Of a DNA stretch of 64,000 bases, positions 1 through 64,000 are shown piece by piece. This DNA comes from Escherichia coli O127:H6 str. E2348/69 (GTDB lineage: Bacteria; Pseudomonadota; Gammaproteobacteria; Enterobacterales; Enterobacteriaceae), in the NCBI RefSeq assembly GCF_000026545.1, contig NC_011601.1. One strand, given 5' to 3'. Position numbers and translations under genes: made by a program. Within the stretch, counting starts at the first letter, position 1; each line of letters starts with the position of its first letter. A model generated the notes under the pieces. The model did not search any database. It had not been told where the DNA came from and worked only from the letters and a program-made list of their open reading frames with translations.

Positions 1-183
1 TGCGGTGATCCAGCCCTGGCCCTGACCTTTCAGGAAGCGCGGCACGCCTTCTTCAATAGAGGCGGTACACAACACTTTGGTATCGCCAAATTCGACCAGC
101 ACCGAGCCTTCTGCATGTTTTGTATAGTTACGAGTCAGGGTAACGGGACGCACCTGATTATTGCTACGGCCTGCTGGACGCAT
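1..183 (-). CDS. rph: RNase PH, N-terminal part (gene continues past window start)
   Basis: Reverse-strand translation from the ATG at 183-181 reads [61 protein letters not shown], recognisable as E. coli RNase PH. It is absent from the ORF track because it runs off the window. It is divergent from yicC as in K-12. Confidence 0.9.
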
Positions 184-309
184 ATTGAAATCTCCGGCTT
201 GAAACAAATGTGGCTGCGCATTATACGGACTTCCGGCGGTTATTCCTATCCTGACAAGGCATCGATGGCTATAATCCTTCCACCTCTCCTTTTATAAACA
301 GGAACGTCT

Positions 310-1173
310 ATGATCCGCAGTATGACCGCCTACGCCCGGCGTGAAATCAAGGGTGAATGGGGGAGCGCAACCTGGGAAATGCGCTCGGTAAACCAGCGTT
401 ATCTGGAAACTTACTTTCGTCTGCCGGAGCAGTTCCGTAGCCTTGAACCTGTCGTTCGTGAGCGTATTCGTTCTCGCCTGACGCGCGGTAAAGTGGAATG
501 TACCCTGCGCTATGAGCCCGATGTCAGCGCGCAAGGTGAGCTGATCCTCAACGAAAAACTGGCTAAACAGCTGGTAACTGCCGCGAACTGGGTAAAAATG
601 CAGAGTGACGAAGGGGAAATCAACCCGGTTGATATTCTCCGCTGGCCAGGCGTGATGGCGGCCCAGGAACAGGATCTCGACGCGATTGCCGCTGAAATTC
701 TCGCGGCGCTGGATGGTACGCTGGACGACTTTATCATCGCGCGCGAAACCGAAGGTCAGGCGCTGAAAGCATTGATCGAGCAGCGTCTGGAAGGCGTGAC
801 CGCCGAAGTGGTCAAAGTCCGCGCCCACATGCCGGAAATCCTGCAATGGCAGCGTGAGCGTCTGGTGGCTAAGCTGGAAGACGCCCAGGTGCAACTGGAA
901 AACAACCGTCTGGAGCAGGAGTTGGTTCTGCTGGCACAACGAATTGACGTTGCCGAAGAGTTGGACCGCCTCGAAGCGCATGTTAAAGAGACCTACAACA
1001 TTCTGAAGAAAAAAGAAGCCGTTGGTCGTCGTCTGGACTTTATGATGCAGGAGTTCAACCGCGAGTCGAACACCCTGGCCTCGAAGTCTATCAATGCCGA
1101 AGTGACTAACTCCGCCATTGAGCTGAAAGTGTTGATCGAGCAGATGCGCGAGCAGATTCAGAATATTGAATGA
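310..1173 (+). CDS. yicC: YicC-family stress-induced protein, 287 aa
   Basis: The 287-aa ORF MIRSMTAYARREIKGEWGSATWEMRSVNQRYLE... matches remembered E. coli YicC. It has the K-12 position next to rph. Confidence 0.9.
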   Translation: MIRSMTAYARREIKGEWGSATWEMRSVNQRYLETYFRLPEQFRSLEPVVRERIRSRLTRGKVECTLRYEPDVSAQGELILNEKLAKQLVTAANWVKMQSDEGEINPVDILRWPGVMAAQEQDLDAIAAEILAALDGTLDDFIIARETEGQALKALIEQRLEGVTAEVVKVRAHMPEILQWQRERLVAKLEDAQVQLENNRLEQELVLLAQRIDVAEELDRLEAHVKETYNILKKKEAVGRRLDFMMQEFNRESNTLASKSINAEVTNSAIELKVLIEQMREQIQNIE

Positions 1174-1212
1174 TTTTGCATGCTGTCGCATGAAATTGCA
1201 AAAATCCATCAT

Positions 1213-1237
1213 AGCCCGCATTTTGCGGGCTTTTTTA
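1213..1237 (+). terminator. Rho-independent terminator of yicC
   Basis: The hairpin GCCCGC-ATTTT-GCGGGC is followed by a T6 run, 40 nt after the yicC stop. Confidence 0.75.
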
Positions 1238-1281
1238 TTTTCATACTGTCGCATATGATTGCATAGCATCGCGCAAAACAT

Positions 1282-1300
1282 TTGTACCCAAGACTGTACC
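1282..1300. repeat. attL core, direct repeat TTGTACCCAAGACTGTACC
   Basis: It is identical to 12406-12424. An inverted copy of its left half (TGGGTACAAA, 1325-1334) lies just before the int start. Confidence 0.85.
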
Positions 1301-1360
1301 TTTAATAATTTATCCAATTCATTTTGGGTACAAAATGATAGTCAATATTCAGGTGAAACT

Positions 1361-2620
1361 ATGGCAAAGCTGACAGATATCCAAATCAAGTCATGGATTA
1401 AGGCAGGAGAACGCTTCGAGGGGCGCTCTGACGGCAACGGGCTATACCTTCGCTATCGAGTGGGGGATAAAGTGCCTGTATGGCGTTTTCGATATCAGTT
1501 CGCTGGGAAATCACGGGTAATGCTTATTGGATCTTATAGCGAAATATCCCTTTCCAAAGCACGGGAAATAGCCAAGGAATTATCCGCACGTGTAGCCCTG
1601 GGCTTCGATGTCGCCGGGGAAAAGAAAGCGCGAAAAGCGGCTGCTATAGAAAAGATGGAGCGGGAGAAAAACGCGCTTCGCGTGTCAGAGCTAGCAACCG
1701 AGTATTTCGAACGGCAGATTTTGGGACGCTGGAAACATCCCGATCTTCTGCGCCGGAGAATCGATAAGGATATCAACCCACATATTGGCAACATGAAGAT
1801 AGAGGACGTAAAACCCCGTCATATTGATGCGATGCTACAGAGCGTTGTTGATCGTGGCGCTCCAACCGTAGCTAATGACGTTCTGCGCTGGACTAAACGC
1901 ATATTCGATTATGCTATCAAGCGTCATGCACTGGAATTAAACCCAGCTGGAGCATTTGATCTGTCAGACGCTGGCGGGCAGGAAAGTAGCCGTATGCGCT
2001 GGCTGACCCGTGAAGAACTTATACGTTTTTTCCAAGCTATGCGCACTGCAAAAGGATTCAGCCGCGAGAACGAGCTGACCATGAAGCTAATCCTCTGCCT
2101 GTGTTGTCGCAAAATGGAGCTGTGCGGTGCTCAGTGGGATGAATTCGACCTTGATGAAGCAGTGTGGCATCTACCAGCAGAACGCGTTAAAAACGGCGAC
2201 GCTATTGATATACCACTACCTCCACCTGCGGTTGGTTGGTTGAGAGAGCTTCGCACTATCGCGGGCAGTGGGAGTAAATGGGTTCTCCCCGCGCGGAAGA
2301 TGCAACACCGCATGATTCCCCACATTCAGGAAAGCACACTCCCAGTGGCGCTGGCAAAAGTACGCCGCGAAATGCCAGAAGTACCAAACTTCACAATTCA
2401 CGATTTCAGGCGTACCGCCCGCACCCATTTAGCGGCGTTGGGTGTCGATCCCGTAGTCGCAGAACGTTGCCTGAATCACCGCATTAAAGGCGTTGAGGGT
2501 ATCTACAACCGCCACCAGTACTTTGAAGAACGACGGGCAGCCCTGGAACTGTGGGCGGGGCTTCTGGTTTCGCTTGAACGAGGGGAAAACTACAATGTTA
2601 TTCCTTTATCTAAAATATAA
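1361..2620 (+). CDS. int: Tyrosine recombinase, P4-type integrase (N-terminal DUF4102-like arm-binding domain plus catalytic domain), 419 aa
   Basis: MAKLTDIQIKSWIKAGERFEGRSDGNGLYLRYRVGDKVPVWRFRYQFAGKSRVMLIGSY is the typical P4/CP4-57 integrase N-terminus. The C-terminal part has HDFRRTARTHL and a terminal ...GIYNRH... tyrosine region. An AGGTGA SD lies 5 nt upstream of the ATG at 1361. Confidence 0.9.
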   Translation: MAKLTDIQIKSWIKAGERFEGRSDGNGLYLRYRVGDKVPVWRFRYQFAGKSRVMLIGSYSEISLSKAREIAKELSARVALGFDVAGEKKARKAAAIEKMEREKNALRVSELATEYFERQILGRWKHPDLLRRRIDKDINPHIGNMKIEDVKPRHIDAMLQSVVDRGAPTVANDVLRWTKRIFDYAIKRHALELNPAGAFDLSDAGGQESSRMRWLTREELIRFFQAMRTAKGFSRENELTMKLILCLCCRKMELCGAQWDEFDLDEAVWHLPAERVKNGDAIDIPLPPPAVGWLRELRTIAGSGSKWVLPARKMQHRMIPHIQESTLPVALAKVRREMPEVPNFTIHDFRRTARTHLAALGVDPVVAERCLNHRIKGVEGIYNRHQYFEERRAALELWAGLLVSLERGENYNVIPLSKI

Positions 2621-2636
2621 AAGTTTTGTTTGAAGG

Positions 2637-2739
2637 TATTCACCCTATTCACCTTTTTAATTAACTTCATGATTTTAAATAATAAAAAAGGGTGAATACT
2701 TACAGTAAAACTAATCACCTTAGTATTCACCTGTTCACC
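2637..2739. repeat. Iteron cluster (ori-like): six copies of T(A/G)TTCACC around an AT-rich spacer
   Basis: TATTCACC is at 2637, 2646 and 2724. TGTTCACC is at 2732. Degenerate TAATCACC is at 2712. Inverted GGTGAATA is at 2691. The 2654-2690 spacer is almost pure A/T. TGTTCACC is the type I iteron I recall being bound by P4 alpha protein at ori and crr. Confidence 0.65.
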
Positions 2740-2939
2740 TTCTAAAGCTGCTGTGGCTGCTCCCCTTGCCCGAAAACACGCCAGCCACCAGCGTTAAAAA
2801 AAACTACAAAAATCATCATCGTACAGATCTGTACGATGACGCCAGCACTCACCCTACAAAACAACCTAACTTATTGATTTCAAAAGTAGAGAAAATCTGC
2901 TTTATGCCACTAGCTCGCACCCGTCCCCAAAAAGAAAAA

Positions 2940-2966
2940 GCCCGCGCTGGAGACGCACGGGCTTTT
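2940..2966. terminator. Bidirectional hairpin terminator between the int/iteron region and the cargo operon
   Basis: GCCCGCG-N9-CACGGGC is flanked by A-rich sequence upstream and TTTT downstream, so a T-run follows the hairpin on both strands. Confidence 0.5.
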
Positions 2967-3123
2967 GGGTACCGATAACCATGTTTGGAATCAACTCATT
3001 GAGTTCTGACCTCAATTTGCATGTTATCACAAGAAAAACACATTGTAATAATTGCAACAACGAATATCATCATTGCATATAATGAAACATAAATATCCGA
3101 TAGAACATACTGAGGTCTGACCG

Positions 3124-3675
3124 ATGCAAGATATTACAAACATCGCAGTGACTGGCGAAGATGGCGTGGTGACGTATGCCGACGGCAGTAAAGAGGAGTT
3201 CCAGTGCAGCGGAACCGTTGCGACCATCATTGCAAGTCTTGCAACGACACTCGAGAAAGAACGCAAAATGCGCATCGCCACCGGCGACCGCCTGCGCCGC
3301 ATGTACACCCGCGACAGTGATATGATTTCCCGCGGTTTGAATGGCACGTCTGCTACTTCCACGGCACCGACAGCAATGAATGCTGAGTTCATGCGTCTGG
3401 TACGTGCCGTAGCGCCGAAATACGATTCAGCACTGCCCGACGCCGACCCGCGCATCGTTGCGCTCGATGTGCTGCGCTACGCCCCTGCTGAGGCGTTCAG
3501 CGCCGTACACCCTACCCCAATGTCAGAAATCCAGCTGGATCAGGCTATCGATATACTCGAGCAGGTTGGCGACTACATGAAAGCAAACAATATCGCTCCG
3601 AAAATAATTTCTACAGGAGACGCAATCCGCAGCATCAATGCTGACAACGCCACCTTCTGGGGCAAAAAACACTAA
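3124..3675 (+). CDS. Hypothetical protein, 183 aa (cargo operon 1, gene 1)
   Basis: A GAGG SD lies about 9 nt upstream of the ATG. I recognise no family. The C-terminal motif INADNATFW is shared with the next ORF. Confidence 0.65.
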   Translation: MQDITNIAVTGEDGVVTYADGSKEEFQCSGTVATIIASLATTLEKERKMRIATGDRLRRMYTRDSDMISRGLNGTSATSTAPTAMNAEFMRLVRAVAPKYDSALPDADPRIVALDVLRYAPAEAFSAVHPTPMSEIQLDQAIDILEQVGDYMKANNIAPKIISTGDAIRSINADNATFWGKKH

Positions 3676-3688
3676 AGAGATATGAAGC

Positions 3689-3877
3689 ATGTCTATCTAT
3701 GACCCGAAATTAGCCGCAGGCAACCCACAGCGCGCCCACCGCCCAATGCTGACCCGTCAGGATCTTGAAACGGCAAAGGCACGCAATAACTTCGATCGCC
3801 AGAGTCGCAACCTGCAGCAACTCAACGAATCAAATGCACGGTTCTGGAGTGAACAGAATGAGAAAGCCAAACGTTAA
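3689..3877 (+). CDS. Hypothetical small protein, 62 aa (cargo operon 1, gene 2)
   Basis: It starts 13 nt after gene 1. It carries LNESNARFW, similar to the gene 1 C-terminus. Its 3' end overlaps the gene 3 start by 20 nt. Confidence 0.5.
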   Translation: MSIYDPKLAAGNPQRAHRPMLTRQDLETAKARNNFDRQSRNLQQLNESNARFWSEQNEKAKR

Positions 3878-4034
3878 GCCGGTCCTGCTGTCCGCCGAGC
3901 AGATGCAGGCCATACGCAACATTCAGGAACGTGAACGCCAGCGCTCCAATCTCGGCGTCGCTCCCACCGTTCACCAGATTGCCCGCGGCCTCATGGCTAA
4001 GGCTCTGGCCTCACTGGCAAGCGAGGGCGCGTAA
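3858..4034 (+). CDS. Small putative ribbon-helix-helix-like protein, 58 aa (cargo operon 1, gene 3)
   Basis: The ATG at 3858 has a GGAG SD 8 nt upstream, within the longer track ORF 3765-4034. MRKPNVKPVLLSAEQMQAIRNIQERERQR...TVHQIARGLMAKALASL has a strand-helix-helix pattern. The stop overlaps the next start as TAATG. Confidence 0.5.
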   Translation: MRKPNVKPVLLSAEQMQAIRNIQERERQRSNLGVAPTVHQIARGLMAKALASLASEGA

Positions 4035-4765
4035 TGGGCGCCATTCACCAGATATATGAGCAGGAAATGTTCTATAACTGGATAGGCGATGGTAAACGAT
4101 GTGTAGCATTCCACGAAGCGGGCCATGCAGTAGCCGCATGGCTTATTCGCTTAGATATGCAGGTTATCGCCATTATGGATGAATCCGGCTACGTTGCTGG
4201 CGAACATGTACATGAAGCCCAGTGTTTGGGCGTTGTTAAACACGGCATAATCCACAGCCACGATCTCAGGCGTTTGCGGGAGAGTAAATCTGGTGTAGTT
4301 GGGCACGATGGCAAAGTTATCCCTTTCATACGCTACTACGCGGAAGGTATAAAGCGCGATGCAACAAAGGCCGCTTTTGTAGCCCTCGCTGGACCAGTAA
4401 GCGAAGCCATTTACGAAAATAACGAAATTTTCAATATAAAGTATTCACTCCCTCACCGCTATGACATGGCTAACGTAAATGACATGCTCGATTTAATATG
4501 TGCCACGGATAAGCGAATTAACAGGAAGTTAATGCTTTCTAAACTTGTTGAAAAGACCAAATTCCTCATGACTCAATACTGGCCGGAAGTAGGAAAAATA
4601 GCGCATTTGCTTGAGCGGGATAACATTGTTAATGGCCGCGATGTTAGCTCGCTAATCGGCCTCAACGTCATTGACCGGGCAACGCCATTTTTGGTATCTG
4701 ACTTGAGCAGTACATTTGCTCATCTCCCGTACTCGTCCCTGCCTCCGAATGAATTAGCAACTTGA
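4034..4765 (+). CDS. Stand-alone FtsH-like (peptidase M41-type) zinc metalloprotease domain protein, 243 aa, with no AAA+ module and no TM segment
   Basis: FHEAGHAVAAW (HEAGH at nt 4112-4126) matches the FtsH zinc site. Later segments (VALAGPVSEAIY, MANVNDMLDLI, KIAHLLERDNIVNGRDVSSLI) parallel the FtsH protease domain by eye. There is no Walker A/B. Confidence 0.7.
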   Translation: MGAIHQIYEQEMFYNWIGDGKRCVAFHEAGHAVAAWLIRLDMQVIAIMDESGYVAGEHVHEAQCLGVVKHGIIHSHDLRRLRESKSGVVGHDGKVIPFIRYYAEGIKRDATKAAFVALAGPVSEAIYENNEIFNIKYSLPHRYDMANVNDMLDLICATDKRINRKLMLSKLVEKTKFLMTQYWPEVGKIAHLLERDNIVNGRDVSSLIGLNVIDRATPFLVSDLSSTFAHLPYSSLPPNELAT

Positions 4766-4777
4766 AGACAGTAAAGT

Positions 4778-4802
4778 AGCCATGCATTTAACACGCATGG
4801 CT
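4778..4802. terminator. Bidirectional hairpin between the two convergent cargo operons
   Basis: A perfect 8-bp stem AGCCATGC / GCATGGCT with a 9-nt loop lies in the 47-nt gap between the stops at 4765 and 4813. Confidence 0.55.
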
Positions 4803-4812
4803 ATGTGAACAT

Positions 4813-6036
4813 TTAAGAATTAGAGCGCTTAGGCGATCGCGTAAATTGCACTAAAGCCCCTTTATGATCGTTAGCCTGCACATCACGATGCTCAACCAAC
4901 ATAGATTTTAATTTTGCCAGATGCACAACAGCAGCCTTCTTGCCAGTCAGGTACCCCTCGGGCAAACCAGCAATCATTTCCACATCAATAGCAGATAAAC
5001 CTGCGAATGCAGCAAGCCGTTCAACTGAAATGATTCCAGACGATGCCAGCAATTCAATAGTACGTTTCAACAAACGTGGTTTTTCAGGCTCACGATAATC
5101 ATCTCCCGGCTCTGATTTCGCTCCCCAACGTGCTGAACGACGCTTATAAAGATTTTGTTTCTCTTCTTCCGTAATAATATGCAGCACATGTAAACGCATG
5201 ATACTTGCCGCAACGGAAATACCATAGCGTTGTTTAATTAAAAGCAAGCTATCTAATGTTACCGGGGTCCTAATTTCTTCGGCAAATGTCTCAGCAGGAA
5301 GCAGCAGTGCTCCCGCAAATTTATGAGCCTGACTTTCCTTCAGCTTATAACGTTCGGCTTCGAGTTCGTTGCCAACATAGCGGTGAAGGATCAGATGACC
5401 AATTTCGTGAGCAAGGTCAAATCTGCTACGAAAAGCATTACCTTTATCTGAAGAGAGGAGAACAAAAGGAACACCTAAAGTCTCACTCCAGGCAGAAAGC
5501 CCTTCAATCTGCGCAACGCCTGTTTCTTCTCTAATAACGATAATACCATTACTCTCTGCGGCTAAAGCAAGATCCGGTATTTCCTTTGTACCAAGATTCC
5601 AAAGAGCACGGCACTCATTAGCAGCGTCTTCAATATCTGCATCACTAATTTCATCAATGTTTGTAAAGCTACGACGCGGTAGTTTTAGCTCCGGCAGATC
5701 TACAAACTCAGTCAGCTTAGTAACTAACTCATTAGCCCAATGGATTCGAGTTTCTAACATTGCTCGTGCAGCTACATGAGCTGATGCATTGCTTCTGAAC
5801 AGAGGCTTTGACATCCCCTTCAACAGAGGGCGCGTAAACCATTCAGGTGTAACATTTACGACAGTGGCCAGACGTTCTAAAGCCTCAGACTCTGGAGCCT
5901 GTTGACCGGAACGCCATTTGCTAATGGTTGCTGGTGATACACCCACCATAGTAGCTAATTGAGTTTGTGATAGCCGCCGGGCGGCTAGTACCTGTGCTAA
6001 CCTGCCCGGTTGAAATTCGGCGACGCCTCGGCTCAT
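4813..6036 (-). CDS. XRE-family HTH fused to an ImmA/IrrE-type (M78, COG2856) zinc peptidase domain with a C-terminal extension, 407 aa
   Basis: The N-terminus LAQVLAARRLSQTQLATMVGVSPATISKWRSGQQAP is a classic XRE HTH. HEIGHLILH is at aa 210-218 (HEIGH at nt 5395-5409). The start overlaps the upstream gene stop as ATGA, with a GAGGAAG SD. Confidence 0.8.
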   Translation of the reverse strand: MSRGVAEFQPGRLAQVLAARRLSQTQLATMVGVSPATISKWRSGQQAPESEALERLATVVNVTPEWFTRPLLKGMSKPLFRSNASAHVAARAMLETRIHWANELVTKLTEFVDLPELKLPRRSFTNIDEISDADIEDAANECRALWNLGTKEIPDLALAAESNGIIVIREETGVAQIEGLSAWSETLGVPFVLLSSDKGNAFRSRFDLAHEIGHLILHRYVGNELEAERYKLKESQAHKFAGALLLPAETFAEEIRTPVTLDSLLLIKQRYGISVAASIMRLHVLHIITEEEKQNLYKRRSARWGAKSEPGDDYREPEKPRLLKRTIELLASSGIISVERLAAFAGLSAIDVEMIAGLPEGYLTGKKAAVVHLAKLKSMLVEHRDVQANDHKGALVQFTRSPKRSNS

Positions 6037-6680
6037 ACATTATCTTCCTCGGTTCCATCTTTTCTGATAATGCCCCTTTTGAGCCCAGGGAATGCATTAT
6101 CTTCTTGGGACGGAACTACATCATATCGGGTTAAAAAAAGTTCAAGTGGCTCATGAAAAACCCAGCGCTTCCCATCAGAACTTGGTACAACAAGCTCTAT
6201 AGACATCGGAGCTTCAGGCTGAATCTGCAACGAACCGGAAAAACGGCATACTACGAACAGTGTAGCTTTTGGCACATCAGAACCATCGGAGAATAAATCC
6301 GGTTGCACCATTTTTTCCACAAACACGTTCTCAGAAATGAGTTCTTGCTTACGTTTGCTACGGAATAATCTCTTCCACTGGTTATCATTGTAGCTTTCAC
6401 GAACAATCGTGAATATACCACTATGGCCTTCTACAATACGGTTACCACGCAGCTTTCCAGGATTACAACCGTTGGCCTCAAACACCTCATAAATAGTTTC
6501 ATTCAGGTTTAAATGACGATCATAACCAAGCGCGGTCGATCTGTGATCTAGCTTCTTCTTTTGAGCATAATCGTAAGAACGCTTTGATGCCGCGTAAATC
6601 GCGTCAGAAAGGGCCATGAAGAGTTGTTTTGAAACATTCTGAACGATGAGATCTGCCACTTTGGATTTTTTCACGACCAT
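6033..6680 (-). CDS. Hypothetical protein, 215 aa, first gene of cargo operon 2
   Basis: It is an intact ORF with an AGGA SD. It is translationally coupled (ATGA) to the XRE-ImmA gene. I recognise no family. Confidence 0.65.
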   Translation of the reverse strand: MVVKKSKVADLIVQNVSKQLFMALSDAIYAASKRSYDYAQKKKLDHRSTALGYDRHLNLNETIYEVFEANGCNPGKLRGNRIVEGHSGIFTIVRESYNDNQWKRLFRSKRKQELISENVFVEKMVQPDLFSDGSDVPKATLFVVCRFSGSLQIQPEAPMSIELVVPSSDGKRWVFHEPLELFLTRYDVVPSQEDNAFPGLKRGIIRKDGTEEDNV

Positions 6681-6683
6681 TTC

Positions 6684-6702
6684 CTATCACTGTCACTGAT
6701 AG
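6684..6702. promoter_or_regulatory. Operator-like inverted repeat CTATCA-N7-TGATAG at the start of cargo operon 2
   Basis: CTATCACTGTCACTGATAG lies 4 nt upstream of the 6680 start codon, overlaps the SD, and contains an internal tandem TCACTG. Confidence 0.45.
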
Positions 6703-7209
6703 CCGTGATTTTATATCAGTATTTTTTCGTGTGTCCATAACGCAATCAATTATTTTTTCCTTTGTCAGCAAGAATTATATAAAAAGCACTATCATGACAG
6801 GATTTGGGCCACTAACCTTTCACAGACTCTTGAAGTCCTAGAAAAAAGCAATGGCACAAGGTGTCCTTGCCGGGAGAAAAATCATCTGGCTACCAGCAAC
6901 CTTATAGATTCCAGATCAACGTAATATCAAAGTAAAACGTCCATTTCCGGTACCATATTTGGTCATTACGACGGGGGAAACTTATACCCACTGCTGCCCC
7001 ATCGTCAGCGCCGACAGGGACCTATGCCGCAAGGTATAAGGCAAAATTGGCATTTTCGCTATTCCCCCTGCCCGTATTTTTTGGCTTACTGGAATTTCTC
7101 TATCTAACACAATGAACTTGAGGCTATTCCGACAGGGAGAAAAGCGATCTACGCCTGACCGCCTGCCTCAGCAATCATCCAGGCAAGTACGTGTGTAAGG
7201 CTAACGCGA

Positions 7210-7890
7210 ATGAGTGATTTTTATTCCCCTCTACCAAGCTATGATCTTGTCCGGGCAGCGGAGATGCTGACTGATAAGGGGGCAAATTGTACCGGTAACG
7301 ATTTATTGGAACTATGGAACCAAGGCGTTATCGAGTTGTGTTTTTCTCTGCCGGACTACATTGCTTGTGAAGATGTTAATTTTCCCGGGCATGGTCACAG
7401 CATTTTGTTATCCGTGGATCCGATTAGCTTCAACCTTTTCTGGCTAAATGTTGATTACCCACCGAACTTAAATGCTAACTTTTCTGTGAAAGAATATGGC
7501 TCAGATAGTGAATTCCATGAGCAGTCCCTATGGATACCAACAGAACCGCACTACAACACTCACCATGATAACGGGGAAGGGCTTTGCGAAGCGTTAAGGA
7601 ATACTTATGGCCGGGAAAATTTACGAATACCAGGTGTCGAATTGCAAAAGGTTTGGCGCTTTTTGATCGGTCAGCCTTATGAAAAAAAGCCAACGCCTGA
7701 GCGTATCACCGCTAAGCAATGCCGCTTTATCGTCGCATTACTCAGATCGTATAACCTGACTGACGATGATTTTAAGGGGAGCATTAGGGACCTGAGAATT
7801 AAGATATCTAACCGGATCCCTTCAATCGGTGATCCTGAAATCGATGATAATACCCTTACTGACTGGCTGAAGAAGGGAGGGGTTCGGTAG
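7210..7890 (+). CDS. Hypothetical protein, 226 aa, first gene of the rightward alpA operon
   Basis: It is an intact ORF after a 529-bp intergenic region. I recognise no family. Confidence 0.6.
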   Translation: MSDFYSPLPSYDLVRAAEMLTDKGANCTGNDLLELWNQGVIELCFSLPDYIACEDVNFPGHGHSILLSVDPISFNLFWLNVDYPPNLNANFSVKEYGSDSEFHEQSLWIPTEPHYNTHHDNGEGLCEALRNTYGRENLRIPGVELQKVWRFLIGQPYEKKPTPERITAKQCRFIVALLRSYNLTDDDFKGSIRDLRIKISNRIPSIGDPEIDDNTLTDWLKKGGVR

Positions 7891-7891
7891 C

Positions 7892-7928
7892 TGAGTTTTC
7901 ATAACTCCGATGAGTTTTCAATAACTCC
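7892..7928 (+). repeat. Tandem direct repeat TGAGTTTTCA(A)TAACTCC x2
   Basis: The copies are at 7892-7908 and 7911-7928 and differ by one extra A. They lie immediately after the 7890 stop. Confidence 0.7.
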
Positions 7929-7957
7929 CCCACCCGTAACCACCTACCCCGTAGCCT

Positions 7958-7993
7958 TGCGATTACCTTCTCACTCAATAGCAGGTAATCGCA
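7958..7993 (+). promoter_or_regulatory. Hairpin able to sequester the alpA SD and start codon
   Basis: There is a perfect 10-bp inverted repeat, TGCGATTACC (7958-7967) and GGTAATCGCA (7984-7993). The right arm contains the AGGTAA SD and the A of the ATG. Confidence 0.45.
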
Positions 7994-8205
7994 TGAAATC
8001 GCAAACTTTCACCTTTCCTACCAATGGCAACGCACGAGCCAAACAAGTGGCGCACTATCTTGGAGTGCATATCAGCACCGTATGGCGCTATGCAAAACGT
8101 CCTGATTTTCCAAAACCCCACCAGTTAACCGACGGCGTGACCGTCTTTGACGCCGCAGCTATTCGCCAATGGAACAAGCAAAAAACCGGGGGTGAGAATG
8201 CTTAA
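7993..8205 (+). CDS. alpA: AlpA-family (MerR-like HTH) phage/island regulatory protein, 70 aa
   Basis: RAKQVAHYLGVHISTVWRYAKRPDFPKPHQLTDGVTVFDAAAIRQWNKQK matches the AlpA/Vis-type pattern. Confidence 0.8.
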   Translation: MKSQTFTFPTNGNARAKQVAHYLGVHISTVWRYAKRPDFPKPHQLTDGVTVFDAAAIRQWNKQKTGGENA

Positions 8206-8259
8206 CGCGACCGTGAGCACACCCTGCACGACAGCCGTTCGATCTCCATTGTTGGCGGG

Positions 8260-8454
8260 TCAGGCTTTCGGCTCAATACCCAGCCGCTGGAGTTCTTTGC
8301 GCCCCAAGGTTTTCATCCAATTAGCTAAACTCATACCTGCATCTCGTGCGGCGGCCTCGAATTGCTCTTTCAATTCTGGGGCGATCCTCACTTGGAAAGC
8401 TGGTGCCTTTCCCCTGCCTTTGGGCTGTTTATCACGCTGTATTACTGTTGACAT
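8260..8454 (-). CDS. Ribbon-helix-helix (Arc/CopG-type) DNA-binding protein, 64 aa
   Basis: MSTVIQRDKQPKGRGKAPAFQVRIAPELKEQFEAAARDAGMSLANWMKTLGRKEL is a typical RHH signature. The start is chosen at the internal Met of track ORF 8260-8547. Confidence 0.65.
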   Translation of the reverse strand: MSTVIQRDKQPKGRGKAPAFQVRIAPELKEQFEAAARDAGMSLANWMKTLGRKELQRLGIEPKA

Positions 8455-8458
8455 GTAT

Positions 8459-8512
8459 GTACCTATTAAACTAAGATTCAAATCAATAGGTACGCACCTT
8501 AACATGTTAAGG
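8459..8512. promoter_or_regulatory. Divergent operator region: a 9-bp inverted repeat plus a 16-bp perfect palindrome
   Basis: GTACCTATT (8459-8467) pairs with AATAGGTAC (8485-8493). CCTTAACATGTTAAGG is at 8497-8512. Both lie between the RHH gene start (8454) and the rightward operon start (8589). Confidence 0.5.
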
Positions 8513-8588
8513 TCAGAAAAGACAACGCCCCGTAGTGCTCGCAACACATACGGGGCGTCTAACCAACAACGTTACGGAGACTAACGCT

Positions 8589-8789
8589 ATGGCTAAGCCG
8601 CAGTGTACCCAAACTCACCCCAAATATCAGTATCGTTTTATGGCGCTCGATCGCGCTGACCGCCAGGCAAAACCCTGCAAAATCATTGTTGAGGCCACCA
8701 GCGAGCATGAAGCACGTAAGGTGTTGGCACCTCACTACATCCTGTCACTGTCCGCCGTTTTGCCAGTTCAGGAGGTGAGCCATGTTTAA
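8589..8789 (+). CDS. Small protein, 66 aa, possibly Icd-like (host cell division inhibitor-like)
   Basis: The ATG has a GGAGA SD 8 nt upstream. MAKPQCTQTHPKYQYRFMALDRADRQAKPCKIIVEATSEHEARKVL resembles my memory of Icd-like proteins found upstream of primases in P4-like islands. This is unverified. Confidence 0.45.
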   Translation: MAKPQCTQTHPKYQYRFMALDRADRQAKPCKIIVEATSEHEARKVLAPHYILSLSAVLPVQEVSHV

Positions 8790-8976
8790 TGTCATTGTCA
8801 CGGTCACCTATCACTTTTCGGGAACGATCCGTCGTTTTGCTATTCCGGAACGTTTCAATAATCGTGAGCTCGCAGAGAAAGCGGCGCAGCAGTTAACCCA
8901 TACCAGCTATCTGGATGATGGAGTGAGCAGAATTGTGACCCACGCGGCGGAAGTAGTGGAGGTGCGCCATGTATGA
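8782..8976 (+). CDS. Hypothetical small protein, 64 aa
   Basis: Its start overlaps the previous stop by 8 nt (translational coupling). I recognise no family. Confidence 0.5.
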   Translation: MFNVIVTVTYHFSGTIRRFAIPERFNNRELAEKAAQQLTHTSYLDDGVSRIVTHAAEVVEVRHV

Positions 8977-9157
8977 CGCCTACCTGAACCCAAAGGACGC
9001 ACTCCGTCCGATCGCCGTTGCACTCGAGGCTGCGCAGTTTATCGCGCTTGACCCGGAGAATACCGATTTAGCCCATGAGCTGATCGCCTGGGCACTTGAA
9101 ACAGCCGCGCGTGCCTCAGCTGCGCAACGTAACACCCCGGAGGTGGACAATGCTTAA
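8969..9157 (+). CDS. Hypothetical small protein, 62 aa
   Basis: Its start overlaps the previous stop by 8 nt. I recognise no family. Confidence 0.5.
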   Translation: MYDAYLNPKDALRPIAVALEAAQFIALDPENTDLAHELIAWALETAARASAAQRNTPEVDNA

Positions 9158-9458
9158 TCTCAATACATGGAATCTTTTCACGCTGCCGCTGAACGGTGGC
9201 GCAGCTGAGACAGCGCCGGACGATCTGCGTCTGCTGGCCGCTGTGGGGGACGAGGCTCGCAACAACTACCTGCGCGGTGTAAGCGCCATCGGCAATCTGA
9301 TCTTCTGGGCATGTGATAACCCCAACTACACCGACCATCAAGCTGACCTGCCAGCGCTGGGCGCATTCCTGAAACATACCGCTGATATGGCGCGCGCTGC
9401 CGAATTCATGGCAGGACATCTGGACTCACTGGCTGACGGCAAAGAGGGAGGCAAATAA
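9150..9458 (+). CDS. Hypothetical protein, 102 aa
   Basis: The internal ATG at 9150 has a GGAGG SD and overlaps the previous stop (ATGCTTAA). I recognise no family. Confidence 0.5.
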   Translation: MLNLNTWNLFTLPLNGGAAETAPDDLRLLAAVGDEARNNYLRGVSAIGNLIFWACDNPNYTDHQADLPALGAFLKHTADMARAAEFMAGHLDSLADGKEGGK

Positions 9459-9679
9459 TGCCACGCAAACATCGCTCATCAAGCAACCTGATCAAATTAA
9501 TGGAACGCCAGAAAGGTATAGGGCGCGACGATATCCAGATCGCAGATAATCGCCCTACATTCATGCCGTACGAGCCGAACGGAACCTACGCTACAAACCG
9601 CCATACCCGCCGTATGCTACGCAAGCTCCACGGCATCCAGGCAAAAAGAATGTGTGATCTGAAAGGAGGTCAGAAATGA
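9458..9679 (+). CDS. Hypothetical basic small protein, 73 aa
   Basis: It overlaps the previous gene as TAATG, and its stop overlaps the primase start as ATGA. Confidence 0.5.
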   Translation: MPRKHRSSSNLIKLMERQKGIGRDDIQIADNRPTFMPYEPNGTYATNRHTRRMLRKLHGIQAKRMCDLKGGQK

Positions 9680-12090
9680 GTGGATTCGATCACCTGATGG
9701 AGCAGGGGCAGAAACGCACCCCTGCTCGTTTTACTGCAAATAGCTTTTCTGACCTGTGCAACGCTATTCTATCGCATCGTGTGCAAATTTCCATCACACA
9801 GGAAATGACGGATGAAGAACGGCGCAAAGAAAAGCAGAAACTGTACTGGTTCTCGGCAACTACCCAGCAGGACGGGCAGCGACGTAAACCCGAAAACATG
9901 GCACCGTGTGCTTTCGGTATGCTGGACATTGACGGCAGCACTCCCGGTGCAATCACAGCACTTGTACAGGTGTTCCGGCGATACTCAATGCTGGTGTACC
10001 AGACGGCCAGCTATACGACGGATGAACCTCGTCTGCGTATTGTGTGCGAGCTTTCCCGAGCGGTTGAATCTGACTACCGCCGAGCGACAGGCGAATCCAT
10101 AGAAACTTTGTTGATGCAGGAGGCTGGATTCTCATTCGCCAGCCTGGCGGATAAGAAAGCACGCTGGGAGAACGGCAGCGATTATGTTGTCTTTGACCGC
10201 AATGTATACGGCGCTCAAAGCTATTGCTACTGTCCACACACTGGAGCGAAAGCCCAGAATTACGCGGGCGCGGTAATCGACGTAGGGGCGTTACCGGAAC
10301 CCGCCCAGCCACCAGCGAAGGCGGCCAAAAGCAAGGCAAAGAAACAGCGCCAGCGTGACGCCGCGGCGGTAATAGATGCTGATTTTGACGATCTGAGCGC
10401 CGGACCGGATAACTTCCTTATCGCCGACCTGCGCAGCGCACTCTGGTTTCCCTCCATGCTGCAAAAGGCATGGGACAATGGGGCGTGGATTGAGCAGGGC
10501 TACCGCCTTGCATCTCTCAAAGGCACCGATTTTGAGGACGACGCGCGGCAACTGTGGGTCGAGTGGTCATTGACCGCAGCGGATGGCTGGCCTGATGAAG
10601 AACTTGATGAAGTCGCGGCACAACGCTGGAATGGTCTCGCCCCTGACAAAACCAGCTATAAAGCTATTTTTACTGATGCTCAGGCGCAGGGGTGGAATAA
10701 TCCGGGCAAATGGCGAGCAAAGGCCGCGTACATTGAGAAAATGGCCCCCAGCACACGCGGTGAACTGCTGGCGCAATATTACGGCAACGTATGCCTGAAA
10801 GCTGATGGCAACATGGTTTATCACTATACCGGGCAGGTGTGGGAGCACATCGCCGATGCCGAGTTGCGCCGCCAGCTTTCGCAGATTTTCAAAGATAACG
10901 GGGTCCCCTTTACACCGTACGAGGTTAAAAGCGCGATTGAGGCTATGGGAATGCTTCTGCCTTTAATGGGAGAAACTCCTCGTAACCTGATTGGCTTTGC
11001 CAACGGCGTTTATGATCTCGAGGCGCAGCGATTCCGCCCCCACTGCCCAGACGATTGGCTGACCAGCCATAACGGCGTTGAATACACGCAGCCGGTTAAA
11101 GGCGAAACCCTGAAAAACAATGCCCCAAACTTCTGGCGCTGGCTGCATCATTCCGCAGGGGGCGACTTCGACAAAATGGAGAGAATCAAAGCCGCTCTGT
11201 ATATGGTGCTGGCAAACCGCTACGACTGGCAACTGTTCATCGAGGTTACCGGTGCTGGTGGCAGTGGTAAAAGCGTGTTCACGGGTATTGCACGTATGCT
11301 GACGGGCGAACTACACGCCACCAGCGGCACAATGGAGGACATGGACACCGCGCGCGAACGCGCATCTTTTGTCGGCAAAAGCCTGATCACCCTACCCGAC
11401 CAAGCAACATATACGGGTTCCGGGCCGGGTATCAAGGCTATAACGGGCGGCGACGTGGTAAGGATCGACCCAAAGCACGAAAAGCCATTCCATACGGTTA
11501 TTCGCGCCGTTGTCATCGCAACAAACAACGAACCTATGCGTTTCACCGAACGACAAGGCGGGATATCGCGGCGCCGGGTTATTTTCCCGTTTAACCATGA
11601 AGTGCCGGAGGCGGAACGTGATCCCCATCTGCTCGATAAAATTAAAGCCGAACTGCCGGTAATCGTCCGTGGTCTGCTGATTGACTTCGAACAGCCAGGC
11701 AAAGCCAAATCGCTACTTATCGCGCAGCGTGATTCAGCGGAAGCGCTGCAGGTGAAGAACGATAACGACCCGATGTATGGCTTTTGCTCTTACCTGCTAG
11801 GTTTGCCGAATCCCGAGGGCATGTACATGGGCGATGGGCGCATGGCGCGAGAGCCACGCATCTACCTCTATCATGCTTATCTGGCCTATCTGGAAGCCTA
11901 CGGTTATCAGAGAACCCCCACCCTACCGAAGTTCAGCGGAGATTTACGGGACACGCTCAAAGCCTTTGGTATTACTCTGGACAGTAAAAAGAGTAAAAAG
12001 GGCAAAAGATATAACGTCAATTTGTCTGACAGGGCACAAGAATGGCTGGGAGAAGACGAACTCTCAGCTGTGCCCGACACATTGCAGTAA
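9676..12090 (+). CDS. P4 alpha-like replication protein: N-terminal primase-like domain, PriCT-2-like region, D5_N/SF3 helicase P-loop, 804 aa
   Basis: Walker A GAGGSGKS is at nt 11251-11274. The surrounding ...ANRYDWQLFIEVTGAGGSGKSVF...IKAITGGDVVRIDPKHEKPF...ATNNEPMRF...GGISRRRVIFPF matches the phage/plasmid primase P4-family C-terminal domain. A candidate DxD (LDIDG) is at nt 9925-9933. Confidence 0.85.
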   Translation: MSGFDHLMEQGQKRTPARFTANSFSDLCNAILSHRVQISITQEMTDEERRKEKQKLYWFSATTQQDGQRRKPENMAPCAFGMLDIDGSTPGAITALVQVFRRYSMLVYQTASYTTDEPRLRIVCELSRAVESDYRRATGESIETLLMQEAGFSFASLADKKARWENGSDYVVFDRNVYGAQSYCYCPHTGAKAQNYAGAVIDVGALPEPAQPPAKAAKSKAKKQRQRDAAAVIDADFDDLSAGPDNFLIADLRSALWFPSMLQKAWDNGAWIEQGYRLASLKGTDFEDDARQLWVEWSLTAADGWPDEELDEVAAQRWNGLAPDKTSYKAIFTDAQAQGWNNPGKWRAKAAYIEKMAPSTRGELLAQYYGNVCLKADGNMVYHYTGQVWEHIADAELRRQLSQIFKDNGVPFTPYEVKSAIEAMGMLLPLMGETPRNLIGFANGVYDLEAQRFRPHCPDDWLTSHNGVEYTQPVKGETLKNNAPNFWRWLHHSAGGDFDKMERIKAALYMVLANRYDWQLFIEVTGAGGSGKSVFTGIARMLTGELHATSGTMEDMDTARERASFVGKSLITLPDQATYTGSGPGIKAITGGDVVRIDPKHEKPFHTVIRAVVIATNNEPMRFTERQGGISRRRVIFPFNHEVPEAERDPHLLDKIKAELPVIVRGLLIDFEQPGKAKSLLIAQRDSAEALQVKNDNDPMYGFCSYLLGLPNPEGMYMGDGRMAREPRIYLYHAYLAYLEAYGYQRTPTLPKFSGDLRDTLKAFGITLDSKKSKKGKRYNVNLSDRAQEWLGEDELSAVPDTLQ

Positions 12091-12109
12091 CTTGTAAAAA
12101 ATCACCAAG

Positions 12110-12131
12110 AACCCCGTAAATCGGGGTTTTT
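12110..12131 (+). terminator. Rho-independent terminator after the primase gene
   Basis: AACCCCG-TAAAT-CGGGGTT is followed by a T-run, 20 nt after the stop. Confidence 0.75.
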
Positions 12132-12152
12132 GTCTATTTATTAGTCTGAAAG

Positions 12153-12254
12153 GGTGAACAGGTGCGCATACCTTAACAAAGCTGTTCACTCTAATAATTT
12201 TCTTTAATATCAGTACACTACCCGCAATAAGTGAACAGATGGACGGGGTGAACA
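12153..12254. repeat. Second iteron cluster (crr-like): four copies of GGTGAACA / TGTTCAC
   Basis: GGTGAACA is at 12153-12160 and 12247-12254. TGTTCACT is at 12183-12190. AGTGAACA is at 12230-12237. An AT-rich spacer lies between them. It is the same octamer family as 2637-2739. Confidence 0.6.
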
Positions 12255-12405
12255 CTTCACACCTATAGCGCGAAATATTTTAATATTTGCAGTTGAATTG
12301 CAATCCTTGAAAACAGAAACGCGTAGCAAAACGTAGAGTGCTGAAAAAATTTTGTTGGGGAGCAGTTCAAACTGCATGAGCAATTTTCAAGCACTCCTCT
12401 TTGTC

Positions 12406-12424
12406 TTGTACCCAAGACTGTACC
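12406..12424. repeat. attR core, direct repeat TTGTACCCAAGACTGTACC
   Basis: It is identical to 1282-1300. Confidence 0.85.
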
Positions 12425-12653
12425 CAATAGAAAAAATAGAAAATAAAAACTCAGCAATAGCAGCGATTGGTTACACTACTCAACATTCAGATTCAACTCG
12501 TAACGCCAATTCTTACTTTTCAGCCTTCACAAATGCCGCCCACTCAAACAGAGCGGCATTTTTCTTCCCCGCAACTTCAATTCTGTTTTGCGTGCCTGCT
12601 CCAGATTTTGCGATGTTTTTTTGCCCAGCGCAGTGAGAACGTGAGATACTCAC

Positions 12654-12673
12654 AACTGTATATAAACACAGTT
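12654..12673 (+). promoter_or_regulatory. LexA (SOS) box of dinD
   Basis: AACTGTATATAAACACAGTT fits CTGT-N8-ACAG and lies 44 nt upstream of the dinD start. Confidence 0.8.
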
Positions 12674-12716
12674 GTAGACTTACTTTCCTTGCAATCGATA
12701 TCACATGGAGTGGGCA

Positions 12717-13541
12717 ATGAACGAACATCATCAACCTTTTGAAGAGATAAAGCTGATTAATGCAAACGGAGCAGAACAATGGTCAGCAAGACAACTTGGG
12801 AAACTACTGGGTTATTCAGAGTATCGTCACTTTATACCTGTATTAACGCGCGCCAAAGAAGCTTGTCTGAATAGTGGTCACACAATTGATGACCATTTCG
12901 AGGAGATCCTCGATATGATCAAAATTGGCTCAAATGCCAAAAGAGCATTAAAAGACATCGTACTCTCCCGCTATGCCTGTTACCTGGTAGTACAAAACGG
13001 CGACCCTGCGAAACCGGTTATTGCGGCAGGGCAAACTTATTTTGCTATCCAGACCCGACGGCAGGAGCTGGCTGACGATGAAGCTTTCAGGCAACTTCGT
13101 GAAGACGAAAAGCGTCTTTTTCTGAGAAATGAGTTGAAAGAACATAACAAACAATTAGTTGAGGCAGCGCAGCAAGCTGGGGTAGCGACAGCTATCGATT
13201 TCGCCATATTTCAGAATCATGGTTACCGGGGGCTGTATGGTGGATTAGATCAGAAAGCCATCCATCAGCGGAAGGGGCTGAAAAAGAGTCAGAAGATCCT
13301 GGATCATATGGGTTCAACAGAACTGGCGGCTAATCTCTTTCGAGCTACCCAAACAGAAGAAAAACTCAAGCGGGATGGCGTGAATTCAAAACAGCAAGCT
13401 AACACCACACACTTTGACGTGGGTCGCAAGGTGAGGCAAACCATTCAGGAACTTGGCGGAACCATGCCTGAGGAGTTGCCGACCCCGCAGGTCAACATCA
13501 AGCAGTTGGAAAACAGTGTAAAAATTACAGAGAAGAAATAG
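12717..13541 (+). CDS. dinD: DNA-damage-inducible protein D, 274 aa
   Basis: MNEHHQPFEEIKLINANGAEQWSARQLGKLLGYSEYRHF... matches remembered K-12 DinD. The start is taken at the second Met of the track ORF. Confidence 0.9.
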   Translation: MNEHHQPFEEIKLINANGAEQWSARQLGKLLGYSEYRHFIPVLTRAKEACLNSGHTIDDHFEEILDMIKIGSNAKRALKDIVLSRYACYLVVQNGDPAKPVIAAGQTYFAIQTRRQELADDEAFRQLREDEKRLFLRNELKEHNKQLVEAAQQAGVATAIDFAIFQNHGYRGLYGGLDQKAIHQRKGLKKSQKILDHMGSTELAANLFRATQTEEKLKRDGVNSKQQANTTHFDVGRKVRQTIQELGGTMPEELPTPQVNIKQLENSVKITEKK

Positions 13542-13832
13542 CAGAAACTAAAAACTCTTTTTGTTGATTGAGATACCCGATGCGTAAGCCAAAGTCCAGG
13601 TGCGGTGAACACAATGGCTAAACATTGCACCTTTCTTTTCCACCCCTCAATTTTAACCTATTTTTTCTTATGCATTCTCTCAGACAAGAAGTCAGAAGAA
13701 TGCATCTACGCTACAGAAAATAGCGATTTCACATAACTACAAGTTATCAATTTCCTCTCACCTTAAAAAATCTCAATCGTGACAATACGCACAAATCGCT
13801 ACCCTGCCAGACAGATTTTTAGGGAGAGAACC

Positions 13833-16224
<2,392 letters not shown>

Positions 16225-16225
16225 G

Positions 16226-16265
<40 letters not shown>

Positions 16266-16266
16266 T

Positions 16267-17013
<747 letters not shown>

Positions 17014-17067
17014 ACCTGATTTCAGTATCATGCCCAGTCATTTCTTCACCTGTGGAGCTTTTTAAGT

Positions 17068-17343
17068 ATGGCACGCGTAACTGTTCAGGACGCTGTAGAG
17101 AAAATTGGTAACCGTTTTGACCTGGTACTGGTCGCCGCGCGTCGCGCTCGTCAGATGCAGGTAGGCGGAAAGGATCCGCTGGTACCGGAAGAAAACGATA
17201 AAACCACTGTAATCGCGCTGCGCGAAATCGAAGAAGGTCTGATCAACAACCAGATCCTCGACGTTCGCGAACGCCAGGAACAGCAAGAGCAGGAAGCCGC
17301 TGAATTACAAGCCGTTACCGCTATTGCTGAAGGTCGTCGTTAA
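17068..17343 (+). CDS. rpoZ: RNA polymerase omega subunit, 91 aa
   Basis: [31 protein letters not shown]... Confidence 0.95.
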
Positions 17344-17361
17344 TCACAAAGCGGGTCGCCC

Positions 17362-19470
17362 TTGTATCTGTTTGAAAGCCTGAATCAACTGATTCAAACC
17401 TACCTGCCGGAAGACCAAATCAAGCGTCTGCGGCAGGCGTATCTCGTTGCACGTGATGCTCACGAGGGGCAAACACGTTCAAGCGGTGAACCCTATATCA
17501 CGCACCCGGTGGCGGTTGCCTGCATTCTGGCCGAGATGAAACTCGACTATGAAACGCTTATGGCGGCGCTGCTGCATGACGTGATTGAAGATACTCCCGC
17601 CACCTACCAGGACATGGAACAGCTTTTTGGTAAAAGCGTCGCCGAGCTGGTAGAGGGGGTGTCGAAACTTGATAAACTCAAGTTCCGCGATAAGAAAGAG
17701 GCGCAGGCCGAAAACTTTCGCAAGATGATTATGGCGATGGTGCAGGATATCCGCGTCATCCTCATCAAACTTGCCGACCGTACCCACAACATGCGCACGC
17801 TGGGCTCACTTCGCCCGGACAAACGTCGCCGCATCGCACGTGAAACTCTCGAAATTTACAGCCCGCTGGCGCACCGTTTAGGTATCCACCACATTAAAAC
17901 CGAACTCGAAGAGCTGGGTTTTGAGGCGCTGTATCCCAACCGTTATCGCGTAATCAAAGAAGTGGTGAAAGCCGCGCGCGGCAACCGTAAAGAGATGATC
18001 CAGAAGATTCTTTCTGAAATCGAAGGGCGTTTGCAGGAAGCGGGAATACCGTGCCGCGTCAGTGGTCGCGAAAAGCATCTTTATTCGATTTACTGCAAAA
18101 TGGTGCTCAAAGAGCAGCGTTTTCACTCAATCATGGACATCTACGCTTTCCGCGTGATCGTCAATGATTCTGACACCTGTTATCGCGTGCTGGGCCAGAT
18201 GCACAGCCTGTACAAGCCGCGTCCGGGCCGCGTGAAAGACTATATCGCCATTCCAAAAGCGAACGGCTATCAGTCTTTGCACACCTCGATGATTGGCCCG
18301 CACGGCGTGCCGGTTGAGGTCCAGATCCGTACCGAAGATATGGATCAGATGGCGGAGATGGGTGTTGCCGCGCACTGGGCTTATAAAGAGCACGGCGAAA
18401 CCAGCACTACCGCGCAAATACGCGCCCAGCGCTGGATGCAAAGCCTGCTGGAGCTGCAACAGAGTGCCGGTAGCTCGTTTGAATTTATCGAGAGCGTTAA
18501 ATCCGATCTCTTCCCGGATGAGATTTACGTTTTCACACCAGAAGGGCGCATTGTCGAACTGCCTGCCGGTGCAACGCCCGTCGACTTCGCTTATGCGGTG
18601 CATACCGATATCGGTCATGCCTGCGTGGGCGCACGCGTCGACCGCCAGCCTTACCCGCTGTCGCAGCCGCTTACCAGCGGTCAAACCGTTGAAATTATTA
18701 CCGCACCGGGCGCTCGCCCGAATGCCGCGTGGCTGAACTTTGTCGTTAGCTCGAAAGCGCGCGCCAAAATTCGTCAATTGCTGAAAAACCTCAAGCGTGA
18801 TGATTCTGTAAGCCTGGGCCGTCGTCTGCTCAACCATGCGTTGGGTGGCAGCCGCAAGCTCAATGAAATCCCGCAGGAAAATATTCAGCGCGAGCTGGAC
18901 CGCATGAAGCTGGCAACGCTTGACGATCTGCTGGCTGAAATCGGCCTTGGTAACGCAATGAGCGTGGTGGTCGCGAAAAATCTGCAACATGGGGACGCCT
19001 CCATTCCACCGGCAACCCAAAGTCACGGACATCTGCCCATTAAAGGTGCCGATGGCGTGCTGATCACCTTTGCGAAATGCTGCCGCCCTATTCCTGGCGA
19101 CCCGATTATCGCCCACGTCAGCCCCGGTAAAGGTCTGGTGATCCACCATGAATCCTGCCGTAACATCCGTGGCTACCAGAAAGAGCCAGAGAAGTTTATG
19201 GCTGTGGAATGGGATAAAGAGACGGCGCAGGAGTTCATCACCGAAATCAAGGTGGAGATGTTCAATCATCAGGGTGCGCTGGCAAACCTGACGGCGGCAA
19301 TTAACACCACGACCTCGAATATTCAAAGTTTGAATACGGAAGAGAAAGATGGTCGCGTCTACAGCGCCTTTATTCGTCTGACCGCTCGTGACCGTGTGCA
19401 TCTGGCGAATATCATGCGCAAAATCCGCGTGATGCCAGACGTGATTAAAGTCACCCGAAACCGAAATTAA
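17362..19470 (+). CDS. spoT: Bifunctional (p)ppGpp synthetase II / pyrophosphohydrolase, 702 aa
   Basis: (M)YLFESLNQLIQTYLPEDQIKRLRQAYLVARDAHEGQTRSSGEPYITHP... has a TTG start at 17362, as known for spoT. Confidence 0.95.
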   Translation: MYLFESLNQLIQTYLPEDQIKRLRQAYLVARDAHEGQTRSSGEPYITHPVAVACILAEMKLDYETLMAALLHDVIEDTPATYQDMEQLFGKSVAELVEGVSKLDKLKFRDKKEAQAENFRKMIMAMVQDIRVILIKLADRTHNMRTLGSLRPDKRRRIARETLEIYSPLAHRLGIHHIKTELEELGFEALYPNRYRVIKEVVKAARGNRKEMIQKILSEIEGRLQEAGIPCRVSGREKHLYSIYCKMVLKEQRFHSIMDIYAFRVIVNDSDTCYRVLGQMHSLYKPRPGRVKDYIAIPKANGYQSLHTSMIGPHGVPVEVQIRTEDMDQMAEMGVAAHWAYKEHGETSTTAQIRAQRWMQSLLELQQSAGSSFEFIESVKSDLFPDEIYVFTPEGRIVELPAGATPVDFAYAVHTDIGHACVGARVDRQPYPLSQPLTSGQTVEIITAPGARPNAAWLNFVVSSKARAKIRQLLKNLKRDDSVSLGRRLLNHALGGSRKLNEIPQENIQRELDRMKLATLDDLLAEIGLGNAMSVVVAKNLQHGDASIPPATQSHGHLPIKGADGVLITFAKCCRPIPGDPIIAHVSPGKGLVIHHESCRNIRGYQKEPEKFMAVEWDKETAQEFITEIKVEMFNHQGALANLTAAINTTTSNIQSLNTEEKDGRVYSAFIRLTARDRVHLANIMRKIRVMPDVIKVTRNRN

Positions 19471-19476
19471 TGTTTT

Positions 19477-20166
19477 ATGAACCCAACACGTTATGCACGC
19501 ATCTGCGAAATGCTCGCCAGGCGGCAGCCTGATCTGACCGTCTGCATGGAGCAGGTCCACAAACCTCATAACGTTTCTGCGATTATTCGTACCGCAGATG
19601 CCGTTGGCGTACATGAAGTTCATGCTGTCTGGCCTGGCAGCCGGATGCGCACCATGGCTTCGGCAGCTGCGGGTAGTAACAGCTGGGTACAGGTGAAAAC
19701 GCACCGCACCATTGGCGATGCCGTCGCTCATCTGAAAGGCCAGGGCATGCAGATTCTGACAACCCATCTTTCTGATAACGCTGTTGATTTCCGCGAAATT
19801 GATTACACTCGCCCGACCTGTATTTTGATGGGACAGGAGAAAACGGGCATCACGCAGGAAGCGTTGGCCCTGGCGGATCAGGATATCATCATTCCGATGA
19901 TCGGCATGGTGCAGTCGCTGAATGTTTCCGTTGCCTCAGCCCTCATTCTTTACGAAGCCCAGCGCCAGCGGCAAAATGCGGGCATGTACCTGCGTGAAAA
20001 CAGCATGTTGCCGGAAACCGAGCAACAACGCCTGCTGTTTGAAGGTGGCTATCCGGTGCTGGCGAAAGTCGCAAAACGCAAAGGTCTGCCCTACCCCCAC
20101 GTTAATCAGCAAGGCGAGATTGAAGCCGATGCTGACTGGTGGTCCACCATGCAGGCCGCAGGGTAA
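19477..20166 (+). CDS. trmH: tRNA (Gm18) 2'-O-methyltransferase, 229 aa
   Basis: MNPTRYARICEMLARRQPDLTVCMEQVHKPHNVSAIIRTADAVG... is SpoU family and in the K-12 position. Confidence 0.95.
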   Translation: MNPTRYARICEMLARRQPDLTVCMEQVHKPHNVSAIIRTADAVGVHEVHAVWPGSRMRTMASAAAGSNSWVQVKTHRTIGDAVAHLKGQGMQILTTHLSDNAVDFREIDYTRPTCILMGQEKTGITQEALALADQDIIIPMIGMVQSLNVSVASALILYEAQRQRQNAGMYLRENSMLPETEQQRLLFEGGYPVLAKVAKRKGLPYPHVNQQGEIEADADWWSTMQAAG

Positions 20167-20171
20167 GCGCG

Positions 20172-22253
20172 ATGAAAGGTCGCCTGTTAGATGCTGTCCC
20201 GCTCAGTTCCCTAACGGGCGTTGGCGCAGCGCTTAGTAACAAGCTGGCGAAAATCAACCTGCATACCGTACAGGATTTGCTCTTACACCTTCCTCTGCGC
20301 TACGAAGATCGCACACATCTCTACCCCATCGGTGAACTACTGCCGGGTGTTTATGCCACGGTGGAAGGCGAAGTGCTGAACTGCAATATCTCCTTCGGCA
20401 GTCGGCGGATGATGACCTGCCAGATCAGCGACGGTTCCGGCATTCTCACTATGCGCTTTTTCAACTTCAATGCGGCAATGAAAAATAGCCTGGCGACAGG
20501 CCGCCGCGTGCTGGCCTATGGCGAAGCAAAGCGCGGCAAATATGGTGCGGAGATGATCCACCCGGAATACCGCGTACAGGGCGATCTCAGCACGCCAGAG
20601 TTACAGGAAACGCTCACACCGGTTTATCCAACTACGGAAGGCGTAAAGCAGGCTACGCTGCGTAAATTAACCGACCAGGCGCTGGATCTGCTCGACACAT
20701 GCGCCATTGAAGAACTCCTGCCGCCGGAACTGTCACAAGGAATGATGACGCTACCGGAAGCGTTGCGCACTTTGCACCGCCCGCCGCCGACGCTACAGCT
20801 TAGCGATCTCGAAACCGGGCAGCATCCGGCACAACGCCGTCTGATTCTGGAAGAACTACTGGCGCACAACCTCAGCATGTTGGCGTTACGTGCCGGTGCA
20901 CAACGTTTTCATGCTCAGCCGCTGAGCGCCAATGACGCGCTGAAAAATAAACTCCTCGCCGCCTTACCGTTCAAGCCAACGGGCGCACAGGCACGCGTAG
21001 TGGCGGAGATCGAGCGCGATATGGCGCTGGATGTGCCGATGATGCGCCTGGTGCAGGGCGATGTAGGTTCCGGTAAAACGCTGGTCGCCGCCCTCGCCGC
21101 GTTGCGTGCGGTTGCCCACGGCAAACAGGTGGCCCTGATGGCACCAACCGAATTACTCGCCGAGCAGCACGCCAATAACTTCCGTAACTGGTTTGCACCA
21201 CTCGGTATCGAAGTAGGCTGGCTCGCCGGAAAACAGAAAGGTAAAGCACGACTGGCTCAGCAAGAAGCCATCGCCAGCGGTCAGGTGCAGATGATTGTTG
21301 GTACGCACGCCATTTTCCAGGAACAGGTGCAGTTTAACGGCCTGGCGCTGGTGATTATCGACGAACAGCATCGTTTTGGCGTGCATCAGCGTCTGGCGTT
21401 ATGGGAGAAAGGTCAGCAGCAGGGCTTCCATCCGCATCAGTTGATCATGACCGCCACGCCCATCCCCCGCACGCTGGCGATGACTGCGTATGCCGATCTC
21501 GATACCTCGGTGATAGATGAGCTGCCACCAGGCCGCACGCCAGTGACTACGGTCGCTATTCCTGATACCCGCCGTATCGATATCATTGACCGCGTGCGCC
21601 ACGCCTGTATGACTGAAGGGCGTCAGGCGTACTGGGTTTGTACGTTGATTGAAGAGTCGGAATTACTGGAAGCGCAGGCGGCGGAAGCGACCTGGGAAGA
21701 GTTGAAACTGGCGCTACCAGAGTTGAATGTTGGCCTGGTACACGGACGGATGAAACCCGCAGAGAAACAGGCGGTGATGACATCGTTTAAACAAGGCGAG
21801 CTACACCTGCTGGTTGCCACTACTGTCATTGAAGTCGGTGTTGATGTACCCAATGCCAGTCTGATGATTATCGAAAACCCGGAGCGTCTGGGTCTGGCGC
21901 AGTTGCACCAGTTACGTGGCCGCGTGGGCCGTGGCGCGGTGGCTTCTCACTGCGTGCTGCTCTACAAAACGCCGCTCTCCAAAACCGCGCAAATCCGCCT
22001 GCAGGTACTACGCGACAGCAACGATGGTTTTGTGATTGCACAGAAAGATCTGGAAATTCGCGGCCCTGGCGAATTGTTAGGTACACGTCAGACGGGTAAT
22101 GCTGAATTTAAAGTGGCGGATTTACTGCGCGATCAGGCGATGATCCCGGAAGTTCAGCGCCTGGCGCGACATATTCACGAACGTTACCCACAACAGGCAA
22201 AAGCCCTGATAGAACGCTGGATGCCGGAAACGGAACGTTACTCGAATGCGTAA
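20172..22253 (+). CDS. recG: ATP-dependent DNA helicase RecG, 693 aa
   Basis: MKGRLLDAVPLSSLTGVGAALSNKLAKINLHTVQDLLLHLPLRYEDRT... has Walker A GDVGSGKT and a DEQH box. Confidence 0.95.
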   Translation: MKGRLLDAVPLSSLTGVGAALSNKLAKINLHTVQDLLLHLPLRYEDRTHLYPIGELLPGVYATVEGEVLNCNISFGSRRMMTCQISDGSGILTMRFFNFNAAMKNSLATGRRVLAYGEAKRGKYGAEMIHPEYRVQGDLSTPELQETLTPVYPTTEGVKQATLRKLTDQALDLLDTCAIEELLPPELSQGMMTLPEALRTLHRPPPTLQLSDLETGQHPAQRRLILEELLAHNLSMLALRAGAQRFHAQPLSANDALKNKLLAALPFKPTGAQARVVAEIERDMALDVPMMRLVQGDVGSGKTLVAALAALRAVAHGKQVALMAPTELLAEQHANNFRNWFAPLGIEVGWLAGKQKGKARLAQQEAIASGQVQMIVGTHAIFQEQVQFNGLALVIIDEQHRFGVHQRLALWEKGQQQGFHPHQLIMTATPIPRTLAMTAYADLDTSVIDELPPGRTPVTTVAIPDTRRIDIIDRVRHACMTEGRQAYWVCTLIEESELLEAQAAEATWEELKLALPELNVGLVHGRMKPAEKQAVMTSFKQGELHLLVATTVIEVGVDVPNASLMIIENPERLGLAQLHQLRGRVGRGAVASHCVLLYKTPLSKTAQIRLQVLRDSNDGFVIAQKDLEIRGPGELLGTRQTGNAEFKVADLLRDQAMIPEVQRLARHIHERYPQQAKALIERWMPETERYSNA

Positions 22254-22255
22254 AA

Positions 22256-22279
22256 AGCGGCGGTGAGAAGACCGCCGCT
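22256..22279. terminator. Bidirectional terminator between recG and gltS
   Basis: AGCGGCGGT-GAGAAG-ACCGCCGCT lies in the 33-nt gap between convergent stops. Confidence 0.7.
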
Positions 22280-22286
22280 TCATCGG

Positions 22287-23492
22287 TTAACCGGCAAAAA
22301 TCGGCAACATCAAATACAGCTTAATCACCAGCGCATTGACGATATCGATAAAGAACGCACCGACCATCGGCACGACCAGGAACGCCATGTGCGACGGGCC
22401 AAAGCGTTCAGTGATCGCCTGCATGTTGGCGATTGCTGTTGGCGTTGCACCGAGGCCAAAACCACAGTGACCCGCAGCCAGCACTGCCGCATCGTAGTTT
22501 TTGCCCATCATGCGCCAGGTAACGAAGATGGCATACAACGCCATGAAGATGGTCTGTACCACCAGAATCGCCAGCATCGGCAACGCCAGCGAAGCCAGCT
22601 CCCACAGTTTCAGCCCCATCAGCGCCATCGCCAGGAACAACGACAGGCTTACGTTACCCAGCACGGATACCGCACGCTCAAAGACGCGGTAAAAGCCCAT
22701 CATTGACAGACCGTTGCTCAGAATCACGCCAACAAATAGTACACAGACGAAGGTCGGTAGTTCAAAAGCAGTACCAGCCAAAAGTTGCGCAACAATTTTC
22801 CCCACCGTCAGGCAGATAGCAATCAGCGCGATAGTTTCAATCAGCACCAGCGAGGTGATCATGCGGCCCACATCCGGCTTTTCGAACGCCGTCGGAACTT
22901 CCTGGTCATCCGGAATACCGTTCGGTGTGGTGGAGTGTTTCACCAGATAGCGCGCCACCGGACCGCCAATCAAGCCGCCCAGCACCAAACCGAACGTTGC
23001 ACAGGCCATCGCCACTTCTGTCGCGTTGGTGAAACCATAACGTTCAATGAACAATTTACTCCATGCAGCACCCGTACCGTGACCGCCGGAAAGCGTAATA
23101 GAACCGGCCAGCAGCCCCATCAGCGGATCAAGCCCTAACAGGCTAGCCATACCAATGCCAATGGCATTTTGCATCACCAACAGGCCAACAACCACAATCA
23201 GGAAAACCCCCACCACACGCCCACCAGCTCGCAGACTGGCAAGGTTGGCGTTCAGGCCAATGGTGGCGAAGAAAGCCAGCATCAACGGATCGCGCAGGGA
23301 CATATCAAAGTTGACTTCCCAGCCCATGCTTTTTTTCAGTATCAGCAGCGCCAGCGCCACTAATAAACCACCCGCAACAGGTTCCGGTATGGTGTATTTT
23401 TTCAAAAAGGAGACGGAATGGACCAACTTGCGCCCGAGCAGCAACGTCAGCGTTGCGGCAACAAGCGTTGCTAAAGTATCGAGATGAAACAT
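22287..23492 (-). CDS. gltS: Sodium/glutamate symporter, 401 aa
   Basis: MFHLDTLATLVAATLTLLLGRKLVHSVSFLKKYTIPEPVAGG... is polytopic and in the K-12 position. Confidence 0.95.
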   Translation of the reverse strand: MFHLDTLATLVAATLTLLLGRKLVHSVSFLKKYTIPEPVAGGLLVALALLILKKSMGWEVNFDMSLRDPLMLAFFATIGLNANLASLRAGGRVVGVFLIVVVGLLVMQNAIGIGMASLLGLDPLMGLLAGSITLSGGHGTGAAWSKLFIERYGFTNATEVAMACATFGLVLGGLIGGPVARYLVKHSTTPNGIPDDQEVPTAFEKPDVGRMITSLVLIETIALIAICLTVGKIVAQLLAGTAFELPTFVCVLFVGVILSNGLSMMGFYRVFERAVSVLGNVSLSLFLAMALMGLKLWELASLALPMLAILVVQTIFMALYAIFVTWRMMGKNYDAAVLAAGHCGFGLGATPTAIANMQAITERFGPSHMAFLVVPMVGAFFIDIVNALVIKLYLMLPIFAG

Positions 23493-23771
23493 AGTTACTC
23501 CTTTGTGTCCGCATCACTCTTTCATACTCGTCATACTTCATCGCGCATTTGCAGTAAGGCGAAATATGACGAGTATCGAGTCATGCTTTCCTGGTTCGAA
23601 TTCTTAGCTGAAACTAGAAAAATGGCATGGATTTTAAGCAGAAAACAACTAAAAGTTATATAAAAAAGTACATTTATCTCATTTAAATATTTAGATGAGG
23701 ATGTGGCAAACGTTTGCTTTTCTCTTTCGGTCAGCTAAAATGCCCGCTTTGCTACCACGGGATTGTTTTCG

Positions 23772-25163
23772 ATGTCTGTTTCCACCCTCGAGTCAGAAAA
23801 TGCGCAACCGGTTGCGCAGACTCAAAACAGCGAACTGATTTACCGTCTTGAAGATCGTCCGCCGCTTCCTCAAACCCTGTTTGCCGCCTGTCAGCATTTG
23901 CTGGCGATGTTCGTTGCGGTGATCACGCCAGCGCTATTAATCTGCCAGGCGCTGGGTTTACCGGCACAAGACACGCAACACATTATTAGTATGTCGCTGT
24001 TTGCCTCCGGTGTGGCATCGATTATTCAAATTAAGGCCTGGGGTCCGGTTGGCTCCGGGTTGTTGTCTATTCAGGGCACCAGCTTCAACTTTGTTGCTCC
24101 GCTGATTATGGGCGGCACAGCGCTGAAGACCGGTGGTGCTGATGTTCCTACCATGATGGCAGCTTTGTTCGGCACGTTGATGCTGGCAAGTTGTACCGAG
24201 ATGGTGATCTCCCGCGTTCTGCATCTGGCGCGCCGCATTATTACGCCGCTGGTTTCTGGCGTTGTGGTGATGATTATCGGCCTGTCGCTAATTCAGGTTG
24301 GGCTGACCTCCATTGGCGGCGGTTACGCAGCCATGAGCGATAACACCTTCGGCGCACCGAAAAATCTGCTGCTGGCAGGCGTGGTCTTAGCCTTAATTAT
24401 CCTGCTTAACCGTCAACGTAACCCTTACTTACGCGTGGCCTCACTGGTGATTGCGATGGCGGCCGGATATGCGCTGGCGTGGTTTATGGGCATGTTGCCA
24501 GAAAGCAACGAACCGATGACACAAGAACTGATTATGGTGCCAACGCCGCTCTATTATGGTCTTGGCATTGAATGGAGTCTGCTGCTGCCGCTGATGCTGG
24601 TCTTTATGATCACTTCGCTGGAAACCATTGGCGATATCACGGCGACCTCTGACGTTTCCGAACAGCCAGTTTCCGGTCCGCTGTACATGAAACGTCTGAA
24701 AGGCGGCGTGCTGGCAAACGGCCTGAACTCGTTTGTCTCGGCGGTATTTAATACCTTCCCGAACTCCTGCTTCGGACAGAACAACGGGGTGATCCAGTTA
24801 ACCGGTGTTGCCAGCCGCTATGTCGGTTTTGTCGTCGCGCTGATGTTGATCGTGCTGGGTCTGTTCCCGGCAGTGAGCGGTTTTGTACAACACATTCCAG
24901 AACCGGTTCTGGGCGGCGCAACGCTTGTAATGTTTGGCACCATCGCCGCCTCCGGTGTGCGTATCGTTTCTCGTGAGCCGCTGAACCGCCGGGCGATTCT
25001 GATTATCGCGCTGTCGCTGGCGGTCGGTCTGGGCGTGTCTCAGCAGCCGCTGATTTTGCAGTTTGCTCCTGAATGGCTGAAAAACCTGCTCTCCTCCGGG
25101 ATTGCCGCGGGCGGTATTACTGCCATCGTGCTGAATCTGATTTTCCCACCAGAAAAACAGTAA
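23772..25163 (+). CDS. xanP: Xanthine permease (NCS2 family), 463 aa
   Basis: [47 protein letters not shown]... corresponds to K-12 yicE/xanP. Confidence 0.9.
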
Positions 25164-25283
25164 TTCACTGGCGGCGGTAAGATAATTACCGCCGCAGTCT
25201 CACCTCTTTCACCATTCCCGCCTTGAGGATTGCGCGTAAATCGTGCATAACTCCCTTATGTGCATTTCACGGGATGGAAGACC

Positions 25284-26993
25284 ATGAAATTTATTGGGAA
25301 GCTGCTTCTCTACATTCTCATCGCTCTGTTAGTGGTGATCGCTGGCCTCTATTTTCTTCTGCAAACTCGCTGGGGAGCAGAACATATCAGCGCATGGGTT
25401 TCCGAGAATAGCGACTATCATCTGGCCTTCGGGGCGATGGATCACCGTTTTTCCGCGCCATCTCATATCGTGCTGGAGAACGTCACGTTTGGCCGTGATG
25501 GCCAGCCCGCGACCCTGGTGGCAAAAAGTGTCGACATTGCGCTAAGCAGTCGGCAACTGACCGAACCACGCCATGTCGATACCATCCTGCTGGAAAACGG
25601 GACGCTGAATCTCACCGACCAGACCGCGCCGCTACCGTTCAAAGCCGATCGTCTGCAACTGCGTGATATGGCGTTTAATAGCCCGAATAGCGAATGGAAA
25701 CTGAGCGCGCAGCGGGTAAATGGCGGCGTGGTTCCGTGGTCACCAGAAGCCGGTAAAGTGCTGGGTACGAAGGCACAGATTCAGTTTAGTGCCGGATCGC
25801 TTTCGCTCAATGATGTTCCTGCCACCAATGTACTGATTGAAGGCAGTATTGATAACGATCGCGTTACGCTGACTAACCTGGGTGCCGACATCGCCCGCGG
25901 GACATTAACCGGAAACGCGCAGCGTAACGCTGACGGCAGCTGGCAAGTGGAAAACCTGCGCATGGCGGATATCCGTCTACAAAGCGAAAAATCGCTAACC
26001 GACTTCTTTGCACCATTACGCTCTGTCCCGTCGTTGCAGATTGGTCGCCTGGAAGTCATCGACGCTCGTTTGCAAGGTCCGGACTGGGCGGTGGCCGACC
26101 TCGATCTCAGCTTGCGCAACATGACCTTCAGTAAAGATGACTGGCAGACACAGGAAGGTAAACTGTCGATGAACGCCAGCGAGTTTATTTATGGCTCGCT
26201 GCATTTATTTGATCCGATTATAAACGCGGAATTTTCCCCGCAGGGCGTAGCACTGCGCCAGTTCACCAGCCGCTGGGAAGGGGGTATGGTCAGAACGTCA
26301 GGAAACTGGCAACGCGACGGGAAAACGCTGATCCTCGATGATGCGGCAATTGCCGGACTGGAATATACCTTGCCCAAAAACTGGCAACAGTTGTGGATGG
26401 AAACGACACCCGGTTGGTTAAACAGCCTGCAACTGAAGAGATTTAGCGCCAGCCGCAATCTGATCATTGATATCGACCCTGACTTCCCGTGGCAGCTCAC
26501 CGCGCTCGATGGTTACGGTGCCAATCTGACGCTGGTTACCGATCATAAATGGGGCGTCTGGAGTGGCTCGGCGAATCTGAATGCCGCCGCCGCAACGTTT
26601 AATCGTGTTGATGTCCGTCGTCCGTCGCTGGCGCTAACTGCCAACAGCAGCACGGTGAATATCAGCGAACTGAGTGCATTTACTGAAAAAGGCATTCTGG
26701 AAGCCACCGCCAGTGTTTCACAAACGCCACAACGTCAGACCCATATCAGCCTGAATGGACGCGGTGTGCCGGTGAATATTTTGCAACATTGGGGATGGCC
26801 TGAATTACCGTTGACTGGCGACGGCAATATTCAGCTTACCGCCAGTGGCGATCTTCAGGTCAATGTCCCGCTGAAACCTACGGTTAGCGGGCAATTGCAT
26901 GCCGTGAATGCCGCAAAGCAGCAAGTGACTCAAACCATGAATGCGGGCGTAGTTTCCAGTGGTGAAGTTACGTCGACGGAGCCGGTGCAGTAA
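25284..26993 (+). CDS. yicH: AsmA-family protein YicH, 569 aa
   Basis: MKFIGKLLLYILIALLVVIAGLYFLLQTRWGAEHISAWV... has an N-terminal TM anchor and is in the K-12 position. Confidence 0.9.
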   Translation: MKFIGKLLLYILIALLVVIAGLYFLLQTRWGAEHISAWVSENSDYHLAFGAMDHRFSAPSHIVLENVTFGRDGQPATLVAKSVDIALSSRQLTEPRHVDTILLENGTLNLTDQTAPLPFKADRLQLRDMAFNSPNSEWKLSAQRVNGGVVPWSPEAGKVLGTKAQIQFSAGSLSLNDVPATNVLIEGSIDNDRVTLTNLGADIARGTLTGNAQRNADGSWQVENLRMADIRLQSEKSLTDFFAPLRSVPSLQIGRLEVIDARLQGPDWAVADLDLSLRNMTFSKDDWQTQEGKLSMNASEFIYGSLHLFDPIINAEFSPQGVALRQFTSRWEGGMVRTSGNWQRDGKTLILDDAAIAGLEYTLPKNWQQLWMETTPGWLNSLQLKRFSASRNLIIDIDPDFPWQLTALDGYGANLTLVTDHKWGVWSGSANLNAAAATFNRVDVRRPSLALTANSSTVNISELSAFTEKGILEATASVSQTPQRQTHISLNGRGVPVNILQHWGWPELPLTGDGNIQLTASGDLQVNVPLKPTVSGQLHAVNAAKQQVTQTMNAGVVSSGEVTSTEPVQ

Positions 26994-27036
26994 AAATAAG
27001 GACGCTAGCGGATATCAGCGCTAGCGTTCCCCGTTA

Positions 27037-27717
27037 TTAGCGCAAAATTCCATACTCACTGCACAATAACCATTTCACCGGTTCATCTTCTTCTATCGCC
27101 GGAAAACGTCCTCCCGGCTCAAGAAAATAATTATCGTGTTGGTCATCATTTACCATCGAGATTTCCCAGCCGAGAACAAACGCTTTTTCCGCCCAGAAGC
27201 GATGATACAGACGCGGCGGCAGGCAAATGCCCTGCCCCGGCTTTAGCACCAGCGTTTCACCAGGTTTCATGGTACGCCGCTGACCATCAACACTCACGGT
27301 AATGACTCGTTGATCATCACAGAGATTGGCTTCGTTGGCCCAGGCCAACTGCATGCATAAGTCTCCACCGCCCCGATTGAGGATATCTTCCATTTTGTGG
27401 GTGTGAAAATGCCAGGGAGTCTGCTGATCTTGTTGGATCTGCAACATTTTCTCAGCATACGGTTTTGGATATGCCGCCGACCCCAGCGCGCCGTTGCGCA
27501 TCGTTAGCAGTGTTAGTCCCGTTTGGTTGAAATCACCACGACCAAAATCGGTGATATCCCAACCGAGCTGTAAGTCGACCACTTCTTGCCAGTTATCCCG
27601 TTCCCGCTGCAGCCAGTCATCCACCGTAAAATAGGCGAACTCTGGCAAACAAACGCGGAAGGTCTGCGCAATGGCATGTGCTTTATCAATAACATAATTA
27701 ATTTGTGAACGTTTCAT
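27037..27717 (-). CDS. Cupin-superfamily sugar isomerase (D-lyxose/D-mannose isomerase-like), 226 aa
   Basis: MKRSQINYVIDKAHAIAQTFRVCLPEFAYF...LGWDITDFGRGDF...PWHFHTHKMEDI resembles the YdaE/Z5688-type D-lyxose isomerase. The start is taken at the internal Met. It is the last gene of the sugar operon. Confidence 0.7.
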   Translation of the reverse strand: MKRSQINYVIDKAHAIAQTFRVCLPEFAYFTVDDWLQRERDNWQEVVDLQLGWDITDFGRGDFNQTGLTLLTMRNGALGSAAYPKPYAEKMLQIQQDQQTPWHFHTHKMEDILNRGGGDLCMQLAWANEANLCDDQRVITVSVDGQRRTMKPGETLVLKPGQGICLPPRLYHRFWAEKAFVLGWEISMVNDDQHDNYFLEPGGRFPAIEEDEPVKWLLCSEYGILR

Positions 27718-28630
27718 TGGCTTCTCCGTTGCGCATAGCAAGCCAGGCAGCGCCACGCATTCCGCTACTGTCGCCGTGCTGTGCTTTTACAATGGGAGTG
27801 GTGAATTGATCGGTGAAAACCAGTGGAGCGACTTCTGCGTTCAGATCGGTGATAAGCAGTTCCACATTCGAAAGCCCGCCGCCGATCACAATCACGCCAG
27901 GGTCAACAACGTTAACGATGGTTGCCAGCGTGCGGGCAAGCTGTTGGCGAAAACGTGCCACCTGCTGCATGGCACAAGCATCACCACGTTGTGCCAGGGT
28001 GACAATCGCCGCAGGAGTGAGCAAGTTACCAGTCATCTGTTGATAGCGTTCACTAAAACCGCTGCCGGAAACAAACGACTCCACGCAGTTGTGTTTGCCG
28101 CAATAGCAACTGACTGATGGACCATCTTCCTGCTCCGTATAGCCTGGCAACGTGATATGACCGCATTCGGCAGCATTTCCCCAGGCCCCTATAAACGGTC
28201 GTTGCTTGATGGCAATGCCACCGCCGCAGCCCGTACCAAGCGTAATACCAAATACCACGTCATAATCTTGCCCGGCACCGTCGCAAGCTTCTGATAGCGC
28301 GAAACAGTTACCATCATTGGCTATCACCACCGGTTGCCCAAGCAATTGCTGCAAATCAGCCTGTAACGCATGACCGTTAATCACCTGAATATTCGCGTTT
28401 TTAATCAGGCCAGTGAGTGGCGAGATACTGCCGGGTAAGGCGATCCCTGTCAGCATCGGTCGTTGAACGTCCCGCCTAATCTGCTCGATAAGCGCCACAA
28501 CGCATGAGACAAATTGTTGATATGTCGACTTTTGCGTCGGGCAGCGGTAACGGCGAATCTCCCAGCCATGCGCATCCATGACAACGGCGGCGATTTTGGT
28601 CCCACCAATATCCAACCCCAGATAGTGCAT
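27698..28630 (-). CDS. ROK-family sugar kinase, 310 aa
   Basis: MHYLGLDIGGTKIAAVVMD has the ATP-binding DxGGT motif. A cysteine-rich ROK zinc motif CYCGKHNCVES is present. Confidence 0.8.
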   Translation of the reverse strand: MHYLGLDIGGTKIAAVVMDAHGWEIRRYRCPTQKSTYQQFVSCVVALIEQIRRDVQRPMLTGIALPGSISPLTGLIKNANIQVINGHALQADLQQLLGQPVVIANDGNCFALSEACDGAGQDYDVVFGITLGTGCGGGIAIKQRPFIGAWGNAAECGHITLPGYTEQEDGPSVSCYCGKHNCVESFVSGSGFSERYQQMTGNLLTPAAIVTLAQRGDACAMQQVARFRQQLARTLATIVNVVDPGVIVIGGGLSNVELLITDLNAEVAPLVFTDQFTTPIVKAQHGDSSGMRGAAWLAMRNGEANETFTN

Positions 28631-28677
28631 ATCTCGTTCCTTGTTGCGTAAAAGGCGGGTCACCCCGCCCTTCTGGC

Positions 28678-29538
28678 TTAGTACAGTGATGCTTTACCGA
28701 ACGAACCGAACAGTTTCATTTTGTGGCGAATGACTTCCCGCGCCGCGTTAATCGCATCCGGATAGATGACGTTCGGGTCCCACCAGCTCTCTTTAGCGAG
28801 AATTTCACGCACTTTCTGGAAATAGGCGTATTTCATATCGCTGGAGATATTGATTTTGCCGACGCCGAGCGTAACTGATTCAGCAATCTCCGCGTCCGGG
28901 TTTGCCGAACCACCGTGTAGTACCAGCGGAATATCAATACGTCCGGCAATGTCGCGCAAAATGTCCATTTGCAGCTTCGGCTGCATCCCTTTAGGATAGA
29001 TGCCATGCGCTGTACCAATCGCCACAGCCAGTGTGTCAGCACCTGTACGAGCAATAAAATCGGCGGCCTGCGCCGGATCTGTGTAGGTCACTTGTGAAAC
29101 ACCACCTTCTACCGACGTTCCTGTTTGTCCGATGGTTCCCAGTTCACCCTCAACCGACACGCCAACCGCGTGAGCGAGGCGAACCACTTCTGCGGTCAGC
29201 GCCACGTTTTCTTCATACGGCAGCAGCGAACCGTCGATCATTACTGAGGTAAATCCGCAGCGAATCGCACGCAAAACATGCTCTACAGAGGCACCATGAT
29301 CGAGGTGCAGTACAAACGGGACCGGACTACGCTGGGTAATTTCGCGAACGTGAGCGAAAAAGGCATCGCCCACAAAATCATGTTCGCTGGGATGGATGGC
29401 AATAATCGCCGGAGTATTTGTCGCTTCTGCTTCATCCACGACTGCGCGAAGGAAACAGTTATCCGCCACATTAAATGCGCCAATGGCAAAGCCGTGCTGG
29501 CGGGTAGGTTGCAGTAATTCTTTCATCGAAACTAACAT
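28678..29538 (-). CDS. Class II ketose-1,6-bisphosphate aldolase (GatY/KbaY/FbaA family), 286 aa
   Basis: The motifs LHLDHG, GTAHG and LVLHGGS are present. Confidence 0.8.
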   Translation of the reverse strand: MLVSMKELLQPTRQHGFAIGAFNVADNCFLRAVVDEAEATNTPAIIAIHPSEHDFVGDAFFAHVREITQRSPVPFVLHLDHGASVEHVLRAIRCGFTSVMIDGSLLPYEENVALTAEVVRLAHAVGVSVEGELGTIGQTGTSVEGGVSQVTYTDPAQAADFIARTGADTLAVAIGTAHGIYPKGMQPKLQMDILRDIAGRIDIPLVLHGGSANPDAEIAESVTLGVGKINISSDMKYAYFQKVREILAKESWWDPNVIYPDAINAAREVIRHKMKLFGSFGKASLY

Positions 29539-29618
29539 GTTAAATCTCCAGTTTCAGCGTGTAGTCCGCCCTGCCGGTGCGTTATTGCACTGGCATAAAG
29601 GCCATGACAGAAAATGAA

Positions 29619-30470
29619 TCAGGCTTTGCCAATAGCGCCGCTCGCCTGTAAATACGGTGTAATCGCTTCTTCGAAGGCCAGTTCCATAGCTTTCAGCGCG
29701 TCCACCAGTTCAATGGATATATCGTGACAGAGGGTATGCAGGAGCGCGGATTTCCCCCGTTCAAAAATGGCCGCCCCCACGTTGATTTTTGCTACCCCCA
29801 GAGTCGTACAGAGCTGGAGCTGATCGAACGGCGTACCGCTACCGCCATGTAATGCCAGAGGCACGCTCGAGCAGTGGAAAATCTCCGCCAGACGCTGAAA
29901 ATCAATAGCAGGTACAACACCAGGCGCGTACATGCCGTGCGCCGTGCCTACCGAGACGGCCAGTAGATCAATGCCTGTCTGCGCGATAAACGGTTCCACA
30001 TCAGTGGGTTGCGTCATCAGGTCTGCATTGGCGGCCTGGTCGTAACGCGGCGCATCTGCCAGATGGCCCAGTTCGCCTTCCACGCAGAGCTGCGCGCTGG
30101 CGGCGAGTTCCACCACCGCCCTGGTCTGGCGCACGTTTTCCTCCAGGGGAAAAGCAGAAGCATCAATCATTAATCCGCTGAAACCAGCACGAAACGCCTG
30201 ACGAATACAGTCCGGATTTTTGCCATGATCAAGCGCCAGAGTGACCGGTACTGAGGCAGATTCCGCGAGCGTTTTAACCACTGCCGCCGCGACGGGTGCA
30301 GGAAAATGCGCCAGATGCCCCTGATAGAGATTGAGAATGATCGGAGCGCGATTCTTCTCCGCCACGCGGATAGCTGCGTGAGCACTTTCCAGATTCATAC
30401 AGTTGATCGCCAGCAAGGCGTAATGTTCATGCCAGGCTTTCATCACCATACTTTTCATATCGGCAAACAT
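29619..30470 (-). CDS. Second class II ketose-bisphosphate aldolase paralogue, 283 aa
   Basis: The motifs LALDHG, GTAHG and LALHGGSG are present, so the metal ligands appear conserved. Confidence 0.8.
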   Translation of the reverse strand: MFADMKSMVMKAWHEHYALLAINCMNLESAHAAIRVAEKNRAPIILNLYQGHLAHFPAPVAAAVVKTLAESASVPVTLALDHGKNPDCIRQAFRAGFSGLMIDASAFPLEENVRQTRAVVELAASAQLCVEGELGHLADAPRYDQAANADLMTQPTDVEPFIAQTGIDLLAVSVGTAHGMYAPGVVPAIDFQRLAEIFHCSSVPLALHGGSGTPFDQLQLCTTLGVAKINVGAAIFERGKSALLHTLCHDISIELVDALKAMELAFEEAITPYLQASGAIGKA

Positions 30471-30481
30471 AGGGCCTCCGG

Positions 30482-31573
30482 TTATTCGAGGGTGAAAGTG
30501 ATCTCTTCATCTTTCAGCTTTTGATCGCTCAGTTCGTCAAACTCTTCGTCGCGTTCCGTTACCGGTTTCTTCCAGAGTGAAAGCATCACGCCACAAATCA
30601 CCGTGCCTATACCCAGCGCCAGGCAAAACAGCAGAGGATGGGTGAACAGAGGCACAACAAACATGCCGCCATGCGGAACCGGACTCTCCACGCCCCACAC
30701 CATGATTAAGCCGCCCGCGACCGCCGATGCCACCACACAAGATCCCACTACTCGCAGCAGGTCACGCGCGGCGATCGGAATGACTCCTTCAGTGATCATG
30801 CAGATCCCCATCGGAAACGCGGCTTTCAGCGCCTCGCGCTCCGCACGGGTGTATTTATGGCGTGTCAGTAAGAACGAAAGTGTGATGCCAAACGGAGGGA
30901 TGATTGAGCCGACAAATTTCACGGCTTCTGGTCCGTAGACGCCACTGACCAGCAAGCCATCGGAAAACAGCGACATGGTTTTGTTGACCGGACCACCGAA
31001 ATCGAAGGTTGCCATCGCGCCAAGTATGGCCCCCATCAGGAAGCGCGATCCGCCCTGCATCGACTCGAGCAAATGAATCAGTGCTTCTTGTAACCAGGCG
31101 ATGGGTTTACCAATCAGCGTCATCATTAACAGCCCACCGATAATGGTGCTTAATACCGGCAACACCATGATTGGCATGAGTCCTTGCATCGACTGCGGCA
31201 GGCGGATATAGCGTTTAAGTAGCAAAATGGTGTAGCCCACCAGGAAACCACCCAACATACCGCCAATAAATCCGGTATGGATTTGCCCGCAGAGAAAGCC
31301 GACAATCAGGCCTGGGGCAAATCCGGGACGATCGGCAATAGAATAGGCAATTGCCGCGCTAATCAGCGGCACAATCAGCCCCATTCCCCAGCCGCCAATC
31401 TGATTAAGCATCCACGGGATTGTTCCTGTTTTTTCACCAACATCTGTACCGCCAAGAACTTGCCCCAACGCAATACATATCCCGGCGGCCACAATAAGGG
31501 GTATCATCCACGAGATGCCGGTTAATAAATGTTTTTTAATTTCCTGTGAAACCGGAATTTTATTGTCTTTCAT
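30482..31573 (-). CDS. PTS fructose-family EIIC component, 363 aa
   Basis: It is a polytopic membrane protein of typical fructose-like IIC length and composition, next to IIB and IIA genes. Confidence 0.8.
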   Translation of the reverse strand: MKDNKIPVSQEIKKHLLTGISWMIPLIVAAGICIALGQVLGGTDVGEKTGTIPWMLNQIGGWGMGLIVPLISAAIAYSIADRPGFAPGLIVGFLCGQIHTGFIGGMLGGFLVGYTILLLKRYIRLPQSMQGLMPIMVLPVLSTIIGGLLMMTLIGKPIAWLQEALIHLLESMQGGSRFLMGAILGAMATFDFGGPVNKTMSLFSDGLLVSGVYGPEAVKFVGSIIPPFGITLSFLLTRHKYTRAEREALKAAFPMGICMITEGVIPIAARDLLRVVGSCVVASAVAGGLIMVWGVESPVPHGGMFVVPLFTHPLLFCLALGIGTVICGVMLSLWKKPVTERDEEFDELSDQKLKDEEITFTLE

Positions 31574-31597
31574 ATTAAGATCCCTCCAGTATAAGGA

Positions 31598-31912
31598 TCA
31601 TTTGTTTCCCAGTGATTTTTCGACCTTTTCAAGAAATTGAACGGGCGATTTAATGACGATCTCTGTCTTTACTCGCACAATACGTTTATTGGTGAAGCGT
31701 TCTTCTCCTTTTATTTTCACATCTACAGCAAGAATCACGACGTCAGCAGCAGAGATATCTGCCGCCTGTAATTCATTTTCTGTACCAATGGTTCCCTGGG
31801 TTTCAACTTTAATGGTATGACCCAGAGCTTTTGCTCCTTTGATTAACTTTTCACGAGCAATATAGGTATGAGCAATACCCGCCGTACAGGCGGCAACACA
31901 GACAATATTCAT
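31598..31912 (-). CDS. PTS fructose-family EIIB component, 104 aa
   Basis: MNIVCVAACTAGIAHTYIAREKL... contains the active-site Cys motif of fructose-type IIB. Confidence 0.8.
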   Translation of the reverse strand: MNIVCVAACTAGIAHTYIAREKLIKGAKALGHTIKVETQGTIGTENELQAADISAADVVILAVDVKIKGEERFTNKRIVRVKTEIVIKSPVQFLEKVEKSLGNK

Positions 31913-31929
31913 GACATACTCCCTGTTAT

Positions 31930-32400
31930 TTAGCAGACATCGGATTGTGCATACTGACTAAAGAGATCAATGATTTTTTGCGGACTCGTCTCAACTAACA
32001 ATTGTTCTATGATGTCATCATCCGCCAGTGCGCCCGCGACCTGGGAAAGTAAACGGATATGGGTGGTATTTTGATCTTCAAGACGTACCGCAAATAAAAT
32101 AATACAGCGCACGCTACTGCCATCCAGCGTTTCCCAGGGAATATCCTGCCGGGTACGGCCAATTGCCAGCGTAGTATTAATCACAGCTGAAGATTTACCA
32201 TGCGGGATCGCAATATGATTTTCAAAACCAGTCGAGCCTTCCGCTTCGCGCTGCCAGACATCTTTAATAAAGGTTTCCCGACAATCGATCGCACCATCTT
32301 TTTTGAGAAGATTAGTTAATTCTTCAATCGCCTCCTCTTTATTCGTCGCTTGCATATCTAAAATAACGCGATTCGTATTCAGGATTTTTGTTATGTCCAT
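31930..32400 (-). CDS. PTS EIIA (fructose/mannitol-type) component, 156 aa
   Basis: ...GFENHIAIPHGKS... contains the phosphorylatable His motif of the PTS_EIIA_2 family. Confidence 0.8.
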   Translation of the reverse strand: MDITKILNTNRVILDMQATNKEEAIEELTNLLKKDGAIDCRETFIKDVWQREAEGSTGFENHIAIPHGKSSAVINTTLAIGRTRQDIPWETLDGSSVRCIILFAVRLEDQNTTHIRLLSQVAGALADDDIIEQLLVETSPQKIIDLFSQYAQSDVC

Positions 32401-32426
32401 TCGTCATACCTCATAAAATTCTGACA

Positions 32427-33980
32427 TTAAATTTCAACGACCCGAGATGTCGCATGATGTAATTTTTCCGTAATCACCATTTCAGTGACCCGCTTAATAT
32501 CGGCATCATTAAAAAAAGCGGTAACATAAGCGACCGGCATAGTGACTGTAGGCAAATTAATGGTCGAAATAATCAGTTCGATATTGTCAGGCAAAACCTG
32601 TGATAAATTCGCTGCTGAAATAACATCAACAATCGTCCATTCAGGAAATGCTCGCAGAATACGGCTTTTCAGTAGATGCGAAGTTCCGATTCCGGTTGAA
32701 CAGACCAGTAATACGCGTTTACGGGCAATTTGCCGCTCCATCGCAGCCTGAAAATGAACGGTCAGGTAACCTACTTCATCCTCGCTCACTGCATTCTCAC
32801 CCCAGGTTTTAAATACCTGATTCACCACATATTGCGTCAACCGCCAGACATCCGCTAGTTCTGCTTTAATATCTTCCAACAATGGATTACGGATATGAAT
32901 ACGATAATTTAGTCGGTTAATCAGCGGTTTAATATGCACCAATAAGCCATCATATAATGCGCTGTCTTCACTAAAATCGCAGTCCACGATGTCACTGAAT
33001 ACCGTAATTAAACGCCAGGTAATCAGACGCGCTTCATTGCTGGCCTGCATATGTGAAATAATGCTAACATCTTTTTGTCCATCAATCGCCACACCTGATG
33101 AAATGATATATTGATAAATAAACCAGACTTCATCATCGGGCAATGTATGTGCAATTCGTTGTTCTATCTTATGAATCATCTGACTGGCAACATTAAAGAT
33201 ATTTTCATCATATTGCCTGGTTTGATCTTCTTCTCTTGATAACGCATTCCCGTGCGTGTTGCGATACATCATAATAAGGATATGAGTAAAAATGTTAACG
33301 TAATAAGGTTCTCCCAAAGACCAACTTAATTCATTTTCCATATCCAGTAACAATGACTGGACAAATAACACCGCTTCTTCTCCAAAATAATGGACTAATG
33401 CTTTATAGCTTCCGGGATCCAGACGTGAATACACGACACCTTGCGTCTCATTATGGTTAATAATGCCGTTAATCAGTAATGCCATTGCCTGTCGGACTTG
33501 CCCTTCACTACCTTCAATATGCGTACCACTTGGACTGCGGATCAACGATAACCCCAACGGCGCAAGCCAGGACTCAATTACTCTCAGGTCATTAACAATA
33601 GAGGCTCCGCTGATAAAGTAGCGTTCTGACAATTTACTGATCGACGTTTCATTCGGTGTTTCACTTAATAACTGCGACGCTATTTTAACGCGCCTGGCAT
33701 TATTCATTACACCATCAATCTCTTCACATTCTGCCACCAACAAATGATCAAGATGCAGCAAATCAGCAATATTCTCCGCGCTTAACATCACACCCGCGCC
33801 AGCACGCTTCTCAACATTTATTCTCCATTGTCCCAGCCATTGCTCAAGTAAACGTAAATCACGTTGAATGGTTTTTTCCGAAACATTTAAATAGCCGGCA
33901 ATCGTAACAATAGTCGTATATTCCCTTCGAGGTAAAAGGAATCGTAATAATCTGTTTTGTCGCGAGGTAATCATTTGCAT
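32427..33980 (-). CDS. PRD-containing PTS regulatory activator (Mga/MtlR-LicR-like: HTH, PRD, EIIB-like), 517 aa
   Basis: It has an N-terminal HTH (TIVTIAGYLNVSEKTIQRDLRLLE) and a C-terminal KRVLLVCSTGIGTSHLL EIIB-like Cys motif. It is the first gene of the 8-gene leftward operon. Confidence 0.75.
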   Translation of the reverse strand: MQMITSRQNRLLRFLLPRREYTTIVTIAGYLNVSEKTIQRDLRLLEQWLGQWRINVEKRAGAGVMLSAENIADLLHLDHLLVAECEEIDGVMNNARRVKIASQLLSETPNETSISKLSERYFISGASIVNDLRVIESWLAPLGLSLIRSPSGTHIEGSEGQVRQAMALLINGIINHNETQGVVYSRLDPGSYKALVHYFGEEAVLFVQSLLLDMENELSWSLGEPYYVNIFTHILIMMYRNTHGNALSREEDQTRQYDENIFNVASQMIHKIEQRIAHTLPDDEVWFIYQYIISSGVAIDGQKDVSIISHMQASNEARLITWRLITVFSDIVDCDFSEDSALYDGLLVHIKPLINRLNYRIHIRNPLLEDIKAELADVWRLTQYVVNQVFKTWGENAVSEDEVGYLTVHFQAAMERQIARKRVLLVCSTGIGTSHLLKSRILRAFPEWTIVDVISAANLSQVLPDNIELIISTINLPTVTMPVAYVTAFFNDADIKRVTEMVITEKLHHATSRVVEI

Positions 33981-34274
33981 TTTTTACCCTTATCACAGAT
34001 TAAGAAGCCCCATATGGAAGAGCTTCAGTTGCCATCTCTGAGGGTAAATATAAAGCAGAATAATTTCACAACAATACTAAAATCTGTCCGTAATCCGGAC
34101 AGTGATAAAACAAAGCAAGGCGGTTAAGGGATATTTTTCAGCACAGATCACATTTTCGTGATGAATAATCGTGATCATGCTCGCAAATACGATGGAAGAA
34201 ATATTTATTACCAGATGTGAGATTATTTACCGGATACGACACAAAACCATTCGTATCCGGCATTCTTCAATAGA

Positions 34275-36593
34275 TTACAACGTAATTGTCAGCGCATTCC
34301 CTTGAGGAGTCACCACCAGTCCCTGCTCACTTTCAGCCTGCGAACCGCCTTGCAGACCATTTACTTTCACAATATTGCGCAAGCACAGTGTCCAGTTCTT
34401 CGCCTCGCCCGTACCAGTCACAGTAATCGTGTTGCCAGTACGTGCTGCTTTTAAAGTAAAGATCACCGAACCGTCAGCACCGGGCACTTCACAGACGGCT
34501 TCATGCCCGTCTTGCAGATTAAAGAGGTGGAATGCCGTACCTTCGTGCCACGCGTAATCGGGACGTTGATCGTTGTTGCCCAGCGCCAGTAGGGTGCTAT
34601 CACGCACATAAACGGGCAGACTCAGGAAGCTGTGCTGCTGTTTATGCCAGCGACTACCGTCGAGTTCATCGTTGTGCCACAGGTGTGTCCAGCGACCTTC
34701 CGGCAGGTAGAACTGCACATCGCCCGCTTCAGTGAACACAGGCGCAACCATCACGTTGTCGCCTAACATGTATTGACGGTCAAGGTAATCACAAGCCGGA
34801 TCGTCCGGGAACTCCATCATCATGGCCCGCATCATCGGCGTACCCCGCGCGTTTGCACGTGCAGCTTCACGATACAGATACGGCATCATGCGGCATTTCA
34901 GTTGCGTGAAGAAGCGCACCACATCACAGGACTCATCATCGTAGGCCCACGGCACACGATAAGATTTGCTGCCATGTAAACGGCTATGGCTGGAAAGCAA
35001 ACCAAACGCGCACCAGCGTTTGTAAACGTGCGCCGGAGCGGTATTTTCAAAGCCGCCGATATCGTGGCTCCAGAAACCAAAACCTGAAAGGCCAATAGAC
35101 AAACCACCGCGCAGGCTTTCCGCCATTGATTCGTAGTTAGCGTAACAGTCACCACCCCAGTGTACCGGGAATTTCTGCGCACCGACGGAGGCCGAGCGGG
35201 CAAACAAGACGGCTTCTTCCTCACCAACGGTGTCCTTGAGCACGTTCCACACCAGTTCGTTGTAGATGTACGCATAATGGTTATGCATTTTCTGCGGCTC
35301 GGAACCATCAAACCATTGAACATCGGTTGGAATACGTTCGCCAAAGTCGGTCTTAAAGCAATCAACGCCCATCGCGACCAGACCTTTCAGTTTGTCGGCG
35401 TACCATTTGCAGGCATCCGGATTGGTAAAGTCATAAATCGCCAGACCTAGCTGCCATTTATCCCACTGCCATAACGAACCGTCCGGGCGTTTGAGTAAAT
35501 AGCCTTTCTCTTGTAACTCTTTAAAGACAGGGGATTTTTGCCCGATATAGGGGTTAATCCAGACGCAGATTTTTAGCCCTTTCGCTTTCAGGCGGCGGAT
35601 CATCCCTTCCGGGTCCGGGAAAGTCAGCGGGTCCCACTCAAAATCGCACCACTGGAAGGCTTTCATCCAGAAACAGTCAAAGTGGAAAACATGCAGTGGC
35701 AGATTGCGTTCCGCCATACCATCGATAAAGCTGTTTACCGTCGCTTCGTCGTAGTTGGTGGTAAATGAAGTGGTTAGCCACAGGCCGAAGGACCACGCGG
35801 GCGGCAGCGCCGGACGACCAGTAAAACGGGTATAACGATCAAGTACCGCTTTCGGCGTCGGGCCGTCGATAACAAAGTATTCGAGATATTCACTCTCAAC
35901 GCTGAACTGCACTTTGGAGACTTTCTCCGATCCCACTTCAAAAGAGACGCATTGAGGATGATTGACCAGTACCCCATAACCACGGTTAGTCATATAGAAC
36001 GGAATATTTTTATACGCCTGTTCAGTACTTGTGCCGCCGTCCCGGTTCCAGGTCTCTACCGTCTGGCCATTGCGCACCAGGGCAGTAAAGCGCTCTCCCA
36101 GACCGTAAACTGTTTCGCCAACGCCAAGATCCAGCCGCTCAAACATATAATTTCGTTGACTATTCGTGTCCTGCACGTAGCCATTATTTTTCACCTGACT
36201 ACCGGTAATACGTTCGCCGTTGTGCAGAAAATCCAGTGACCAGAACTCACCTTTGCTGACACGCGCGCTTAAGTTGCCACTTTTAAACTCAGCATAACGT
36301 TCTGTGTTTTCGATTGTGACCTTCACATCCTGCAAAATATTGAGCGGATAATGAGGACCGTTATTCAGCGCCCCCTGAAAATGCTCAATCCGTACACCAA
36401 CAATACCTTCCTGTGGGGAGAAAAAGCGCAGCGTAAATAAAGGTGTATCAAGCTGCCAGGTACGTTCACGCACATCACGGGGGGCAGCATAGACCACCAT
36501 TTCATTACCCTGCTGTTCAACCTCGAACACCTGAAGCGGGTGAATCAAATTGAGGCCAGGTTGAATCAACCAGTTTCCGTCGCTAATTTTCAT
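34275..36593 (-). CDS. yicI: Alpha-xylosidase (GH31), 772 aa
   Basis: [38 protein letters not shown]... has the same size and position as K-12 yicI. Confidence 0.95.
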
Positions 36594-36602
36594 TGCCGTT
36601 CC

Positions 36603-37985
36603 TTAGTTCTGCACTTCTTGAGAGGTGAATTGTTGCTGGCAACGGCGTTTGCCCTGAGCCAGCTGTTCCATAACGGTTTTCAGATTGTGCGTCGTGAGTG
36701 AGTAGTAGCGTTTAGCGATAATCGCGCTCAGCAAGTAACAGATCGCCGGAACAATCGTGAATAGCGCGATAATGATGCTAATTGTGACGCTGTTCTGCGC
36801 TTTTTCTGCCGCATCATATCCGCCATAAGCCAGCATCCAGCCGATAAGGGCACCACCGAAGGCCAACCCCAGTTTGAGCACAAACAGCGTGCCAGCAAAA
36901 CTGATCCCGGTCAGGCGTTTACCATTGCACCACTCGCCGTAGTCGACGGTATCGGACATCATTACCCACTGGATAGGTGTCACCAGTTGATGCAACACAC
37001 CAATCACGAAGATGAAGACAAACATGGTGATGCTGGCCTGCATAGGAACAAAGAACATCGCGAGGCTAATCACTGCCAGCAGGGCGTTCGTCCACCAGAA
37101 GATAGTGACTTTACATTTCCAGTCGGTCAGCGGTTTCGCCAGTGCGGAACCAATCAGGTTACCCACGCAATAAGTGGTGAGAAAAGCGACAAACACTTCC
37201 GGCGTACCCAAAATCCATGTGACGTAATACATCATCGCCCCACCGCGTACGCACACCGCCAGGATATTGAAAATTGTCAGGAAACCGACAATACGCCACT
37301 GGTCGTTTTGCCAGATATCACGTAAATCATCCCGCATAGACGTCGTTGTAGGTGGTGCTTCAACGCGTTCTTTAGTGGTGAAGAAACAGAATGCCAGCAT
37401 CATAAATGCCACCACGGAAAGGACCGCGATACCGCCCTGGAAACCGAGTGGTTTATTATCACCACCAATTAAATTAACCAGTGGCATCATCAGAACAGTA
37501 GAGAGCATGCCTCCCGCGGTCGCCAGCACAAAACGCCAGGATTGCAGCGAGATACGCTGAGTCGGGTCATTGGTGATTACACCACCCAATGCGCAGTAAG
37601 GGATATTGACGATGGTATAAAGTAAGGTAAGTAGGGTATAAGTAATTGCTGCATAAATCATTTTTCCGTTCATACTGAGATCTGGCGTGCTATAGGCCAG
37701 TACACAGACGATCCCGAATGGCAGTGCGCCAAACAGCACCCACGGCCGAAATTTACCCCAGCGAGAGCGCGTTCGATCGGCCAACAACCCCATGCAAGGA
37801 TCGGAAATCGCATCCAGTGCACGAGCGACCAAAAACATGGTTCCGACAAATCCGGCAGGAATGCCAAAAATATCGGTATAAAAGAACATCATATATAACA
37901 TTACGTTATCGAAAATAATGTGGCTGGCGGCGTCTCCCATGCCATAACCAATTTTCTCTTTAACGGACAACACTTCACTCTTCAT
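36603..37985 (-). CDS. yicJ: GPH-family glycoside/cation symporter YicJ, 460 aa
   Basis: MKSEVLSVKEKIGYGMGDAASHIIFDNVMLYMMFFYTDIFG... The start is taken at the internal Met of the track ORF. Confidence 0.9.
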   Translation of the reverse strand: MKSEVLSVKEKIGYGMGDAASHIIFDNVMLYMMFFYTDIFGIPAGFVGTMFLVARALDAISDPCMGLLADRTRSRWGKFRPWVLFGALPFGIVCVLAYSTPDLSMNGKMIYAAITYTLLTLLYTIVNIPYCALGGVITNDPTQRISLQSWRFVLATAGGMLSTVLMMPLVNLIGGDNKPLGFQGGIAVLSVVAFMMLAFCFFTTKERVEAPPTTTSMRDDLRDIWQNDQWRIVGFLTIFNILAVCVRGGAMMYYVTWILGTPEVFVAFLTTYCVGNLIGSALAKPLTDWKCKVTIFWWTNALLAVISLAMFFVPMQASITMFVFIFVIGVLHQLVTPIQWVMMSDTVDYGEWCNGKRLTGISFAGTLFVLKLGLAFGGALIGWMLAYGGYDAAEKAQNSVTISIIIALFTIVPAICYLLSAIIAKRYYSLTTHNLKTVMEQLAQGKRRCQQQFTSQEVQN

Positions 37986-38277
37986 CTGCTTTTCCTTGAT
38001 GCTATAGGGGTGCTGAGACCGATAACGCATTTTGTAAACCATCCCTGCGAGAGCGAATATTCCGATATCTGGTTATTAATTTATGATTCTTGTTTTATGT
38101 GATCGTGGTAGCGTTAATTTCGCTCATATATCATTGTAAAATATGAGTTTTATATGAACTATAATGTTTTCGTGATAATACGCTGCGTGTATTAGGCGGA
38201 AAAAACTGATCTGGGGGATGTAGAAACTCAAGGAAGTAGCTATAATGCGCCCCGCCTCCATGTAGCAATCGAGGCGC

Positions 38278-38372
38278 GGAAGATCGTCGTCTCCGGTGAG
38301 GCGGCTGGACTTCAAATCCAGTTGGGGCCGCCAGCGGTCCCGGGCAGGTTCGACTCCTGTGATCTTCCGCCA
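38278..38372 (+). tRNA. selC: tRNA-Sec (anticodon UCA), 95 nt
   Basis: GGAAGATCGTCGTCTCCGGTGAGGCGGCTGGACTTCAAATCCAGTTGGGGCCGCCAGCGGTCCCGGGCAGGTTCGACTCCTGTGATCTTCCGCCA has a long variable arm, a TCA anticodon and a CCA end. Confidence 0.97.
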
Positions 38373-38668
38373 AAATGCCTCTCCTGAACTCTCCCGACGT
38401 TAACAAAACCCCTTCTAATCCCTTATATATCAGGCTTTCTTTGTGTCCAGAGATCAATCGACTCAACCTGTATCAAGTTGCTTTTGGGGATACTTTAGGG
38501 GGTATTATTTCCTCTTGAAATATTAGCCTCCCATAATAGGAAAAAGGTAATACATAACAATGGTTTTTAACAGCATCTTTGTTATACAAGGGGGCATTGA
38601 GGATATCAGGAAAAATCTCAAAATCGGTGCGGACAGGAAACTACGTGGGCAGCAAAAACGTATGGTAA

Positions 38669-38996
38669 CGCCGGGAAATGCAACGCCCACCAGTCGGGCT
38701 AATCCACCACTCCAATCGTGGTTCGCAGTACTACACACACGATTACCGGGCTATACAGGAGCGGTTTGGTCTGAAAACATCCATGCCGCGTAAAGGTAAC
38801 CGTTACGACAACACCTCAATGAAAAACTTATAGTAAACGCTGAAGAATGAAACTATCGTTTTAATAACCGGGATGAAGCCATCTAAGTAATACGGAAATA
38901 CATTGAGATTTTCTACAACCATCAGCGCCGCCACTCCCGTCTGGGGAATATCTCCCTAGTAGCCTTCAGGAAAAATATAACCAGATAACTGCGTAA
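38669..38996 (+). pseudogene. IS3-family transposase orfB 3' fragment (degraded)
   Basis: The frame reads ...PPVGLIHHSNRGSQYYTHDYRAIQERFGLKTSMPRKGNRYDNTSMKNL* and then, after stops and frameshifts, ...FYNHQRRHSRLGNISP.... This is the HSDRGSQY / GNCYDNA / FYNxxRxH pattern of IS3 OrfB. There is no intact ORF. Confidence 0.75.
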
Positions 38997-39270
38997 AAAA
39001 AGAACAAATGGTGGTGTCCGCTATTGCCAGTATACCTGAGTTTACTGCCTTTCAGATTATCACAATCAATAGCGAACAGACTTTTGAGCTCTGTGCGCTT
39101 TTAACAAAACGTCTCTTTCTCCACTTTCACCGTATAATAATACATTATTTATTACCCCTCCAATAAAAACCGATATTACTAATCACATTTATTACCACGC
39201 AATTTGATATCGGTTTTTATTAGTTGGAAAACAAATAATCAATACCGATTAATCGTTTTAAATTAGTTGG

Positions 39271-39891
39271 TTACCCTTTCTTCGATTGCTCATAGGCAGC
39301 TAAATGATCTTTTAGTGCCTGTGCAAGGGGCGGTAGTCCACCAGGCCCGGATGCCTGTCCACTTGTCGGTGGCGGTGGTGCCTGACGGGTTGGCTTAAAG
39401 CTTACAGTCTCAGACGCTTTCGATAGTTCATAGGCAGCTAAATGATCTTTTAATGCCTGTGCAATGGGCGGTAAAGGTCGGGATGCCCCGGATGCCTGTC
39501 CACTTGTCGGTGGCGGCGGTGCCGGACGGGTTGGCTTAAAGTTTACAGTCTCAGACGCTTTCGATAGTTCATAGGCAGCTAAATGATCTTTTAATGCCTG
39601 TGCAATGGGCGGTAAAGGTCGGGATGCCCCGGATGCCTGTCCACTTGTCGGTGGCGGCGGTGCCGGACGAGAGGGAGTAAATGAAGTCACCTGGCTGCTC
39701 ACATTAAAAATCGTCCTCGCATTAACATTCGACGAACCTGGAGAAAAGGGGGAATGAACTCTCACCGGAGTAAGACGAACAGCCTGAGGGGCTACAGAAA
39801 ATCCAGTTCCCCCCGCAGAGCTCACTCGACTTGCGATACCTACAAGCTGCCGCCCTAGTGTAGAAGCAGCGTTACTAATTCCATTAAGCAT
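39271..39891 (-). CDS. espF: T3SS effector EspF, 206 aa, three proline-rich repeats
   Basis: MLNGISNAASTLGRQLVGIASRVSSAGGTGFSVAPQAVRLTPV... is followed by 3 x RPAPPPPTSGQASGASRPLPPIAQALKDHLAAYE. Confidence 0.95.
   Translation of the reverse strand: MLNGISNAASTLGRQLVGIASRVSSAGGTGFSVAPQAVRLTPVRVHSPFSPGSSNVNARTIFNVSSQVTSFTPSRPAPPPPTSGQASGASRPLPPIAQALKDHLAAYELSKASETVNFKPTRPAPPPPTSGQASGASRPLPPIAQALKDHLAAYELSKASETVSFKPTRQAPPPPTSGQASGPGGLPPLAQALKDHLAAYEQSKKG
39289..39672. repeat. Tandem coding repeats of espF (138 + 141 + about 105 bp)
   Basis: The unit starting TTCATAGGCAGCTAAATGATC recurs at 39289, 39427 and 39568 (period 141 bp) and encodes the EspF PRR modules. Confidence 0.9.
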
Positions 39892-39975
39892 AATTTATGC
39901 CTCTTTATATCTAATCTTGGCTAACTCTCATATATATCAAAACGAATAATAAAATGATTTTTAAATCAAAATAAA

Positions 39976-40254
39976 TTAAAATCCTCGTACCCAACCACTA
40001 ACATTCTCATGGAACAAACTGTACAATAACTGACTCGACTCATCATCCATACAGCCCTCCAAAGCCTTTATCGCATCATTTTTTCTATTTAATCCAAATA
40101 AGATAATAAATTCTAAATGTGCGATATCTTTTTTATCAGGTATAATTTGTGGGAATACATTCAGGATAGCTTCCGCATATTTGGGAAGCTTATGGTTTGC
40201 CGCAGCTACAGCCGCCCACACCAGTATCTTATTAGCAGAAATATCATTAACCAT
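39976..40254 (-). CDS. escG: T3SS needle co-chaperone EscG (Orf29), 92 aa
   Basis: Size and position between espF and escF match the canonical LEE4 order. Confidence 0.8.
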   Translation of the reverse strand: MVNDISANKILVWAAVAAANHKLPKYAEAILNVFPQIIPDKKDIAHLEFIILFGLNRKNDAIKALEGCMDDESSQLLYSLFHENVSGWVRGF

Positions 40255-40259
40255 AAAAA

Positions 40260-40481
40260 TTAAAAACTACGGTTAGAAATGGTTGAGACCAGATCTTTTA
40301 TCGTTTTCAACATTCCACTTTCTACGTTAACATAAGCAGAATATTGCTGAACCGCAAACTGCAACTCTAACATTTTTTCAGGGTCATTAACCAAATCGGT
40401 GCTATTAAGTAACTCTGGCACAGAATCGCTCAGCGTTTTACCTACTTCACCCATTTGTTGAGTAATTTCAGATAAATTCAT
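40260..40481 (-). CDS. escF: T3SS needle protein EscF, 73 aa
   Basis: MNLSEITQQMGEVGKTLSDSVPELLNSTDLVNDPEKMLELQFAVQQYSAYVNVESGMLKTIKDLVSTI... belongs to the MxiH/PrgI needle family. Confidence 0.95.
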   Translation of the reverse strand: MNLSEITQQMGEVGKTLSDSVPELLNSTDLVNDPEKMLELQFAVQQYSAYVNVESGMLKTIKDLVSTISNRSF

Positions 40482-40517
40482 TAAATTTCCCTCAGAAGTT
40501 AATAAAATAATTTTTTT

Positions 40518-40925
40518 TTAACTATTTACGTTCATTACGAACCAAATTCCGTCTTCTGTTTCTTGCTGCACGGCACCCTTTCTGATGAAGTAATTAAACA
40601 ACTCTTCGCGCTTTTGACGTTCTGAATCTGAACCAATCTTAGATTTCATCGCACTGATTTTCTTAATACCCGAAAAGTGGTGATACAACTCTTCGAGCAA
40701 ACGAGTCAGTGATAAAACAGGGCCGTTAAGCCCTGTTTGGTTACGTGCTTCAAAAGAGCACAAAATCAGTTCTTGTTCATCCAGTCTGTACGCTAATGAA
40801 AAAAAAGGTGTCTCAATCCGCCATCCGATAAAAAAGGCACTGCCACAAAGAAACTCCTTCTGTATTGTGTACCCTTTTTGTTCAAGATAGTAATTAAACA
40901 CTTCATCATTAAACGTATCGACCAT
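40518..40925 (-). CDS. cesD2: EspD chaperone CesD2, about 135 aa
   Basis: Position between escF and espB fits. The track ORF extends 2 codons further (to 40931), so the start is uncertain. Confidence 0.85.
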   Translation of the reverse strand: MVDTFNDEVFNYYLEQKGYTIQKEFLCGSAFFIGWRIETPFFSLAYRLDEQELILCSFEARNQTGLNGPVLSLTRLLEELYHHFSGIKKISAMKSKIGSDSERQKREELFNYFIRKGAVQQETEDGIWFVMNVNS

Positions 40926-40931
40926 GATCAA

Positions 40932-41897
40932 TTACCCAGCTAAGCGAGCCGCTTGCCCCATGCGATTAATAAGGTCAGTAAGATCACGGGCTGTCGTTGT
41001 CATATCACGTAGACGGCTAGAGATATCATCCTGCGCTCTGCGAACATCCTGTTTGTAGGTATCTAAATTCGACGCCTGAAGATTTTCTACAGATTTAGCA
41101 CGCTGCTCATTGATATCATGATTGGACTTGACAGATTCAGATATCGTTGTTGGCAATGTTTTCGTACCTTCAGCAAGGCTGGTAACAACAATAAATGGCG
41201 TTGAACCGGAAATCCTTCCGGCAGCAGCAGTAAAGCGACTTAATAATCCTGCCTTCTGTGCTAATTCTTGAGCAGCATCAGCAGCCTCTTCAGCTACCTG
41301 AGAAGCTTTCTGAGCCGAAGTAGCAACATCATCAGTGATACCGGATGTACGACTGGCCGCTTTTGCAGCTGTCGCGATAGTTTGCTGCATTGCGCCAGCT
41401 GCATCATCTGCTGCATCTGCAATACCTTCGGAAGCCTTCGCCAGTGCTTTAGTTGAAGCTTCAGAGACTGTACCGATAGACTTCGCAGAAGTAGAAGCGG
41501 CTTGCTGAGCGACATCACTCGCGCCTTTAGTTGCGCTATTAATGGCAGCAAAAGAGCCTAAAATCCCCAGGACAGATGAGATAGCACCACCAATCAGAGC
41601 GGCTGTCGCACCGGCTTTTTTCTCATCAATAGCTTTATTTTGGCTCTCAAAAACGGCTTTTTGGATGTCATAGCTTTGCGCCAATTGCTTCTGAAGATAA
41701 TCTTGCAATGTGGTGACCATCTCACGCAACAGTTTTTGAACCTCCAGCAGAAGTTTAGAAATATCCACTCTGCCATCAGTAAGTAAAGATGAACTGATTG
41801 ACGAAGTTGATGTAGTTGTTGAACTGGTGCTGTCAGTCGTGCTGCTCAAAACAGAATTAACTGCGATTGCCGCATTGTTATTATCGATAGTATTCAT
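40932..41897 (-). CDS. espB: T3SS translocator EspB, 321 aa
   Basis: MNTIDNNNAAIAVNSVLSSTTDSTSSTTTSTSSISSSLLTDGRVDISKLLLEVQKLLREM... Confidence 0.95.
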   Translation of the reverse strand: MNTIDNNNAAIAVNSVLSSTTDSTSSTTTSTSSISSSLLTDGRVDISKLLLEVQKLLREMVTTLQDYLQKQLAQSYDIQKAVFESQNKAIDEKKAGATAALIGGAISSVLGILGSFAAINSATKGASDVAQQAASTSAKSIGTVSEASTKALAKASEGIADAADDAAGAMQQTIATAAKAASRTSGITDDVATSAQKASQVAEEAADAAQELAQKAGLLSRFTAAAGRISGSTPFIVVTSLAEGTKTLPTTISESVKSNHDINEQRAKSVENLQASNLDTYKQDVRRAQDDISSRLRDMTTTARDLTDLINRMGQAARLAG

Positions 41898-41917
41898 AAT
41901 AAACGCCTCTTTAATAA

Positions 41918-43060
41918 TTAAACTCGACCGCTGACAATACGGATATTCACTCGCGCAGAATCAGACATCAGCTGAGAAGCACTCTGTATATAATTCGCCT
42001 GGTTTTGCAGCTCGAGAGTAGCTTTTTCCAGCTCTGCCTTCGCACTCTGACTTAAGTACTCACTTTGTCGAGTTAAATTTTCCACAGCAAAAGCAGAAAC
42101 CTGTGATAACACATTATAATACGCTGCGTCATTATTCAGCACAGTTGTACCAATAGAGCGCGAAGAAGTAGTTAAACCATTTGCCACTGCCGAAATTTTC
42201 GATGCAACATTATCAACAAAAGTGTCGGCCAGCGTAGTGACTACTTTTACGATGTTTGAACCAACTTTGTTAGCGACATCGCCAACTTTAGATATAAGTG
42301 AAGACACCCCGCCAATGCCGGCTGTCAGAATACCTGCGGCAAGAGATAGACCGCCAAAAGCTTGCGCTGCTGTTTTTAACGCCTGTGGAGCATCATCGCC
42401 CATAACATCAACTGCAGTTTGCAGTGCCATTGCTGTTGCACTAATAGCAACAACAGCCCAGAGTGCCGGGTTAAAAATAGCTGCAATAGCAGTTGCTGCA
42501 ACCCCTAACCAACCAAAGACCTGACCAACAATTTTACTTTTTTGTGCTTTCTCTTCGGCTTTTTGTTGTTCTTCGAGCTGCTTTTTAAACTCCAGCGTTT
42601 TATTATCCAGCGCTTTATTTTGTCCATCCGCGTAGATCTCGTTGGAGTTTTTCATACTCGCAACTCTCTGCGCTGAGGCATCCAGGGATAACAGAGTGGC
42701 CATCATCATCATGGCCTGAGGGTCAACGTTATTCACCTGAGAAAGATAAGGATAGCCAGAGCTTGCATTCTGAGTGCTGCGCTGTGGTTCTGTTCCCTCT
42801 GTTCGACTCGTAACTTCACCACTAATACCACCAAACAGCTTACTCAGGACATCCTCAGCAGCAGAGGGCGTCACTAATGAGTGACCTGCCGGTGGCGTTG
42901 GTAAAGCGGTACTTTCTGTCCAACTTGCTGATGGGGCCGTGGATTTAACCAGTTGTAAATCCAGCGCGGAAGTCACTTCAGACTGATTAATACCTGAAGT
43001 AGCCGTAGCAGCACTGGCTCCAGACCTCACAGACTGGATATCGTTATTTACATTAAGCAT
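41918..43060 (-). CDS. espD: T3SS translocator EspD, 380 aa
   Basis: MLNVNNDIQSVRSGASAATATSGINQSEVTSALDLQLVKSTAPSASW... has central hydrophobic segments. Confidence 0.95.
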   Translation of the reverse strand: MLNVNNDIQSVRSGASAATATSGINQSEVTSALDLQLVKSTAPSASWTESTALPTPPAGHSLVTPSAAEDVLSKLFGGISGEVTSRTEGTEPQRSTQNASSGYPYLSQVNNVDPQAMMMMATLLSLDASAQRVASMKNSNEIYADGQNKALDNKTLEFKKQLEEQQKAEEKAQKSKIVGQVFGWLGVAATAIAAIFNPALWAVVAISATAMALQTAVDVMGDDAPQALKTAAQAFGGLSLAAGILTAGIGGVSSLISKVGDVANKVGSNIVKVVTTLADTFVDNVASKISAVANGLTTSSRSIGTTVLNNDAAYYNVLSQVSAFAVENLTRQSEYLSQSAKAELEKATLELQNQANYIQSASQLMSDSARVNIRIVSGRV

Positions 43061-43072
43061 AGTTATCTCCGG

Positions 43073-43651
43073 TTATTTACCAAGGGATATTCCTGAAATA
43101 GTTCTATATTGCAGTGACTGCATATCAGAACGTGCACTCGTTAATAGGTTTAACGTATTTGACATTTGCTGTATTTCAAGCTGGCTATTATTGACCGTCG
43201 TTGTCAAATTATTCGCTTTAGCTGAAATAGCTGCTTTCACCGTTTGCAAATCACCAGCGCCTAATTGAGCATTTATATTGTCAATACCACTTATTGTAAT
43301 GTCATTGCGAGGATCATTTATATATGAAATCACTTCATCAGGAAGTTGAGCTTTCGCATTCTTGTCAGAGCTACTCTGAACGTCAGCAATTTTAGCATCT
43401 ACAAGATTAGCCATTTTTTGGGCAGTGGTTGACTCCTTAGATGCCTCATTCATATCAGCAAACTTTGCAATCGACAGATCGCTTTGTGCCTGATACATAT
43501 AGGCAAACATGAGAATTGCAGCCTGAAAAACACCGAGTTTATTAAATAGATCAATAACGTCATCTTTCGACATGCTCCCTAAATCATAGGCCATTGATGT
43601 CGAAGTACTCGCATTCGCACTAGCAACTGATGCTGTAGTTGATGTATCCAT
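43073..43651 (-). CDS. espA: T3SS filament protein EspA, 192 aa
   Basis: MDTSTTASVASANASTSTSMAYDLGSMSKDDVIDLFNKLGVFQAAILMFAYMYQAQSDL... Confidence 0.95.
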   Translation of the reverse strand: MDTSTTASVASANASTSTSMAYDLGSMSKDDVIDLFNKLGVFQAAILMFAYMYQAQSDLSIAKFADMNEASKESTTAQKMANLVDAKIADVQSSSDKNAKAQLPDEVISYINDPRNDITISGIDNINAQLGAGDLQTVKAAISAKANNLTTTVNNSQLEIQQMSNTLNLLTSARSDMQSLQYRTISGISLGK

Positions 43652-43707
43652 GTATATACCTCTTCATAATCTTTCTTAGCATGACAAAAACTATAAAAAA
43701 AACAATA

Positions 43708-44763
43708 TCACATAACATCCTCCTTATAATCTATCACTTTACCAATCATTAATAATGTATTACTCCTCTGCTCGTTATCAATAAAACAAGCATCAGGTAA
43801 TGATGCAAAAAATTCTTTCAATAAATGGAAATAATAAACATGTTTATCTTCGACAATCGATACCCGAGAAGGGCTCTCCAGTAGCCAGTCTTCTGTTAAC
43901 CATACATGTTCAATAATAGATAGCATTTCATTTAAAATGACATCTTTATCTTTCTTAATGGAGATTGCAATAATATCCGTATAGTTATTAAGTGATAAAA
44001 AAATGATTATCCGACATAAATCACTAATAATTGAAGATGTTCTTACCTTGTCTTCAAAAGAAGACATATAAGACAGATCGAACGATAGCGCCCTAATAAT
44101 AACCTTTAAGTGCTTTTCACGCTCAGGAAGATCCTTAATCTCCATAAACCAGTCAAGTAAAGAGGCGCCATTTTCAGAATCCTCATCCTTAGCCTTTTCA
44201 TAAAGCTTCTTGATCTTCTGGATACCTTCCTGGTTTAACTCACCCACCCCTAACCAGGAAAGCAGAGCCAGCTCCCAATCGTCTTCGCCTAATAAATCCA
44301 ATAATAATTTGGCGTATTTCTTTTTTAATTCAATCTTAACGAATTTAGATTGTAATAAAGAAGATATTAGCGCAACAATTTCCCCCTTTGGCATGTTGCC
44401 AAACATCGCCAAAGTAGGATCGTGTTGTTCCAGCAACCCGCTGTTTTTTAATGATAGTTCTTTTATTTTATCACTATCGGTAAGAGTAAGCAGCTCTTGC
44501 ATTTCATTGAGCAGCTTCTCGATTGTCGTGCCTTCCTCTTCTTTCCTTGCGCTACCTTTGCGATATCCCAGGCTTAGCCCTTCAATCGTTTCAGAAAGCG
44601 ATGAGCTAGTAATCATTGCTAATTCATTTTGCAAATTTATTAATGGCGAAGAAGTATTAGAAGAATTTTTTTGCGTTAATTGCTGAGATTCTAATTCAAA
44701 ATCTAATGAATTAGAATTAAAAACAGATGCGGGGTTTTGATTAAATTCAATACCATTAGCCAT
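43708..44763 (-). CDS. sepL: T3SS gatekeeper SepL, 351 aa
   Basis: It is the first gene of LEE4, with the correct size and position. The sequence is MANGIEFNQNPASVFNSNSLDFELESQQLTQ... Confidence 0.9.
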   Translation of the reverse strand: MANGIEFNQNPASVFNSNSLDFELESQQLTQKNSSNTSSPLINLQNELAMITSSSLSETIEGLSLGYRKGSARKEEEGTTIEKLLNEMQELLTLTDSDKIKELSLKNSGLLEQHDPTLAMFGNMPKGEIVALISSLLQSKFVKIELKKKYAKLLLDLLGEDDWELALLSWLGVGELNQEGIQKIKKLYEKAKDEDSENGASLLDWFMEIKDLPEREKHLKVIIRALSFDLSYMSSFEDKVRTSSIISDLCRIIIFLSLNNYTDIIAISIKKDKDVILNEMLSIIEHVWLTEDWLLESPSRVSIVEDKHVYYFHLLKEFFASLPDACFIDNEQRSNTLLMIGKVIDYKEDVM

Positions 44764-44905
44764 TGGAAACTCACGTAATCATTAATTATGAATATTCCAT
44801 TAAATAGTACTGTACAACAGCTTCCTTTCTACTCTATTCTTAGACGATGTAAGTTCACCATATTTTTTCTCATTGTTCAACCACCAGGATGAATAAAATT
44901 TAAAA
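44764..44905. promoter_or_regulatory. Divergent sepL (LEE4) / escD promoter region
   Basis: It is a 142-bp AT-rich gap between divergent starts. Known LEE architecture places the LEE4 promoter here. Confidence 0.5.
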
Positions 44906-46126
44906 ATGTTATCCTCATATAAAATAAAACTTCTCAATGGTGCGATGCGTAATCGGGAATTACAACTTCCGATGGGAAACCTAACGCTAGGTACGGAAGA
45001 TAACGATATTGTTTACTTTCCTCTTGAACAAGGCCTCAATCAGTTTTTACTTGATATACGTGAGGAAGGTGTTTTCCTTTTATCTCCGGTTGAATTTTGG
45101 ATTGATGGGCAACCCACGCCCTATGAAGCAGATAAACCATTACCTGTCGGAAAGATTATTGATATAGCGGGATGTTGCTTCATCATTGGTGATATTGACC
45201 ATTCCTTGCCATTGTCTGATGTGCCAGAAAGGTTTTCTGCCAAAAATCAACGCAAAAAACGCCTTATCCTGGCGAGCGTGATTGGTGCTACTTTTGCGTT
45301 GTCTGGTGCCATCGGCAGTTACGTTTTGCTTTCCCCAAAAGCTGAACCCCCAACGTTTACCAGAGCTGATGTATATCAGCAGCTAAAAGAAAACAAACTT
45401 CATGCAATCACTCTGGTATGGCATGGAAAAAATATCGCGCTTTATGGGCGTTGCGAATCAACCACGGATTTAACTCCATTTTTTAATTACCTGAAAGAAA
45501 AAAATATTTTTTATTACAATAAAATCATTTGCAATAACCAAATCATATCCGCAATTAATGATGTCTTAACGGAATACGGTTACAAAGATATCATTATTAC
45601 AAAAGGTAATAAGCCTGGGTTCTTTCTGTTATCGGGATACATTCCCCCTTCACCCAAATGGAGCGAGGTTGAAAATCTGTTACTGAATACGCCAGGGGTT
45701 GCAGGATGGGAAATACACAACAACAGTAACAATAAAATCAATGAACTGGCATCAGAGTTTAAAAAGAATAAACTAATAAACTATGTCAATATTTTCAAAA
45801 AGAATGATGTCATCATTGTCGCGGGGGAAGTTTCTCAACAGAACGAGAGTAAGATCCTTGCCATTATAAATGCAATGAACAAAAATAGTAACGTCAAGAT
45901 ACTCTTTCAGAACATTCAGCCGTACATTTCAGCAGATATTTTTCCCGGAAAAATACTCAGAATCAGCGGTACGATGAAGAATCCTACAATTGCTCTTGAT
46001 AATGGTACCAGCCTCGGGATTGGTAGCATTCTGAAAGGAGGCTATGTCATCGACGCAATTGATCCTAAAGATGGTATCAACATCTCCCGCCCAGACGAAT
46101 ATATACATATTCCACTGTCGTATTAA
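44906..46126 (+). CDS. escD: T3SS inner-membrane ring protein EscD, 406 aa
   Basis: It has an N-terminal FHA-like region and a single TM (ILASVIGATFALSGAIGSYVLL), in the canonical position. Confidence 0.9.
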   Translation: MLSSYKIKLLNGAMRNRELQLPMGNLTLGTEDNDIVYFPLEQGLNQFLLDIREEGVFLLSPVEFWIDGQPTPYEADKPLPVGKIIDIAGCCFIIGDIDHSLPLSDVPERFSAKNQRKKRLILASVIGATFALSGAIGSYVLLSPKAEPPTFTRADVYQQLKENKLHAITLVWHGKNIALYGRCESTTDLTPFFNYLKEKNIFYYNKIICNNQIISAINDVLTEYGYKDIIITKGNKPGFFLLSGYIPPSPKWSEVENLLLNTPGVAGWEIHNNSNNKINELASEFKKNKLINYVNIFKKNDVIIVAGEVSQQNESKILAIINAMNKNSNVKILFQNIQPYISADIFPGKILRISGTMKNPTIALDNGTSLGIGSILKGGYVIDAIDPKDGINISRPDEYIHIPLSY

Positions 46127-46142
46127 TTTCTTATCCTCTTCC

Positions 46143-46162
46143 CCCTCTTCGGAGGGTTTTTT
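46143..46162 (+). terminator. Rho-independent terminator of escD
   Basis: CCCTC-TTCG-GAGGG is followed by T6. Confidence 0.75.
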
Positions 46163-46284
46163 ATTGTGTGGATGTTATAGATATAGTCTTCATGATGTCA
46201 AATTATTGGGTGGAGAGAAAAGCTAGCTAGAGACTTGATTACCAGGATACAACTCGAAAGGTGCTAATATAGAATATATCGCAT

Positions 46285-46320
46285 AAAAATGTCCGACTAA
46301 AAGATACATTTTAGCCGGAC
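46285..46320 (-). terminator. Putative terminator of eae
   Basis: The inverted repeat GTCCGACTAAAA / TTTTAGCCGGAC lies 23 nt downstream of the eae stop and is followed on the minus strand by a T-rich run. Confidence 0.55.
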
Positions 46321-46342
46321 AATGATTAGATATTTATTAAAT

Positions 46343-49162
46343 TTATTTTACACAAGTGGCATAAGCATTAGATTCACTAGCCTTAATATTATTCAGAGGG
46401 TTTTGTTTAACTAAATCGTATGTACTTGCAACACCACTCTTCGCATCTTGAGCTGTTTGTTGTACCCATGAAATTATAGTCTGACTAGACTTATAATATT
46501 CATATTTATTTGCAGCCCCCCATGCTTTAAAGACATTTTCCAGTTCATTCTGAGAAGACGGCAACTTTCCTCCAAAATTCTTACATGTATTCACAGCATC
46601 ATTATAGGTCACACGCTTGCTCATATTAGGAACAATCAGACTATTAGGTGTTGCAATAGTATAAGTTGCAGTTTGATTATCACTTGAGATAACGGAAATA
46701 GTTGTAGTTCCCTTCTCTTTTAAGGTGACCTGACCAGAAGAAGCATCCACCGAAGCAATTGCTGGATTTGCTGAGCGCCATGTATATTTTCCGTTACCTC
46801 CGCTGGCTTTCAGATTAACTTGACCATATTGCAACCATACAGTGGGTAACTTCCCTTTAACTCCGGTTCCAACAATTTCAATATTACCGTCATCAATTGT
46901 AAGCGTTGTAAAAAATTCAACTTCAGGTGCTTTGACATCAACGGCGACATCGCTAACACGGGCACTAACGAGTGATTTTCCTGGAGTTGTCGATGTTAAT
47001 GTTACTTTGGCATAGCCATTCGTATCCGTTTTTTCAGTGGAATTACTTAACTTACCTAAGGTCGTCGTAAAGGTCACTTCCTGATTAGATACAGGCTTAT
47101 CCCCCTTCATCACTTTAACAGTGTATGTAATAGCATCCTGACCATTTGCTACTGCCGTTGTTTTATCAGCCTTAATCTCAGTAATGCTGGCCTTGGTTTG
47201 ATCAACAAATATAACTGCATTGGCATTAAGCGCTGAAGTCATCTCTGCTGTTTTAGCAGACACGACGACCTGGCCTGGTTTATCCGATTTCAGGGTTACA
47301 GTCGCCTTACCGCTACCATTGGTATTGGCACTATTGGCACTTAAAACTGCAGTTCCTGAAACAATATTAAATGAAACAGGGACATTAGCCTGAGCTACCC
47401 CATTCTTTTTCACCGTCGCAGTATAAGTAATTGCTTCGGTGCCATCCGCTTTAGCCGAAGTCTTATCAGCCGTAAAGTCCGTTACCCCAACCTGGTCGAC
47501 CACCTGACCATTCGACAGAACGGTAATAGTAAGCAGTACATTGTTAGAGCTATTGCCATTACGGTCATAGGCGCGAGCCGTCACTTTATAAACATTGCTA
47601 CCACCTTGCACATAAGCAGGCAAAATAGCCTGGTAATCTTGTGCGCTTTGGCTTCCGCTATGCTGAATCTGGCCGCCCTGGCTACGTAATGCACTATCAT
47701 CCCAGACGATACGATCCAGACCGTATTTGCTCTTAACGATCAATTGAATCTTCTGCGTACTGCGTTCAGTACCATTAATATCATGCGGAATATTCAGAGA
47801 AAGAATATCCTGCTTTTTGTACTCCAGAATAATATTGTTATTACGCTGAACCAGATCGTAACGGCTGCCTGATAATGTTCTTAACTCGTTAACATATTGT
47901 GGCTCAATTTGCTGAGACCACGGTTTATCAAACTGATAACGGAACTGCATTGAGTAAAGGAGATCATTTTCATTACCCGTACCATGACGGTAATCGATCC
48001 CCATCGTCACCAGAGGAATCGGAGTATAGTTTACACCAACGGTCGCCGCACCAGGATTCGACTGCAGCTTATCAGAATTAAACAAAGCAACATTATCACC
48101 ATAATACTGCTCATACATCAGCTTGGCACCTAATGCCGGGTATGATGGCAGATAGCCATTAAAACGGATATCGAAGCCATTTGCTGGGCGCTCATCATAG
48201 TCTTTCTTATTGTATGACTCATGCCAGCCGCTCATGCGGAAATAGCCGTTAACACTACTTTTGAAATAGTCTCGCCAGTATTCGCCACCAATACCTAAAC
48301 GGGTATTATCACCAGAAAAATCCTGATCAATGAAGACGTTATAGCCCAACATATTTTCAGGAAGGAAAAAACGCTGACCCGCACCTAAATTTGCCGTAAA
48401 GCGGGAGTCAATGTAACGCGCTCCGACCTGACCAAATGCCAGCATTTTTTCGGAATCATAGAACGGTAATAAGAAGTCCAGTGAACTACCGTCAAAGTTA
48501 TTACCACTCTGCAGATTAACCTCTGCCGTTCCATAATGTTGTAACCAGGCCTGCAACTGTGACGAAGCCTGGTTACCAGCGATACCAAGAGCGGTATCTT
48601 TCGCGTAATCGCCGTTCAGAGATCGCGACTGAAGCTGGCTACCGAGACTCGCCGCCTGTTGTGCCGCATAATTTAATGCCTTGTCATCGGTCATGTTGCT
48701 TTTGGTCACGTCCGGGGACATTTTAGTCAGTTTATTTGTATGACCAGCGACACCACCTGCAGCAACAAGAGGTGCCGAACCTAAAAGTGGTAAGGCACTG
48801 TATTCAAAGGGAAGTTTTTTGAGTGGCAAAATGATCTGCTGACCAGGCGCGGCCTTCATCATTTCGCTTTCAGAACTGTATAAATGCTTATTCAACGACC
48901 AAATCGTCGATAAATTAATATCTTGCGATTTAGAAAGATCGGCAACAGTTTCACCTGTTTTCAACGTATAAAAAAGGCGATTCTGATAGCTATTATGAGT
49001 TAACAGTTTTGAATCCGAACCCAATTTAAAATAATTTTCACCATTTGCAAATGAATTCTGATTAACATAAAAAAACAATCCTAAACCAGCACTAAGCATA
49101 ATAAATGTTTTTTTTAGCTTATGCTTGTGCCGGGTCCGGGCATAAAAACCATGAGTAATCAT
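46343..49162 (-). CDS. eae: Intimin (alpha-type C-terminus), 939 aa
   Basis: MITHGFYARTRHKHKLKKTFIMLSAGLGLFFYVNQNSFANGENYFKLGSDSKLLTHNSYQNRLFYTLKTGETVADLSKSQDINLSTIWSLNKHLYSSESEMMKAAPGQQIILPLKKLPFEYSALP... has a LysM region, a beta-barrel, Big domains and a C-type lectin-like end ...NAYATCVK. The start is taken at MITHG. Confidence 0.95.
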   Translation of the reverse strand: MITHGFYARTRHKHKLKKTFIMLSAGLGLFFYVNQNSFANGENYFKLGSDSKLLTHNSYQNRLFYTLKTGETVADLSKSQDINLSTIWSLNKHLYSSESEMMKAAPGQQIILPLKKLPFEYSALPLLGSAPLVAAGGVAGHTNKLTKMSPDVTKSNMTDDKALNYAAQQAASLGSQLQSRSLNGDYAKDTALGIAGNQASSQLQAWLQHYGTAEVNLQSGNNFDGSSLDFLLPFYDSEKMLAFGQVGARYIDSRFTANLGAGQRFFLPENMLGYNVFIDQDFSGDNTRLGIGGEYWRDYFKSSVNGYFRMSGWHESYNKKDYDERPANGFDIRFNGYLPSYPALGAKLMYEQYYGDNVALFNSDKLQSNPGAATVGVNYTPIPLVTMGIDYRHGTGNENDLLYSMQFRYQFDKPWSQQIEPQYVNELRTLSGSRYDLVQRNNNIILEYKKQDILSLNIPHDINGTERSTQKIQLIVKSKYGLDRIVWDDSALRSQGGQIQHSGSQSAQDYQAILPAYVQGGSNVYKVTARAYDRNGNSSNNVLLTITVLSNGQVVDQVGVTDFTADKTSAKADGTEAITYTATVKKNGVAQANVPVSFNIVSGTAVLSANSANTNGSGKATVTLKSDKPGQVVVSAKTAEMTSALNANAVIFVDQTKASITEIKADKTTAVANGQDAITYTVKVMKGDKPVSNQEVTFTTTLGKLSNSTEKTDTNGYAKVTLTSTTPGKSLVSARVSDVAVDVKAPEVEFFTTLTIDDGNIEIVGTGVKGKLPTVWLQYGQVNLKASGGNGKYTWRSANPAIASVDASSGQVTLKEKGTTTISVISSDNQTATYTIATPNSLIVPNMSKRVTYNDAVNTCKNFGGKLPSSQNELENVFKAWGAANKYEYYKSSQTIISWVQQTAQDAKSGVASTYDLVKQNPLNNIKASESNAYATCVK

Positions 49163-49221
49163 GTTTGGGCTCCACCACAATGAGTTAGAATGAGTAGTAA
49201 ATTAATACTAATAAATAAGTT

Positions 49222-49692
49222 TTATCTTCCGGCGTAATAATGTTTATTATCGCTTGAGCTAATTTCCTCTATTTTCATATGTTCGTTTTCTAATGTTATT
49301 CCCTGATTATGTAATACCAAATACAGATTTTCCATCGACTTAACGACGACTTCTATTTCATTCTCAAGTTTTTCAGGGGTAGCATCATCGAGCGGGAAAC
49401 GTAACGCTAACAACAGCGATTGTGCTCCTGACTCATAACACAGGTATGGCCCACCATTCTCTGCAAACCATAAGTTTGCATTCAAAATCTCAAGAGCGAA
49501 GTTAGGGTTATCTGTCGGGAATTTTCCACAGACGCCATAAATCATCATATATTCGTCATTGGCATCAGATAACGAAATATAATAAATTTCATCAATAGCA
49601 AAAGAACACAATCTATTTTCATTAAAGGAAATAGATCCAACACCAATTTTTTCCGCAAACCTATCTAATAAAAGTTCAGATCTTGATGACAT
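49222..49692 (-). CDS. cesT: Tir/multi-effector chaperone CesT, 156 aa
   Basis: [58 protein letters not shown]... Confidence 0.95.
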
Positions 49693-49829
49693 TATAATTT
49701 CTCTTAATTGATTTATAATAACAGAAGTTCAAGAGTTACCCATGCTGCAACGTTGTTCTCTGAAACATTAACGCTAGTAAAACGCCCCCCCACCCCACCC
49801 CAACCTCAACTAAATACTCACAGATATAT

Positions 49830-51482
49830 TTAAACGAAACGTACTGGTCCCGGCGTTGGTGCGGCATTTACAGAACTTACTGCGCTCTCGCCACCACTCG
49901 TTAATCCTCCCATACCTAAACGCAATCCGCCGCTGTTTGCCAGAAGCGCATAAGTACTTTGGATACCTTGCCCTGGAGTTCCTATTAACCTTCCGGTAAC
50001 TGGGCCGCTCCCTGAAAAATTCTGAATAACGCTATAACCAGGATCTGCAGCGACCTCATCATAAATATGCTCTTCTGGCTGATGAGCCGATAGACTATTC
50101 CGAGCCCCCCCAACTTCAGCATATGGATTAACCACTTCGCTAGAGGAATCTGACCAGTGTGTCGATGCAACACTCCCCTGCGAATCACGTCTATTCAGAG
50201 AAGCGTCTTCTGCTCTTGTGGCATCAGTGCCACCTTGTGCTGGGGTATTCCCTCCGGTCTGTTGCTGCACTACCGTATGTGTTGTTGTAGTAGTTGTCTG
50301 TTCTGCCGGCTGATTTCGTCTATGGAGCGCAGTCGTTACACCAGCACCAATTCCCCCAGCAACAATCAATGCACTGCTGAGGCCGTAACCAATACCCGAT
50401 GAAAGCTGTAATTCCTCCTGACGTCTGGCATGCTGATCCTCATATCGCTGCTGCGCCTGTGCATTGCTTTCAACAGCCTGCTGTCTGGCCACCTCACCAG
50501 CCTCTTTAGCTTGTTGTGCTATTTGCTCAACAATATCATCTTTTAATTCCCCAGACGGAATAGCATTTCCGTTCGCATCGATGTTAACTTTCTGGTTCTC
50601 AGGGTTCTTGAATGCTTCTTGCGTTAACTGATCTTTTGTTGCACTTTCTGCAGCATTTGCGGCCTGATCAGGATCGGTGGTTGTAGGATCATCCGGTTCC
50701 GGTGTCAAAGCCAACGCCTGTGCAATACCAGTTGCCGCCAGTCCCGCTAAACCAGCAGCAATTGCGCCGACAGAAACCCAGAATTTAGGATCTGAGCGAA
50801 CGCTGGAATTTGTTGTTGAAGTATGGGTTTCGCTAACAACGCCATCATCTATTCCCGAAGCGCTGCCAACACCAACAGAACGCGTATCAACGTCCTTGGG
50901 TTGACGTCCTCCATGATTGTCTGGGTCTAATTTGGCCAGTATTTTCGTACGAGCTTCCGCGATATCTGATGCGACAGTGACCATCGGATGCCCACTACCG
51001 CCACGTCCCCCGGTAAAAACAAATCTGTTTTTACCCTCAGTATCAATAGATTGCAAGCTGCTCCATTCTTGAGGACTTAATGTAACGCTAACCTCCAAAC
51101 CATTTTTTTCTCCAATAGCGGCATGAGTACCATCTGCCTGCACTTCAACACGAAATGCAGAGGGTCCAATTTGCGTATTGAGAATATCAAGTGGCCCCTT
51201 ATCATGGAGAACTTCAAATCCTCCAAGCAAGCATGTCTCAGATGTAGCTGCAGCAAGCCTCGATGGGTTTGTAGGAAGTCCTGGAATATCTCTGGAATCG
51301 ACAGAATCAGCCATAGAATTTCTCAGGGGAGAAAACAATGAACGAGATCCTAATGCTCCTGTAGAGCTAATTAGATGACCAGTTCCTCCCCGTGCCGCGC
51401 CGTCTGTTTGTGAAGGTAGTGGCGGCGCAGGGGGAATTAAATGATTGCCATTTACATTATTACCAAGGTTACCAATAGGCAT
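49830..51482 (-). CDS. tir: Translocated intimin receptor Tir, 550 aa
   Basis: MPIGNLGNNVNGNHLIPPAPPLPSQTDGAARGGTGHLISSTGALGSRSLFSPLRNSMADS... has two TM segments and a C-terminal EEHIYDEVAADP (Y474-type) motif. Confidence 0.95.
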   Translation of the reverse strand: MPIGNLGNNVNGNHLIPPAPPLPSQTDGAARGGTGHLISSTGALGSRSLFSPLRNSMADSVDSRDIPGLPTNPSRLAAATSETCLLGGFEVLHDKGPLDILNTQIGPSAFRVEVQADGTHAAIGEKNGLEVSVTLSPQEWSSLQSIDTEGKNRFVFTGGRGGSGHPMVTVASDIAEARTKILAKLDPDNHGGRQPKDVDTRSVGVGSASGIDDGVVSETHTSTTNSSVRSDPKFWVSVGAIAAGLAGLAATGIAQALALTPEPDDPTTTDPDQAANAAESATKDQLTQEAFKNPENQKVNIDANGNAIPSGELKDDIVEQIAQQAKEAGEVARQQAVESNAQAQQRYEDQHARRQEELQLSSGIGYGLSSALIVAGGIGAGVTTALHRRNQPAEQTTTTTTHTVVQQQTGGNTPAQGGTDATRAEDASLNRRDSQGSVASTHWSDSSSEVVNPYAEVGGARNSLSAHQPEEHIYDEVAADPGYSVIQNFSGSGPVTGRLIGTPGQGIQSTYALLANSGGLRLGMGGLTSGGESAVSSVNAAPTPGPVRFV

Positions 51483-51808
51483 ACATATATCCTTTTATTT
51501 AGAAATTTGACACGTTCCTTTATATTACTATGACGTAACGGTATGCAGCCGATAAAACAACTGAGCATAAACCAAATAAATCACAGTATAATTTTTGATG
51601 CAAGCAAAATAACGCACCAGAAATGCATGTCTGTATTTCCAACTAAAAAATCACATAATCAAAATCATTATATAATTATCGAAAAAAAATAATTATAATT
51701 TTTATATGCAGAAATTTAATTGTGTATTGAAAAATAATATTTTATTTTAAACGTCTATAGAGACCTTTTTGCATCAAGAAAAAAAATAACAGCGCAGTAA
51801 GTTTCCCC
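51483..51808. promoter_or_regulatory. tir (LEE5) upstream regulatory region, extremely AT-rich
   Basis: It is a 326-bp gap with long A/T tracts (for example 51640-51790). Known LEE architecture places the Ler/H-NS-controlled LEE5 promoter here. Confidence 0.5.
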
Positions 51809-52420
51809 CTACAGCCGAGTATCCTGCACATTGTCTGCAATCGCCTTCTCAGTTAGAGCCTTGATATCACTGATTTTCGCGGTGCTAAAATTCTGTTCAA
51901 AGATTTCGCGTGAGACTTGTTCTATCAATTTGGTTTGAGTGTTAAAACGTGTAATGGGATCCACTCCTTTACCACACTGCTCATCAACTTTCTGATTAAA
52001 GTATTTATTGGATTGCAAAAAGTGACTAATTGATGATTGTGCACAGTTCATATCGAGAGGCTGTTGTATCGCGCTTTCAACCTCTTTAAAAATGCGACAT
52101 TTAGTCTCCTTACTAATTGCCGAATTATTACTCATGCAATAGTCATCCACAGTTTTGTTTACTGCTCTGGATAGAAAAGTAATCTGCTCTTGCTTGAACC
52201 ATTGCTGGGTATCACTACTACCAGTTTGTTTGGCTACGGCCTGTAGTAGCTGGGTAGTCAGTTTGCCATGATTAATCATAAGGTTCGACTGCATAGGTGT
52301 GAACCTCATACCACTGGCTGCCATGCCCGCTTGCGTCGCAGCCTTGGTTACAGCGGGTCTAAGAGTTTGTGTAACCGCCTGAGCTAACGCTCTACCTACC
52401 ATTGCCGTTGGACTAAACAT
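51809..52420 (-). CDS. map: Mitochondria-associated effector Map, 203 aa
   Basis: MFSPTAMVGRALAQAVTQTLRPAVTKAATQAGMAASGMRF... has a WxxxE-family body and a C-terminal TRL PDZ-binding motif. Confidence 0.95.
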   Translation of the reverse strand: MFSPTAMVGRALAQAVTQTLRPAVTKAATQAGMAASGMRFTPMQSNLMINHGKLTTQLLQAVAKQTGSSDTQQWFKQEQITFLSRAVNKTVDDYCMSNNSAISKETKCRIFKEVESAIQQPLDMNCAQSSISHFLQSNKYFNQKVDEQCGKGVDPITRFNTQTKLIEQVSREIFEQNFSTAKISDIKALTEKAIADNVQDTRL

Positions 52421-52694
52421 GCTATAAACCTTTATAAATTACATAAAAAACATTTACACCTATAAAAATAAAACGAATAAATAAAACTATAATATTATTT
52501 TATGATTTTAATTTTCCTCCAGAACTTTTCCTCCAGCACTATTTATAGGTGGTTGCACTACATTTATCATATGCTATCATGAATATGCAACATTATTACT
52601 TACATGTTATATTTTTTCCTTGTTATTTGTGTAAGAACTCACAAATAAATTACCTATGAACACATCAGCGTTATAAGAATGACAGGACTACAAT

Positions 52695-53057
52695 ATGAAT
52701 GAACAATTTTGCAAAGATCTTGCACATACGTTTGGGATAACATTGGAAGAGCAAACTGACGCCCTCGCTTTTCACGATAACGATGGTCATGAGTGGATAC
52801 TTGAGTGCGCACCTCAATCAGAAATTTTGTTTTTTTATTGTTACCTATCAACCAACGAACCAGATCAAATCAATAAAATATTAGAAATAAACAACAACCG
52901 AGAAATGCTTGGTATGTTTTTCTTATCATTAAAAGACGATAAAACTTTCTTAAACATTGCATTCCCCAAAAATAAAATAGATATAACGGAATTCACTAAC
53001 TTGATGGAAAACGGATATCTACTAAAAAAAGAAATAATAAAACTACTTTCACTTTGA
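52695..53057 (+). CDS. cesF: EspF chaperone CesF, 120 aa
   Basis: Size and position between map and espH on the opposite strand match the canonical LEE. Confidence 0.85.
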   Translation: MNEQFCKDLAHTFGITLEEQTDALAFHDNDGHEWILECAPQSEILFFYCYLSTNEPDQINKILEINNNREMLGMFFLSLKDDKTFLNIAFPKNKIDITEFTNLMENGYLLKKEIIKLLSL

Positions 53058-53258
53058 TTTATTTGCTTTTTACTTTGGAAGTGATAATATGGACTGGATG
53101 GTGGCATCCATTCAGTCCATATTTCACAAAAACTACAGTGCTCTATCCTTGAAATACTAATCATTTCGCCTGCATATTCTTTTCAAAAAAATAATGAAAT
53201 ATCGTCCCCAGAACAGAACACATTCTGGGGAGAAAAAGAAAACAGCATAAAATAATAC

Positions 53259-53765
53259 TTAAACTGTCACACCTGATAAAGAGTTTAATGTAGTATTCTC
53301 TGGAGGGTTCACACCTTCTGTAGACTGTACGCGACGTAACAAAGAAGAGAGCCCTCTTTCAGTTAAAAAGCCTTCCAGTGCAGTGCGAGGAAACCAGGTT
53401 GAAGACAGTGGCGTAATGTGTCTCTCATTTAATTTACTTTCCAGGGCCTTCGTAACGCCTCCATACAAAAAGCTAAATATCCTTGAGAAACATCCACTTT
53501 CCTGAGTTATCTTATTTACTTTGTACACATAATTATCTTTATCTTTAATGAAGCGGACAGCATAATCTTTTCCACGAAAATTGATAATTGAATAGTCATC
53601 AATGCCTGCAAAAACCCGGTGGTGACGCTGCTGCATGCGTGCTTTAAGTTGCAGTTCATCTACTATATCATCATTCGATATATGAAGAGTTCGGGTCAAC
53701 TTATTCCATGACGCATGGCTTGTCAAAGAAGTAGTGAATGTTATACCTGATAATGATGACGACAT
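53259..53765 (-). CDS. espH: T3SS effector EspH, 168 aa
   Basis: MSSSLSGITFTTSLTSHASWNKLTRTLHISNDDIVDELQLKARMQQRHHRVFAG... The start is taken at the internal Met of the track ORF. Confidence 0.9.
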   Translation of the reverse strand: MSSSLSGITFTTSLTSHASWNKLTRTLHISNDDIVDELQLKARMQQRHHRVFAGIDDYSIINFRGKDYAVRFIKDKDNYVYKVNKITQESGCFSRIFSFLYGGVTKALESKLNERHITPLSSTWFPRTALEGFLTERGLSSLLRRVQSTEGVNPPENTTLNSLSGVTV

Positions 53766-53795
53766 CATACACCTCCCTATATAACGCATTCCTGA

Positions 53796-54713
53796 TTAAT
53801 CACATACTACGCTAATAGTAAAATAAAAATCTTCGTTGATTTTTATAATACTCCCGTATGCGATTGTGGTATTATTCCGTACTAACTGGCACCCACCAAA
53901 AAGATGATATCCCGTTGAATCGATAATGTCATCTTTTTGGACATTACGCAACATATGTATATCAATATGCACTGTGCCAATCACACAATAAATGCGATTC
54001 ATCACAGTCTCGCTGCTGATAGTACATAACGGATCTGCAGCCAGAACATCCGTGACAGATAAATTATTATCGCTCAGCTTTACGGTTGCCAAAGGGTTAT
54101 TAATAACAATCCAGCACCTTCTCTCTTGACTATCATCAACATGATAGAGTCTCAGACTATCACCAACTCTCAACTCTGTAACTGGATAATCAGTCCACCC
54201 AGGTACGATATAGCCATCAAAAAAAAGAGCATTAGAATGTGGAACAAATTGCCAATTATCATTAATCAGATGTTGTAAACTTTGTACCGTTGTTTCGAGT
54301 ATAATTACATTAAGTCTGTTTTCTCCATTATTATTTTCTATTACCGGATAAACATCTTTATTTAGCATCGTAAATTGAACATCATCAACTGACACATCAC
54401 CTTCCGGTAAGGCAGTCTGCATTACCCATAAGATCATGAGTTTTATCATATCTTCCGGTATCAGCCGGCTTTCACTATACGGGAATAACTCTTGGCACCA
54501 CTGAATGAACTGTTCTTCTGATATCCAGAAACGCCCCTCATAGCCCGAGTATGTCAACGTGAAACGAATACCATGACCGCTGACCTCACGAAAATATGCA
54601 TGGCAAGCATGACCTTCGGACGTAATATAGAGGCGACCGGTTCCGATAACTGGCAACAACGGCAAATAAAAATCGTTAATTTTCATATTCAATTGTGAAC
54701 TCAATGGCTTCAT
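53796..54713 (-). CDS. sepQ: T3SS C-ring/sorting platform protein SepQ (EscQ), 305 aa
   Basis: Canonical LEE3 position, with a C-terminal SpoA/FliN-like region. Confidence 0.9.
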   Translation of the reverse strand: MKPLSSQLNMKINDFYLPLLPVIGTGRLYITSEGHACHAYFREVSGHGIRFTLTYSGYEGRFWISEEQFIQWCQELFPYSESRLIPEDMIKLMILWVMQTALPEGDVSVDDVQFTMLNKDVYPVIENNNGENRLNVIILETTVQSLQHLINDNWQFVPHSNALFFDGYIVPGWTDYPVTELRVGDSLRLYHVDDSQERRCWIVINNPLATVKLSDNNLSVTDVLAADPLCTISSETVMNRIYCVIGTVHIDIHMLRNVQKDDIIDSTGYHLFGGCQLVRNNTTIAYGSIIKINEDFYFTISVVCD

Positions 54714-55092
54714 CAGGAAAGATTTCTTTTAACTTATCGAAAACATAGTCTTTTTTATGATATAAAAAAACATGATTTCTATTATTTTGGCTTATTTTAA
54801 TAGACAGATAAATGATTCCGTTACTACATTTAATTGTTAAAACAACTCCTCGTAATCTTCCACAAAGAATACTAAACGAGTGCTCCCCTTCTTCAAAGTA
54901 GCGTCGTCTTCGGCCCGAGGAGTAAAACAATCTCTTCCATAAAGAAGCCATTCGTATGAACAACGTATCAGGCGATCTTTTTTTTATATGATAAAAAATA
55001 TCATTAAAACTTTCTTCTCCTTGCGGCCAATCATCTGATGGCCGAAAAGAAACAGGCTCTATCAAATTTCTTTTTAGAGAAACTCTAGTCAA
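54676..55092 (-). CDS. escP: T3SS needle-length/substrate-switch protein EscP (Orf16), 138 aa
   Basis: Canonical position and size. It overlaps sepQ by 38 nt. Confidence 0.8.
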   Translation of the reverse strand: MTRVSLKRNLIEPVSFRPSDDWPQGEESFNDIFYHIKKRSPDTLFIRMASLWKRLFYSSGRRRRYFEEGEHSFSILCGRLRGVVLTIKCSNGIIYLSIKISQNNRNHVFLYHKKDYVFDKLKEIFPDEAIEFTIEYEN

Positions 55093-55462
55093 AGTAATGT
55101 TCCTTTATGGCAAAAGATAATTTTTCTACTGATTTATTAACATGTTGCAGATTCTCTTTTGTTCGTTTTTGTGAATCTAGCAATGAACGCTTTTCCTTCG
55201 AAAGTGAAGATTTTTTCTCATACAATCGCTGCTTTTGCTCATCAAATGCATTGTTTTTAATCTGATATTTATACAACGACACTTTATCCAAATTCACCAG
55301 CGATGCACAATACGCCTGCTTAGAGGCAATCGACTCTTTAATGGATTGCTCGCAGTCATCGAGTTTACCATCCACCTCTTTTATCTGAGAGTTAATCTTA
55401 GCCATTGATTCTCTCAATCGGTTCGCTCTGCTTTTACGAATAGATAAAATTCTGTCCAACAT
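55085..55462 (-). CDS. escO: T3SS stalk protein EscO (Orf15), 125 aa
   Basis: It is a coiled-coil-rich small protein immediately downstream of escN (FliJ/YscO analogue position). Confidence 0.8.
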   Translation of the reverse strand: MLDRILSIRKSRANRLRESMAKINSQIKEVDGKLDDCEQSIKESIASKQAYCASLVNLDKVSLYKYQIKNNAFDEQKQRLYEKKSSLSKEKRSLLDSQKRTKENLQHVNKSVEKLSFAIKEHYFD

Positions 55463-55464
55463 AC

Positions 55465-56805
55465 TCAGGCAACCACTTTGAATAGGCTTTCAATCGTTTT
55501 TTCGTAACTACTGATATCTTTGGTGCTTTGTTGTATAAAGTTCTGAATTAATTTCCTATTTTTTATTGCCTTATCTGCTTCAGGATCTTGCCCCATCGTG
55601 TACTCACCAATACGAATAAGCAGCTCAACATTTTTATAAGTTGCAATAAGCTTTTTGCATTCTGCCGCCGCACGCAAATGCTCCGATGTAACAACGTTAT
55701 GCATAACACGACTGGCACTTAAACCAATATCAATTGCAGGGAAATGGTTTTCCTCTGCAAGTTCTCGGGTAAGTACGATGTGCCCATCAAGAATAGAGCG
55801 GACTTCATCGCCAATAGGATCATTAACATTATCGCTTTCTAACAACACCGTATAAATCGCGGTTATTGAACCTTTTGGCGCAGGCCCCGCTCGCTCTAAT
55901 AATTTGGGTAACGAAGAAAAAACACTCGGAGGGAATCCCCCCCTTACATCAGGCTCTCCCGATGCAAGCCCAACATCACGCGCGGCTCGGGCATAACGAG
56001 TTACAGAATCCATCATTAATAATACATTTTTACCTTGATCGCGGAAGTACTCTGCAATAGTCGTCGCCGTAAATGCGGCTTTCATCCTTTCCAGCGCGGG
56101 GCGGTCTGACGTTGTGACGACCAGCACACATTTAGAAAGCGTGGATTGAGGTAAAAGCGCGAGGAATTCATTTACTTCGCGACCACGTTCGCCGATAAGA
56201 GCAAGGACAATAATATCTGCGGATGCGCCATTACAAATCATCCCCAAAAGCGTACTTTTACCAACGCCTGAACCAGCAAAAATACCGATACGCTGCCCAA
56301 TACCGCAAGTTAGTAGCCCATCAATTGCCCTGACGCCAAGTATAAATGGCTGATCAATAACCTGCCTTAATAAAGGATCTGGTGGTTCAGCATACAAGCT
56401 GCGTTCAAACGGAAGATAGGGGGCAACAATATTACTCTCCATTGGTCTGCCTATGCCATCAATAAGCCGCCCAAGTAGTGCGTCTCCAACACGAATCTTG
56501 AACTCATCCCCCTGATAACTTAACCACTGACCACAGTACATGCCGGAAACATGCTCAAAAGGCAACAAGAAAACCTCATCTTCATCAATAGCGATCACCT
56601 CGGCTAAACGTTGACTGGGTTCTATCTTGTAAAAGGCGCCAATACGCGCTTTTGGTAAACGCGCCTTAATAATCGTCCCGCCGATATTGATAATCTTGCC
56701 TTCATATCTGGTAGACGAATTTAATGATAATGCCGGCACAGTGCTATTGAGCACTTTCTGAATACGTGGGTATTTTTCCAATACAGAATCATGCTCTGAA
56801 ATCAT
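55465..56805 (-). CDS. escN: T3SS ATPase EscN, 446 aa
   Basis: It has Walker A GSGVGKST and F1/FliI-like ATPase sequence. Confidence 0.97.
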   Translation of the reverse strand: MISEHDSVLEKYPRIQKVLNSTVPALSLNSSTRYEGKIINIGGTIIKARLPKARIGAFYKIEPSQRLAEVIAIDEDEVFLLPFEHVSGMYCGQWLSYQGDEFKIRVGDALLGRLIDGIGRPMESNIVAPYLPFERSLYAEPPDPLLRQVIDQPFILGVRAIDGLLTCGIGQRIGIFAGSGVGKSTLLGMICNGASADIIVLALIGERGREVNEFLALLPQSTLSKCVLVVTTSDRPALERMKAAFTATTIAEYFRDQGKNVLLMMDSVTRYARAARDVGLASGEPDVRGGFPPSVFSSLPKLLERAGPAPKGSITAIYTVLLESDNVNDPIGDEVRSILDGHIVLTRELAEENHFPAIDIGLSASRVMHNVVTSEHLRAAAECKKLIATYKNVELLIRIGEYTMGQDPEADKAIKNRKLIQNFIQQSTKDISSYEKTIESLFKVVA

Positions 56806-58816
56806 TTACCGTTCCTAATACTTTAAGTTCGATATTATTCCCAACCTCCTGAAAAGAGAGCACGGGGACTGACGGGAACGAACCTTCAATCATTTTCTTC
56901 ACATAGCGCCTGATATCTAAAGCGGTCAGAATGACGCCGTTCCCCGTTGGATTCATGATATTTTTTAAGAAGCCAATTATCTGCTCAGTTCGCTCCGGTG
57001 AGATATTCAGATACGAACCTGATGACGTTTGTCTGATCGACTCTCGTAGCTCATTTTCAATATCAGAGCCAATAAGCCAAACGTTCAGAAGTGTACCGCT
57101 AACGCTATAGCGACCTAAAATATGCCGACGCAGGGCGATACGAACGTATTCGCACAAGATAACCACATCCTTTTCTTTTGTTGACCAAAAAATAAGCGTC
57201 TCAAAGATAGTTCTCAGATCTCTAATTGAGACATTTTCCTCTACGAGACGTTGTAGAATGTCAACAATTTTGCTCAAACCAAGCTGGCGCTGCAGCTCTT
57301 TCACAAGCTCGTTATATTTTCTCTCCATGATGTCCATCAAATAACGCGTTTCTTGTACGCCGATGAACTCTTTGGCATTAGACAATACAAGTTTCTTTAG
57401 CAAAAACGTTATCTTATCATTTGTTGTTGCATAAACATCCATACCTGTAAGGTGAGCGAGTTGTTGATTAGTCTTATTCGTCTTATATACGATAGAGTTA
57501 GTCGAAAGCTTTTCCTGGACAAATTCGAATGATATCTCTGCATGCCCAGCCTCAAAATAGACAGTATCATCTATAAGAGTATCTTTGTATATTGACTCTT
57601 GATAGAGCAAAAATTCTATTGCGCTATCATTATTTTTAACCGGATTAACAATAATCTTAGGCAATGGAATTCCACTTTCCTCAAAGAAATTCCAACGCAT
57701 GACCTCAATTTGCTGTGTAATGTCTGAACTATAAATATTACTACTTAAGTTTAAAATCAATGGCTCAGCGCCCGGTGAGATGTTTTGGCTATTAGACAAA
57801 TCAGCTCCCATAGCATCCTTATTATTGCCAGCTCCAAATGTTCTTTTCTTCTGTAATTTCCAGGCTATCCCCAACAGGCAAACCGCCAGAAATAAGAAGA
57901 CCAATGTAGGAAAGCCCGGAATAATCGCCATTACGAGCATTAGTGCGGCACTGATTAAAAAAGGGCGACTATTAACAGAAACCTGTTGAACAATATCACC
58001 TGCAAGGTTTTCTTCTTTTTCGCTTTCACCGGGCACACGAGTAACAACCACGCCCGCGGTGACAGAAATAATAAGCGCAGGGATCTGGGCAACCAAAGCA
58101 TCACCGACAGACAATACAGAAAACAGGCTAAGTGCCTCACTAAATGGCATGTCAAATTGCCACATACCAATGAGCACGCCACCAAAAAGGTTAACTAAAA
58201 CAATAATGATACCAGCAATAGCGTCCCCTTTTACAAACTTCATCGCCCCGTCCATTGAACCATAAAACTGGCTTTCCTTTTGCACTCGGGAGCGAAGAAC
58301 TTTTGCCTCAAGCGGGTCAATAACGCCTGCGCGCATATCACCATCAATACTCATTTGCTTTCCTGGCATACCATCAAGGGAAAAACGAGCACTCACTTCA
58401 GCAACACGCTCGGCCCCTTTTGTAATAACCATAAATTGAACAATGGTGATAATAGTAAAAATAACCAGGCCAACAACAATATTACCGCCAACAACAAAGT
58501 TACCGAAGGAGTAAATAATGTCACCCGCATCGTGATGCAGCAGAATAAGTCTGGTTGTACTAACACTGAGCGACAGGCGCATCAACGTCGTAATCAACAG
58601 GATTGTGGGGAAAGAAGTTAGTTCAAGAGGATTTTTTATATAGATTGAGAGCATTAATAAAAGTAAAGCTGTCGAAATATTAATCGCGATAATGATATCC
58701 ACCACAACTGTTGGTAGTGGAATAATCATCATCATTACAGCCATAAAGAAGAAGAGAGCCAGAATAAGATCGTGATATGACTCTGCTTTTTTAAATATAT
58801 TTAAGAGTTTATTCAT
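56789..58816 (-). CDS. escV: T3SS export gate protein EscV, 675 aa
   Basis: It belongs to the FlhA/YscV/InvA family, with N-terminal polytopic TM segments and a cytoplasmic C-domain. Confidence 0.97.
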   Translation of the reverse strand: MNKLLNIFKKAESYHDLILALFFFMAVMMMIIPLPTVVVDIIIAINISTALLLLMLSIYIKNPLELTSFPTILLITTLMRLSLSVSTTRLILLHHDAGDIIYSFGNFVVGGNIVVGLVIFTIITIVQFMVITKGAERVAEVSARFSLDGMPGKQMSIDGDMRAGVIDPLEAKVLRSRVQKESQFYGSMDGAMKFVKGDAIAGIIIVLVNLFGGVLIGMWQFDMPFSEALSLFSVLSVGDALVAQIPALIISVTAGVVVTRVPGESEKEENLAGDIVQQVSVNSRPFLISAALMLVMAIIPGFPTLVFLFLAVCLLGIAWKLQKKRTFGAGNNKDAMGADLSNSQNISPGAEPLILNLSSNIYSSDITQQIEVMRWNFFEESGIPLPKIIVNPVKNNDSAIEFLLYQESIYKDTLIDDTVYFEAGHAEISFEFVQEKLSTNSIVYKTNKTNQQLAHLTGMDVYATTNDKITFLLKKLVLSNAKEFIGVQETRYLMDIMERKYNELVKELQRQLGLSKIVDILQRLVEENVSIRDLRTIFETLIFWSTKEKDVVILCEYVRIALRRHILGRYSVSGTLLNVWLIGSDIENELRESIRQTSSGSYLNISPERTEQIIGFLKNIMNPTGNGVILTALDIRRYVKKMIEGSFPSVPVLSFQEVGNNIELKVLGTVNDFRA

Positions 58817-59166
58817 GATGTCATCCTGCGAACGCGCTCAATAATCTGCACATGCTGTTGAAAAGTATTCATTAGAAAAAAAACATCGATATTGGTTAAC
58901 AAACAACTTAAGCACAATTTATTATCGTAGACAAAAATATGTTCAATCACTCCCTGCGTACGCTCAGGAGCAAGGGCACTAAAGAAAGAGAAAAATGCGT
59001 TTTCGTTATACTCTAAAGCAAACGTAACAAAAACATTATTATCAATTATTTCAATAAAAAAAGAAAACCCATTAAAATCAATTTCAACACGGTTATCAAA
59101 TAAATAAAAATCATTTCCCAACAATCTTAAAAACTCTTCAACATTTCTTTTAACTAAAAGATTCAT
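58813..59166 (-). CDS. mpc: Orf12 / Mpc (CesL), first gene of LEE3, 117 aa
   Basis: Canonical position. It overlaps the escV start by 4 nt. Confidence 0.8.
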   Translation of the reverse strand: MNLLVKRNVEEFLRLLGNDFYLFDNRVEIDFNGFSFFIEIIDNNVFVTFALEYNENAFFSFFSALAPERTQGVIEHIFVYDNKLCLSCLLTNIDVFFLMNTFQQHVQIIERVRRMTS

Positions 59167-59350
59167 CTGCAGGCTCTGAAGTAAGTATACGTGTGAATAT
59201 TATTGCTTGAAAAAGCGTATTGGATAATATATACAGTATATGTACTTTATGTACATTGCAACTATTTAAATAATATAATAGTTGCCTATGGGATAATTTG
59301 GTTATTTATAACCAGGTAAATGTCTAAATTAGACAAAAGGAGAAAGATCA
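59167..59350. promoter_or_regulatory. Divergent LEE2 / LEE3 promoter region
   Basis: It is a 184-bp AT-rich gap between the divergent mpc and espZ starts. This is the known overlapping divergent Ler-dependent promoter region. Confidence 0.6.
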
Positions 59351-59647
59351 ATGGAAGCAGCAAATTTAAGCCCTTCTGGTGCAGTATTACCACTGGCAGC
59401 CACAATCAATGGAAATAATCCAGTGGATGAGAAGACAGGGGTGATGCAGTCAGAAGGTGGAACAAGTCGCAGCGTTAGAATCCTGGGTGGAGTTTTAATA
59501 GGTGCAGGTGTTCTAGCCGCTATCGGTACTGGTATCGCAGCAATGTGTGTTGACGACCCTTCACAAAGATTAGGCTTAGGAATCGCAGCCGGTGTATTAG
59601 GTGGCGTAACTACTGTTGCCGGCGGATTAGCGATGAAATATGCCTAA
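59351..59647 (+). CDS. espZ: T3SS effector EspZ (SepZ), 98 aa
   Basis: MEAANLSPSGAVLPLAATINGNNPVDEKTGVMQSEGGTSRSVRILGGVLIGAGVLAAIGTGIAAM... has two TM segments. Confidence 0.9.
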   Translation: MEAANLSPSGAVLPLAATINGNNPVDEKTGVMQSEGGTSRSVRILGGVLIGAGVLAAIGTGIAAMCVDDPSQRLGLGIAAGVLGGVTTVAGGLAMKYA

Positions 59648-59676
59648 TCATCGCATCGCATAAAAATAGAGAGGTA

Positions 59677-60105
59677 ATGGATGCATTATGCTATTGCCTC
59701 TCTCATGAAAAGAGACTAACAGTAAATATGAATAATATTAATCAATCGGAAAACATTAATATTCAGTTAAATAAAGCATCCCAAACAAATGTCGTTGATG
59801 AGCATATCCCGTTAGCATCAACCCCCTCTGCAGCCGGAGCGGCTCAGTTTCTTGATCAATTACTCCCTAAAACGGCGGGAGTGTCTTCCCCAGAACAAGT
59901 GTTGATTGAGGAAATTAAAAAGCGACATCTTGCAACAATGAACACCGATCTCAGTTTCGATGCACTATCTGCAGGTGGGCTCTCGCCCGAAGATGTACTC
60001 ACTTTACAAAAGAATGTGCTCAACGCAAACGTCAATGTTGATGTCGTATCTAAGTTAGCAAGCCTCCTTTCAACATCGGTTACAAAATTAGTTTCGATGC
60101 AATAA
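59677..60105 (+). CDS. escI: T3SS inner rod protein EscI (rOrf8), 142 aa as drawn
   Basis: Canonical position before escJ. The SD spacing for the 59677 ATG is very short, and an alternative start MNNINQ lies at 59728. Confidence 0.8.
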   Translation: MDALCYCLSHEKRLTVNMNNINQSENINIQLNKASQTNVVDEHIPLASTPSAAGAAQFLDQLLPKTAGVSSPEQVLIEEIKKRHLATMNTDLSFDALSAGGLSPEDVLTLQKNVLNANVNVDVVSKLASLLSTSVTKLVSMQ

Positions 60106-60107
60106 AA

Positions 60108-60680
60108 ATGAAAAAACACATTAAAAACCTTTTTTTATTGGCTGCTATTTGTTTGACAGTGGCATGTAAAGAGCAATTGTATACAGGATTAACAGAAAAA
60201 GAAGCTAATCAGATGCAAGCACTGTTGCTATCCAATGATGTCAATGTTTCCAAAGAAATGGACAAAAGTGGAAATATGACACTCAGTGTGGAAAAAGAGG
60301 ATTTTGTTCGCGCAATAACGATTTTAAATAATAACGGCTTCCCGAAAAAGAAATTTGCAGATATCGAGGTTATTTTCCCACCCAGCCAGTTAGTGGCATC
60401 GCCATCACAAGAAAATGCAAAAATCAACTATCTCAAAGAACAAGACATCGAAAGGTTGCTAAGTAAAATACCCGGTGTTATCGATTGCAGCGTTTCATTA
60501 AATGTTAACAATAACGAAAGTCAACCATCCTCAGCAGCCGTTTTAGTCATCAGCTCGCCAGAGGTTAACTTAGCACCATCGGTCATTCAGATAAAAAACC
60601 TGGTTAAGAATAGTGTCGACGATCTCAAATTAGAAAATATTAGTGTTGTTATCAAGTCATCCTCAGGACAGGACGGGTAA
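60108..60680 (+). CDS. escJ: T3SS inner-membrane ring lipoprotein EscJ, 190 aa
   Basis: It has a lipobox LTVAC and YscJ/PrgK family sequence. Confidence 0.95.
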   Translation: MKKHIKNLFLLAAICLTVACKEQLYTGLTEKEANQMQALLLSNDVNVSKEMDKSGNMTLSVEKEDFVRAITILNNNGFPKKKFADIEVIFPPSQLVASPSQENAKINYLKEQDIERLLSKIPGVIDCSVSLNVNNNESQPSSAAVLVISSPEVNLAPSVIQIKNLVKNSVDDLKLENISVVIKSSSGQDG

Positions 60681-60685
60681 TATGT

Positions 60686-61141
60686 ATGAACAATAATAAT
60701 GGCATAGCAAAGAATGATTGTGACTGGCTAACGGCCCTTGATTTTGTAAAGGATGTCAACGGTTCACCAACGCATCTCACTTTTTATATCTACCAAAAAA
60801 ATGCTTTCTTGCACGATTTTGGAAACTACTGGGTTCTATATATCGAGCTTAGTGGTGATTTTCGTCAGATTCCAACAGATACATTTATCAGACTCTGCAA
60901 TATCCTGGCCGTTAGTAAAGAATATAAACAAATGGGTATTTTCCTGTCTAATAAGAAGTGGTATCTTTGCCAAATTTTTCATAAAGATAATAATCATCGC
61001 GCAAACATGTCAAAAGCAATAATGCAACATACTCTCGCCTCGTTGCTCGACAAGCAATTTGATAAACTAGAGCAATCATCTTCATCAGATACAATGATGC
61101 CGCCAACACACTTGTTTTCTGATATAGGACGAATTGTGTAA
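60686..61141 (+). CDS. sepD: T3SS secretion switch protein SepD, 151 aa
   Basis: Canonical position and size. Confidence 0.9.
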   Translation: MNNNNGIAKNDCDWLTALDFVKDVNGSPTHLTFYIYQKNAFLHDFGNYWVLYIELSGDFRQIPTDTFIRLCNILAVSKEYKQMGIFLSNKKWYLCQIFHKDNNHRANMSKAIMQHTLASLLDKQFDKLEQSSSSDTMMPPTHLFSDIGRIV

Positions 61142-62679
61142 TGAAAAAAATAAGTTTTTTTATTTTTACAGCACTATTTTGCTGCAGTGCACAAGCTGCC
61201 CCGTCCTCTCTGGAAAAAAGATTAGGCAAGAACGAATATTTTATTATTACTAAAAGTTCTCCAGTACGTGCAATCCTTAATGACTTTGCTGCTAACTACA
61301 GCATTCCTGTTTTCATCAGTAGTTCCGTGAATGATGATTTCTCTGGCGAAATAAAAAATGAAAAACCTGTAAAAGTACTGGAAAAACTGTCCAAACTCTA
61401 TCATCTCACATGGTATTATGATGAGAACATCTTGTATATTTATAAAACAAATGAAATATCAAGAAGTATAATTACACCAACATATCTGGATATTGACTCA
61501 CTGCTAAAATATCTGAGTGATACAATCTCAGTAAACAAAAACTCTTGCAATGTGAGAAAAATTACGACATTTAACTCGATTGAAGTTCGGGGTGTTCCTG
61601 AATGTATAAAATATATTACATCTTTATCAGAAAGTCTTGATAAAGAGGCACAGTCTAAAGCCAAAAATAAAGATGTTGTTAAGGTCTTTAAACTGAACTA
61701 TGCGTCAGCGACAGATATAACATACAAATACCGTGACCAAAATGTTGTCGTCCCAGGTGTTGTCTCCATTCTGAAGACAATGGCAAGTAATGGTTCGCTT
61801 CCCAGTACCGGTAAAGGTGCCGTCGAGCGAAGCGGTAACCTGTTTGATAACAGTGTAACGATTTCCGCTGATCCACGTCTTAATGCAGTTGTTGTAAAAG
61901 ACCGCGAAATAACGATGGATATCTATCAGCAATTAATTTCTGAGCTTGATATTGAACAAAGGCAAATTGAAATTTCTGTCTCAATTATTGATGTTGATGC
62001 AAACGATCTTCAGCAGCTCGGCGTAAACTGGTCCGGTACGTTAAATGCAGGACAAGGTACGATTGCCTTTAATAGCTCTACCGCACAGGCTAATATCAGC
62101 TCTTCTGTGATAAGTAATGCCAGTAATTTTATGATTAGGGTGAATGCGTTACAACAGAACTCGAAAGCTAAAATACTCTCTCAGCCGTCAATTATAACCT
62201 TAAATAATATGCAGGCGATTCTTGATAAAAACGTAACGTTTTATACAAAAGTCTCCGGAGAAAAGGTGGCGTCTCTGGAAAGTATTACAAGCGGAACATT
62301 GCTGAGAGTGACACCACGTATACTTGATGACAGCTCGAATAGTCTTACCGGAAAACGTCGGGAACGAGTTCGTTTGTTACTTGATATTCAGGATGGCAAT
62401 CAATCGACTAACCAAAGCAATGCTCAGGATGCCAGCAGCACCTTACCTGAAGTACAAAATTCAGAAATGACAACAGAAGCGACATTAAGTGCAGGAGAAA
62501 GTTTATTACTTGGCGGATTTATCCAAGATAAAGAAAGTTCAAGTAAAGATGGTATACCGCTGTTAAGCGACATTCCTGTTATTGGTAGTTTATTCTCCAG
62601 TACGGTAAAACAAAAACATAGTGTTGTTCGACTCTTTTTAATTAAAGCAACCCCGATAAAATCTGCATCTAGCGAATAA
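61141..62679 (+). CDS. escC: T3SS outer-membrane secretin EscC, 512 aa
   Basis: It has a signal peptide MKKISFFIFTALFCCSAQA and the secretin C-domain ...GIPLLSDIPVIGSLF... Confidence 0.97.
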   Translation: MKKISFFIFTALFCCSAQAAPSSLEKRLGKNEYFIITKSSPVRAILNDFAANYSIPVFISSSVNDDFSGEIKNEKPVKVLEKLSKLYHLTWYYDENILYIYKTNEISRSIITPTYLDIDSLLKYLSDTISVNKNSCNVRKITTFNSIEVRGVPECIKYITSLSESLDKEAQSKAKNKDVVKVFKLNYASATDITYKYRDQNVVVPGVVSILKTMASNGSLPSTGKGAVERSGNLFDNSVTISADPRLNAVVVKDREITMDIYQQLISELDIEQRQIEISVSIIDVDANDLQQLGVNWSGTLNAGQGTIAFNSSTAQANISSSVISNASNFMIRVNALQQNSKAKILSQPSIITLNNMQAILDKNVTFYTKVSGEKVASLESITSGTLLRVTPRILDDSSNSLTGKRRERVRLLLDIQDGNQSTNQSNAQDASSTLPEVQNSEMTTEATLSAGESLLLGGFIQDKESSSKDGIPLLSDIPVIGSLFSSTVKQKHSVVRLFLIKATPIKSASSE

Positions 62680-62692
62680 TAAATGAGGCTTT

Positions 62693-63148
62693 ATGAGCAG
62701 GAAATTTAGCTCTCTAGAGGATATTTATGATTTCTACCAGGATGGTGGCACATTAGCGTCATTAACAAATCTGACACAACAAGATCTCAATGACCTTCAT
62801 TCTTATGCCTATACAGCATATCAATCTGGTGATGTAATAACCGCAAGAAATCTATTCCATTTGCTCACATATCTGGAACACTGGAATTATGACTACACCT
62901 TATCTCTGGGCTTATGCCATCAGCGTTTATCAAATCATGAAGATGCACAACTGTGTTTCGCACGCTGTGCAACTTTAGTTATGCAAGATCCCAGGGCATC
63001 TTATTATTCTGGAATTAGCTACTTACTCGTCGGAAATAAGAAAATGGCCAAGAAAGCCTTTAAGGCTTGTTTAATGTGGTGTAATGAAAAAGAAAAATAC
63101 ACTACATATAAAGAAAATATTAAAAAATTGTTAGGTAATACAGAGTAA
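62693..63148 (+). CDS. cesD: Translocator chaperone CesD (TPR class II), 151 aa
   Basis: Canonical last gene of LEE2, with TPR-like sequence. Confidence 0.9.
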   Translation: MSRKFSSLEDIYDFYQDGGTLASLTNLTQQDLNDLHSYAYTAYQSGDVITARNLFHLLTYLEHWNYDYTLSLGLCHQRLSNHEDAQLCFARCATLVMQDPRASYYSGISYLLVGNKKMAKKAFKACLMWCNEKEKYTTYKENIKKLLGNTE

Positions 63149-63531
63149 AAACTACCATCAGCTATACCAATCCCCAGGCTGACTGGGGATTTTCTATCGG
63201 AAATAATAAAGCTGCTATAGTGAAGTGCTCCCAAAGTTGAGCACCGACCACTGGTAGATTTATCTACAGGTGTGGGGTTATTCCATTAACCAGGATTTTA
63301 TGCCCTGAACTATCTTCTGCTGTATTTAATATCATTTCCGTTTATGAAACAATCTGTATATCTTAACTTAGCATTAGAAATCTGATCTTTCCAATCATCT
63401 ATAGCTCAGAGTATATTTGTCAGGAAATGACCTTCAAACTTTAGCCGAGAAAAAGGCTTACCCTGGAAAACAAAACCCTTAAATATAGCTTTATTTTTAT
63501 TCTTCTATAAAATATACTCAAAAAATTACGT

Positions 63532-63945
63532 CTAACTCTCCTTTTTCCGCCTCAAGATCATTTCGTTCCAGATATTAGACTGTCCCACAATACCATTACC
63601 AACTCGGTAGGTTTTTCTTTTTGGTCCGGTTGATCCAGGACTTTCTATCGGAACCGCCTCAAGGTTAACATCATAAATGAAAATCTCAAGGCGCTTATAA
63701 TGCAAATTACCATAACTAACATATCTGACACGAAATGAAATTTTTTCTTTTCTTCTCGATATATAAGTTATAATAAATGATGCTCTCCTCAGGTTTATAC
63801 CGAATGCTTCGGCAATATCATTGCGAGAAATCCATTTCTCCTGCAATTTACACCAAAGAGAAACCAAGATATACAGAGGTTCACCATCGTAATTCTTTAC
63901 TGAGTCAGGAATTACATAGTCGCCATTTTTATTTTTAGATTCCAT
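63532..63945 (-). CDS. grlA: Global regulator of LEE activator GrlA, 137 aa
   Basis: MESKNKNGDYVIPDSVKNYDGEPLYILVSLWCKLQEKWISRNDIAEAFGINLRRASFIITYISRRK... is a CaiF-like HTH protein in the canonical position. Confidence 0.9.
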   Translation of the reverse strand: MESKNKNGDYVIPDSVKNYDGEPLYILVSLWCKLQEKWISRNDIAEAFGINLRRASFIITYISRRKEKISFRVRYVSYGNLHYKRLEIFIYDVNLEAVPIESPGSTGPKRKTYRVGNGIVGQSNIWNEMILRRKKES

Positions 63946-64000
63946 TTTCCATATTCTTTTTATTTGATAAATAAATCGACATAAAAAACATACATAAAAA

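Follow-up and report, generated by a model that had tools for sequence, protein, structure and literature searches.

Organization of the rmrTA locus

The window analyzed here (the whole 64-kb stretch of DNA) comes from E. coli O127:H6 E2348/69 (EPEC), where the rmrT/rmrA pair sits in a small satellite island. The features of the locus are as follows.

4777..4803, minus strand: hairpin, possible terminator (terminator scan; poor T-tract)
4813..6036, minus strand: rmrA, predicted antitoxin and autorepressor, 407 aa (PADLOC RmrA; Pfam)
5191..5559, minus strand: predicted Peptidase_M78 (ImmA/IrrE) domain of RmrA, residues 160-282 (PF06114, E=4.9e-18)
5836..6003, minus strand: predicted XRE-type HTH of RmrA, residues 12-67 (Pfam HTH_3, HTH_31, HTH_26)
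6033..6036, minus strand: ATGA stop/start overlap of rmrT and rmrA (sequence; same overlap in orthologous loci)
6033..6680, minus strand: rmrT, predicted toxin, 215 aa from ATG 6680 (ORF; PADLOC RmrT)
6684..6702, minus strand: near-perfect 19-bp palindrome CTATCAGTGACAGTGATAG, between the promoter -10 and the start codon
6708..6737, minus strand: sigma-70-like operon promoter (promoter scan, 10/12 matches)
7117..7184, plus strand: int-alpA RNA motif, assigned by the Rfam covariance model alone (RF02996, 39.4 bits vs a gathering score of 35.8)

The ATGA overlap implies that translation of rmrT and rmrA would be coupled. The operon is convergent with a 243-aa gene encoding a HEAGH motif and divergent from the 226-aa/alpA side, and the hairpin lies directly past the rmrA stop codon, between rmrA and the convergent 243-aa gene. 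A first-pass annotation had described the two overlapping reading frames, an XRE HTH and a HEIGHLILH M78 motif in the 407-aa protein, an inverted repeat on the first Shine-Dalgarno sequence and the orientation of the operon towards its neighbors; all of these were borne out, the domains by Pfam HTH_3 and Peptidase_M78 and the repeat as the palindrome at 6684-6702.

The promoter reads TGGACA-18-TAAAAT, with the -35 element TGGACA at 6737-6732 and the -10 element TAAAAT at 6713-6708, and a conserved box 'ACACACGAAAAA' (6734-6723) overlaps the -35 element. The -10 element and the CGAAA box persist even where protein identity between the loci drops to 22-55%; divergent members of the family have the promoter, the CGAAA box and an element at the operator position conserved in their upstream DNA. 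Scanned alone across the 64-kb window, the CGAAA box is not above chance. The palindrome CTATCAGTGACAGTGATAG overlaps the AGGA Shine-Dalgarno of the first gene and occurs once in the window, where the chance expectation is 0 matches; a second copy, sought throughout the window and at the other island promoters (int, alpA, primase), was not found. We regard the palindrome as a candidate RmrA operator, whose role is uncertain because it is kept only in close relatives (those above 87% identity, loci L006-L008). The distant loci, from which the palindrome is absent, present at its position a second 'TTAACGAAA' box, such that two CGAAA boxes flank the -10 element.

The HTH-peptidase RmrA

RmrA matches the PADLOC model PDLC03951 with E=3.5e-125 over residues 1-399 (the model has 400 positions), as well as 13 further PADLOC RmrA models and, over its full length, PHROG 2439. 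Within the N-terminal region, the Pfam HTH_3 match covers residues 14-67 (E=9e-13). The HEIGH zinc motif is encoded at 5395-5409, within HEIGHLILH; H210, E211, H214 and E234 are invariant in the nine paired RmrA proteins, and E234 is likely to be the third zinc ligand. The C-terminus, previously described as about 150 unassigned amino acids, measures about 125 aa past the Pfam peptidase domain and, as the span of the PADLOC match (residues 1-399) shows, is part of the complete RmrA architecture.

Related peptidases and repressors are also detected. RmrA matches the PADLOC capP and capH models (E=1.7e-18 and E=1.3e-6, respectively) and, by sequence, the PDB structure of CapP, 7t5t (E=3.6e-8). 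Against NCBIfam NF052239, the equivalog model of the spr1629 family repressor/antitoxin, it scores 159.3 bits (E=1.4e-46) for a cutoff of 335; RmrA is related to the spr1629 family and is not an equivalog.

The predicted toxin RmrT

The true start of rmrT is probably the GTG at 6674, giving a protein of 213 aa beginning with MKKSK, because most orthologues start with MKKSK and this codon lies 7 nt past the Shine-Dalgarno, vs 1 nt for the ATG at 6680. At about 24 kDa and pI 8.4, RmrT is a basic and soluble protein that lacks a transmembrane segment (maximum KD of 0.86). It matches the PADLOC RmrT model PDLC03937 at E=8.1e-16 with a modest score of 56 bits, over residues 5-213 for a model of 221 positions; the same model is matched by all 59 aligned members of the RmrT family, the best at E=1.5e-52. 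Pfam, NCBIfam and PHROGs returned no match for RmrT, nor any match recurring among the 59 family members, and the family profile retrieved only noise from the PDB sequences (E of at least 0.26). The first-pass view that the 215-aa frame belongs to no recognizable family is therefore right for Pfam, NCBIfam and PHROGs and wrong for PADLOC, whose RmrT model recognizes it.

The remote-homology and structural check that had been proposed for this protein was run, and besides the PADLOC match it yielded an AF2 model with a pLDDT of 92.9, which replaced an earlier model from 11 close sequences (pLDDT of 63). Compared with Foldseek/PDB and BFVD, the new model had no match at E <= 0.001, and thus no significant structural neighbor. 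PD-(D/E)xK nucleases come up repeatedly among the weak structural matches; to accept this nuclease fold for RmrT, we would require a significant match and a conserved D...(D/E)xK catalytic triad. The RmrT fold is predicted with confidence and has no relative among the structures searched, and the protein constitutes an uncharacterized toxin subtype of a known system.

Membership in the RosmerTA family

That known system is RosmerTA, described by Millman et al. (2022) as a toxin of unknown function with a Zn-peptidase antitoxin, which is anti-phage and verified in E. coli; there the toxin gene comes first, and a deletion of rmrA was not obtainable. The E2348/69 locus has an HTH-M78 antitoxin with an intact HExxH, a full-length RmrA profile match, a co-directional neighbor matching an RmrT profile and a co-inherited pair. 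With these properties, the locus is very probably a RosmerTA-type two-gene toxin-antitoxin and anti-phage defense cassette. The proposal of a novel defense or addiction pair, in which the HTH-peptidase restrains a toxic 215-aa protein, largely holds in kind, given the RmrT and RmrA models and the RosmerTA architecture and gene order, and fails on novelty: the comparison with databases shows a family published in 2022 and already characterized at family level. The pair is real, but it is a member of this described family and not a new kind of system. In RefSeq, the two E2348/69 genes are labeled 'hypothetical protein' and 'helix-turn-helix domain-containing protein'; the correct label for both should be RosmerTA defense/TA cassette.

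The closest reference is the verified RosmerTA of strain OLC-716, with the same toxin-first order and an XRE-HTH and M78 Zn-peptidase antitoxin in second position. The two RmrA proteins are homologous (27% identity over 330 aa, E=3e-26), the 407-aa E2348/69 protein having a longer C-terminus than that of OLC-716. The toxins differ, with 215 vs 239 aa and the PADLOC models PDLC03937 vs PDLC03935, and BLASTP (E=0.095) and hhalign (probability of 0.06%) detect no similarity between them; given the diversity of RmrTs, a toxin need not strictly resemble the verified RmrT to count as RosmerTA. Neither E2348 nor O127 was found in the supplementary tables of Millman et al., and a literature search for E2348 transposon or essential-gene data covering the antitoxin found nothing relevant.

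The RmrT family is small: a set of 1.84 billion representatives contains 97 of its clusters. In 16/16 loci with readable downstream DNA, the gene immediately past the RmrT homologue is of RmrA type; these loci represent about 13 distinct contexts, with profile E-values down to 8.5e-7. These contexts include a P22-like prophage at yicC, the structural module of an Aeromonas siphophage and a P4-like satellite beside a C4/isrK RNA, among others. The subtype is present in 7 of the 5426 complete E. coli genomes, a search with a narrow RmrT alignment retrieved it in 3 species-representative genomes only, and tblastn of RmrT against the phage and plasmid collections gave no match. This rarity says nothing about a benefit in defense.

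Other members of the family have also been studied. In Streptococcus pneumoniae, the Rosmer-family TA RipAB (Spr1630/Spr1629) has a role in competence and depends on ClpX, and ripB is essential only with ripA present. It resembles our pair by its related HTH and ImmA-like antitoxin and by an upstream toxin with no known domain; it differs in that the E2348/69 RmrA remains under the spr1629 equivalog cutoff (159 vs 335 bits). In Pectobacteriaceae, Tn-seq found rmrA essential in three species and clpX essential only in the Rosmer-bearing strains. The RmrTA of Gordonia phage Kita, expressed in E. coli, defends against BASEL phages with a narrow spectrum (Ernits et al. 2023). It shares with our locus an RmrA-type protease antitoxin and an orphan toxin; however, transmembrane regions are predicted in the Kita toxin D5, which depolarizes the membrane, whereas the E2348/69 RmrT has no hydrophobic segment and must therefore act differently.

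Outside the family, ImmR/ImmA of ICEBs1, IrrE/DdrO and CapH/CapP follow the same logic of a peptidase of this family with an HTH partner and serve as models for signal-activated cleavage. There, two distinct proteins supply the HTH and the peptidase and control a downstream element or effector operon, whereas in RmrA they are fused, linked to a single upstream toxin and not tied to one mobile element. CapH/CapP-type regulation, in which separate HTH and peptidase genes adjoin a multi-gene effector operon of CBASS or another defense system, does not fit the locus either: the HTH and peptidase are fused, rmrT is the only linked gene and the neighbors have no PADLOC match. PD-lambda-2 (Vassallo 2022) starts with a HigB-like gene, followed by an Xre-peptidase and, in third position, a P4-antitoxin-like gene; identity with this system was also ruled out, because RmrT has no HigB or other Pfam match and there is no conserved third gene across the loci.

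The satellite island and its exchangeable slot

The host element is an 11-kb P4/PICI-like satellite island beside yicC in EPEC E2348/69, and the cassette occupies its int-alpA slot, whose content is exchangeable cargo. PADLOC found no matches among the neighboring genes. The int-alpA RNA marks the island backbone adjoining this slot and lies outside the two-gene system proper; the motif also adjoins the Rosmer cassette in two sibling islands (L019 and L020). Folded alone, the RNA region gave z = -0.24, with no stability signal, and our literature search on the int-alpA RNA found no paper.

The island backbone recurs in ten other complete E. coli genomes, with about 99% identity, and int, alpA, icd and primase are retained there. 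In the same slot, these ten sibling islands carry a pair of 239 and 370 aa which is 100% identical to the verified OLC-716 RosmerTA. In these sibling islands at yicC, the OLC-716 allele thus occupies the identical slot by the int-alpA RNA. That constitutes a natural allele swap, in which the same int-alpA slot of one backbone accommodates either of two Rosmer toxin subtypes that are unrelated to each other, along with the respective RmrA, and it provides a useful matched pair for asking what sets phage specificity in Rosmer systems. The two-gene cassette would therefore be exchangeable defense cargo and is very unlikely to be the master repressor of the island.

Alternative explanations

An addiction function deserves consideration, in which rmrTA would be a plain TA module that ensures addiction to the island or its stabilization and plays no part in phage defense. 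Type II TA modules typically show this architecture and ATGA coupling, knowledge of several Rosmer members comes from antitoxin essentiality or physiology and not from defense (competence for RipAB, Tn-seq for rmrA), and this RmrT subtype is absent from the sequenced phages and plasmids in the collections searched. We nevertheless consider this explanation unlikely: a phage-defending Rosmer allele fills the same slot in the sibling islands, the family is catalogued as a defense system and has in Kita a second member that defends, and the cassette appears in prophages as a moron-like insert, the usual place of defense cargo.

Very unlikely, in our opinion, is a reversed or more complex distribution of the roles, with a toxic or effector HTH-peptidase and a 215-aa protein acting as neutralizer or phage sensor. 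Its precedent is PD-lambda-2, in which the Xre-peptidase protein B is toxic when overexpressed and rescued by the upstream protein A, and RmrT presents no recognizable toxic domain or significant structural neighbor. The HigB-like first gene and the third gene of PD-lambda-2 are, however, both missing from the E2348/69 locus, and the genetics of the family point to the HTH-peptidase as antitoxin, since rmrA could not be deleted in the verified RosmerTA and is essential in three species by Tn-seq, and the HTH-peptidase of RipAB neutralizes in trans the toxin encoded by the upstream gene.

Finally, the first-pass annotation suggested the fusion as master repressor of the satellite, relieved on a helper or SOS signal. 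Taken as an ImmR/ImmA-like switch that would hold off excision and replication until it cleaves itself, with the 215-aa protein as an accessory, this reading is very improbable and was not supported. In its favor, related M78 peptidases control HTH repressors in ICEBs1 (ImmA/ImmR) and CBASS (CapP/CapH), RmrA matches the capP and capH models and CapP 7t5t, and the operon, which diverges from the alpA side, has an operator-like palindrome. Against it, the same cassette occurs in unrelated prophages and satellites, including a non-regulatory site in a phage structural module, the slot holds another Rosmer allele in sibling islands that share the backbone, the palindrome is single in the window with none at the int, alpA and primase promoters, and other control elements exist, namely the int-alpA RNA and alpA in the island and a C4 immunity RNA in a related satellite.

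Proposed mechanism and a possible target of RmrT

For the RosmerTA defense cassette, we propose the following scenario. A single promoter would drive rmrT and then rmrA, with translation coupled via the ATGA. RmrT would be a growth-arresting effector, by reference to the toxicity reported for other members, and RmrA would neutralize it, as suggested by the essentiality of the antitoxin in those members. RmrA would probably repress its own promoter via the N-terminal XRE HTH, possibly at the palindrome or at the CGAAA boxes around the -10 element and the Shine-Dalgarno. Phage infection, or the loss of RmrA or ClpX(P) function, would be expected to free RmrT; the infected cell would then be arrested or killed, or the island stabilized by addiction. 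The RmrA peptidase may serve for cleavage of itself or of its HTH, as in ImmA and CapP, or for processing of the toxin. Phage defense and the ClpX/ClpP dependence enter this scenario from the literature on other Rosmer members; the gene architecture, the zinc site, the HMM membership, the linkage, the mobility and allele replacement and the conserved promoter/operator layout are observations made on the present loci.

The best-conserved surface loop of RmrT is Q-P-D-L-F (residues 126-130), followed by acidic residues. Across the family, its positions hold Q in 37/59 members, D or S in 51/59, L, F or M in 56/59 and F or L in 56/59; one member has QADMF at the loop position. This loop resembles QL[S/D]LF, the bacterial beta-clamp-binding motif. 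A second conserved motif, Q192-x-D194-x-A196-x-P198-x-L200-K201, lies in the flexible C-terminal tail. For the Rosmer toxin RipA, an action on the hydrophobic pocket of the DnaN clamp was shown genetically, and three reports describe ClpX or ClpP as essential in Rosmer-bearing strains. Taken together, the QPDLF loop, the RipA/DnaN genetics, the tail motif and the ClpX/ClpP reports allow a speculative and rather improbable reading, in which this RmrT subtype would be a toxin binding the sliding clamp, and the RmrA peptidase would neutralize it proteolytically and hand it to ClpXP, in a type-VI-like manner rather than by simple sequestration. SocAB, the type VI TA of Caulobacter, offers a functional analogy only: its toxin acts on the beta clamp and ClpXP becomes essential, but SocA is a ClpXP adaptor and not an HTH-peptidase, and no sequence or structural homology is reported between SocAB and RipAB. 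Clamp binding by RmrT, if true, would link the RipA mechanism of pneumococcus to an enterobacterial defense cassette and would help to explain the ClpX(P) essentiality imposed by Rosmer systems.

Architecture of the pair and its assignment to RosmerTA

The first-pass annotation had described two overlapping genes, the second encoding an HTH-peptidase fusion, with an inverted repeat on the first Shine-Dalgarno (SD) sequence, and this architecture was confirmed in all its elements, with the rmrT stop overlapping the rmrA start in an ATGA. The features, all on the minus strand, are the following.

6033-6680 (-): rmrT, ORF of 215 aa, predicted toxin
4813-6036 (-): rmrA, ORF of 407 aa downstream of rmrT, predicted antitoxin
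RmrA residues 14-67 (-): XRE-type HTH (Pfam HTH_3, E=9e-13)
RmrA residues 160-282 (-): Peptidase_M78 (ImmA/IrrE), containing HEIGHLILH (Pfam, E=4.9e-18)
6737-6708 (-): sigma-70-like promoter upstream of rmrT, TGGACA-18 nt-TAAAAT
6684-6702 (-): near-perfect 19-bp palindrome CTATCAGTGACAGTGATAG, between the -10 and the start codon, overlapping the AGGA SD
4777-4803 (-): hairpin 3' of the rmrA stop

The true rmrT start is probably the GTG at 6674, because the SD (6685-6682) lies 7 nt from it and only 1 nt from the ATG at 6680, and because the orthologues are mostly called at 213 aa with the N-terminus MKKSK.

Searched against PADLOC-DB, RmrA matched RmrA models over its full length (best PDLC03951, E=3.5e-125, residues 1-399 on 400 model positions), and RmrT, for which Pfam, NCBIfam and PHROG gave zero matches, was recognized by model PDLC03937 (E=8.1e-16, residues 5-213). 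The RosmerTA system of E. coli OLC-716, with a 239-aa RmrT encoded ahead of a 370-aa RmrA, has been verified as anti-phage, and its rmrA deletion was not transformable (Millman et al., and Table S2 therein). The two RmrAs share 27% identity across 330 residues (E=3e-26), whereas the two RmrTs are unrelated (BLASTP E=0.095, hhalign probability below 1%), which is consistent with the literature picture of diverse RmrT toxins partnered with one type of antitoxin.

A word-indexed search returned only RmrT relatives of at least 50% identity, from Enterobacterales and Aeromonas, and an exhaustive HMM search with the family profile against 1.84 billion representatives gave 97 clusters, the lengths of which fall almost without exception in 205-225 aa. 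Since all the aligned full-length members (59/59) match PDLC03937, with a best E of 1.5e-52, the subtype already falls within the catalogued RmrT set. At every locus with available downstream DNA (16 loci in about 13 distinct contexts, profile E-values down to 8.5e-7), the RmrT homologue is followed immediately by a 400-410-aa HTH_3 + Peptidase_M78 gene, usually through an identical 4-nt overlap, and the HExxH, the downstream Glu and the RSRFD motif are invariant in these partner RmrAs and in the verified one.

Every feature of RosmerTA membership testable in silico was thus found, namely the antitoxin architecture, both HMMs and the conserved linkage, and the allele swap with the OLC-716 system described below is a further support. 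Of the proposal that the pair is a novel defence or addiction system, the predicted toxin/antitoxin nature holds in kind and the novelty falls, RosmerTA being already described; the system type is known, and standard defence-finder models would detect the pair from its sequence. The pair is not a member of the spr1629 equivalog, where RmrA reaches 159 bits and the cutoff is 335, nor of the CapH/CapP arrangement, nor of PD-lambda-2. In PD-lambda-2 the Xre-peptidase protein was the toxic component, and this precedent speaks for the same distribution of roles here, to which we assign a low probability.

The RmrA orthologues of the subtype also carry, beyond a variable linker, a short C-terminal motif hydrophobic-hydrophobic-x-F-[S/T/P]-R (residues ~388-400; window ~4837-4875, minus strand), read here as ALVQFTR; in many of them a basic tail (PKRSNS) comes next. 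The verified OLC-716 RmrA, a shorter protein, is without this motif, which may serve for docking or as a degron.

Upstream region and candidate operator

The palindrome CTATCAGTGACAGTGATAG occurs once in the 64-kb window, where none is expected by chance. Aligning the 95 nt 5' of rmrT from 12 loci revealed three upstream elements kept despite protein identities of only 22-55%: ACAC(N)CGAAA as a box covering the -35, the -10 (T)ATAAAAT and, in most of the distant loci, a second box TTAACGAAA directly past the -10, at ~31-32 bp from the -35 box. The palindrome of the E2348/69 clade (the window and the close relatives L006-L008) sits where the distant loci have the second box; the operator would thus be conserved in position and clade-specific in sequence. 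Autorepression by the RmrA HTH at this candidate operator may reasonably be inferred.

Predicted structure of RmrT and possible target

RmrT is a basic protein (pI 8.4), and its maximum Kyte-Doolittle value of 0.86 marks it as soluble, in contrast to the Kita-phage RmrT, which depolarizes the membrane. AlphaFold2 on the 59-sequence alignment produced a confident model (pLDDT 92.9, pTM 0.85) of three N-terminal helices followed by a five-stranded sheet with three helices. Foldseek found no significant structural neighbour in PDB (E>=0.3) or BFVD (E>=0.04); the weak matches were recurrently PD-(D/E)xK nucleases (SwaI, NaeI, EcoRV, ThaI, SfiI, Hjc), arenavirus cap-snatching endonucleases and RecE-like proteins among them. 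The strands of the family are without a conserved acidic/lysine triad, the conserved polar residues being G52, R55, H56, N60, E61, R94, S108, N118 (100%), D128, D194 and K201, and a nuclease, as the weak matches might suggest, is an unproven assignment.

A loop with the motif QPDLF (residues 126-130), followed by acidic residues, is conserved in position family-wide, one member reading QADMF, and resembles the beta-clamp-binding consensus QL[S/D]LF. Among the most conserved segments is also the C-terminal Q192-x-D194-x-A196-x-P198-x-L200-K201, located in the lower-confidence tail of the model, as is typically seen where a protein is docked or processed. In pneumococcus, mutations in the hydrophobic pocket of DnaN suppress the Rosmer toxin RipA, and two-hybrid assays show RipA and DnaN interacting; RipB (HTH + ImmA-like) counters RipA in trans, and ClpX is required by the system. 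Among Pectobacteriaceae, clpX is essential only in the three strains with RosmerTA, where rmrA is essential as well, and a Zn-peptidase-type TA makes clpP essential in E. coli E101. This context makes a clamp-directed RmrT handled by RmrA plus ClpXP the most interesting of the remaining readings, albeit one that we consider improbable.

The Rosmer cassette as exchangeable cargo

The window region matches E. coli E2348/69 (EPEC O127:H6) at 100% identity, and the pair is annotated there as 'hypothetical protein' and 'helix-turn-helix domain-containing protein'. The pair belongs to an 11-kb island bounded by yicC and dinD, with the order tyrosine integrase, small ORFs, 243-aa HEAGH protein, Rosmer pair, int-alpA RNA motif, 226-aa ORF, alpA, Icd-like gene and P4-type primase.

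4034-4765 (+): 243-aa protein, FHEAGHAV zinc-protease motif as sole recognizable feature (weak Peptidase_M41/FtsH match, E=4.5e-4, below cutoff)
7117-7184 (+): int-alpA RNA motif (Rfam RF02996, 39.4 bits, gathering score 35.8)
7210-7890 (+): 226-aa ORF divergent from rmrT, no family matches
L019 (NZ_CP027388.1) 4285-6126, also in L020: RosmerTA slot of the sibling islands, corresponding to window slot 4694-7955

Only 7 of 5426 complete E. coli genomes carry the allele of the window. Ten further complete genomes have the same backbone, ~99% identical to either side of the slot, and in the sibling islands L019 and L020 this slot is occupied by a 239-aa + 370-aa pair that translates into exactly the verified OLC-716 RmrT and RmrA and likewise adjoins int-alpA RNA. 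A single hotspot of one satellite backbone is thus filled by alternative Rosmer alleles, on sequence comparison a natural allele swap. The first-pass annotation had alternatively proposed the fusion as master repressor of the satellite; the exchange of alleles, together with the absence of a second palindrome copy at other island promoters in the 64-kb window, argues strongly against this role and for a cassette that is cargo and not island regulator.

The ten genomes, O55:H7 DEC5B and several STEC among them, all have the verified pair in the slot, along with an additional 352-aa hypothetical gene. In place of the 226-aa ORF the siblings have a 275-aa ORF (L019 3251-4078); similarity between the two ORFs is confined to ~48 N-terminal residues (31% identity, E=0.006), so that this gene varies along with the Rosmer allele. 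The HEAGH gene belongs to the backbone, the siblings having a 223-aa version; its product, M41-like in motif, has no ATPase domain and no match in PADLOC or PHROG. The int-alpA RNA, intergenic between the cassette and the 226-aa/alpA side, is present in L019 (4103-4170) and L020 (6038-6105), with 39-46 bits across copies against the gathering score of 35.8, and the flanking DNA of the OLC-716 clone has kept it as well; folded alone, the window copy gave no stability signal (z = -0.24).

Elsewhere, the cassette has several unrelated settings. In Serratia fonticola (L001) it adjoins the integrase gene of a P22-like yicC prophage, and in an Aeromonas prophage (L002) it has head/tail genes on one side and the tape-measure gene on the other. 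Its neighbours in a P4-like satellite (L004/L005) are Ash, AlpA and a DUF927 primase, those in L014 are BrxR-like and other genes, and L017 is a chromosomal context. In L004 (5882-6095 and 6001-6867), Rfam places C4 antisense RNA (81 bits) and isrK RNA (60 bits) against the cassette. The 288-aa protein P0040 of this locus has an N-terminal extension overlapping isrK, and its start is probably mis-called, the true one lying near 6220. In a Pluralibacter MAG (L008 3401-3763) the same subtype lies ~2 kb from tmRNA (ssrA), a classical island integration site.

The window has a GC content of 46.3%, low for E. coli, and tRNA-Sec (selC, 38278-38372, plus strand) as its sole tRNA; in EPEC the LEE inserts at selC, and both observations would fit a large AT-rich island that takes up the downstream part of the window. 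Just beyond the window edge, past pyrE, the annotation of E2348/69 has a gene for a 'reverse transcriptase family protein' beside pyrE-rph-yicC (L018 1-364; NZ_CP059840.2 118591-119550), which may represent a retron or some other RT-based defence element near the island.

Follow-up and report, generated by a model that had tools for sequence, protein, structure and literature searches.

Background

In both the satellite P4 and the phage P1, one of the sites targeted by the immunity RNA is located where translation of the following gene begins. The immunity of P4 works through a processed CI RNA, which pairs with the sites seqA and seqC and leads to termination of transcription (PMC4825925; PMC10111431). 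Another group of described systems is the Gram-negative PICIs, the layout of which is int–alpA–pri (PMC6092414; PMC10111431). Their cycle is activated by AlpA, and the helper phage induces alpA through a factor acting on the region upstream of alpA (PMC6092414; PMC11773190). Closest of all to the sequence discussed here is the int-alpA motif, catalogued in Rfam as RF02996, which goes back to a survey by comparative genomics (Weinberg et al. 2017, PMC5737381), the main text of which makes no mention of it; in the literature searched, no functional study of the motif was found.

Here we present an analysis of the gap between two divergent genes in a stretch of Escherichia coli DNA of 64,000 nucleotides, referred to below as the window. 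A preliminary description of the window had pointed to this gap as an unusually long control region, and its length of 529 bp (6681-7209) is indeed as described. On the whole, we read the gap, with a probability of about 0.6, as a composite of three parts, namely the promoter and operator of a RosmerTA operon, a lineage-specific spacer, and the 5' leader of an ORF1-alpA transcription unit carrying an int-alpA RNA, for which we infer a switch mechanism from sequence comparison.

The island and its genes

The region under study is 100% identical to the chromosome of the enteropathogenic E. coli E2348/69, and is found in only 7 of 5426 complete E. coli genomes. According to the RefSeq annotation and domain searches, it lies in an island of some 11 kb that has yicC and dinD as its neighbours, and other E. 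coli genomes have variants of the island at this site. The island has a tyrosine integrase gene, int, at 1361-2620 on the plus strand, followed by four small genes without assigned function, all from the RefSeq annotation, and then by a pair of genes on the minus strand overlapping by 4 nt. Of this pair, rmrT (6033-6680) matches the PADLOC model RmrT at about 8e-16, and rmrA (4813-6036) codes for an XRE HTH and M78 peptidase protein (Pfam HTH_3 and Peptidase_M78) and matches the PADLOC model RmrA at 3.5e-125. Judged by this arrangement, in which a toxin-like gene precedes one for an XRE-HTH/M78-peptidase protein, and by the strong PADLOC matches, the pair (4813-6680, minus strand) is a RosmerTA anti-phage defence system, lying as cargo between int and the RNA motif; it is of relevance here only as the left neighbour whose promoter takes up part of the gap.

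On the right side, the first gene 3' of the leader is ORF1 (7210-7890, plus strand), which starts with an ATG at 7210 and codes for 226 aa without any match in Pfam, PHROGs or PADLOC. The slot that it occupies is heterogeneous in 69 relatives, with HNH, DUF6387 and Bro-N genes and many unassigned ones. It is followed by alpA (7993-8205, plus strand), a RefSeq coding sequence for an AlpA-family regulator (Pfam Phage_AlpA, 7.7e-07); in those related loci where a homologue of the AlpA of the window was detected, it lies 0.85-1.1 kb downstream of the motif. Further along are a small gene on the minus strand (8260-8454), an icd-like gene with several small genes (RefSeq annotation), and the gene of a D5/P4-type primase (9676-12090; Pfam D5_N, Pox_D5 and DUF5906). 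The preliminary description had spoken of an alpA-primase operon; since the minus-strand gene at 8260-8454 lies between alpA and the icd-like and primase genes, alpA and the primase may belong to two transcription units.

Like the Gram-negative PICIs EcCICFT073 and EcCIMP1, the island is about 11 kb long, which falls within the range of 10-20 kb, carries int, alpA and a D5/P4-type primase gene in one orientation at a specific chromosomal site, and has no virion genes. It differs from them in that the leader is separated from alpA by an extra and variable ORF1, and from int by a RosmerTA cassette. The region is thus part of an island of the PICI type as far as a satellite can be recognised from its genes alone, and the RosmerTA cassette would be cargo inserted between the integrase and the rest of the island. 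A region of the CFT073 genome that we tried as the site of EcCICFT073 turned out to be a lambdoid prophage.

Three segments in the divergent gap

The left end of the gap (6684-6737, minus strand) is likely to be the promoter and operator of the RosmerTA operon. A consensus scan finds there a putative -35/-10-like pair, TGGACA-18-TAAAAT (6737 to 6708, minus strand), and the sequence corresponding to the 5' UTR of the operon contains a putative operator-like repeat, CTATCACTGTCACTGATAG (6684-6702, minus strand). The closest relative is a metagenomic locus (L058), which retains the gap over its full length with about 88-91% identity. Its -10-like hexamer and operator-like repeat are identical to those of the window, and its -35-like hexamer differs at one base.

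The middle of the gap (6738-7107) is a spacer of about 380 bp, which is seen only in the 7 E. coli genomes and in L058. It shows no conserved ORF, no Rfam match at E<=10 and no significant fold. The earlier statement that the gap holds no convincing ORF is borne out, as the ORFs have at most 42 aa and none is kept in L058; for the spacer, a small protein gene was rejected on the same ground, its ORFs differing between the window and L058. A remnant of the 3' end of the integrase gene or of another gene was also considered for the spacer, and tblastn with all ORFs of the loci gave only short spurious matches.

The right end of the gap behaves differently in comparison with other islands. By blastn, other E. 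coli islands match the gap only over 7118-7206, with about 78% identity, and the homology to the other yicC-dinD islands starts abruptly at 7118 and extends to the start codon. In those islands the divergent gap is just 206 bp, and everything upstream of 7118 is unrelated. A -10-like hexamer, CACAAT (7108-7113, plus strand), is located 3 nt upstream of the RNA described below and is a candidate promoter element of the leader. Across the family, -10-like hexamers are enriched 3-10 nt upstream of the RNA (44 hexamers across 89 distinct loci), and a scan of the plus strand at 6500-8300 found neither a sigma-70 promoter nor an intrinsic terminator above its threshold.

Repeats and hairpin upstream of the RNA

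The preliminary description had proposed that the gap might hold an RNA-based immunity or attenuation device built on short repeats. The 10-mer CCGACAGGGA does occur twice, at 7011-7020 and 7129-7138, as a repeat search confirms. The 8-mer GCTATTCC is also present in two copies, the second at 7123-7130 as given and the first at 7058-7065 instead of 7068-7075. The C-rich element TCCCCCTGCCCG exists as well, located at 7063-7074 and not at 7073-7084, hence overlapping the first copy of the 8-mer. An imperfect hairpin with 8 of 9 pairs is likewise real, with its arms at 6968-6976 and 6997-7005, and, like the upstream 10-mer and the C-rich element, it is neither conserved nor significant. The upstream 10-mer, the first 8-mer, the C-rich element and the hairpin are all located in the lineage-specific spacer.

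As functional elements, the repeats do not hold up. When the 529 bp of the gap are shuffled 2000 times with the dinucleotides preserved, 9.8% of the shuffles contain an exact direct repeat of at least 10 nt, and each shuffle is expected to hold about 2.3 repeated 8-mers. The segments 6960-7085 and 7005-7085 fold with z = -0.75 and z = -0.15, and on the whole the segments with the hairpin or the C-rich element have z between -0.15 and -1.26, no better than shuffled sequences. The two copies of the 10-mer read CCGGCAAGGA (upstream) and CCGACGGGGA (downstream) in L058; the upstream copy has two substitutions there that are unmatched in the other. Since the copies diverge separately, the repeat is not maintained as a repeat. 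The downstream copy, which had been taken for a target site, is instead P2, a 4-bp hairpin of RF02996.

An attenuation device like that of P4 within 6969-7138, in which the copies of CCGACAGGGA are targets of TCCCCCTGCCCG or the reverse, is therefore hardly credible. Its sequences are present, and the CCCTG of the one can pair with the CAGGG of the other as had been claimed. However, only 5 bp form, the 10-mer repeat arises in about one shuffle of ten, the upstream copy changes alone in L058, no significant fold is seen, the sister islands lack the whole segment, and the downstream copy is explained by the Rfam family. Overall, the repeats are real and mostly due to chance. The idea of an RNA device in the leader is partly supported, for another reason, as a conserved structured RNA is found at 7117-7184, formed by sequences other than those proposed.

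The int-alpA RNA in the window

The Rfam family RF02996 matches 7117-7184 on the plus strand with 39.4 bits, against a gathering score of 35.8, and the match covers positions 1-71 of the covariance model, that is, its full length. No second int-alpA copy and no other Rfam family was found in the gap at E<=10. A second, degenerate copy at the upstream 10-mer was considered in particular and rejected, since cmscan at E<=10 finds only the copy at 7117 in 6600-7300 and the flanks of the two 10-mers are unrelated. Apart from the RF02996 motif, the head of the alpA unit has no conserved non-coding element. The motif lies between int and alpA, all three on the plus strand, as expected for an RNA that the family places upstream of alpA in integrase-bearing islands.

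As predicted, an outer stem encloses two hairpins in a three-way junction. The outer stem P1 (7117-7124 with 7165-7172) forms 7 of its 8 pairs in the window. The hairpin P2, UUCC-GACA-GGGA (7127-7130 with 7135-7138), has all four pairs, one of them U-G, with the loop GACA, and is followed by the junction strand GAAAA (7139-7143). The stem P3 (7144-7147 with 7159-7162) has three of four pairs and one A·C mismatch, and its loop (7148-7158) contains the antisense segment GCCUG (7153-7157) identified by the analysis of loops and targets. Downstream of the junction are site 1, CAGGC (7180-7184), which begins 8 nt after the 3' strand of P1 and is the predicted pseudoknot partner of the P3 loop, and a further hairpin, P4 (CGUGU at 7190-7194 with ACGCG at 7204-7208), which shows the Shine-Dalgarno (SD) sequence AAGG (7197-7200) in its loop. 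Site 2, AGGC (7198-7201), is complementary to the P3 loop and overlaps the SD; site 2 and the SD of the leader fall past the 3' end of the Rfam model.

The window copy shares with the family the three-way junction with the conserved bases CUA..CCGAC..GG..GAAAAGCG..CGCCUG. It differs from the family in its low score of 39.4 bits, in the P2 loop GACA instead of GACG, in the mismatch in P3, in a linker that is not U-rich, and in its distance from int, which is 4.5 kb upstream across the defence cargo and does not abut the motif. Among ten relatives, seven score 50.9-66.1 bits, and the other three (L053, L002 and L013) score 39.1-42.2. The fold of minimum free energy of the window copy is not the consensus (z = +0.97), while that of L058 is; the two copies differ at five pairing or conserved positions, with each change weakening the structure in the window, and for this reason the window copy may be partly decayed. 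Its complementarity is also short, 5 bp between GCCUG and CAGGC at site 1 and only 4 bp with AGGC at site 2. With these short duplexes and the P3 mismatch, it may be a weak copy, possibly on its way to being lost.

Structure of the RNA across the family

The family was sampled as 57 loci from viral contigs and about 50 from bacterial genomes, mainly Gamma- and Betaproteobacteria. About 70 of 120 matches in bacterial genomes were left out as false, these being random GC-rich matches and a conserved coding stretch in Roseateles/Pelomonas, which, judged by its translation, is probably 2-oxoglutarate dehydrogenase. In isolated phage genomes, including P4, blastn gave no credible match to the motif. 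Among 72 distinct cores, double substitutions are found at 7 of the 8 pairs of P1, with 94% of the cells paired. The covariation score of 0.523 compares with 0.119 in shuffles (none of 500 reaches the observed value) and with 0.04-0.08 when the partners are slid. The G-U pairs occur on one strand, which shows that the plus strand is the folding one. Thus, as far as covariation reveals a fold, the int-alpA RNA is a three-way junction of P1, P2 and P3 across about 100 related satellites.

This bears on the reading that the conserved block acts as DNA, either as an operator for AlpA or another protein or as a recombination site. The block is strongly conserved in sequence, and AlpA is known to activate its own promoter region (PMC6092414). 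However, the pairing in P1 is kept by double substitutions and by G-U pairs on one strand only, and the covariation of the P3 loop with its sites, given below, has no rationale in DNA binding, so that we consider this reading very improbable.

Within the junction, P2 and the GAAAA strand are near-invariant, and the loop of P3 is hypervariable, occurring in 50 different forms. Some of the invariance of P2 and the junction is built in, because segments of P2, P3 and the junction were fixed in the pattern used for retrieval; however, identical conserved bases are present in the Rfam consensus, which is independent of this pattern. In addition, the segment of the hairpin P4 is more stable than shuffled sequences in 86 leaders, with a mean z of -2.1 and z < -1 in 63 of them.

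A hypervariable loop and its two sites

The P3 loop is complementary to site 1, with which a pseudoknot is predicted, and in most lineages also to site 2. Site 1 is located 6-11 nt after the 3' strand of P1 across the family, and at least 5 nt of Watson-Crick complementarity to it is present in 44 of the 50 loop types, against 14% of mismatched pairs of loop and leader. Site 2, which is located on the SD of the first gene and has its end 5-10 nt ahead of the start codon, reaches the same length in 33 of the 50 loop types, again against 14% of mismatched pairs. Over the 50 loops the mean duplex is 5.84 nt at site 1 (3.57 when mismatched) and 4.94 nt at site 2 (3.53), and at either site none of 20000 permutations reaches the observed value. 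The result also stands for the 27 loops that are mutually different at four positions or more.

The covariation can be followed base by base in one lineage, where single-nucleotide changes pass through the loop and both sites. Here the loop CAUCAC goes with GUGAUG at site 1 and GAUGA at site 2 (L013), CUUCAC with GUGAAG and GAAGA (L026), and CGUCAC with GUGACG and GACGG (L027). Site 2 is missing in some lineages (the L005 type, L008 and L044), hence occlusion of the SD is not the universal mechanism. Further targets of the P3 loop elsewhere in the islands were also sought, and were rejected because their counts are at the chance level.

These lineages without site 2 would suit a purely structural element, in which the match at site 2 is incidental. 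Such an element could, by its pseudoknotted fold, stabilise the mRNA, terminate or insulate int, or recruit RNA polymerase or ribosomes, as a put-like antiterminator or a standby site would. The near-invariant P2 and junction, which suggest contact with a conserved machine, are consistent with it, and so is the position of int. In many relatives the end of int is no more than about 30 nt from P1, and most often 7-8 nt from it. An integrase stop codon upstream of P1, for the most part at a distance of 7-8 nt, is seen in 35 of 89 loci, so that the RNA may form the 3' end of int transcripts, either in addition or instead. However, we consider a structural role by itself unlikely, as the complementarity at site 2 is specific to each loop (0 of 20000 permutations) and covaries nucleotide for nucleotide, and in the window int is 4.5 kb away with the adjacent upstream genes on the other strand.

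A candidate riboregulator

A model that would account for both sites is a switch in the leader. The plus-strand sequence 7117-7209 would be the 5' leader of a transcription unit made up of ORF1 and alpA, and within this leader the P3 loop would pair with site 1 or with site 2, never with both. Pairing with site 2 would be a loop-loop contact that hides the SD and turns ORF1 off, with alpA downstream perhaps reduced as well by polarity, and pairing with site 1 would be a pseudoknot that occupies the loop and leaves the SD free. The balance between the two sites would be set by a factor acting in trans that binds the invariant P2 and junction. Since AlpA is the activator of the Gram-negative PICI cycle, a leader of this kind would gate induction. 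In its full form, which we put forward tentatively and with more doubt than conviction, the int-alpA RNA would be the missing switch of Gram-negative PICI-type satellites. The hypervariable P3 loop, as a determinant of immunity or specificity, would keep ORF1-alpA from being translated, acting in cis and perhaps also in trans through a kissing contact with the hairpin that shows the SD, with site 1 as a built-in decoy. A factor of the helper phage or the host, recognising the invariant P2 and junction, would then switch the RNA on and so trigger induction.

The same complementarity could also be used mainly in trans, a reading that is possible and to which we would give only limited credence. 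The three-way junction, freed by termination in the linker or by processing, would become a stable small RNA whose P3 loop represses ORF1-alpA transcripts of the same specificity, thereby keeping the satellite quiescent and excluding like satellites, as the CI RNA of P4 and the C4 RNA of the phages P1 and P7 do. This would fit with the P3 loop and both its targets being hypervariable while the rest is near-invariant, and with specificity switching among close relatives, a variability typical of antisense determinants of immunity and incompatibility. In the family the linker after the 3' strand of P1 is U-rich and G-poor, Rfam classes int-alpA as an sRNA, and the processed RNA of P4 provides a precedent in pairing with two repeated sites (PMC4825925; PMC10111431). 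Against it, the U-run usually starts several nt past the stem and so makes no canonical terminator, and none was found in the window; a separate C4 or isrK immunity RNA is already present in some satellites; and extra target sites elsewhere in the islands are not beyond chance.

Comparison with the immunity RNAs of P4, P1 and P7

The preliminary description had likened the leader to the immunity system of P4, and the likeness stands for the logic, a loop set against two sites, and not for descent. The CI and C4 RNAs have in common with the int-alpA RNA that they are structured, encoded in cis and located at the start of an early operon, in a satellite or a phage. Each has one loop that matches two repeated sites of its own transcript by complementarity, as seen here for the P3 loop, and the specificity varies among relatives. 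However, the two kinds of RNA have no homology in sequence or structure. The targets of CI and C4 flank the RNA, while those of int-alpA are both downstream of it. The CI-type RNA is located downstream of an alpA homologue, inside a Bro/eta gene (PMC10111431), while int-alpA is upstream of ORF1 and alpA.

For the island itself, an RNA of the CI, C4 or isrK type was rejected, as the covariance models find none. C4 (RF01695) and isrK (RF01394) have no match in 1-14000 of the window at E<=1, nor in 6600-7300 and 8150-8850 at E<=10, and the same search detects C4 and isrK at 72-80 bits in two relatives, L012 and L120. Both of these carry C4 RNAs besides int-alpA, and L012 carries isrK too. The presence of both kinds of RNA in some relatives indicates that int-alpA and C4/isrK are separate devices. 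The int-alpA logic may accordingly be regarded as an analogue of the P4 CI and P1 C4 immunity, resembling it without homology.

Conclusions

What looked in the window like an unusually long control region would be the scar of a cargo insertion together with a known RNA, rather than a new device based on repeats. The RNA belongs to a family that is already catalogued, and the triple covariation gives this family a mechanism that can be tested: as the hypervariable loop covaries both with a decoy and with the SD of the first gene, a motif that had been uncharacterised now has a concrete riboregulator model. In addition, the RNA is flanked by a slot for variable genes and a slot for defence cargo, and may therefore help to set the boundaries of modules in the annotation of satellites. 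The leader is a plausible control point for AlpA, the master activator of Gram-negative PICIs.

Putative transcription units and control sites flanking the RNA leader

On the left of the 529-bp gap, the divergent neighbours of the leader are the genes of the RosmerTA anti-phage defence pair (4813-6680, minus strand; rmrT 6033-6680 and rmrA 4813-6036), which occupies a cargo position between int and the int-alpA RNA; in the sister islands L002 and L003 the same slot carries a different HTH/M78 pair. Upstream of rmrT there is a -10-like TAAAAT on the minus strand (6713-6708), and between this element and the rmrT start codon lies an operator-like repeat, CTATCACTGTCACTGATAG (6684-6702), whose copy in the closest relative, L058, is identical. 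The repeat may be an autoregulatory site of the XRE-type RmrA.

The RNA motif is itself spanned by a 28-codon ORF (7112-7198) opening at ATG 7112, and in L058 a 2-nt indel brings the equivalent ATG into the frame of ORF1, the first gene after the leader, giving a 288-aa ORF (6093-6959, minus strand). The ATG at 7112 and its in-frame counterpart in L058 are a likely source of start-codon mis-annotation.

Farther to the right, a 64-aa gene (8260-8454, minus strand), the product of which gives a weak, sub-threshold HicB / ribbon-helix-helix match, is located between alpA and the icd-like gene and is convergent with alpA. Therefore ORF1-alpA and icd-primase may be separate transcription units, the latter possibly with its own control region at 8455-8588. 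Immediately upstream of the icd-like gene we find a GC-rich hairpin, ACGCCCCGT...ACGGGGCGT (8526-8559), which no Rfam family matches, the best being R1162 antisense with 18.7 bits vs a gathering score of 55.

Sites in and around the integrase gene

Directly 3' of the integrase stop codon, four to five (G/C)TATTCACC sites are clustered at 2636-2739 in both orientations, and a single related site is present at 12247-12255, close to the right end of the island. On the whole, 25 matches are observed in the window vs 11.3 expected, and the sites are candidates for arm-type integrase or AlpA/Xis binding. Within the integrase gene, TCAGGCGTA (2406-2414) is perfectly complementary over 9 nt to the P3 loop of the window's own copy of the int-alpA RNA. 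The expected number of matches of this kind in the island is about 0.2, and no counterpart is apparent among the relatives examined. The tRNA-Sec gene selC, a well-known island-integration site in EPEC, is found about 31 kb downstream of the leader region (38278-38372, plus strand).

Co-occurrence with P4/P1-type RNAs

Besides the int-alpA RNA, related satellites carry RNAs of the P4/P1 type, namely C4 and isrK about 3 kb downstream in L012 (4345-4572) and C4 about 3 kb downstream in L120 (561-648). In L005 there is a Proteo-phage-1 RNA (2653-2735). Given this co-occurrence, the int-alpA RNA is a layer separate from P4-type immunity.

What the first reader, a model, noticed from the sequence alone, without database searches (positions are those of the whole stretch)
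7210..7890. Orphan 226-aa protein heading the alpA/replication side of the island
Seen: an intact ORF of no family I recognise is the first gene transcribed rightward from the control region, immediately before alpA. By position it could be an antirepressor, helper-phage sensor or interference protein. It is more AT-rich than the downstream replication genes, so it may be cargo rather than core.
Basis: inference. Interest (0 to 1): 0.4.

Follow-up and report, generated by a model that had tools for sequence, protein, structure and literature searches.

The report
Modular regulator gene upstream of satellite alpA
The 226-aa "orphan" belongs to an unannotated protein family that sits just upstream of the master activator gene alpA in P4-type phage satellites, and its swappable C-terminal module always comes with its own pair of palindromic DNA sites, which suggests it is the specificity switch controlling when the satellite activates.

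Summary
The ORF (7210-7890, +) is real and under purifying selection (dN/dS ~0.12). It matches nothing in Pfam, NCBIfam, PHROGs, PADLOC, PDB sequences or 50,697 phage genomes. It is not an orphan: an exhaustive profile search finds 177 representative relatives in Enterobacterales and Aeromonas. It is not cargo either. In 15 of 16 island types from seven genera, the family member is the gene directly upstream of alpA. In 14 of 17 types it is directly preceded by the Rfam int-alpA RNA motif (window 7117-7184). The protein is modular: a conserved HTH-like N-terminal motif, a hypervariable middle, and interchangeable C-terminal modules A, B and C. All four combinations of two N/middle types and two C-terminal types exist. 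The main result is that two tandem palindromes start 2-15 nt after the stop codon (window 7893-7907 and 7912-7927). Their sequence tracks the C-terminal module and is independent of the AlpA allele. My best explanation (about 45%) is an operator-binding regulator that gates alpA, analogous to SaPI Stl or lambdoid immunity cassettes. This is comparative inference with no biochemistry. The neighbouring leftward operon is a RosmerTA defence system, not the island's repressor. A conserved hairpin sequesters the alpA ribosome-binding site.

The parts
7117..7184 (+). int-alpA RNA motif (Rfam RF02996), the 5' leader that ends 25 nt before the ORF's ATG
   Evidence: It scores 39.4 bits against a gathering score of 35.8. 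The same motif lies 15-25 nt upstream of the homolog in 14 of 17 island types. In minimal islands it fills the ~96-nt gap between the int stop codon and the X start.
7210..7890 (+). Target ORF 'X', 226 aa, a modular protein of an unannotated family
   Evidence: It has no family-library hit.
7228..7344 (+). N-terminal conserved motif (residues 7-45), predicted helix-loop-helix-strand with an HTH-like pattern
   Evidence: It is present in 133 of 159 family members. AF2 predicts helices 13-21 and 29-37. hhalign aligns it in register with the HTH segment of AlpA, but only at P=1.2e-3 and probability 19%.
7352..7704 (+). Variable middle domain (residues ~48-165), beta-rich, candidate sensor
   Evidence: It is shared by only 26 of 159 members. 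AF2 confidence is low. dN/dS is 0.12 against L002.
7708..7887 (+). C-terminal module A (residues 167-226), a four-helix domain with the conserved G-S-I..L-R.K-I segment
7893..7907 (.). Palindrome O1, GAGTT-N5-AACTC, a candidate operator
   Evidence: It is one of only two matches in the 64-kb window, where 0.17 are expected. It is conserved at the same position in all module A loci from E. coli to Aeromonas and Xenorhabdus.
7912..7927 (.). Palindrome O2, GAGTT-N6-AACTC, a candidate operator; its centre lies 19.5 bp from the centre of O1
7958..7993 (+). Hairpin that sequesters the alpA Shine-Dalgarno sequence and the A of the ATG (arms GCGATTACC / GGTAATCGC)
   Evidence: dG is -16.9 kcal/mol, z = -5.4, and 0 of 200 shuffles fold as well. 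Equivalent hairpins with unrelated arm sequences occur in 11 of 12 distinct loci.
7993..8205 (+). alpA, the AlpA/Vis-type regulator and presumed target of control
   Evidence: PF05930 E 5e-7. No terminator is predicted between X and alpA on the + strand.

Best explanation
X is the satellite's sequence-specific regulator of alpA. SHOWN: the gene sits at a fixed position between the int-alpA leader RNA and alpA. It consists of independently exchangeable N/middle and C-terminal modules. Two tandem palindromes start 2-15 nt after its stop codon, and their sequence is matched to the C-terminal module and is independent of the AlpA allele. INFERRED: the C-terminal four-helix module dimerises on these palindromes and controls transcription entering or starting in front of alpA. 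The hypervariable middle domain receives the input, most plausibly a helper-phage protein. The result is that AlpA, the master activator of excision and replication in such satellites (PMC11773190), is made only when a suitable helper is active. Polarity is unresolved. I favour repression (about 60:40), an Stl- or CI-like brake that also blocks read-through from int and X, with the alpA RBS hairpin as a second lock. The alternative polarity is that X activates a weak promoter inside the hairpin DNA, so that only those transcripts lack the 5' arm and can be translated.
Confidence: 0.45

Rival explanations
1. X is a protein-binding adaptor, antirepressor or helper sensor that does not bind DNA. 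The variable middle domain binds a helper-phage protein or repressor, as P4 epsilon does. The C-terminal Slx4-CCD/FF-like module docks onto a satellite or host partner. The palindromes are bound by something else and track the module only because they are adjacent.
Against: It does not explain why every module type comes with its own pair of palindromes at the same 2-15 nt offset, conserved across genera while the rest of the spacer diverges. No alternative protein that co-varies with the sites is apparent, and AlpA is excluded by the factorial pattern.
Confidence: 0.27
2. X is accessory cargo, an anti-phage or interference effector expressed together with alpA.
For: The GC content is as low as that of the adjacent RosmerTA cargo. 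Alleles turn over rapidly. The slot between int and alpA can hold accessory genes in other PICIs (PMC11773190).
Against: The position is fixed across seven genera, including minimal islands that carry no cargo. There is no PADLOC hit. The leader RNA and downstream sites are conserved around it. dN/dS is 0.12 with no sign of diversifying selection at the whole-module level.
Confidence: 0.12
3. X is a third component of the neighbouring RosmerTA defence system.
For: It is divergently adjacent to RmrT/RmrA in the window, in the Salmonella islands, in the E. coli sister islands and in L018.
Against: X occurs without any RosmerTA in Aeromonas, Citrobacter, Klebsiella and Morganella islands and in L002. 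It matches no RosmerTA profile.
Confidence: 0.02

Closest known systems
SaPI master repressor Stl (Gram-positive PICIs)
   Same: Both are satellite-encoded, positioned at the head of the activation module, and very diverse between islands. Both combine a DNA-binding part with a variable part that, in Stl, binds a helper-phage protein to derepress the island. This is the logic I propose for X. The comparison rests on my knowledge of the SaPI literature.
   Different: There is no sequence or fold similarity. Stl is transcribed divergently from its target, whereas X is co-directional with and upstream of alpA. In X the putative DNA-binding module is C-terminal. Neither binding nor derepression has been demonstrated for X.
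Lambdoid immunity cassettes (repressor plus cognate operators exchanged as a unit)
   Same: A protein specificity module and its adjacent palindromic sites are inherited and swapped together, with recombination junctions on both sides (at the linker inside X and in the middle of the spacer).
   Different: The protein family is different. The sites lie downstream of the gene rather than in a divergent promoter region. Only part of the gene, the C-terminal module, belongs to the cassette.
AlpA / P4 Vis / excisionase-type wHTH (Pfam PF05930, PF12728)
   Same: The neighbouring gene is a true member. X's N-terminal motif has the same pattern (strand, helix 'RAA.LL', turn 'GC', helix 'DI.hW...G'), and hhalign aligns it in register with the AlpA HTH.
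   Different: X does not reach any Pfam threshold (0 of 38 N-terminal segments at the gathering score). The hhalign probability is only 19%. X is three to four times longer and has additional domains.
P4 epsilon antirepressor
   Same: It is a satellite protein in the early operon that acts on the helper, by derepressing the P2 prophage. The comparison rests on my knowledge.
   Different: There is no similarity. The X family has no match in any of 50,697 phage records. Epsilon has no associated cognate DNA sites.
Slx4 C-terminal conserved domain / FF domains (fold level only)
   Different: The matches are eukaryotic protein-interaction modules and the scores are below the usual significance level. 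Homology cannot be claimed.

Membership tests
Rfam RF02996 int-alpA RNA (the leader, not the protein) | Covariance-model score at or above the curated gathering score (35.8 bits) | tested here: met
   Window 7117-7184 scores 39.4 bits over the full-length model 1-71. The score is 38-64 bits in 13 further island types.
AlpA / HTH_17 excisionase-type wHTH (PF05930, PF12728) | Pfam profile match at the gathering score | tested here: not met
   The whole protein has 0 hits. Among 38 N-terminal segments, HTH_17 hits 1 member at E 0.15 and HTH_26 hits 3 members at best E 0.0048.
AlpA / HTH_17 excisionase-type wHTH (PF05930, PF12728) | Profile-profile similarity to an AlpA alignment over the HTH | tested here: inconclusive
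   hhalign gives probability 19% and P 1.2e-3, in register over columns 7-39 against 8-40.
RosmerTA defence system (RmrT / RmrA) | Match to PADLOC RmrT or RmrA profiles | tested here: not met
   X has 0 PADLOC hits, whereas its neighbours match RmrA at E 3.5e-125 and RmrT at E 8e-16.
RosmerTA defence system (RmrT / RmrA) | Obligate co-occurrence with the toxin-antitoxin pair | tested here: not met
   X is present without RosmerTA in L002, L007, L008, L010, L020, L022, L024 and L026-28.
Stl-like satellite master repressor (functional class) | Sequence-specific binding to operators controlling the island's activation genes | not testable with these tools
   The only evidence is indirect: module-matched tandem palindromes lie 2-15 nt after the gene.
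Stl-like satellite master repressor (functional class) | Derepression by direct binding of a helper-phage protein | not testable with these tools
   The hypervariable middle domain (26 of 159 members share the target's type) is compatible but is not evidence.
Slx4 CCD fold (PF09494) | Significant profile or structural match | tested here: inconclusive
P4-like satellite / Gram-negative PICI (the island that carries X) | P4-type tyrosine integrase, alpA and a primase-helicase in one co-oriented island at a fixed chromosomal site | tested here: met
   The integrase is at 1259-2620, alpA at 7993-8205 and the D5_N/DUF5906/Pox_D5 primase at 9676-12090, all between yicC and dinD.
P4-like satellite / Gram-negative PICI (the island that carries X) | P4-type CI/C4 antisense-RNA immunity region | tested here: not met
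   There is no C4 or isrK hit in window 1-14000 at E<=1. Both RNAs are present in relatives L009, L020, L022 and L026-28.
P4-like satellite / Gram-negative PICI (the island that carries X) | Capsid-redirecting or late-activator genes (psu, sid, delta) | not tested
   Only the larger ORFs of the window island were scanned and none matched. The relatives L026 and L028 carry Ogr_Delta and a GPO/cap_P2 fusion.

The most novel reading that the evidence does not exclude
The X family, its module-matched operators, the int-alpA leader RNA and the alpA RBS hairpin together form the helper-sensing master switch of a large group of Gram-negative P4-like/PICI satellites. The variable middle domain binds a specific helper-phage protein. 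The C-terminal module and its operators form a portable immunity-like cassette, so recombination of the two halves re-pairs which helper is sensed with which island is controlled.
Probability: 0.3. Interest if true: 0.8.

Novelty: new variant of a known kind. Interest (0 to 1): 0.6.

Why it matters
[quoted passage not shown] What keeps alpA off, and what senses the helper, is not established in the papers I could search. This analysis identifies a concrete candidate with defined parts: a leader RNA, a modular protein, two operators and an RBS hairpin. It also provides natural allele swaps that predict the outcome of simple experiments. If confirmed, it would give these satellites an Stl-like control logic built from an unrelated protein family. 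It would also explain the mosaic divergence of the int-to-alpA region, and it would supply orthogonal regulator/operator pairs. At a minimum, it gives a name and a defined architecture to a family currently annotated only as 'hypothetical protein'.

Tried and rejected
(1) Direct family assignment failed. Pfam, PHROGs, NCBIfam and PADLOC gave nothing on the whole protein or on homologs. Per-member scans of the N-terminal and C-terminal segments gave only scattered sub-threshold hits.

(2) PDB sequence profile searches gave nothing real. The pentatricopeptide 'hits' for module A are a short motif (TLIDWLKKAG against TLIDGLCKAG) summed over repeats, with no significant single stretch. The N-terminal motif had no hit.

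(3) A Foldseek search with the full-length AF2 model was meaningless (pLDDT 54; best E 0.4, TM<0.2).

(4) K-12 YfjH, the gene between intA and alpA in CP4-57, is not a relative. It matches none of the family HMMs, lies on the opposite strand, and has no int-alpA RNA nearby.

(5) The idea that X is a RosmerTA third component is rejected by the RosmerTA-free loci.

(6) The idea that the leader RNA is exclusive to X is rejected. The motif core also precedes an unrelated HTH protein (L015, L019) and an HNH/AP2-like gene in a phage contig (L017).

(7) RNAalifold on a MAFFT alignment of the alpA 5' regions gave no structure because the ATGs were misaligned, so that test was uninformative. I replaced it with per-sequence shuffle tests.

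(8) The first search for related loci attempt failed because the alignment was too diverse. It was repeated with closer sequences.

(9) I looked by eye for a sigma-70 promoter overlapping the palindromes or inside the hairpin. Only weak matches appear (for example TTTTCA-18-AATAAC and TTGCGA-16-TAGCAG), and the scan tool calls none on the + strand. The polarity of regulation is therefore left open.

(10) I looked by eye for complementarity between the leader RNA and the alpA hairpin and found nothing consistent across loci.

Full report
**Setting**

The window is E. coli chromosome of the EPEC E2348/69 type. The target ORF is 100% identical in 7 of 5,426 complete genomes. An ~11-kb island lies between yicC (310-1173) and dinD (12705-13541). 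It carries:
- a P4-type tyrosine integrase (1259-2620);
- several small unknown genes;
- a 243-aa HEAGH protein (4034-4765);
- a leftward two-gene operon (4813-6036 and 6033-6680);
- a 529-bp gap;
- the target ORF (7210-7890);
- alpA (7993-8205);
- an Icd-like gene and small ORFs;
- a D5-type primase-helicase (9676-12090).

- The ORF is intact. An in-frame TGA at 7156-7158 makes ATG 7210 the first possible start, and all homologs begin M-[STN]-D-F.
- It has no match in Pfam, PHROGs, NCBIfam or PADLOC.
- Its GC content (~0.445) is lower than that of alpA to primase (0.51-0.57).
- Codon-level comparison with homologs gives dN/dS of 0.11-0.12 for each module, so it is a constrained protein-coding gene.

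**The 'control region' is partly misread**

The divergent operon to the left matches the PADLOC RosmerTA profiles (RmrA E 3.5e-125, RmrT E 8e-16). It is anti-phage cargo, not the island's repressor.

**Not an orphan**

A word-indexed search found only 12 clusters. An exhaustive HMM search of 1.84 billion representatives found 177 at E<=1e-3 and 65 at E<=1e-10. Every member that carries a source name is 'hypothetical protein' with no Pfam domain. Named hosts are Escherichia, Salmonella, Klebsiella, Morganella, Xenorhabdus, Citrobacter and Aeromonas. Neither the target nor two long-class members match any of 50,697 phage records.

**Architecture**

Domain HMMs built from the hits give these counts among 159 sequences:

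| Part | Members |
|---|---|
| N-terminal ~40-residue motif | 133 |
| C-terminal module A (the target's) | 109 |
| C-terminal module B | 9 |
| C-terminal module C | 14 |
| The target's middle domain | 26 |

- There is a short class (~210-285 aa, including the target) and a long class (~260-340 aa).
- All four combinations of two N/middle types with modules A and B exist: the window (1+A), L002 and L018 (1+B), Salmonella (2+A), and the E. coli sister islands (2+B).
- AF2 models only module A with confidence, as four helices at pLDDT 74-80.
- hhalign puts the N-terminal motif in register with the AlpA HTH (P 1.2e-3, probability 19%).
- It puts module A in register with module B (P 1.1e-3, probability 21%).
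- It finds no relation between modules A and C.

**Fixed genomic position**

I examined 16 island types plus one 19-kb circular Klebsiella 'plasmid'. The family member is the gene directly upstream of alpA in 15 of 16. The exception is Xenorhabdus L009, where a small ORF and a P4-type isrK/C4 region follow.

- In minimal islands the integrase is directly upstream: Aeromonas L007, L008, L024, L026-28; Citrobacter L010; Klebsiella L020; Morganella L022.
- Elsewhere cargo is inserted between int and X. This is RosmerTA in the window, Salmonella, the sister E. coli islands and L018, and an AAA/S8/CoiA-like set in L025.
- All 17 E. coli genomes with this replication backbone have an allele in the slot: 7 have the target and 10 have a 272-275-aa type 2 + module B allele.

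The gene is therefore core by position even though its sequence turns over. The 'cargo' reading is not supported. The family is not universal among alpA islands: K-12 CP4-57 has the unrelated, oppositely oriented yfjH instead.

**Leader RNA**

Rfam RF02996 (int-alpA RNA) matches 7117-7184 above its gathering score. It matches 15-25 nt upstream of X in 14 of 17 island types. In minimal islands it fills the ~96-nt gap between the int stop codon and the X start, leaving no room for an ordinary promoter. It may therefore act as an intercistronic attenuator. The motif core also precedes unrelated genes elsewhere, so it is a portable element.

**Main result: module-matched palindromes**

The spacer from X to alpA is 90-139 nt in all loci. 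Its 5' part, starting 2-15 nt after the stop codon, carries two tandem palindromes whose sequence depends on X's C-terminal module.

| C-terminal module | Palindrome | Loci |
|---|---|---|
| A | GAGTT-N5/6-AACTC x2 | window 7893-7907 and 7912-7927; L003, L007, L008, L009; L016 partly |
| B | GGAATATTCC-type | two copies in L011, L012, L025; one copy within one mismatch in L002, L018 |
| C | CCGGTAG-N1-3-CTACCGG x2-3 | L026, L028 |
| unclassified | CAAATT-N6-AATTTG | L020 |

- Divergent sub-variants of module A carry variant half-sites (L022, L024).
- Perfect copies occur nowhere else in each 10-16-kb locus. The A motif occurs only at these two places in the 64-kb window, where 0.17 are expected.
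- The A sites are conserved from E. coli to Aeromonas while the rest of the spacer cannot be aligned.
- The sites do not follow AlpA. E. coli A34 has the same AlpA accession as the window but module B and B sites, with the 3' half of the spacer identical to the window.
- AlpA types I and II each occur with both A and B sites.
- The unit that travels together is therefore 'C-terminal module + palindromes', bounded by recombination junctions at the linker within X and in the middle of the spacer.

**A second lock on alpA**

The 3' part of the spacer, which is the part that travels with alpA, folds into an 8-15-bp hairpin whose 3' arm covers the Shine-Dalgarno sequence and reaches, or in Aeromonas includes, the ATG. 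In the window this is 7958-7993 (dG -16.9 kcal/mol, z -5.4). In 11 of 12 distinct loci z is -3.0 to -6.2, with 0-1 of 200 shuffles folding as well, and the arm sequences are unrelated. Rfam has no family at that position.

**Interpretation**

The simplest reading is an immunity-like cassette. X binds the palindromes through its C-terminal module and gates alpA, and its variable middle domain is the input. AlpA is the published master activator of Gram-negative PICIs, and its expression rises on helper induction (PMC11773190).

I give this 0.45, because the evidence is comparative and the sites are adjacent to the module, so linkage alone could produce the pattern. The best fold matches of module A are also protein-interaction domains.

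Polarity is open. Repression with roadblock fits constitutive read-through combined with an RBS lock. Activation of a weak promoter inside the hairpin DNA, giving transcripts without the 5' arm, is an alternative.

The rivals are:
- a non-DNA-binding adaptor, antirepressor or sensor (0.27);
- an accessory or interference effector (0.12);
- a RosmerTA component (0.02).

**Comparison with known systems**

In logic X resembles SaPI Stl and lambdoid repressor-operator cassettes. It is a member of neither, and it fails Pfam membership for AlpA/HTH_17. I found no description of the family in the searchable literature. Surveys of P4-like satellites list int, alpA, the primase alpha, psu, delta, sid and epsilon as the key components, and report that most other genes have no assignable function (PMC8628076). 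I rate it a new variant of a known kind: a satellite master-switch regulator built from an undescribed family.

Noticed in passing
window 4813-6680 (- strand): The two-gene operon matches the RosmerTA anti-phage system: RmrT (215 aa, 6033-6680, E 8e-16) and RmrA (407 aa, HTH_3 + Peptidase_M78, 4813-6036, E 3.5e-125). It is inserted as cargo between the int-side genes and the X-alpA module. A different RosmerTA-like pair (239 + 370 aa) occupies the same slot in the Salmonella islands and the E. coli sister islands.
   Followed up: partly
window 7958-7993 (+), and the equivalent position in L002, L003, L007, L008, L010, L016, L020, L022, L024-L026: A conserved hairpin sequesters the alpA Shine-Dalgarno sequence and start codon. 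Arm sequences are unrelated between lineages (z -3.0 to -6.2 in 11 of 12 loci). It is not in Rfam and is a candidate translational lock or fold-back-inhibition element.
   Followed up: partly
window 7117-7184 (+): This is the Rfam int-alpA RNA motif. In minimal islands it starts within about 8 nt of the int stop codon and ends 15-25 nt before X, so it is likely an intercistronic attenuator or leader rather than a free-standing sRNA. Its core also precedes unrelated genes in the IMG/VR contigs L015, L017 and L019.
   Followed up: partly
L009 6602-6823; L020, L022, L026, L027, L028 (coordinates): Many X-bearing islands carry isrK plus C4 antisense RNA, a P4 CI-type immunity region, downstream of alpA. 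The window's island has an Icd-like gene but no C4 or isrK hit, so it appears to lack this immunity system.
   Followed up: no
L026 5290-7189; L028 5095-6567: Aeromonas satellites with module C alleles of X encode Ogr/Delta and a 490-aa fusion of the P2 GpO scaffold N-terminal domain with the P2 major capsid protein. This is an unusual capsid-gene arrangement for a satellite.
   Followed up: no
L029 (Klebsiella pneumoniae pKpvST101_3, CP031370.2, 19,229 bp, circular): A record deposited as a non-mobilizable plasmid carries a P4-type integrase, the int-alpA RNA and an X homolog (290 aa). It may be an episomal, P4-like plasmid-state satellite.
   Followed up: partly
window 4034-4765 (+): A 243-aa protein has an FtsH/M41-like HEAGH zinc-protease motif (sub-threshold Pfam hit, E 4.5e-4). 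It is conserved in the Salmonella and E. coli sister islands as part of the 86%-identical int-side backbone. Its function is unknown.
   Followed up: no
L010 5443-6192 (Citrobacter sp. FP75); L009 5562-6201 (Xenorhabdus): In these two loci the X homolog is split into two ORFs or frameshifted. These may be decaying copies or sequencing errors.
   Followed up: no
L011 12743-13567; L012 12715-13537: dinD, next to the island's right end, is annotated as a pseudogene in the sister-island strains (an internal stop in one and a frameshift in the other). It is intact in the window at 12705-13541.
   Followed up: no
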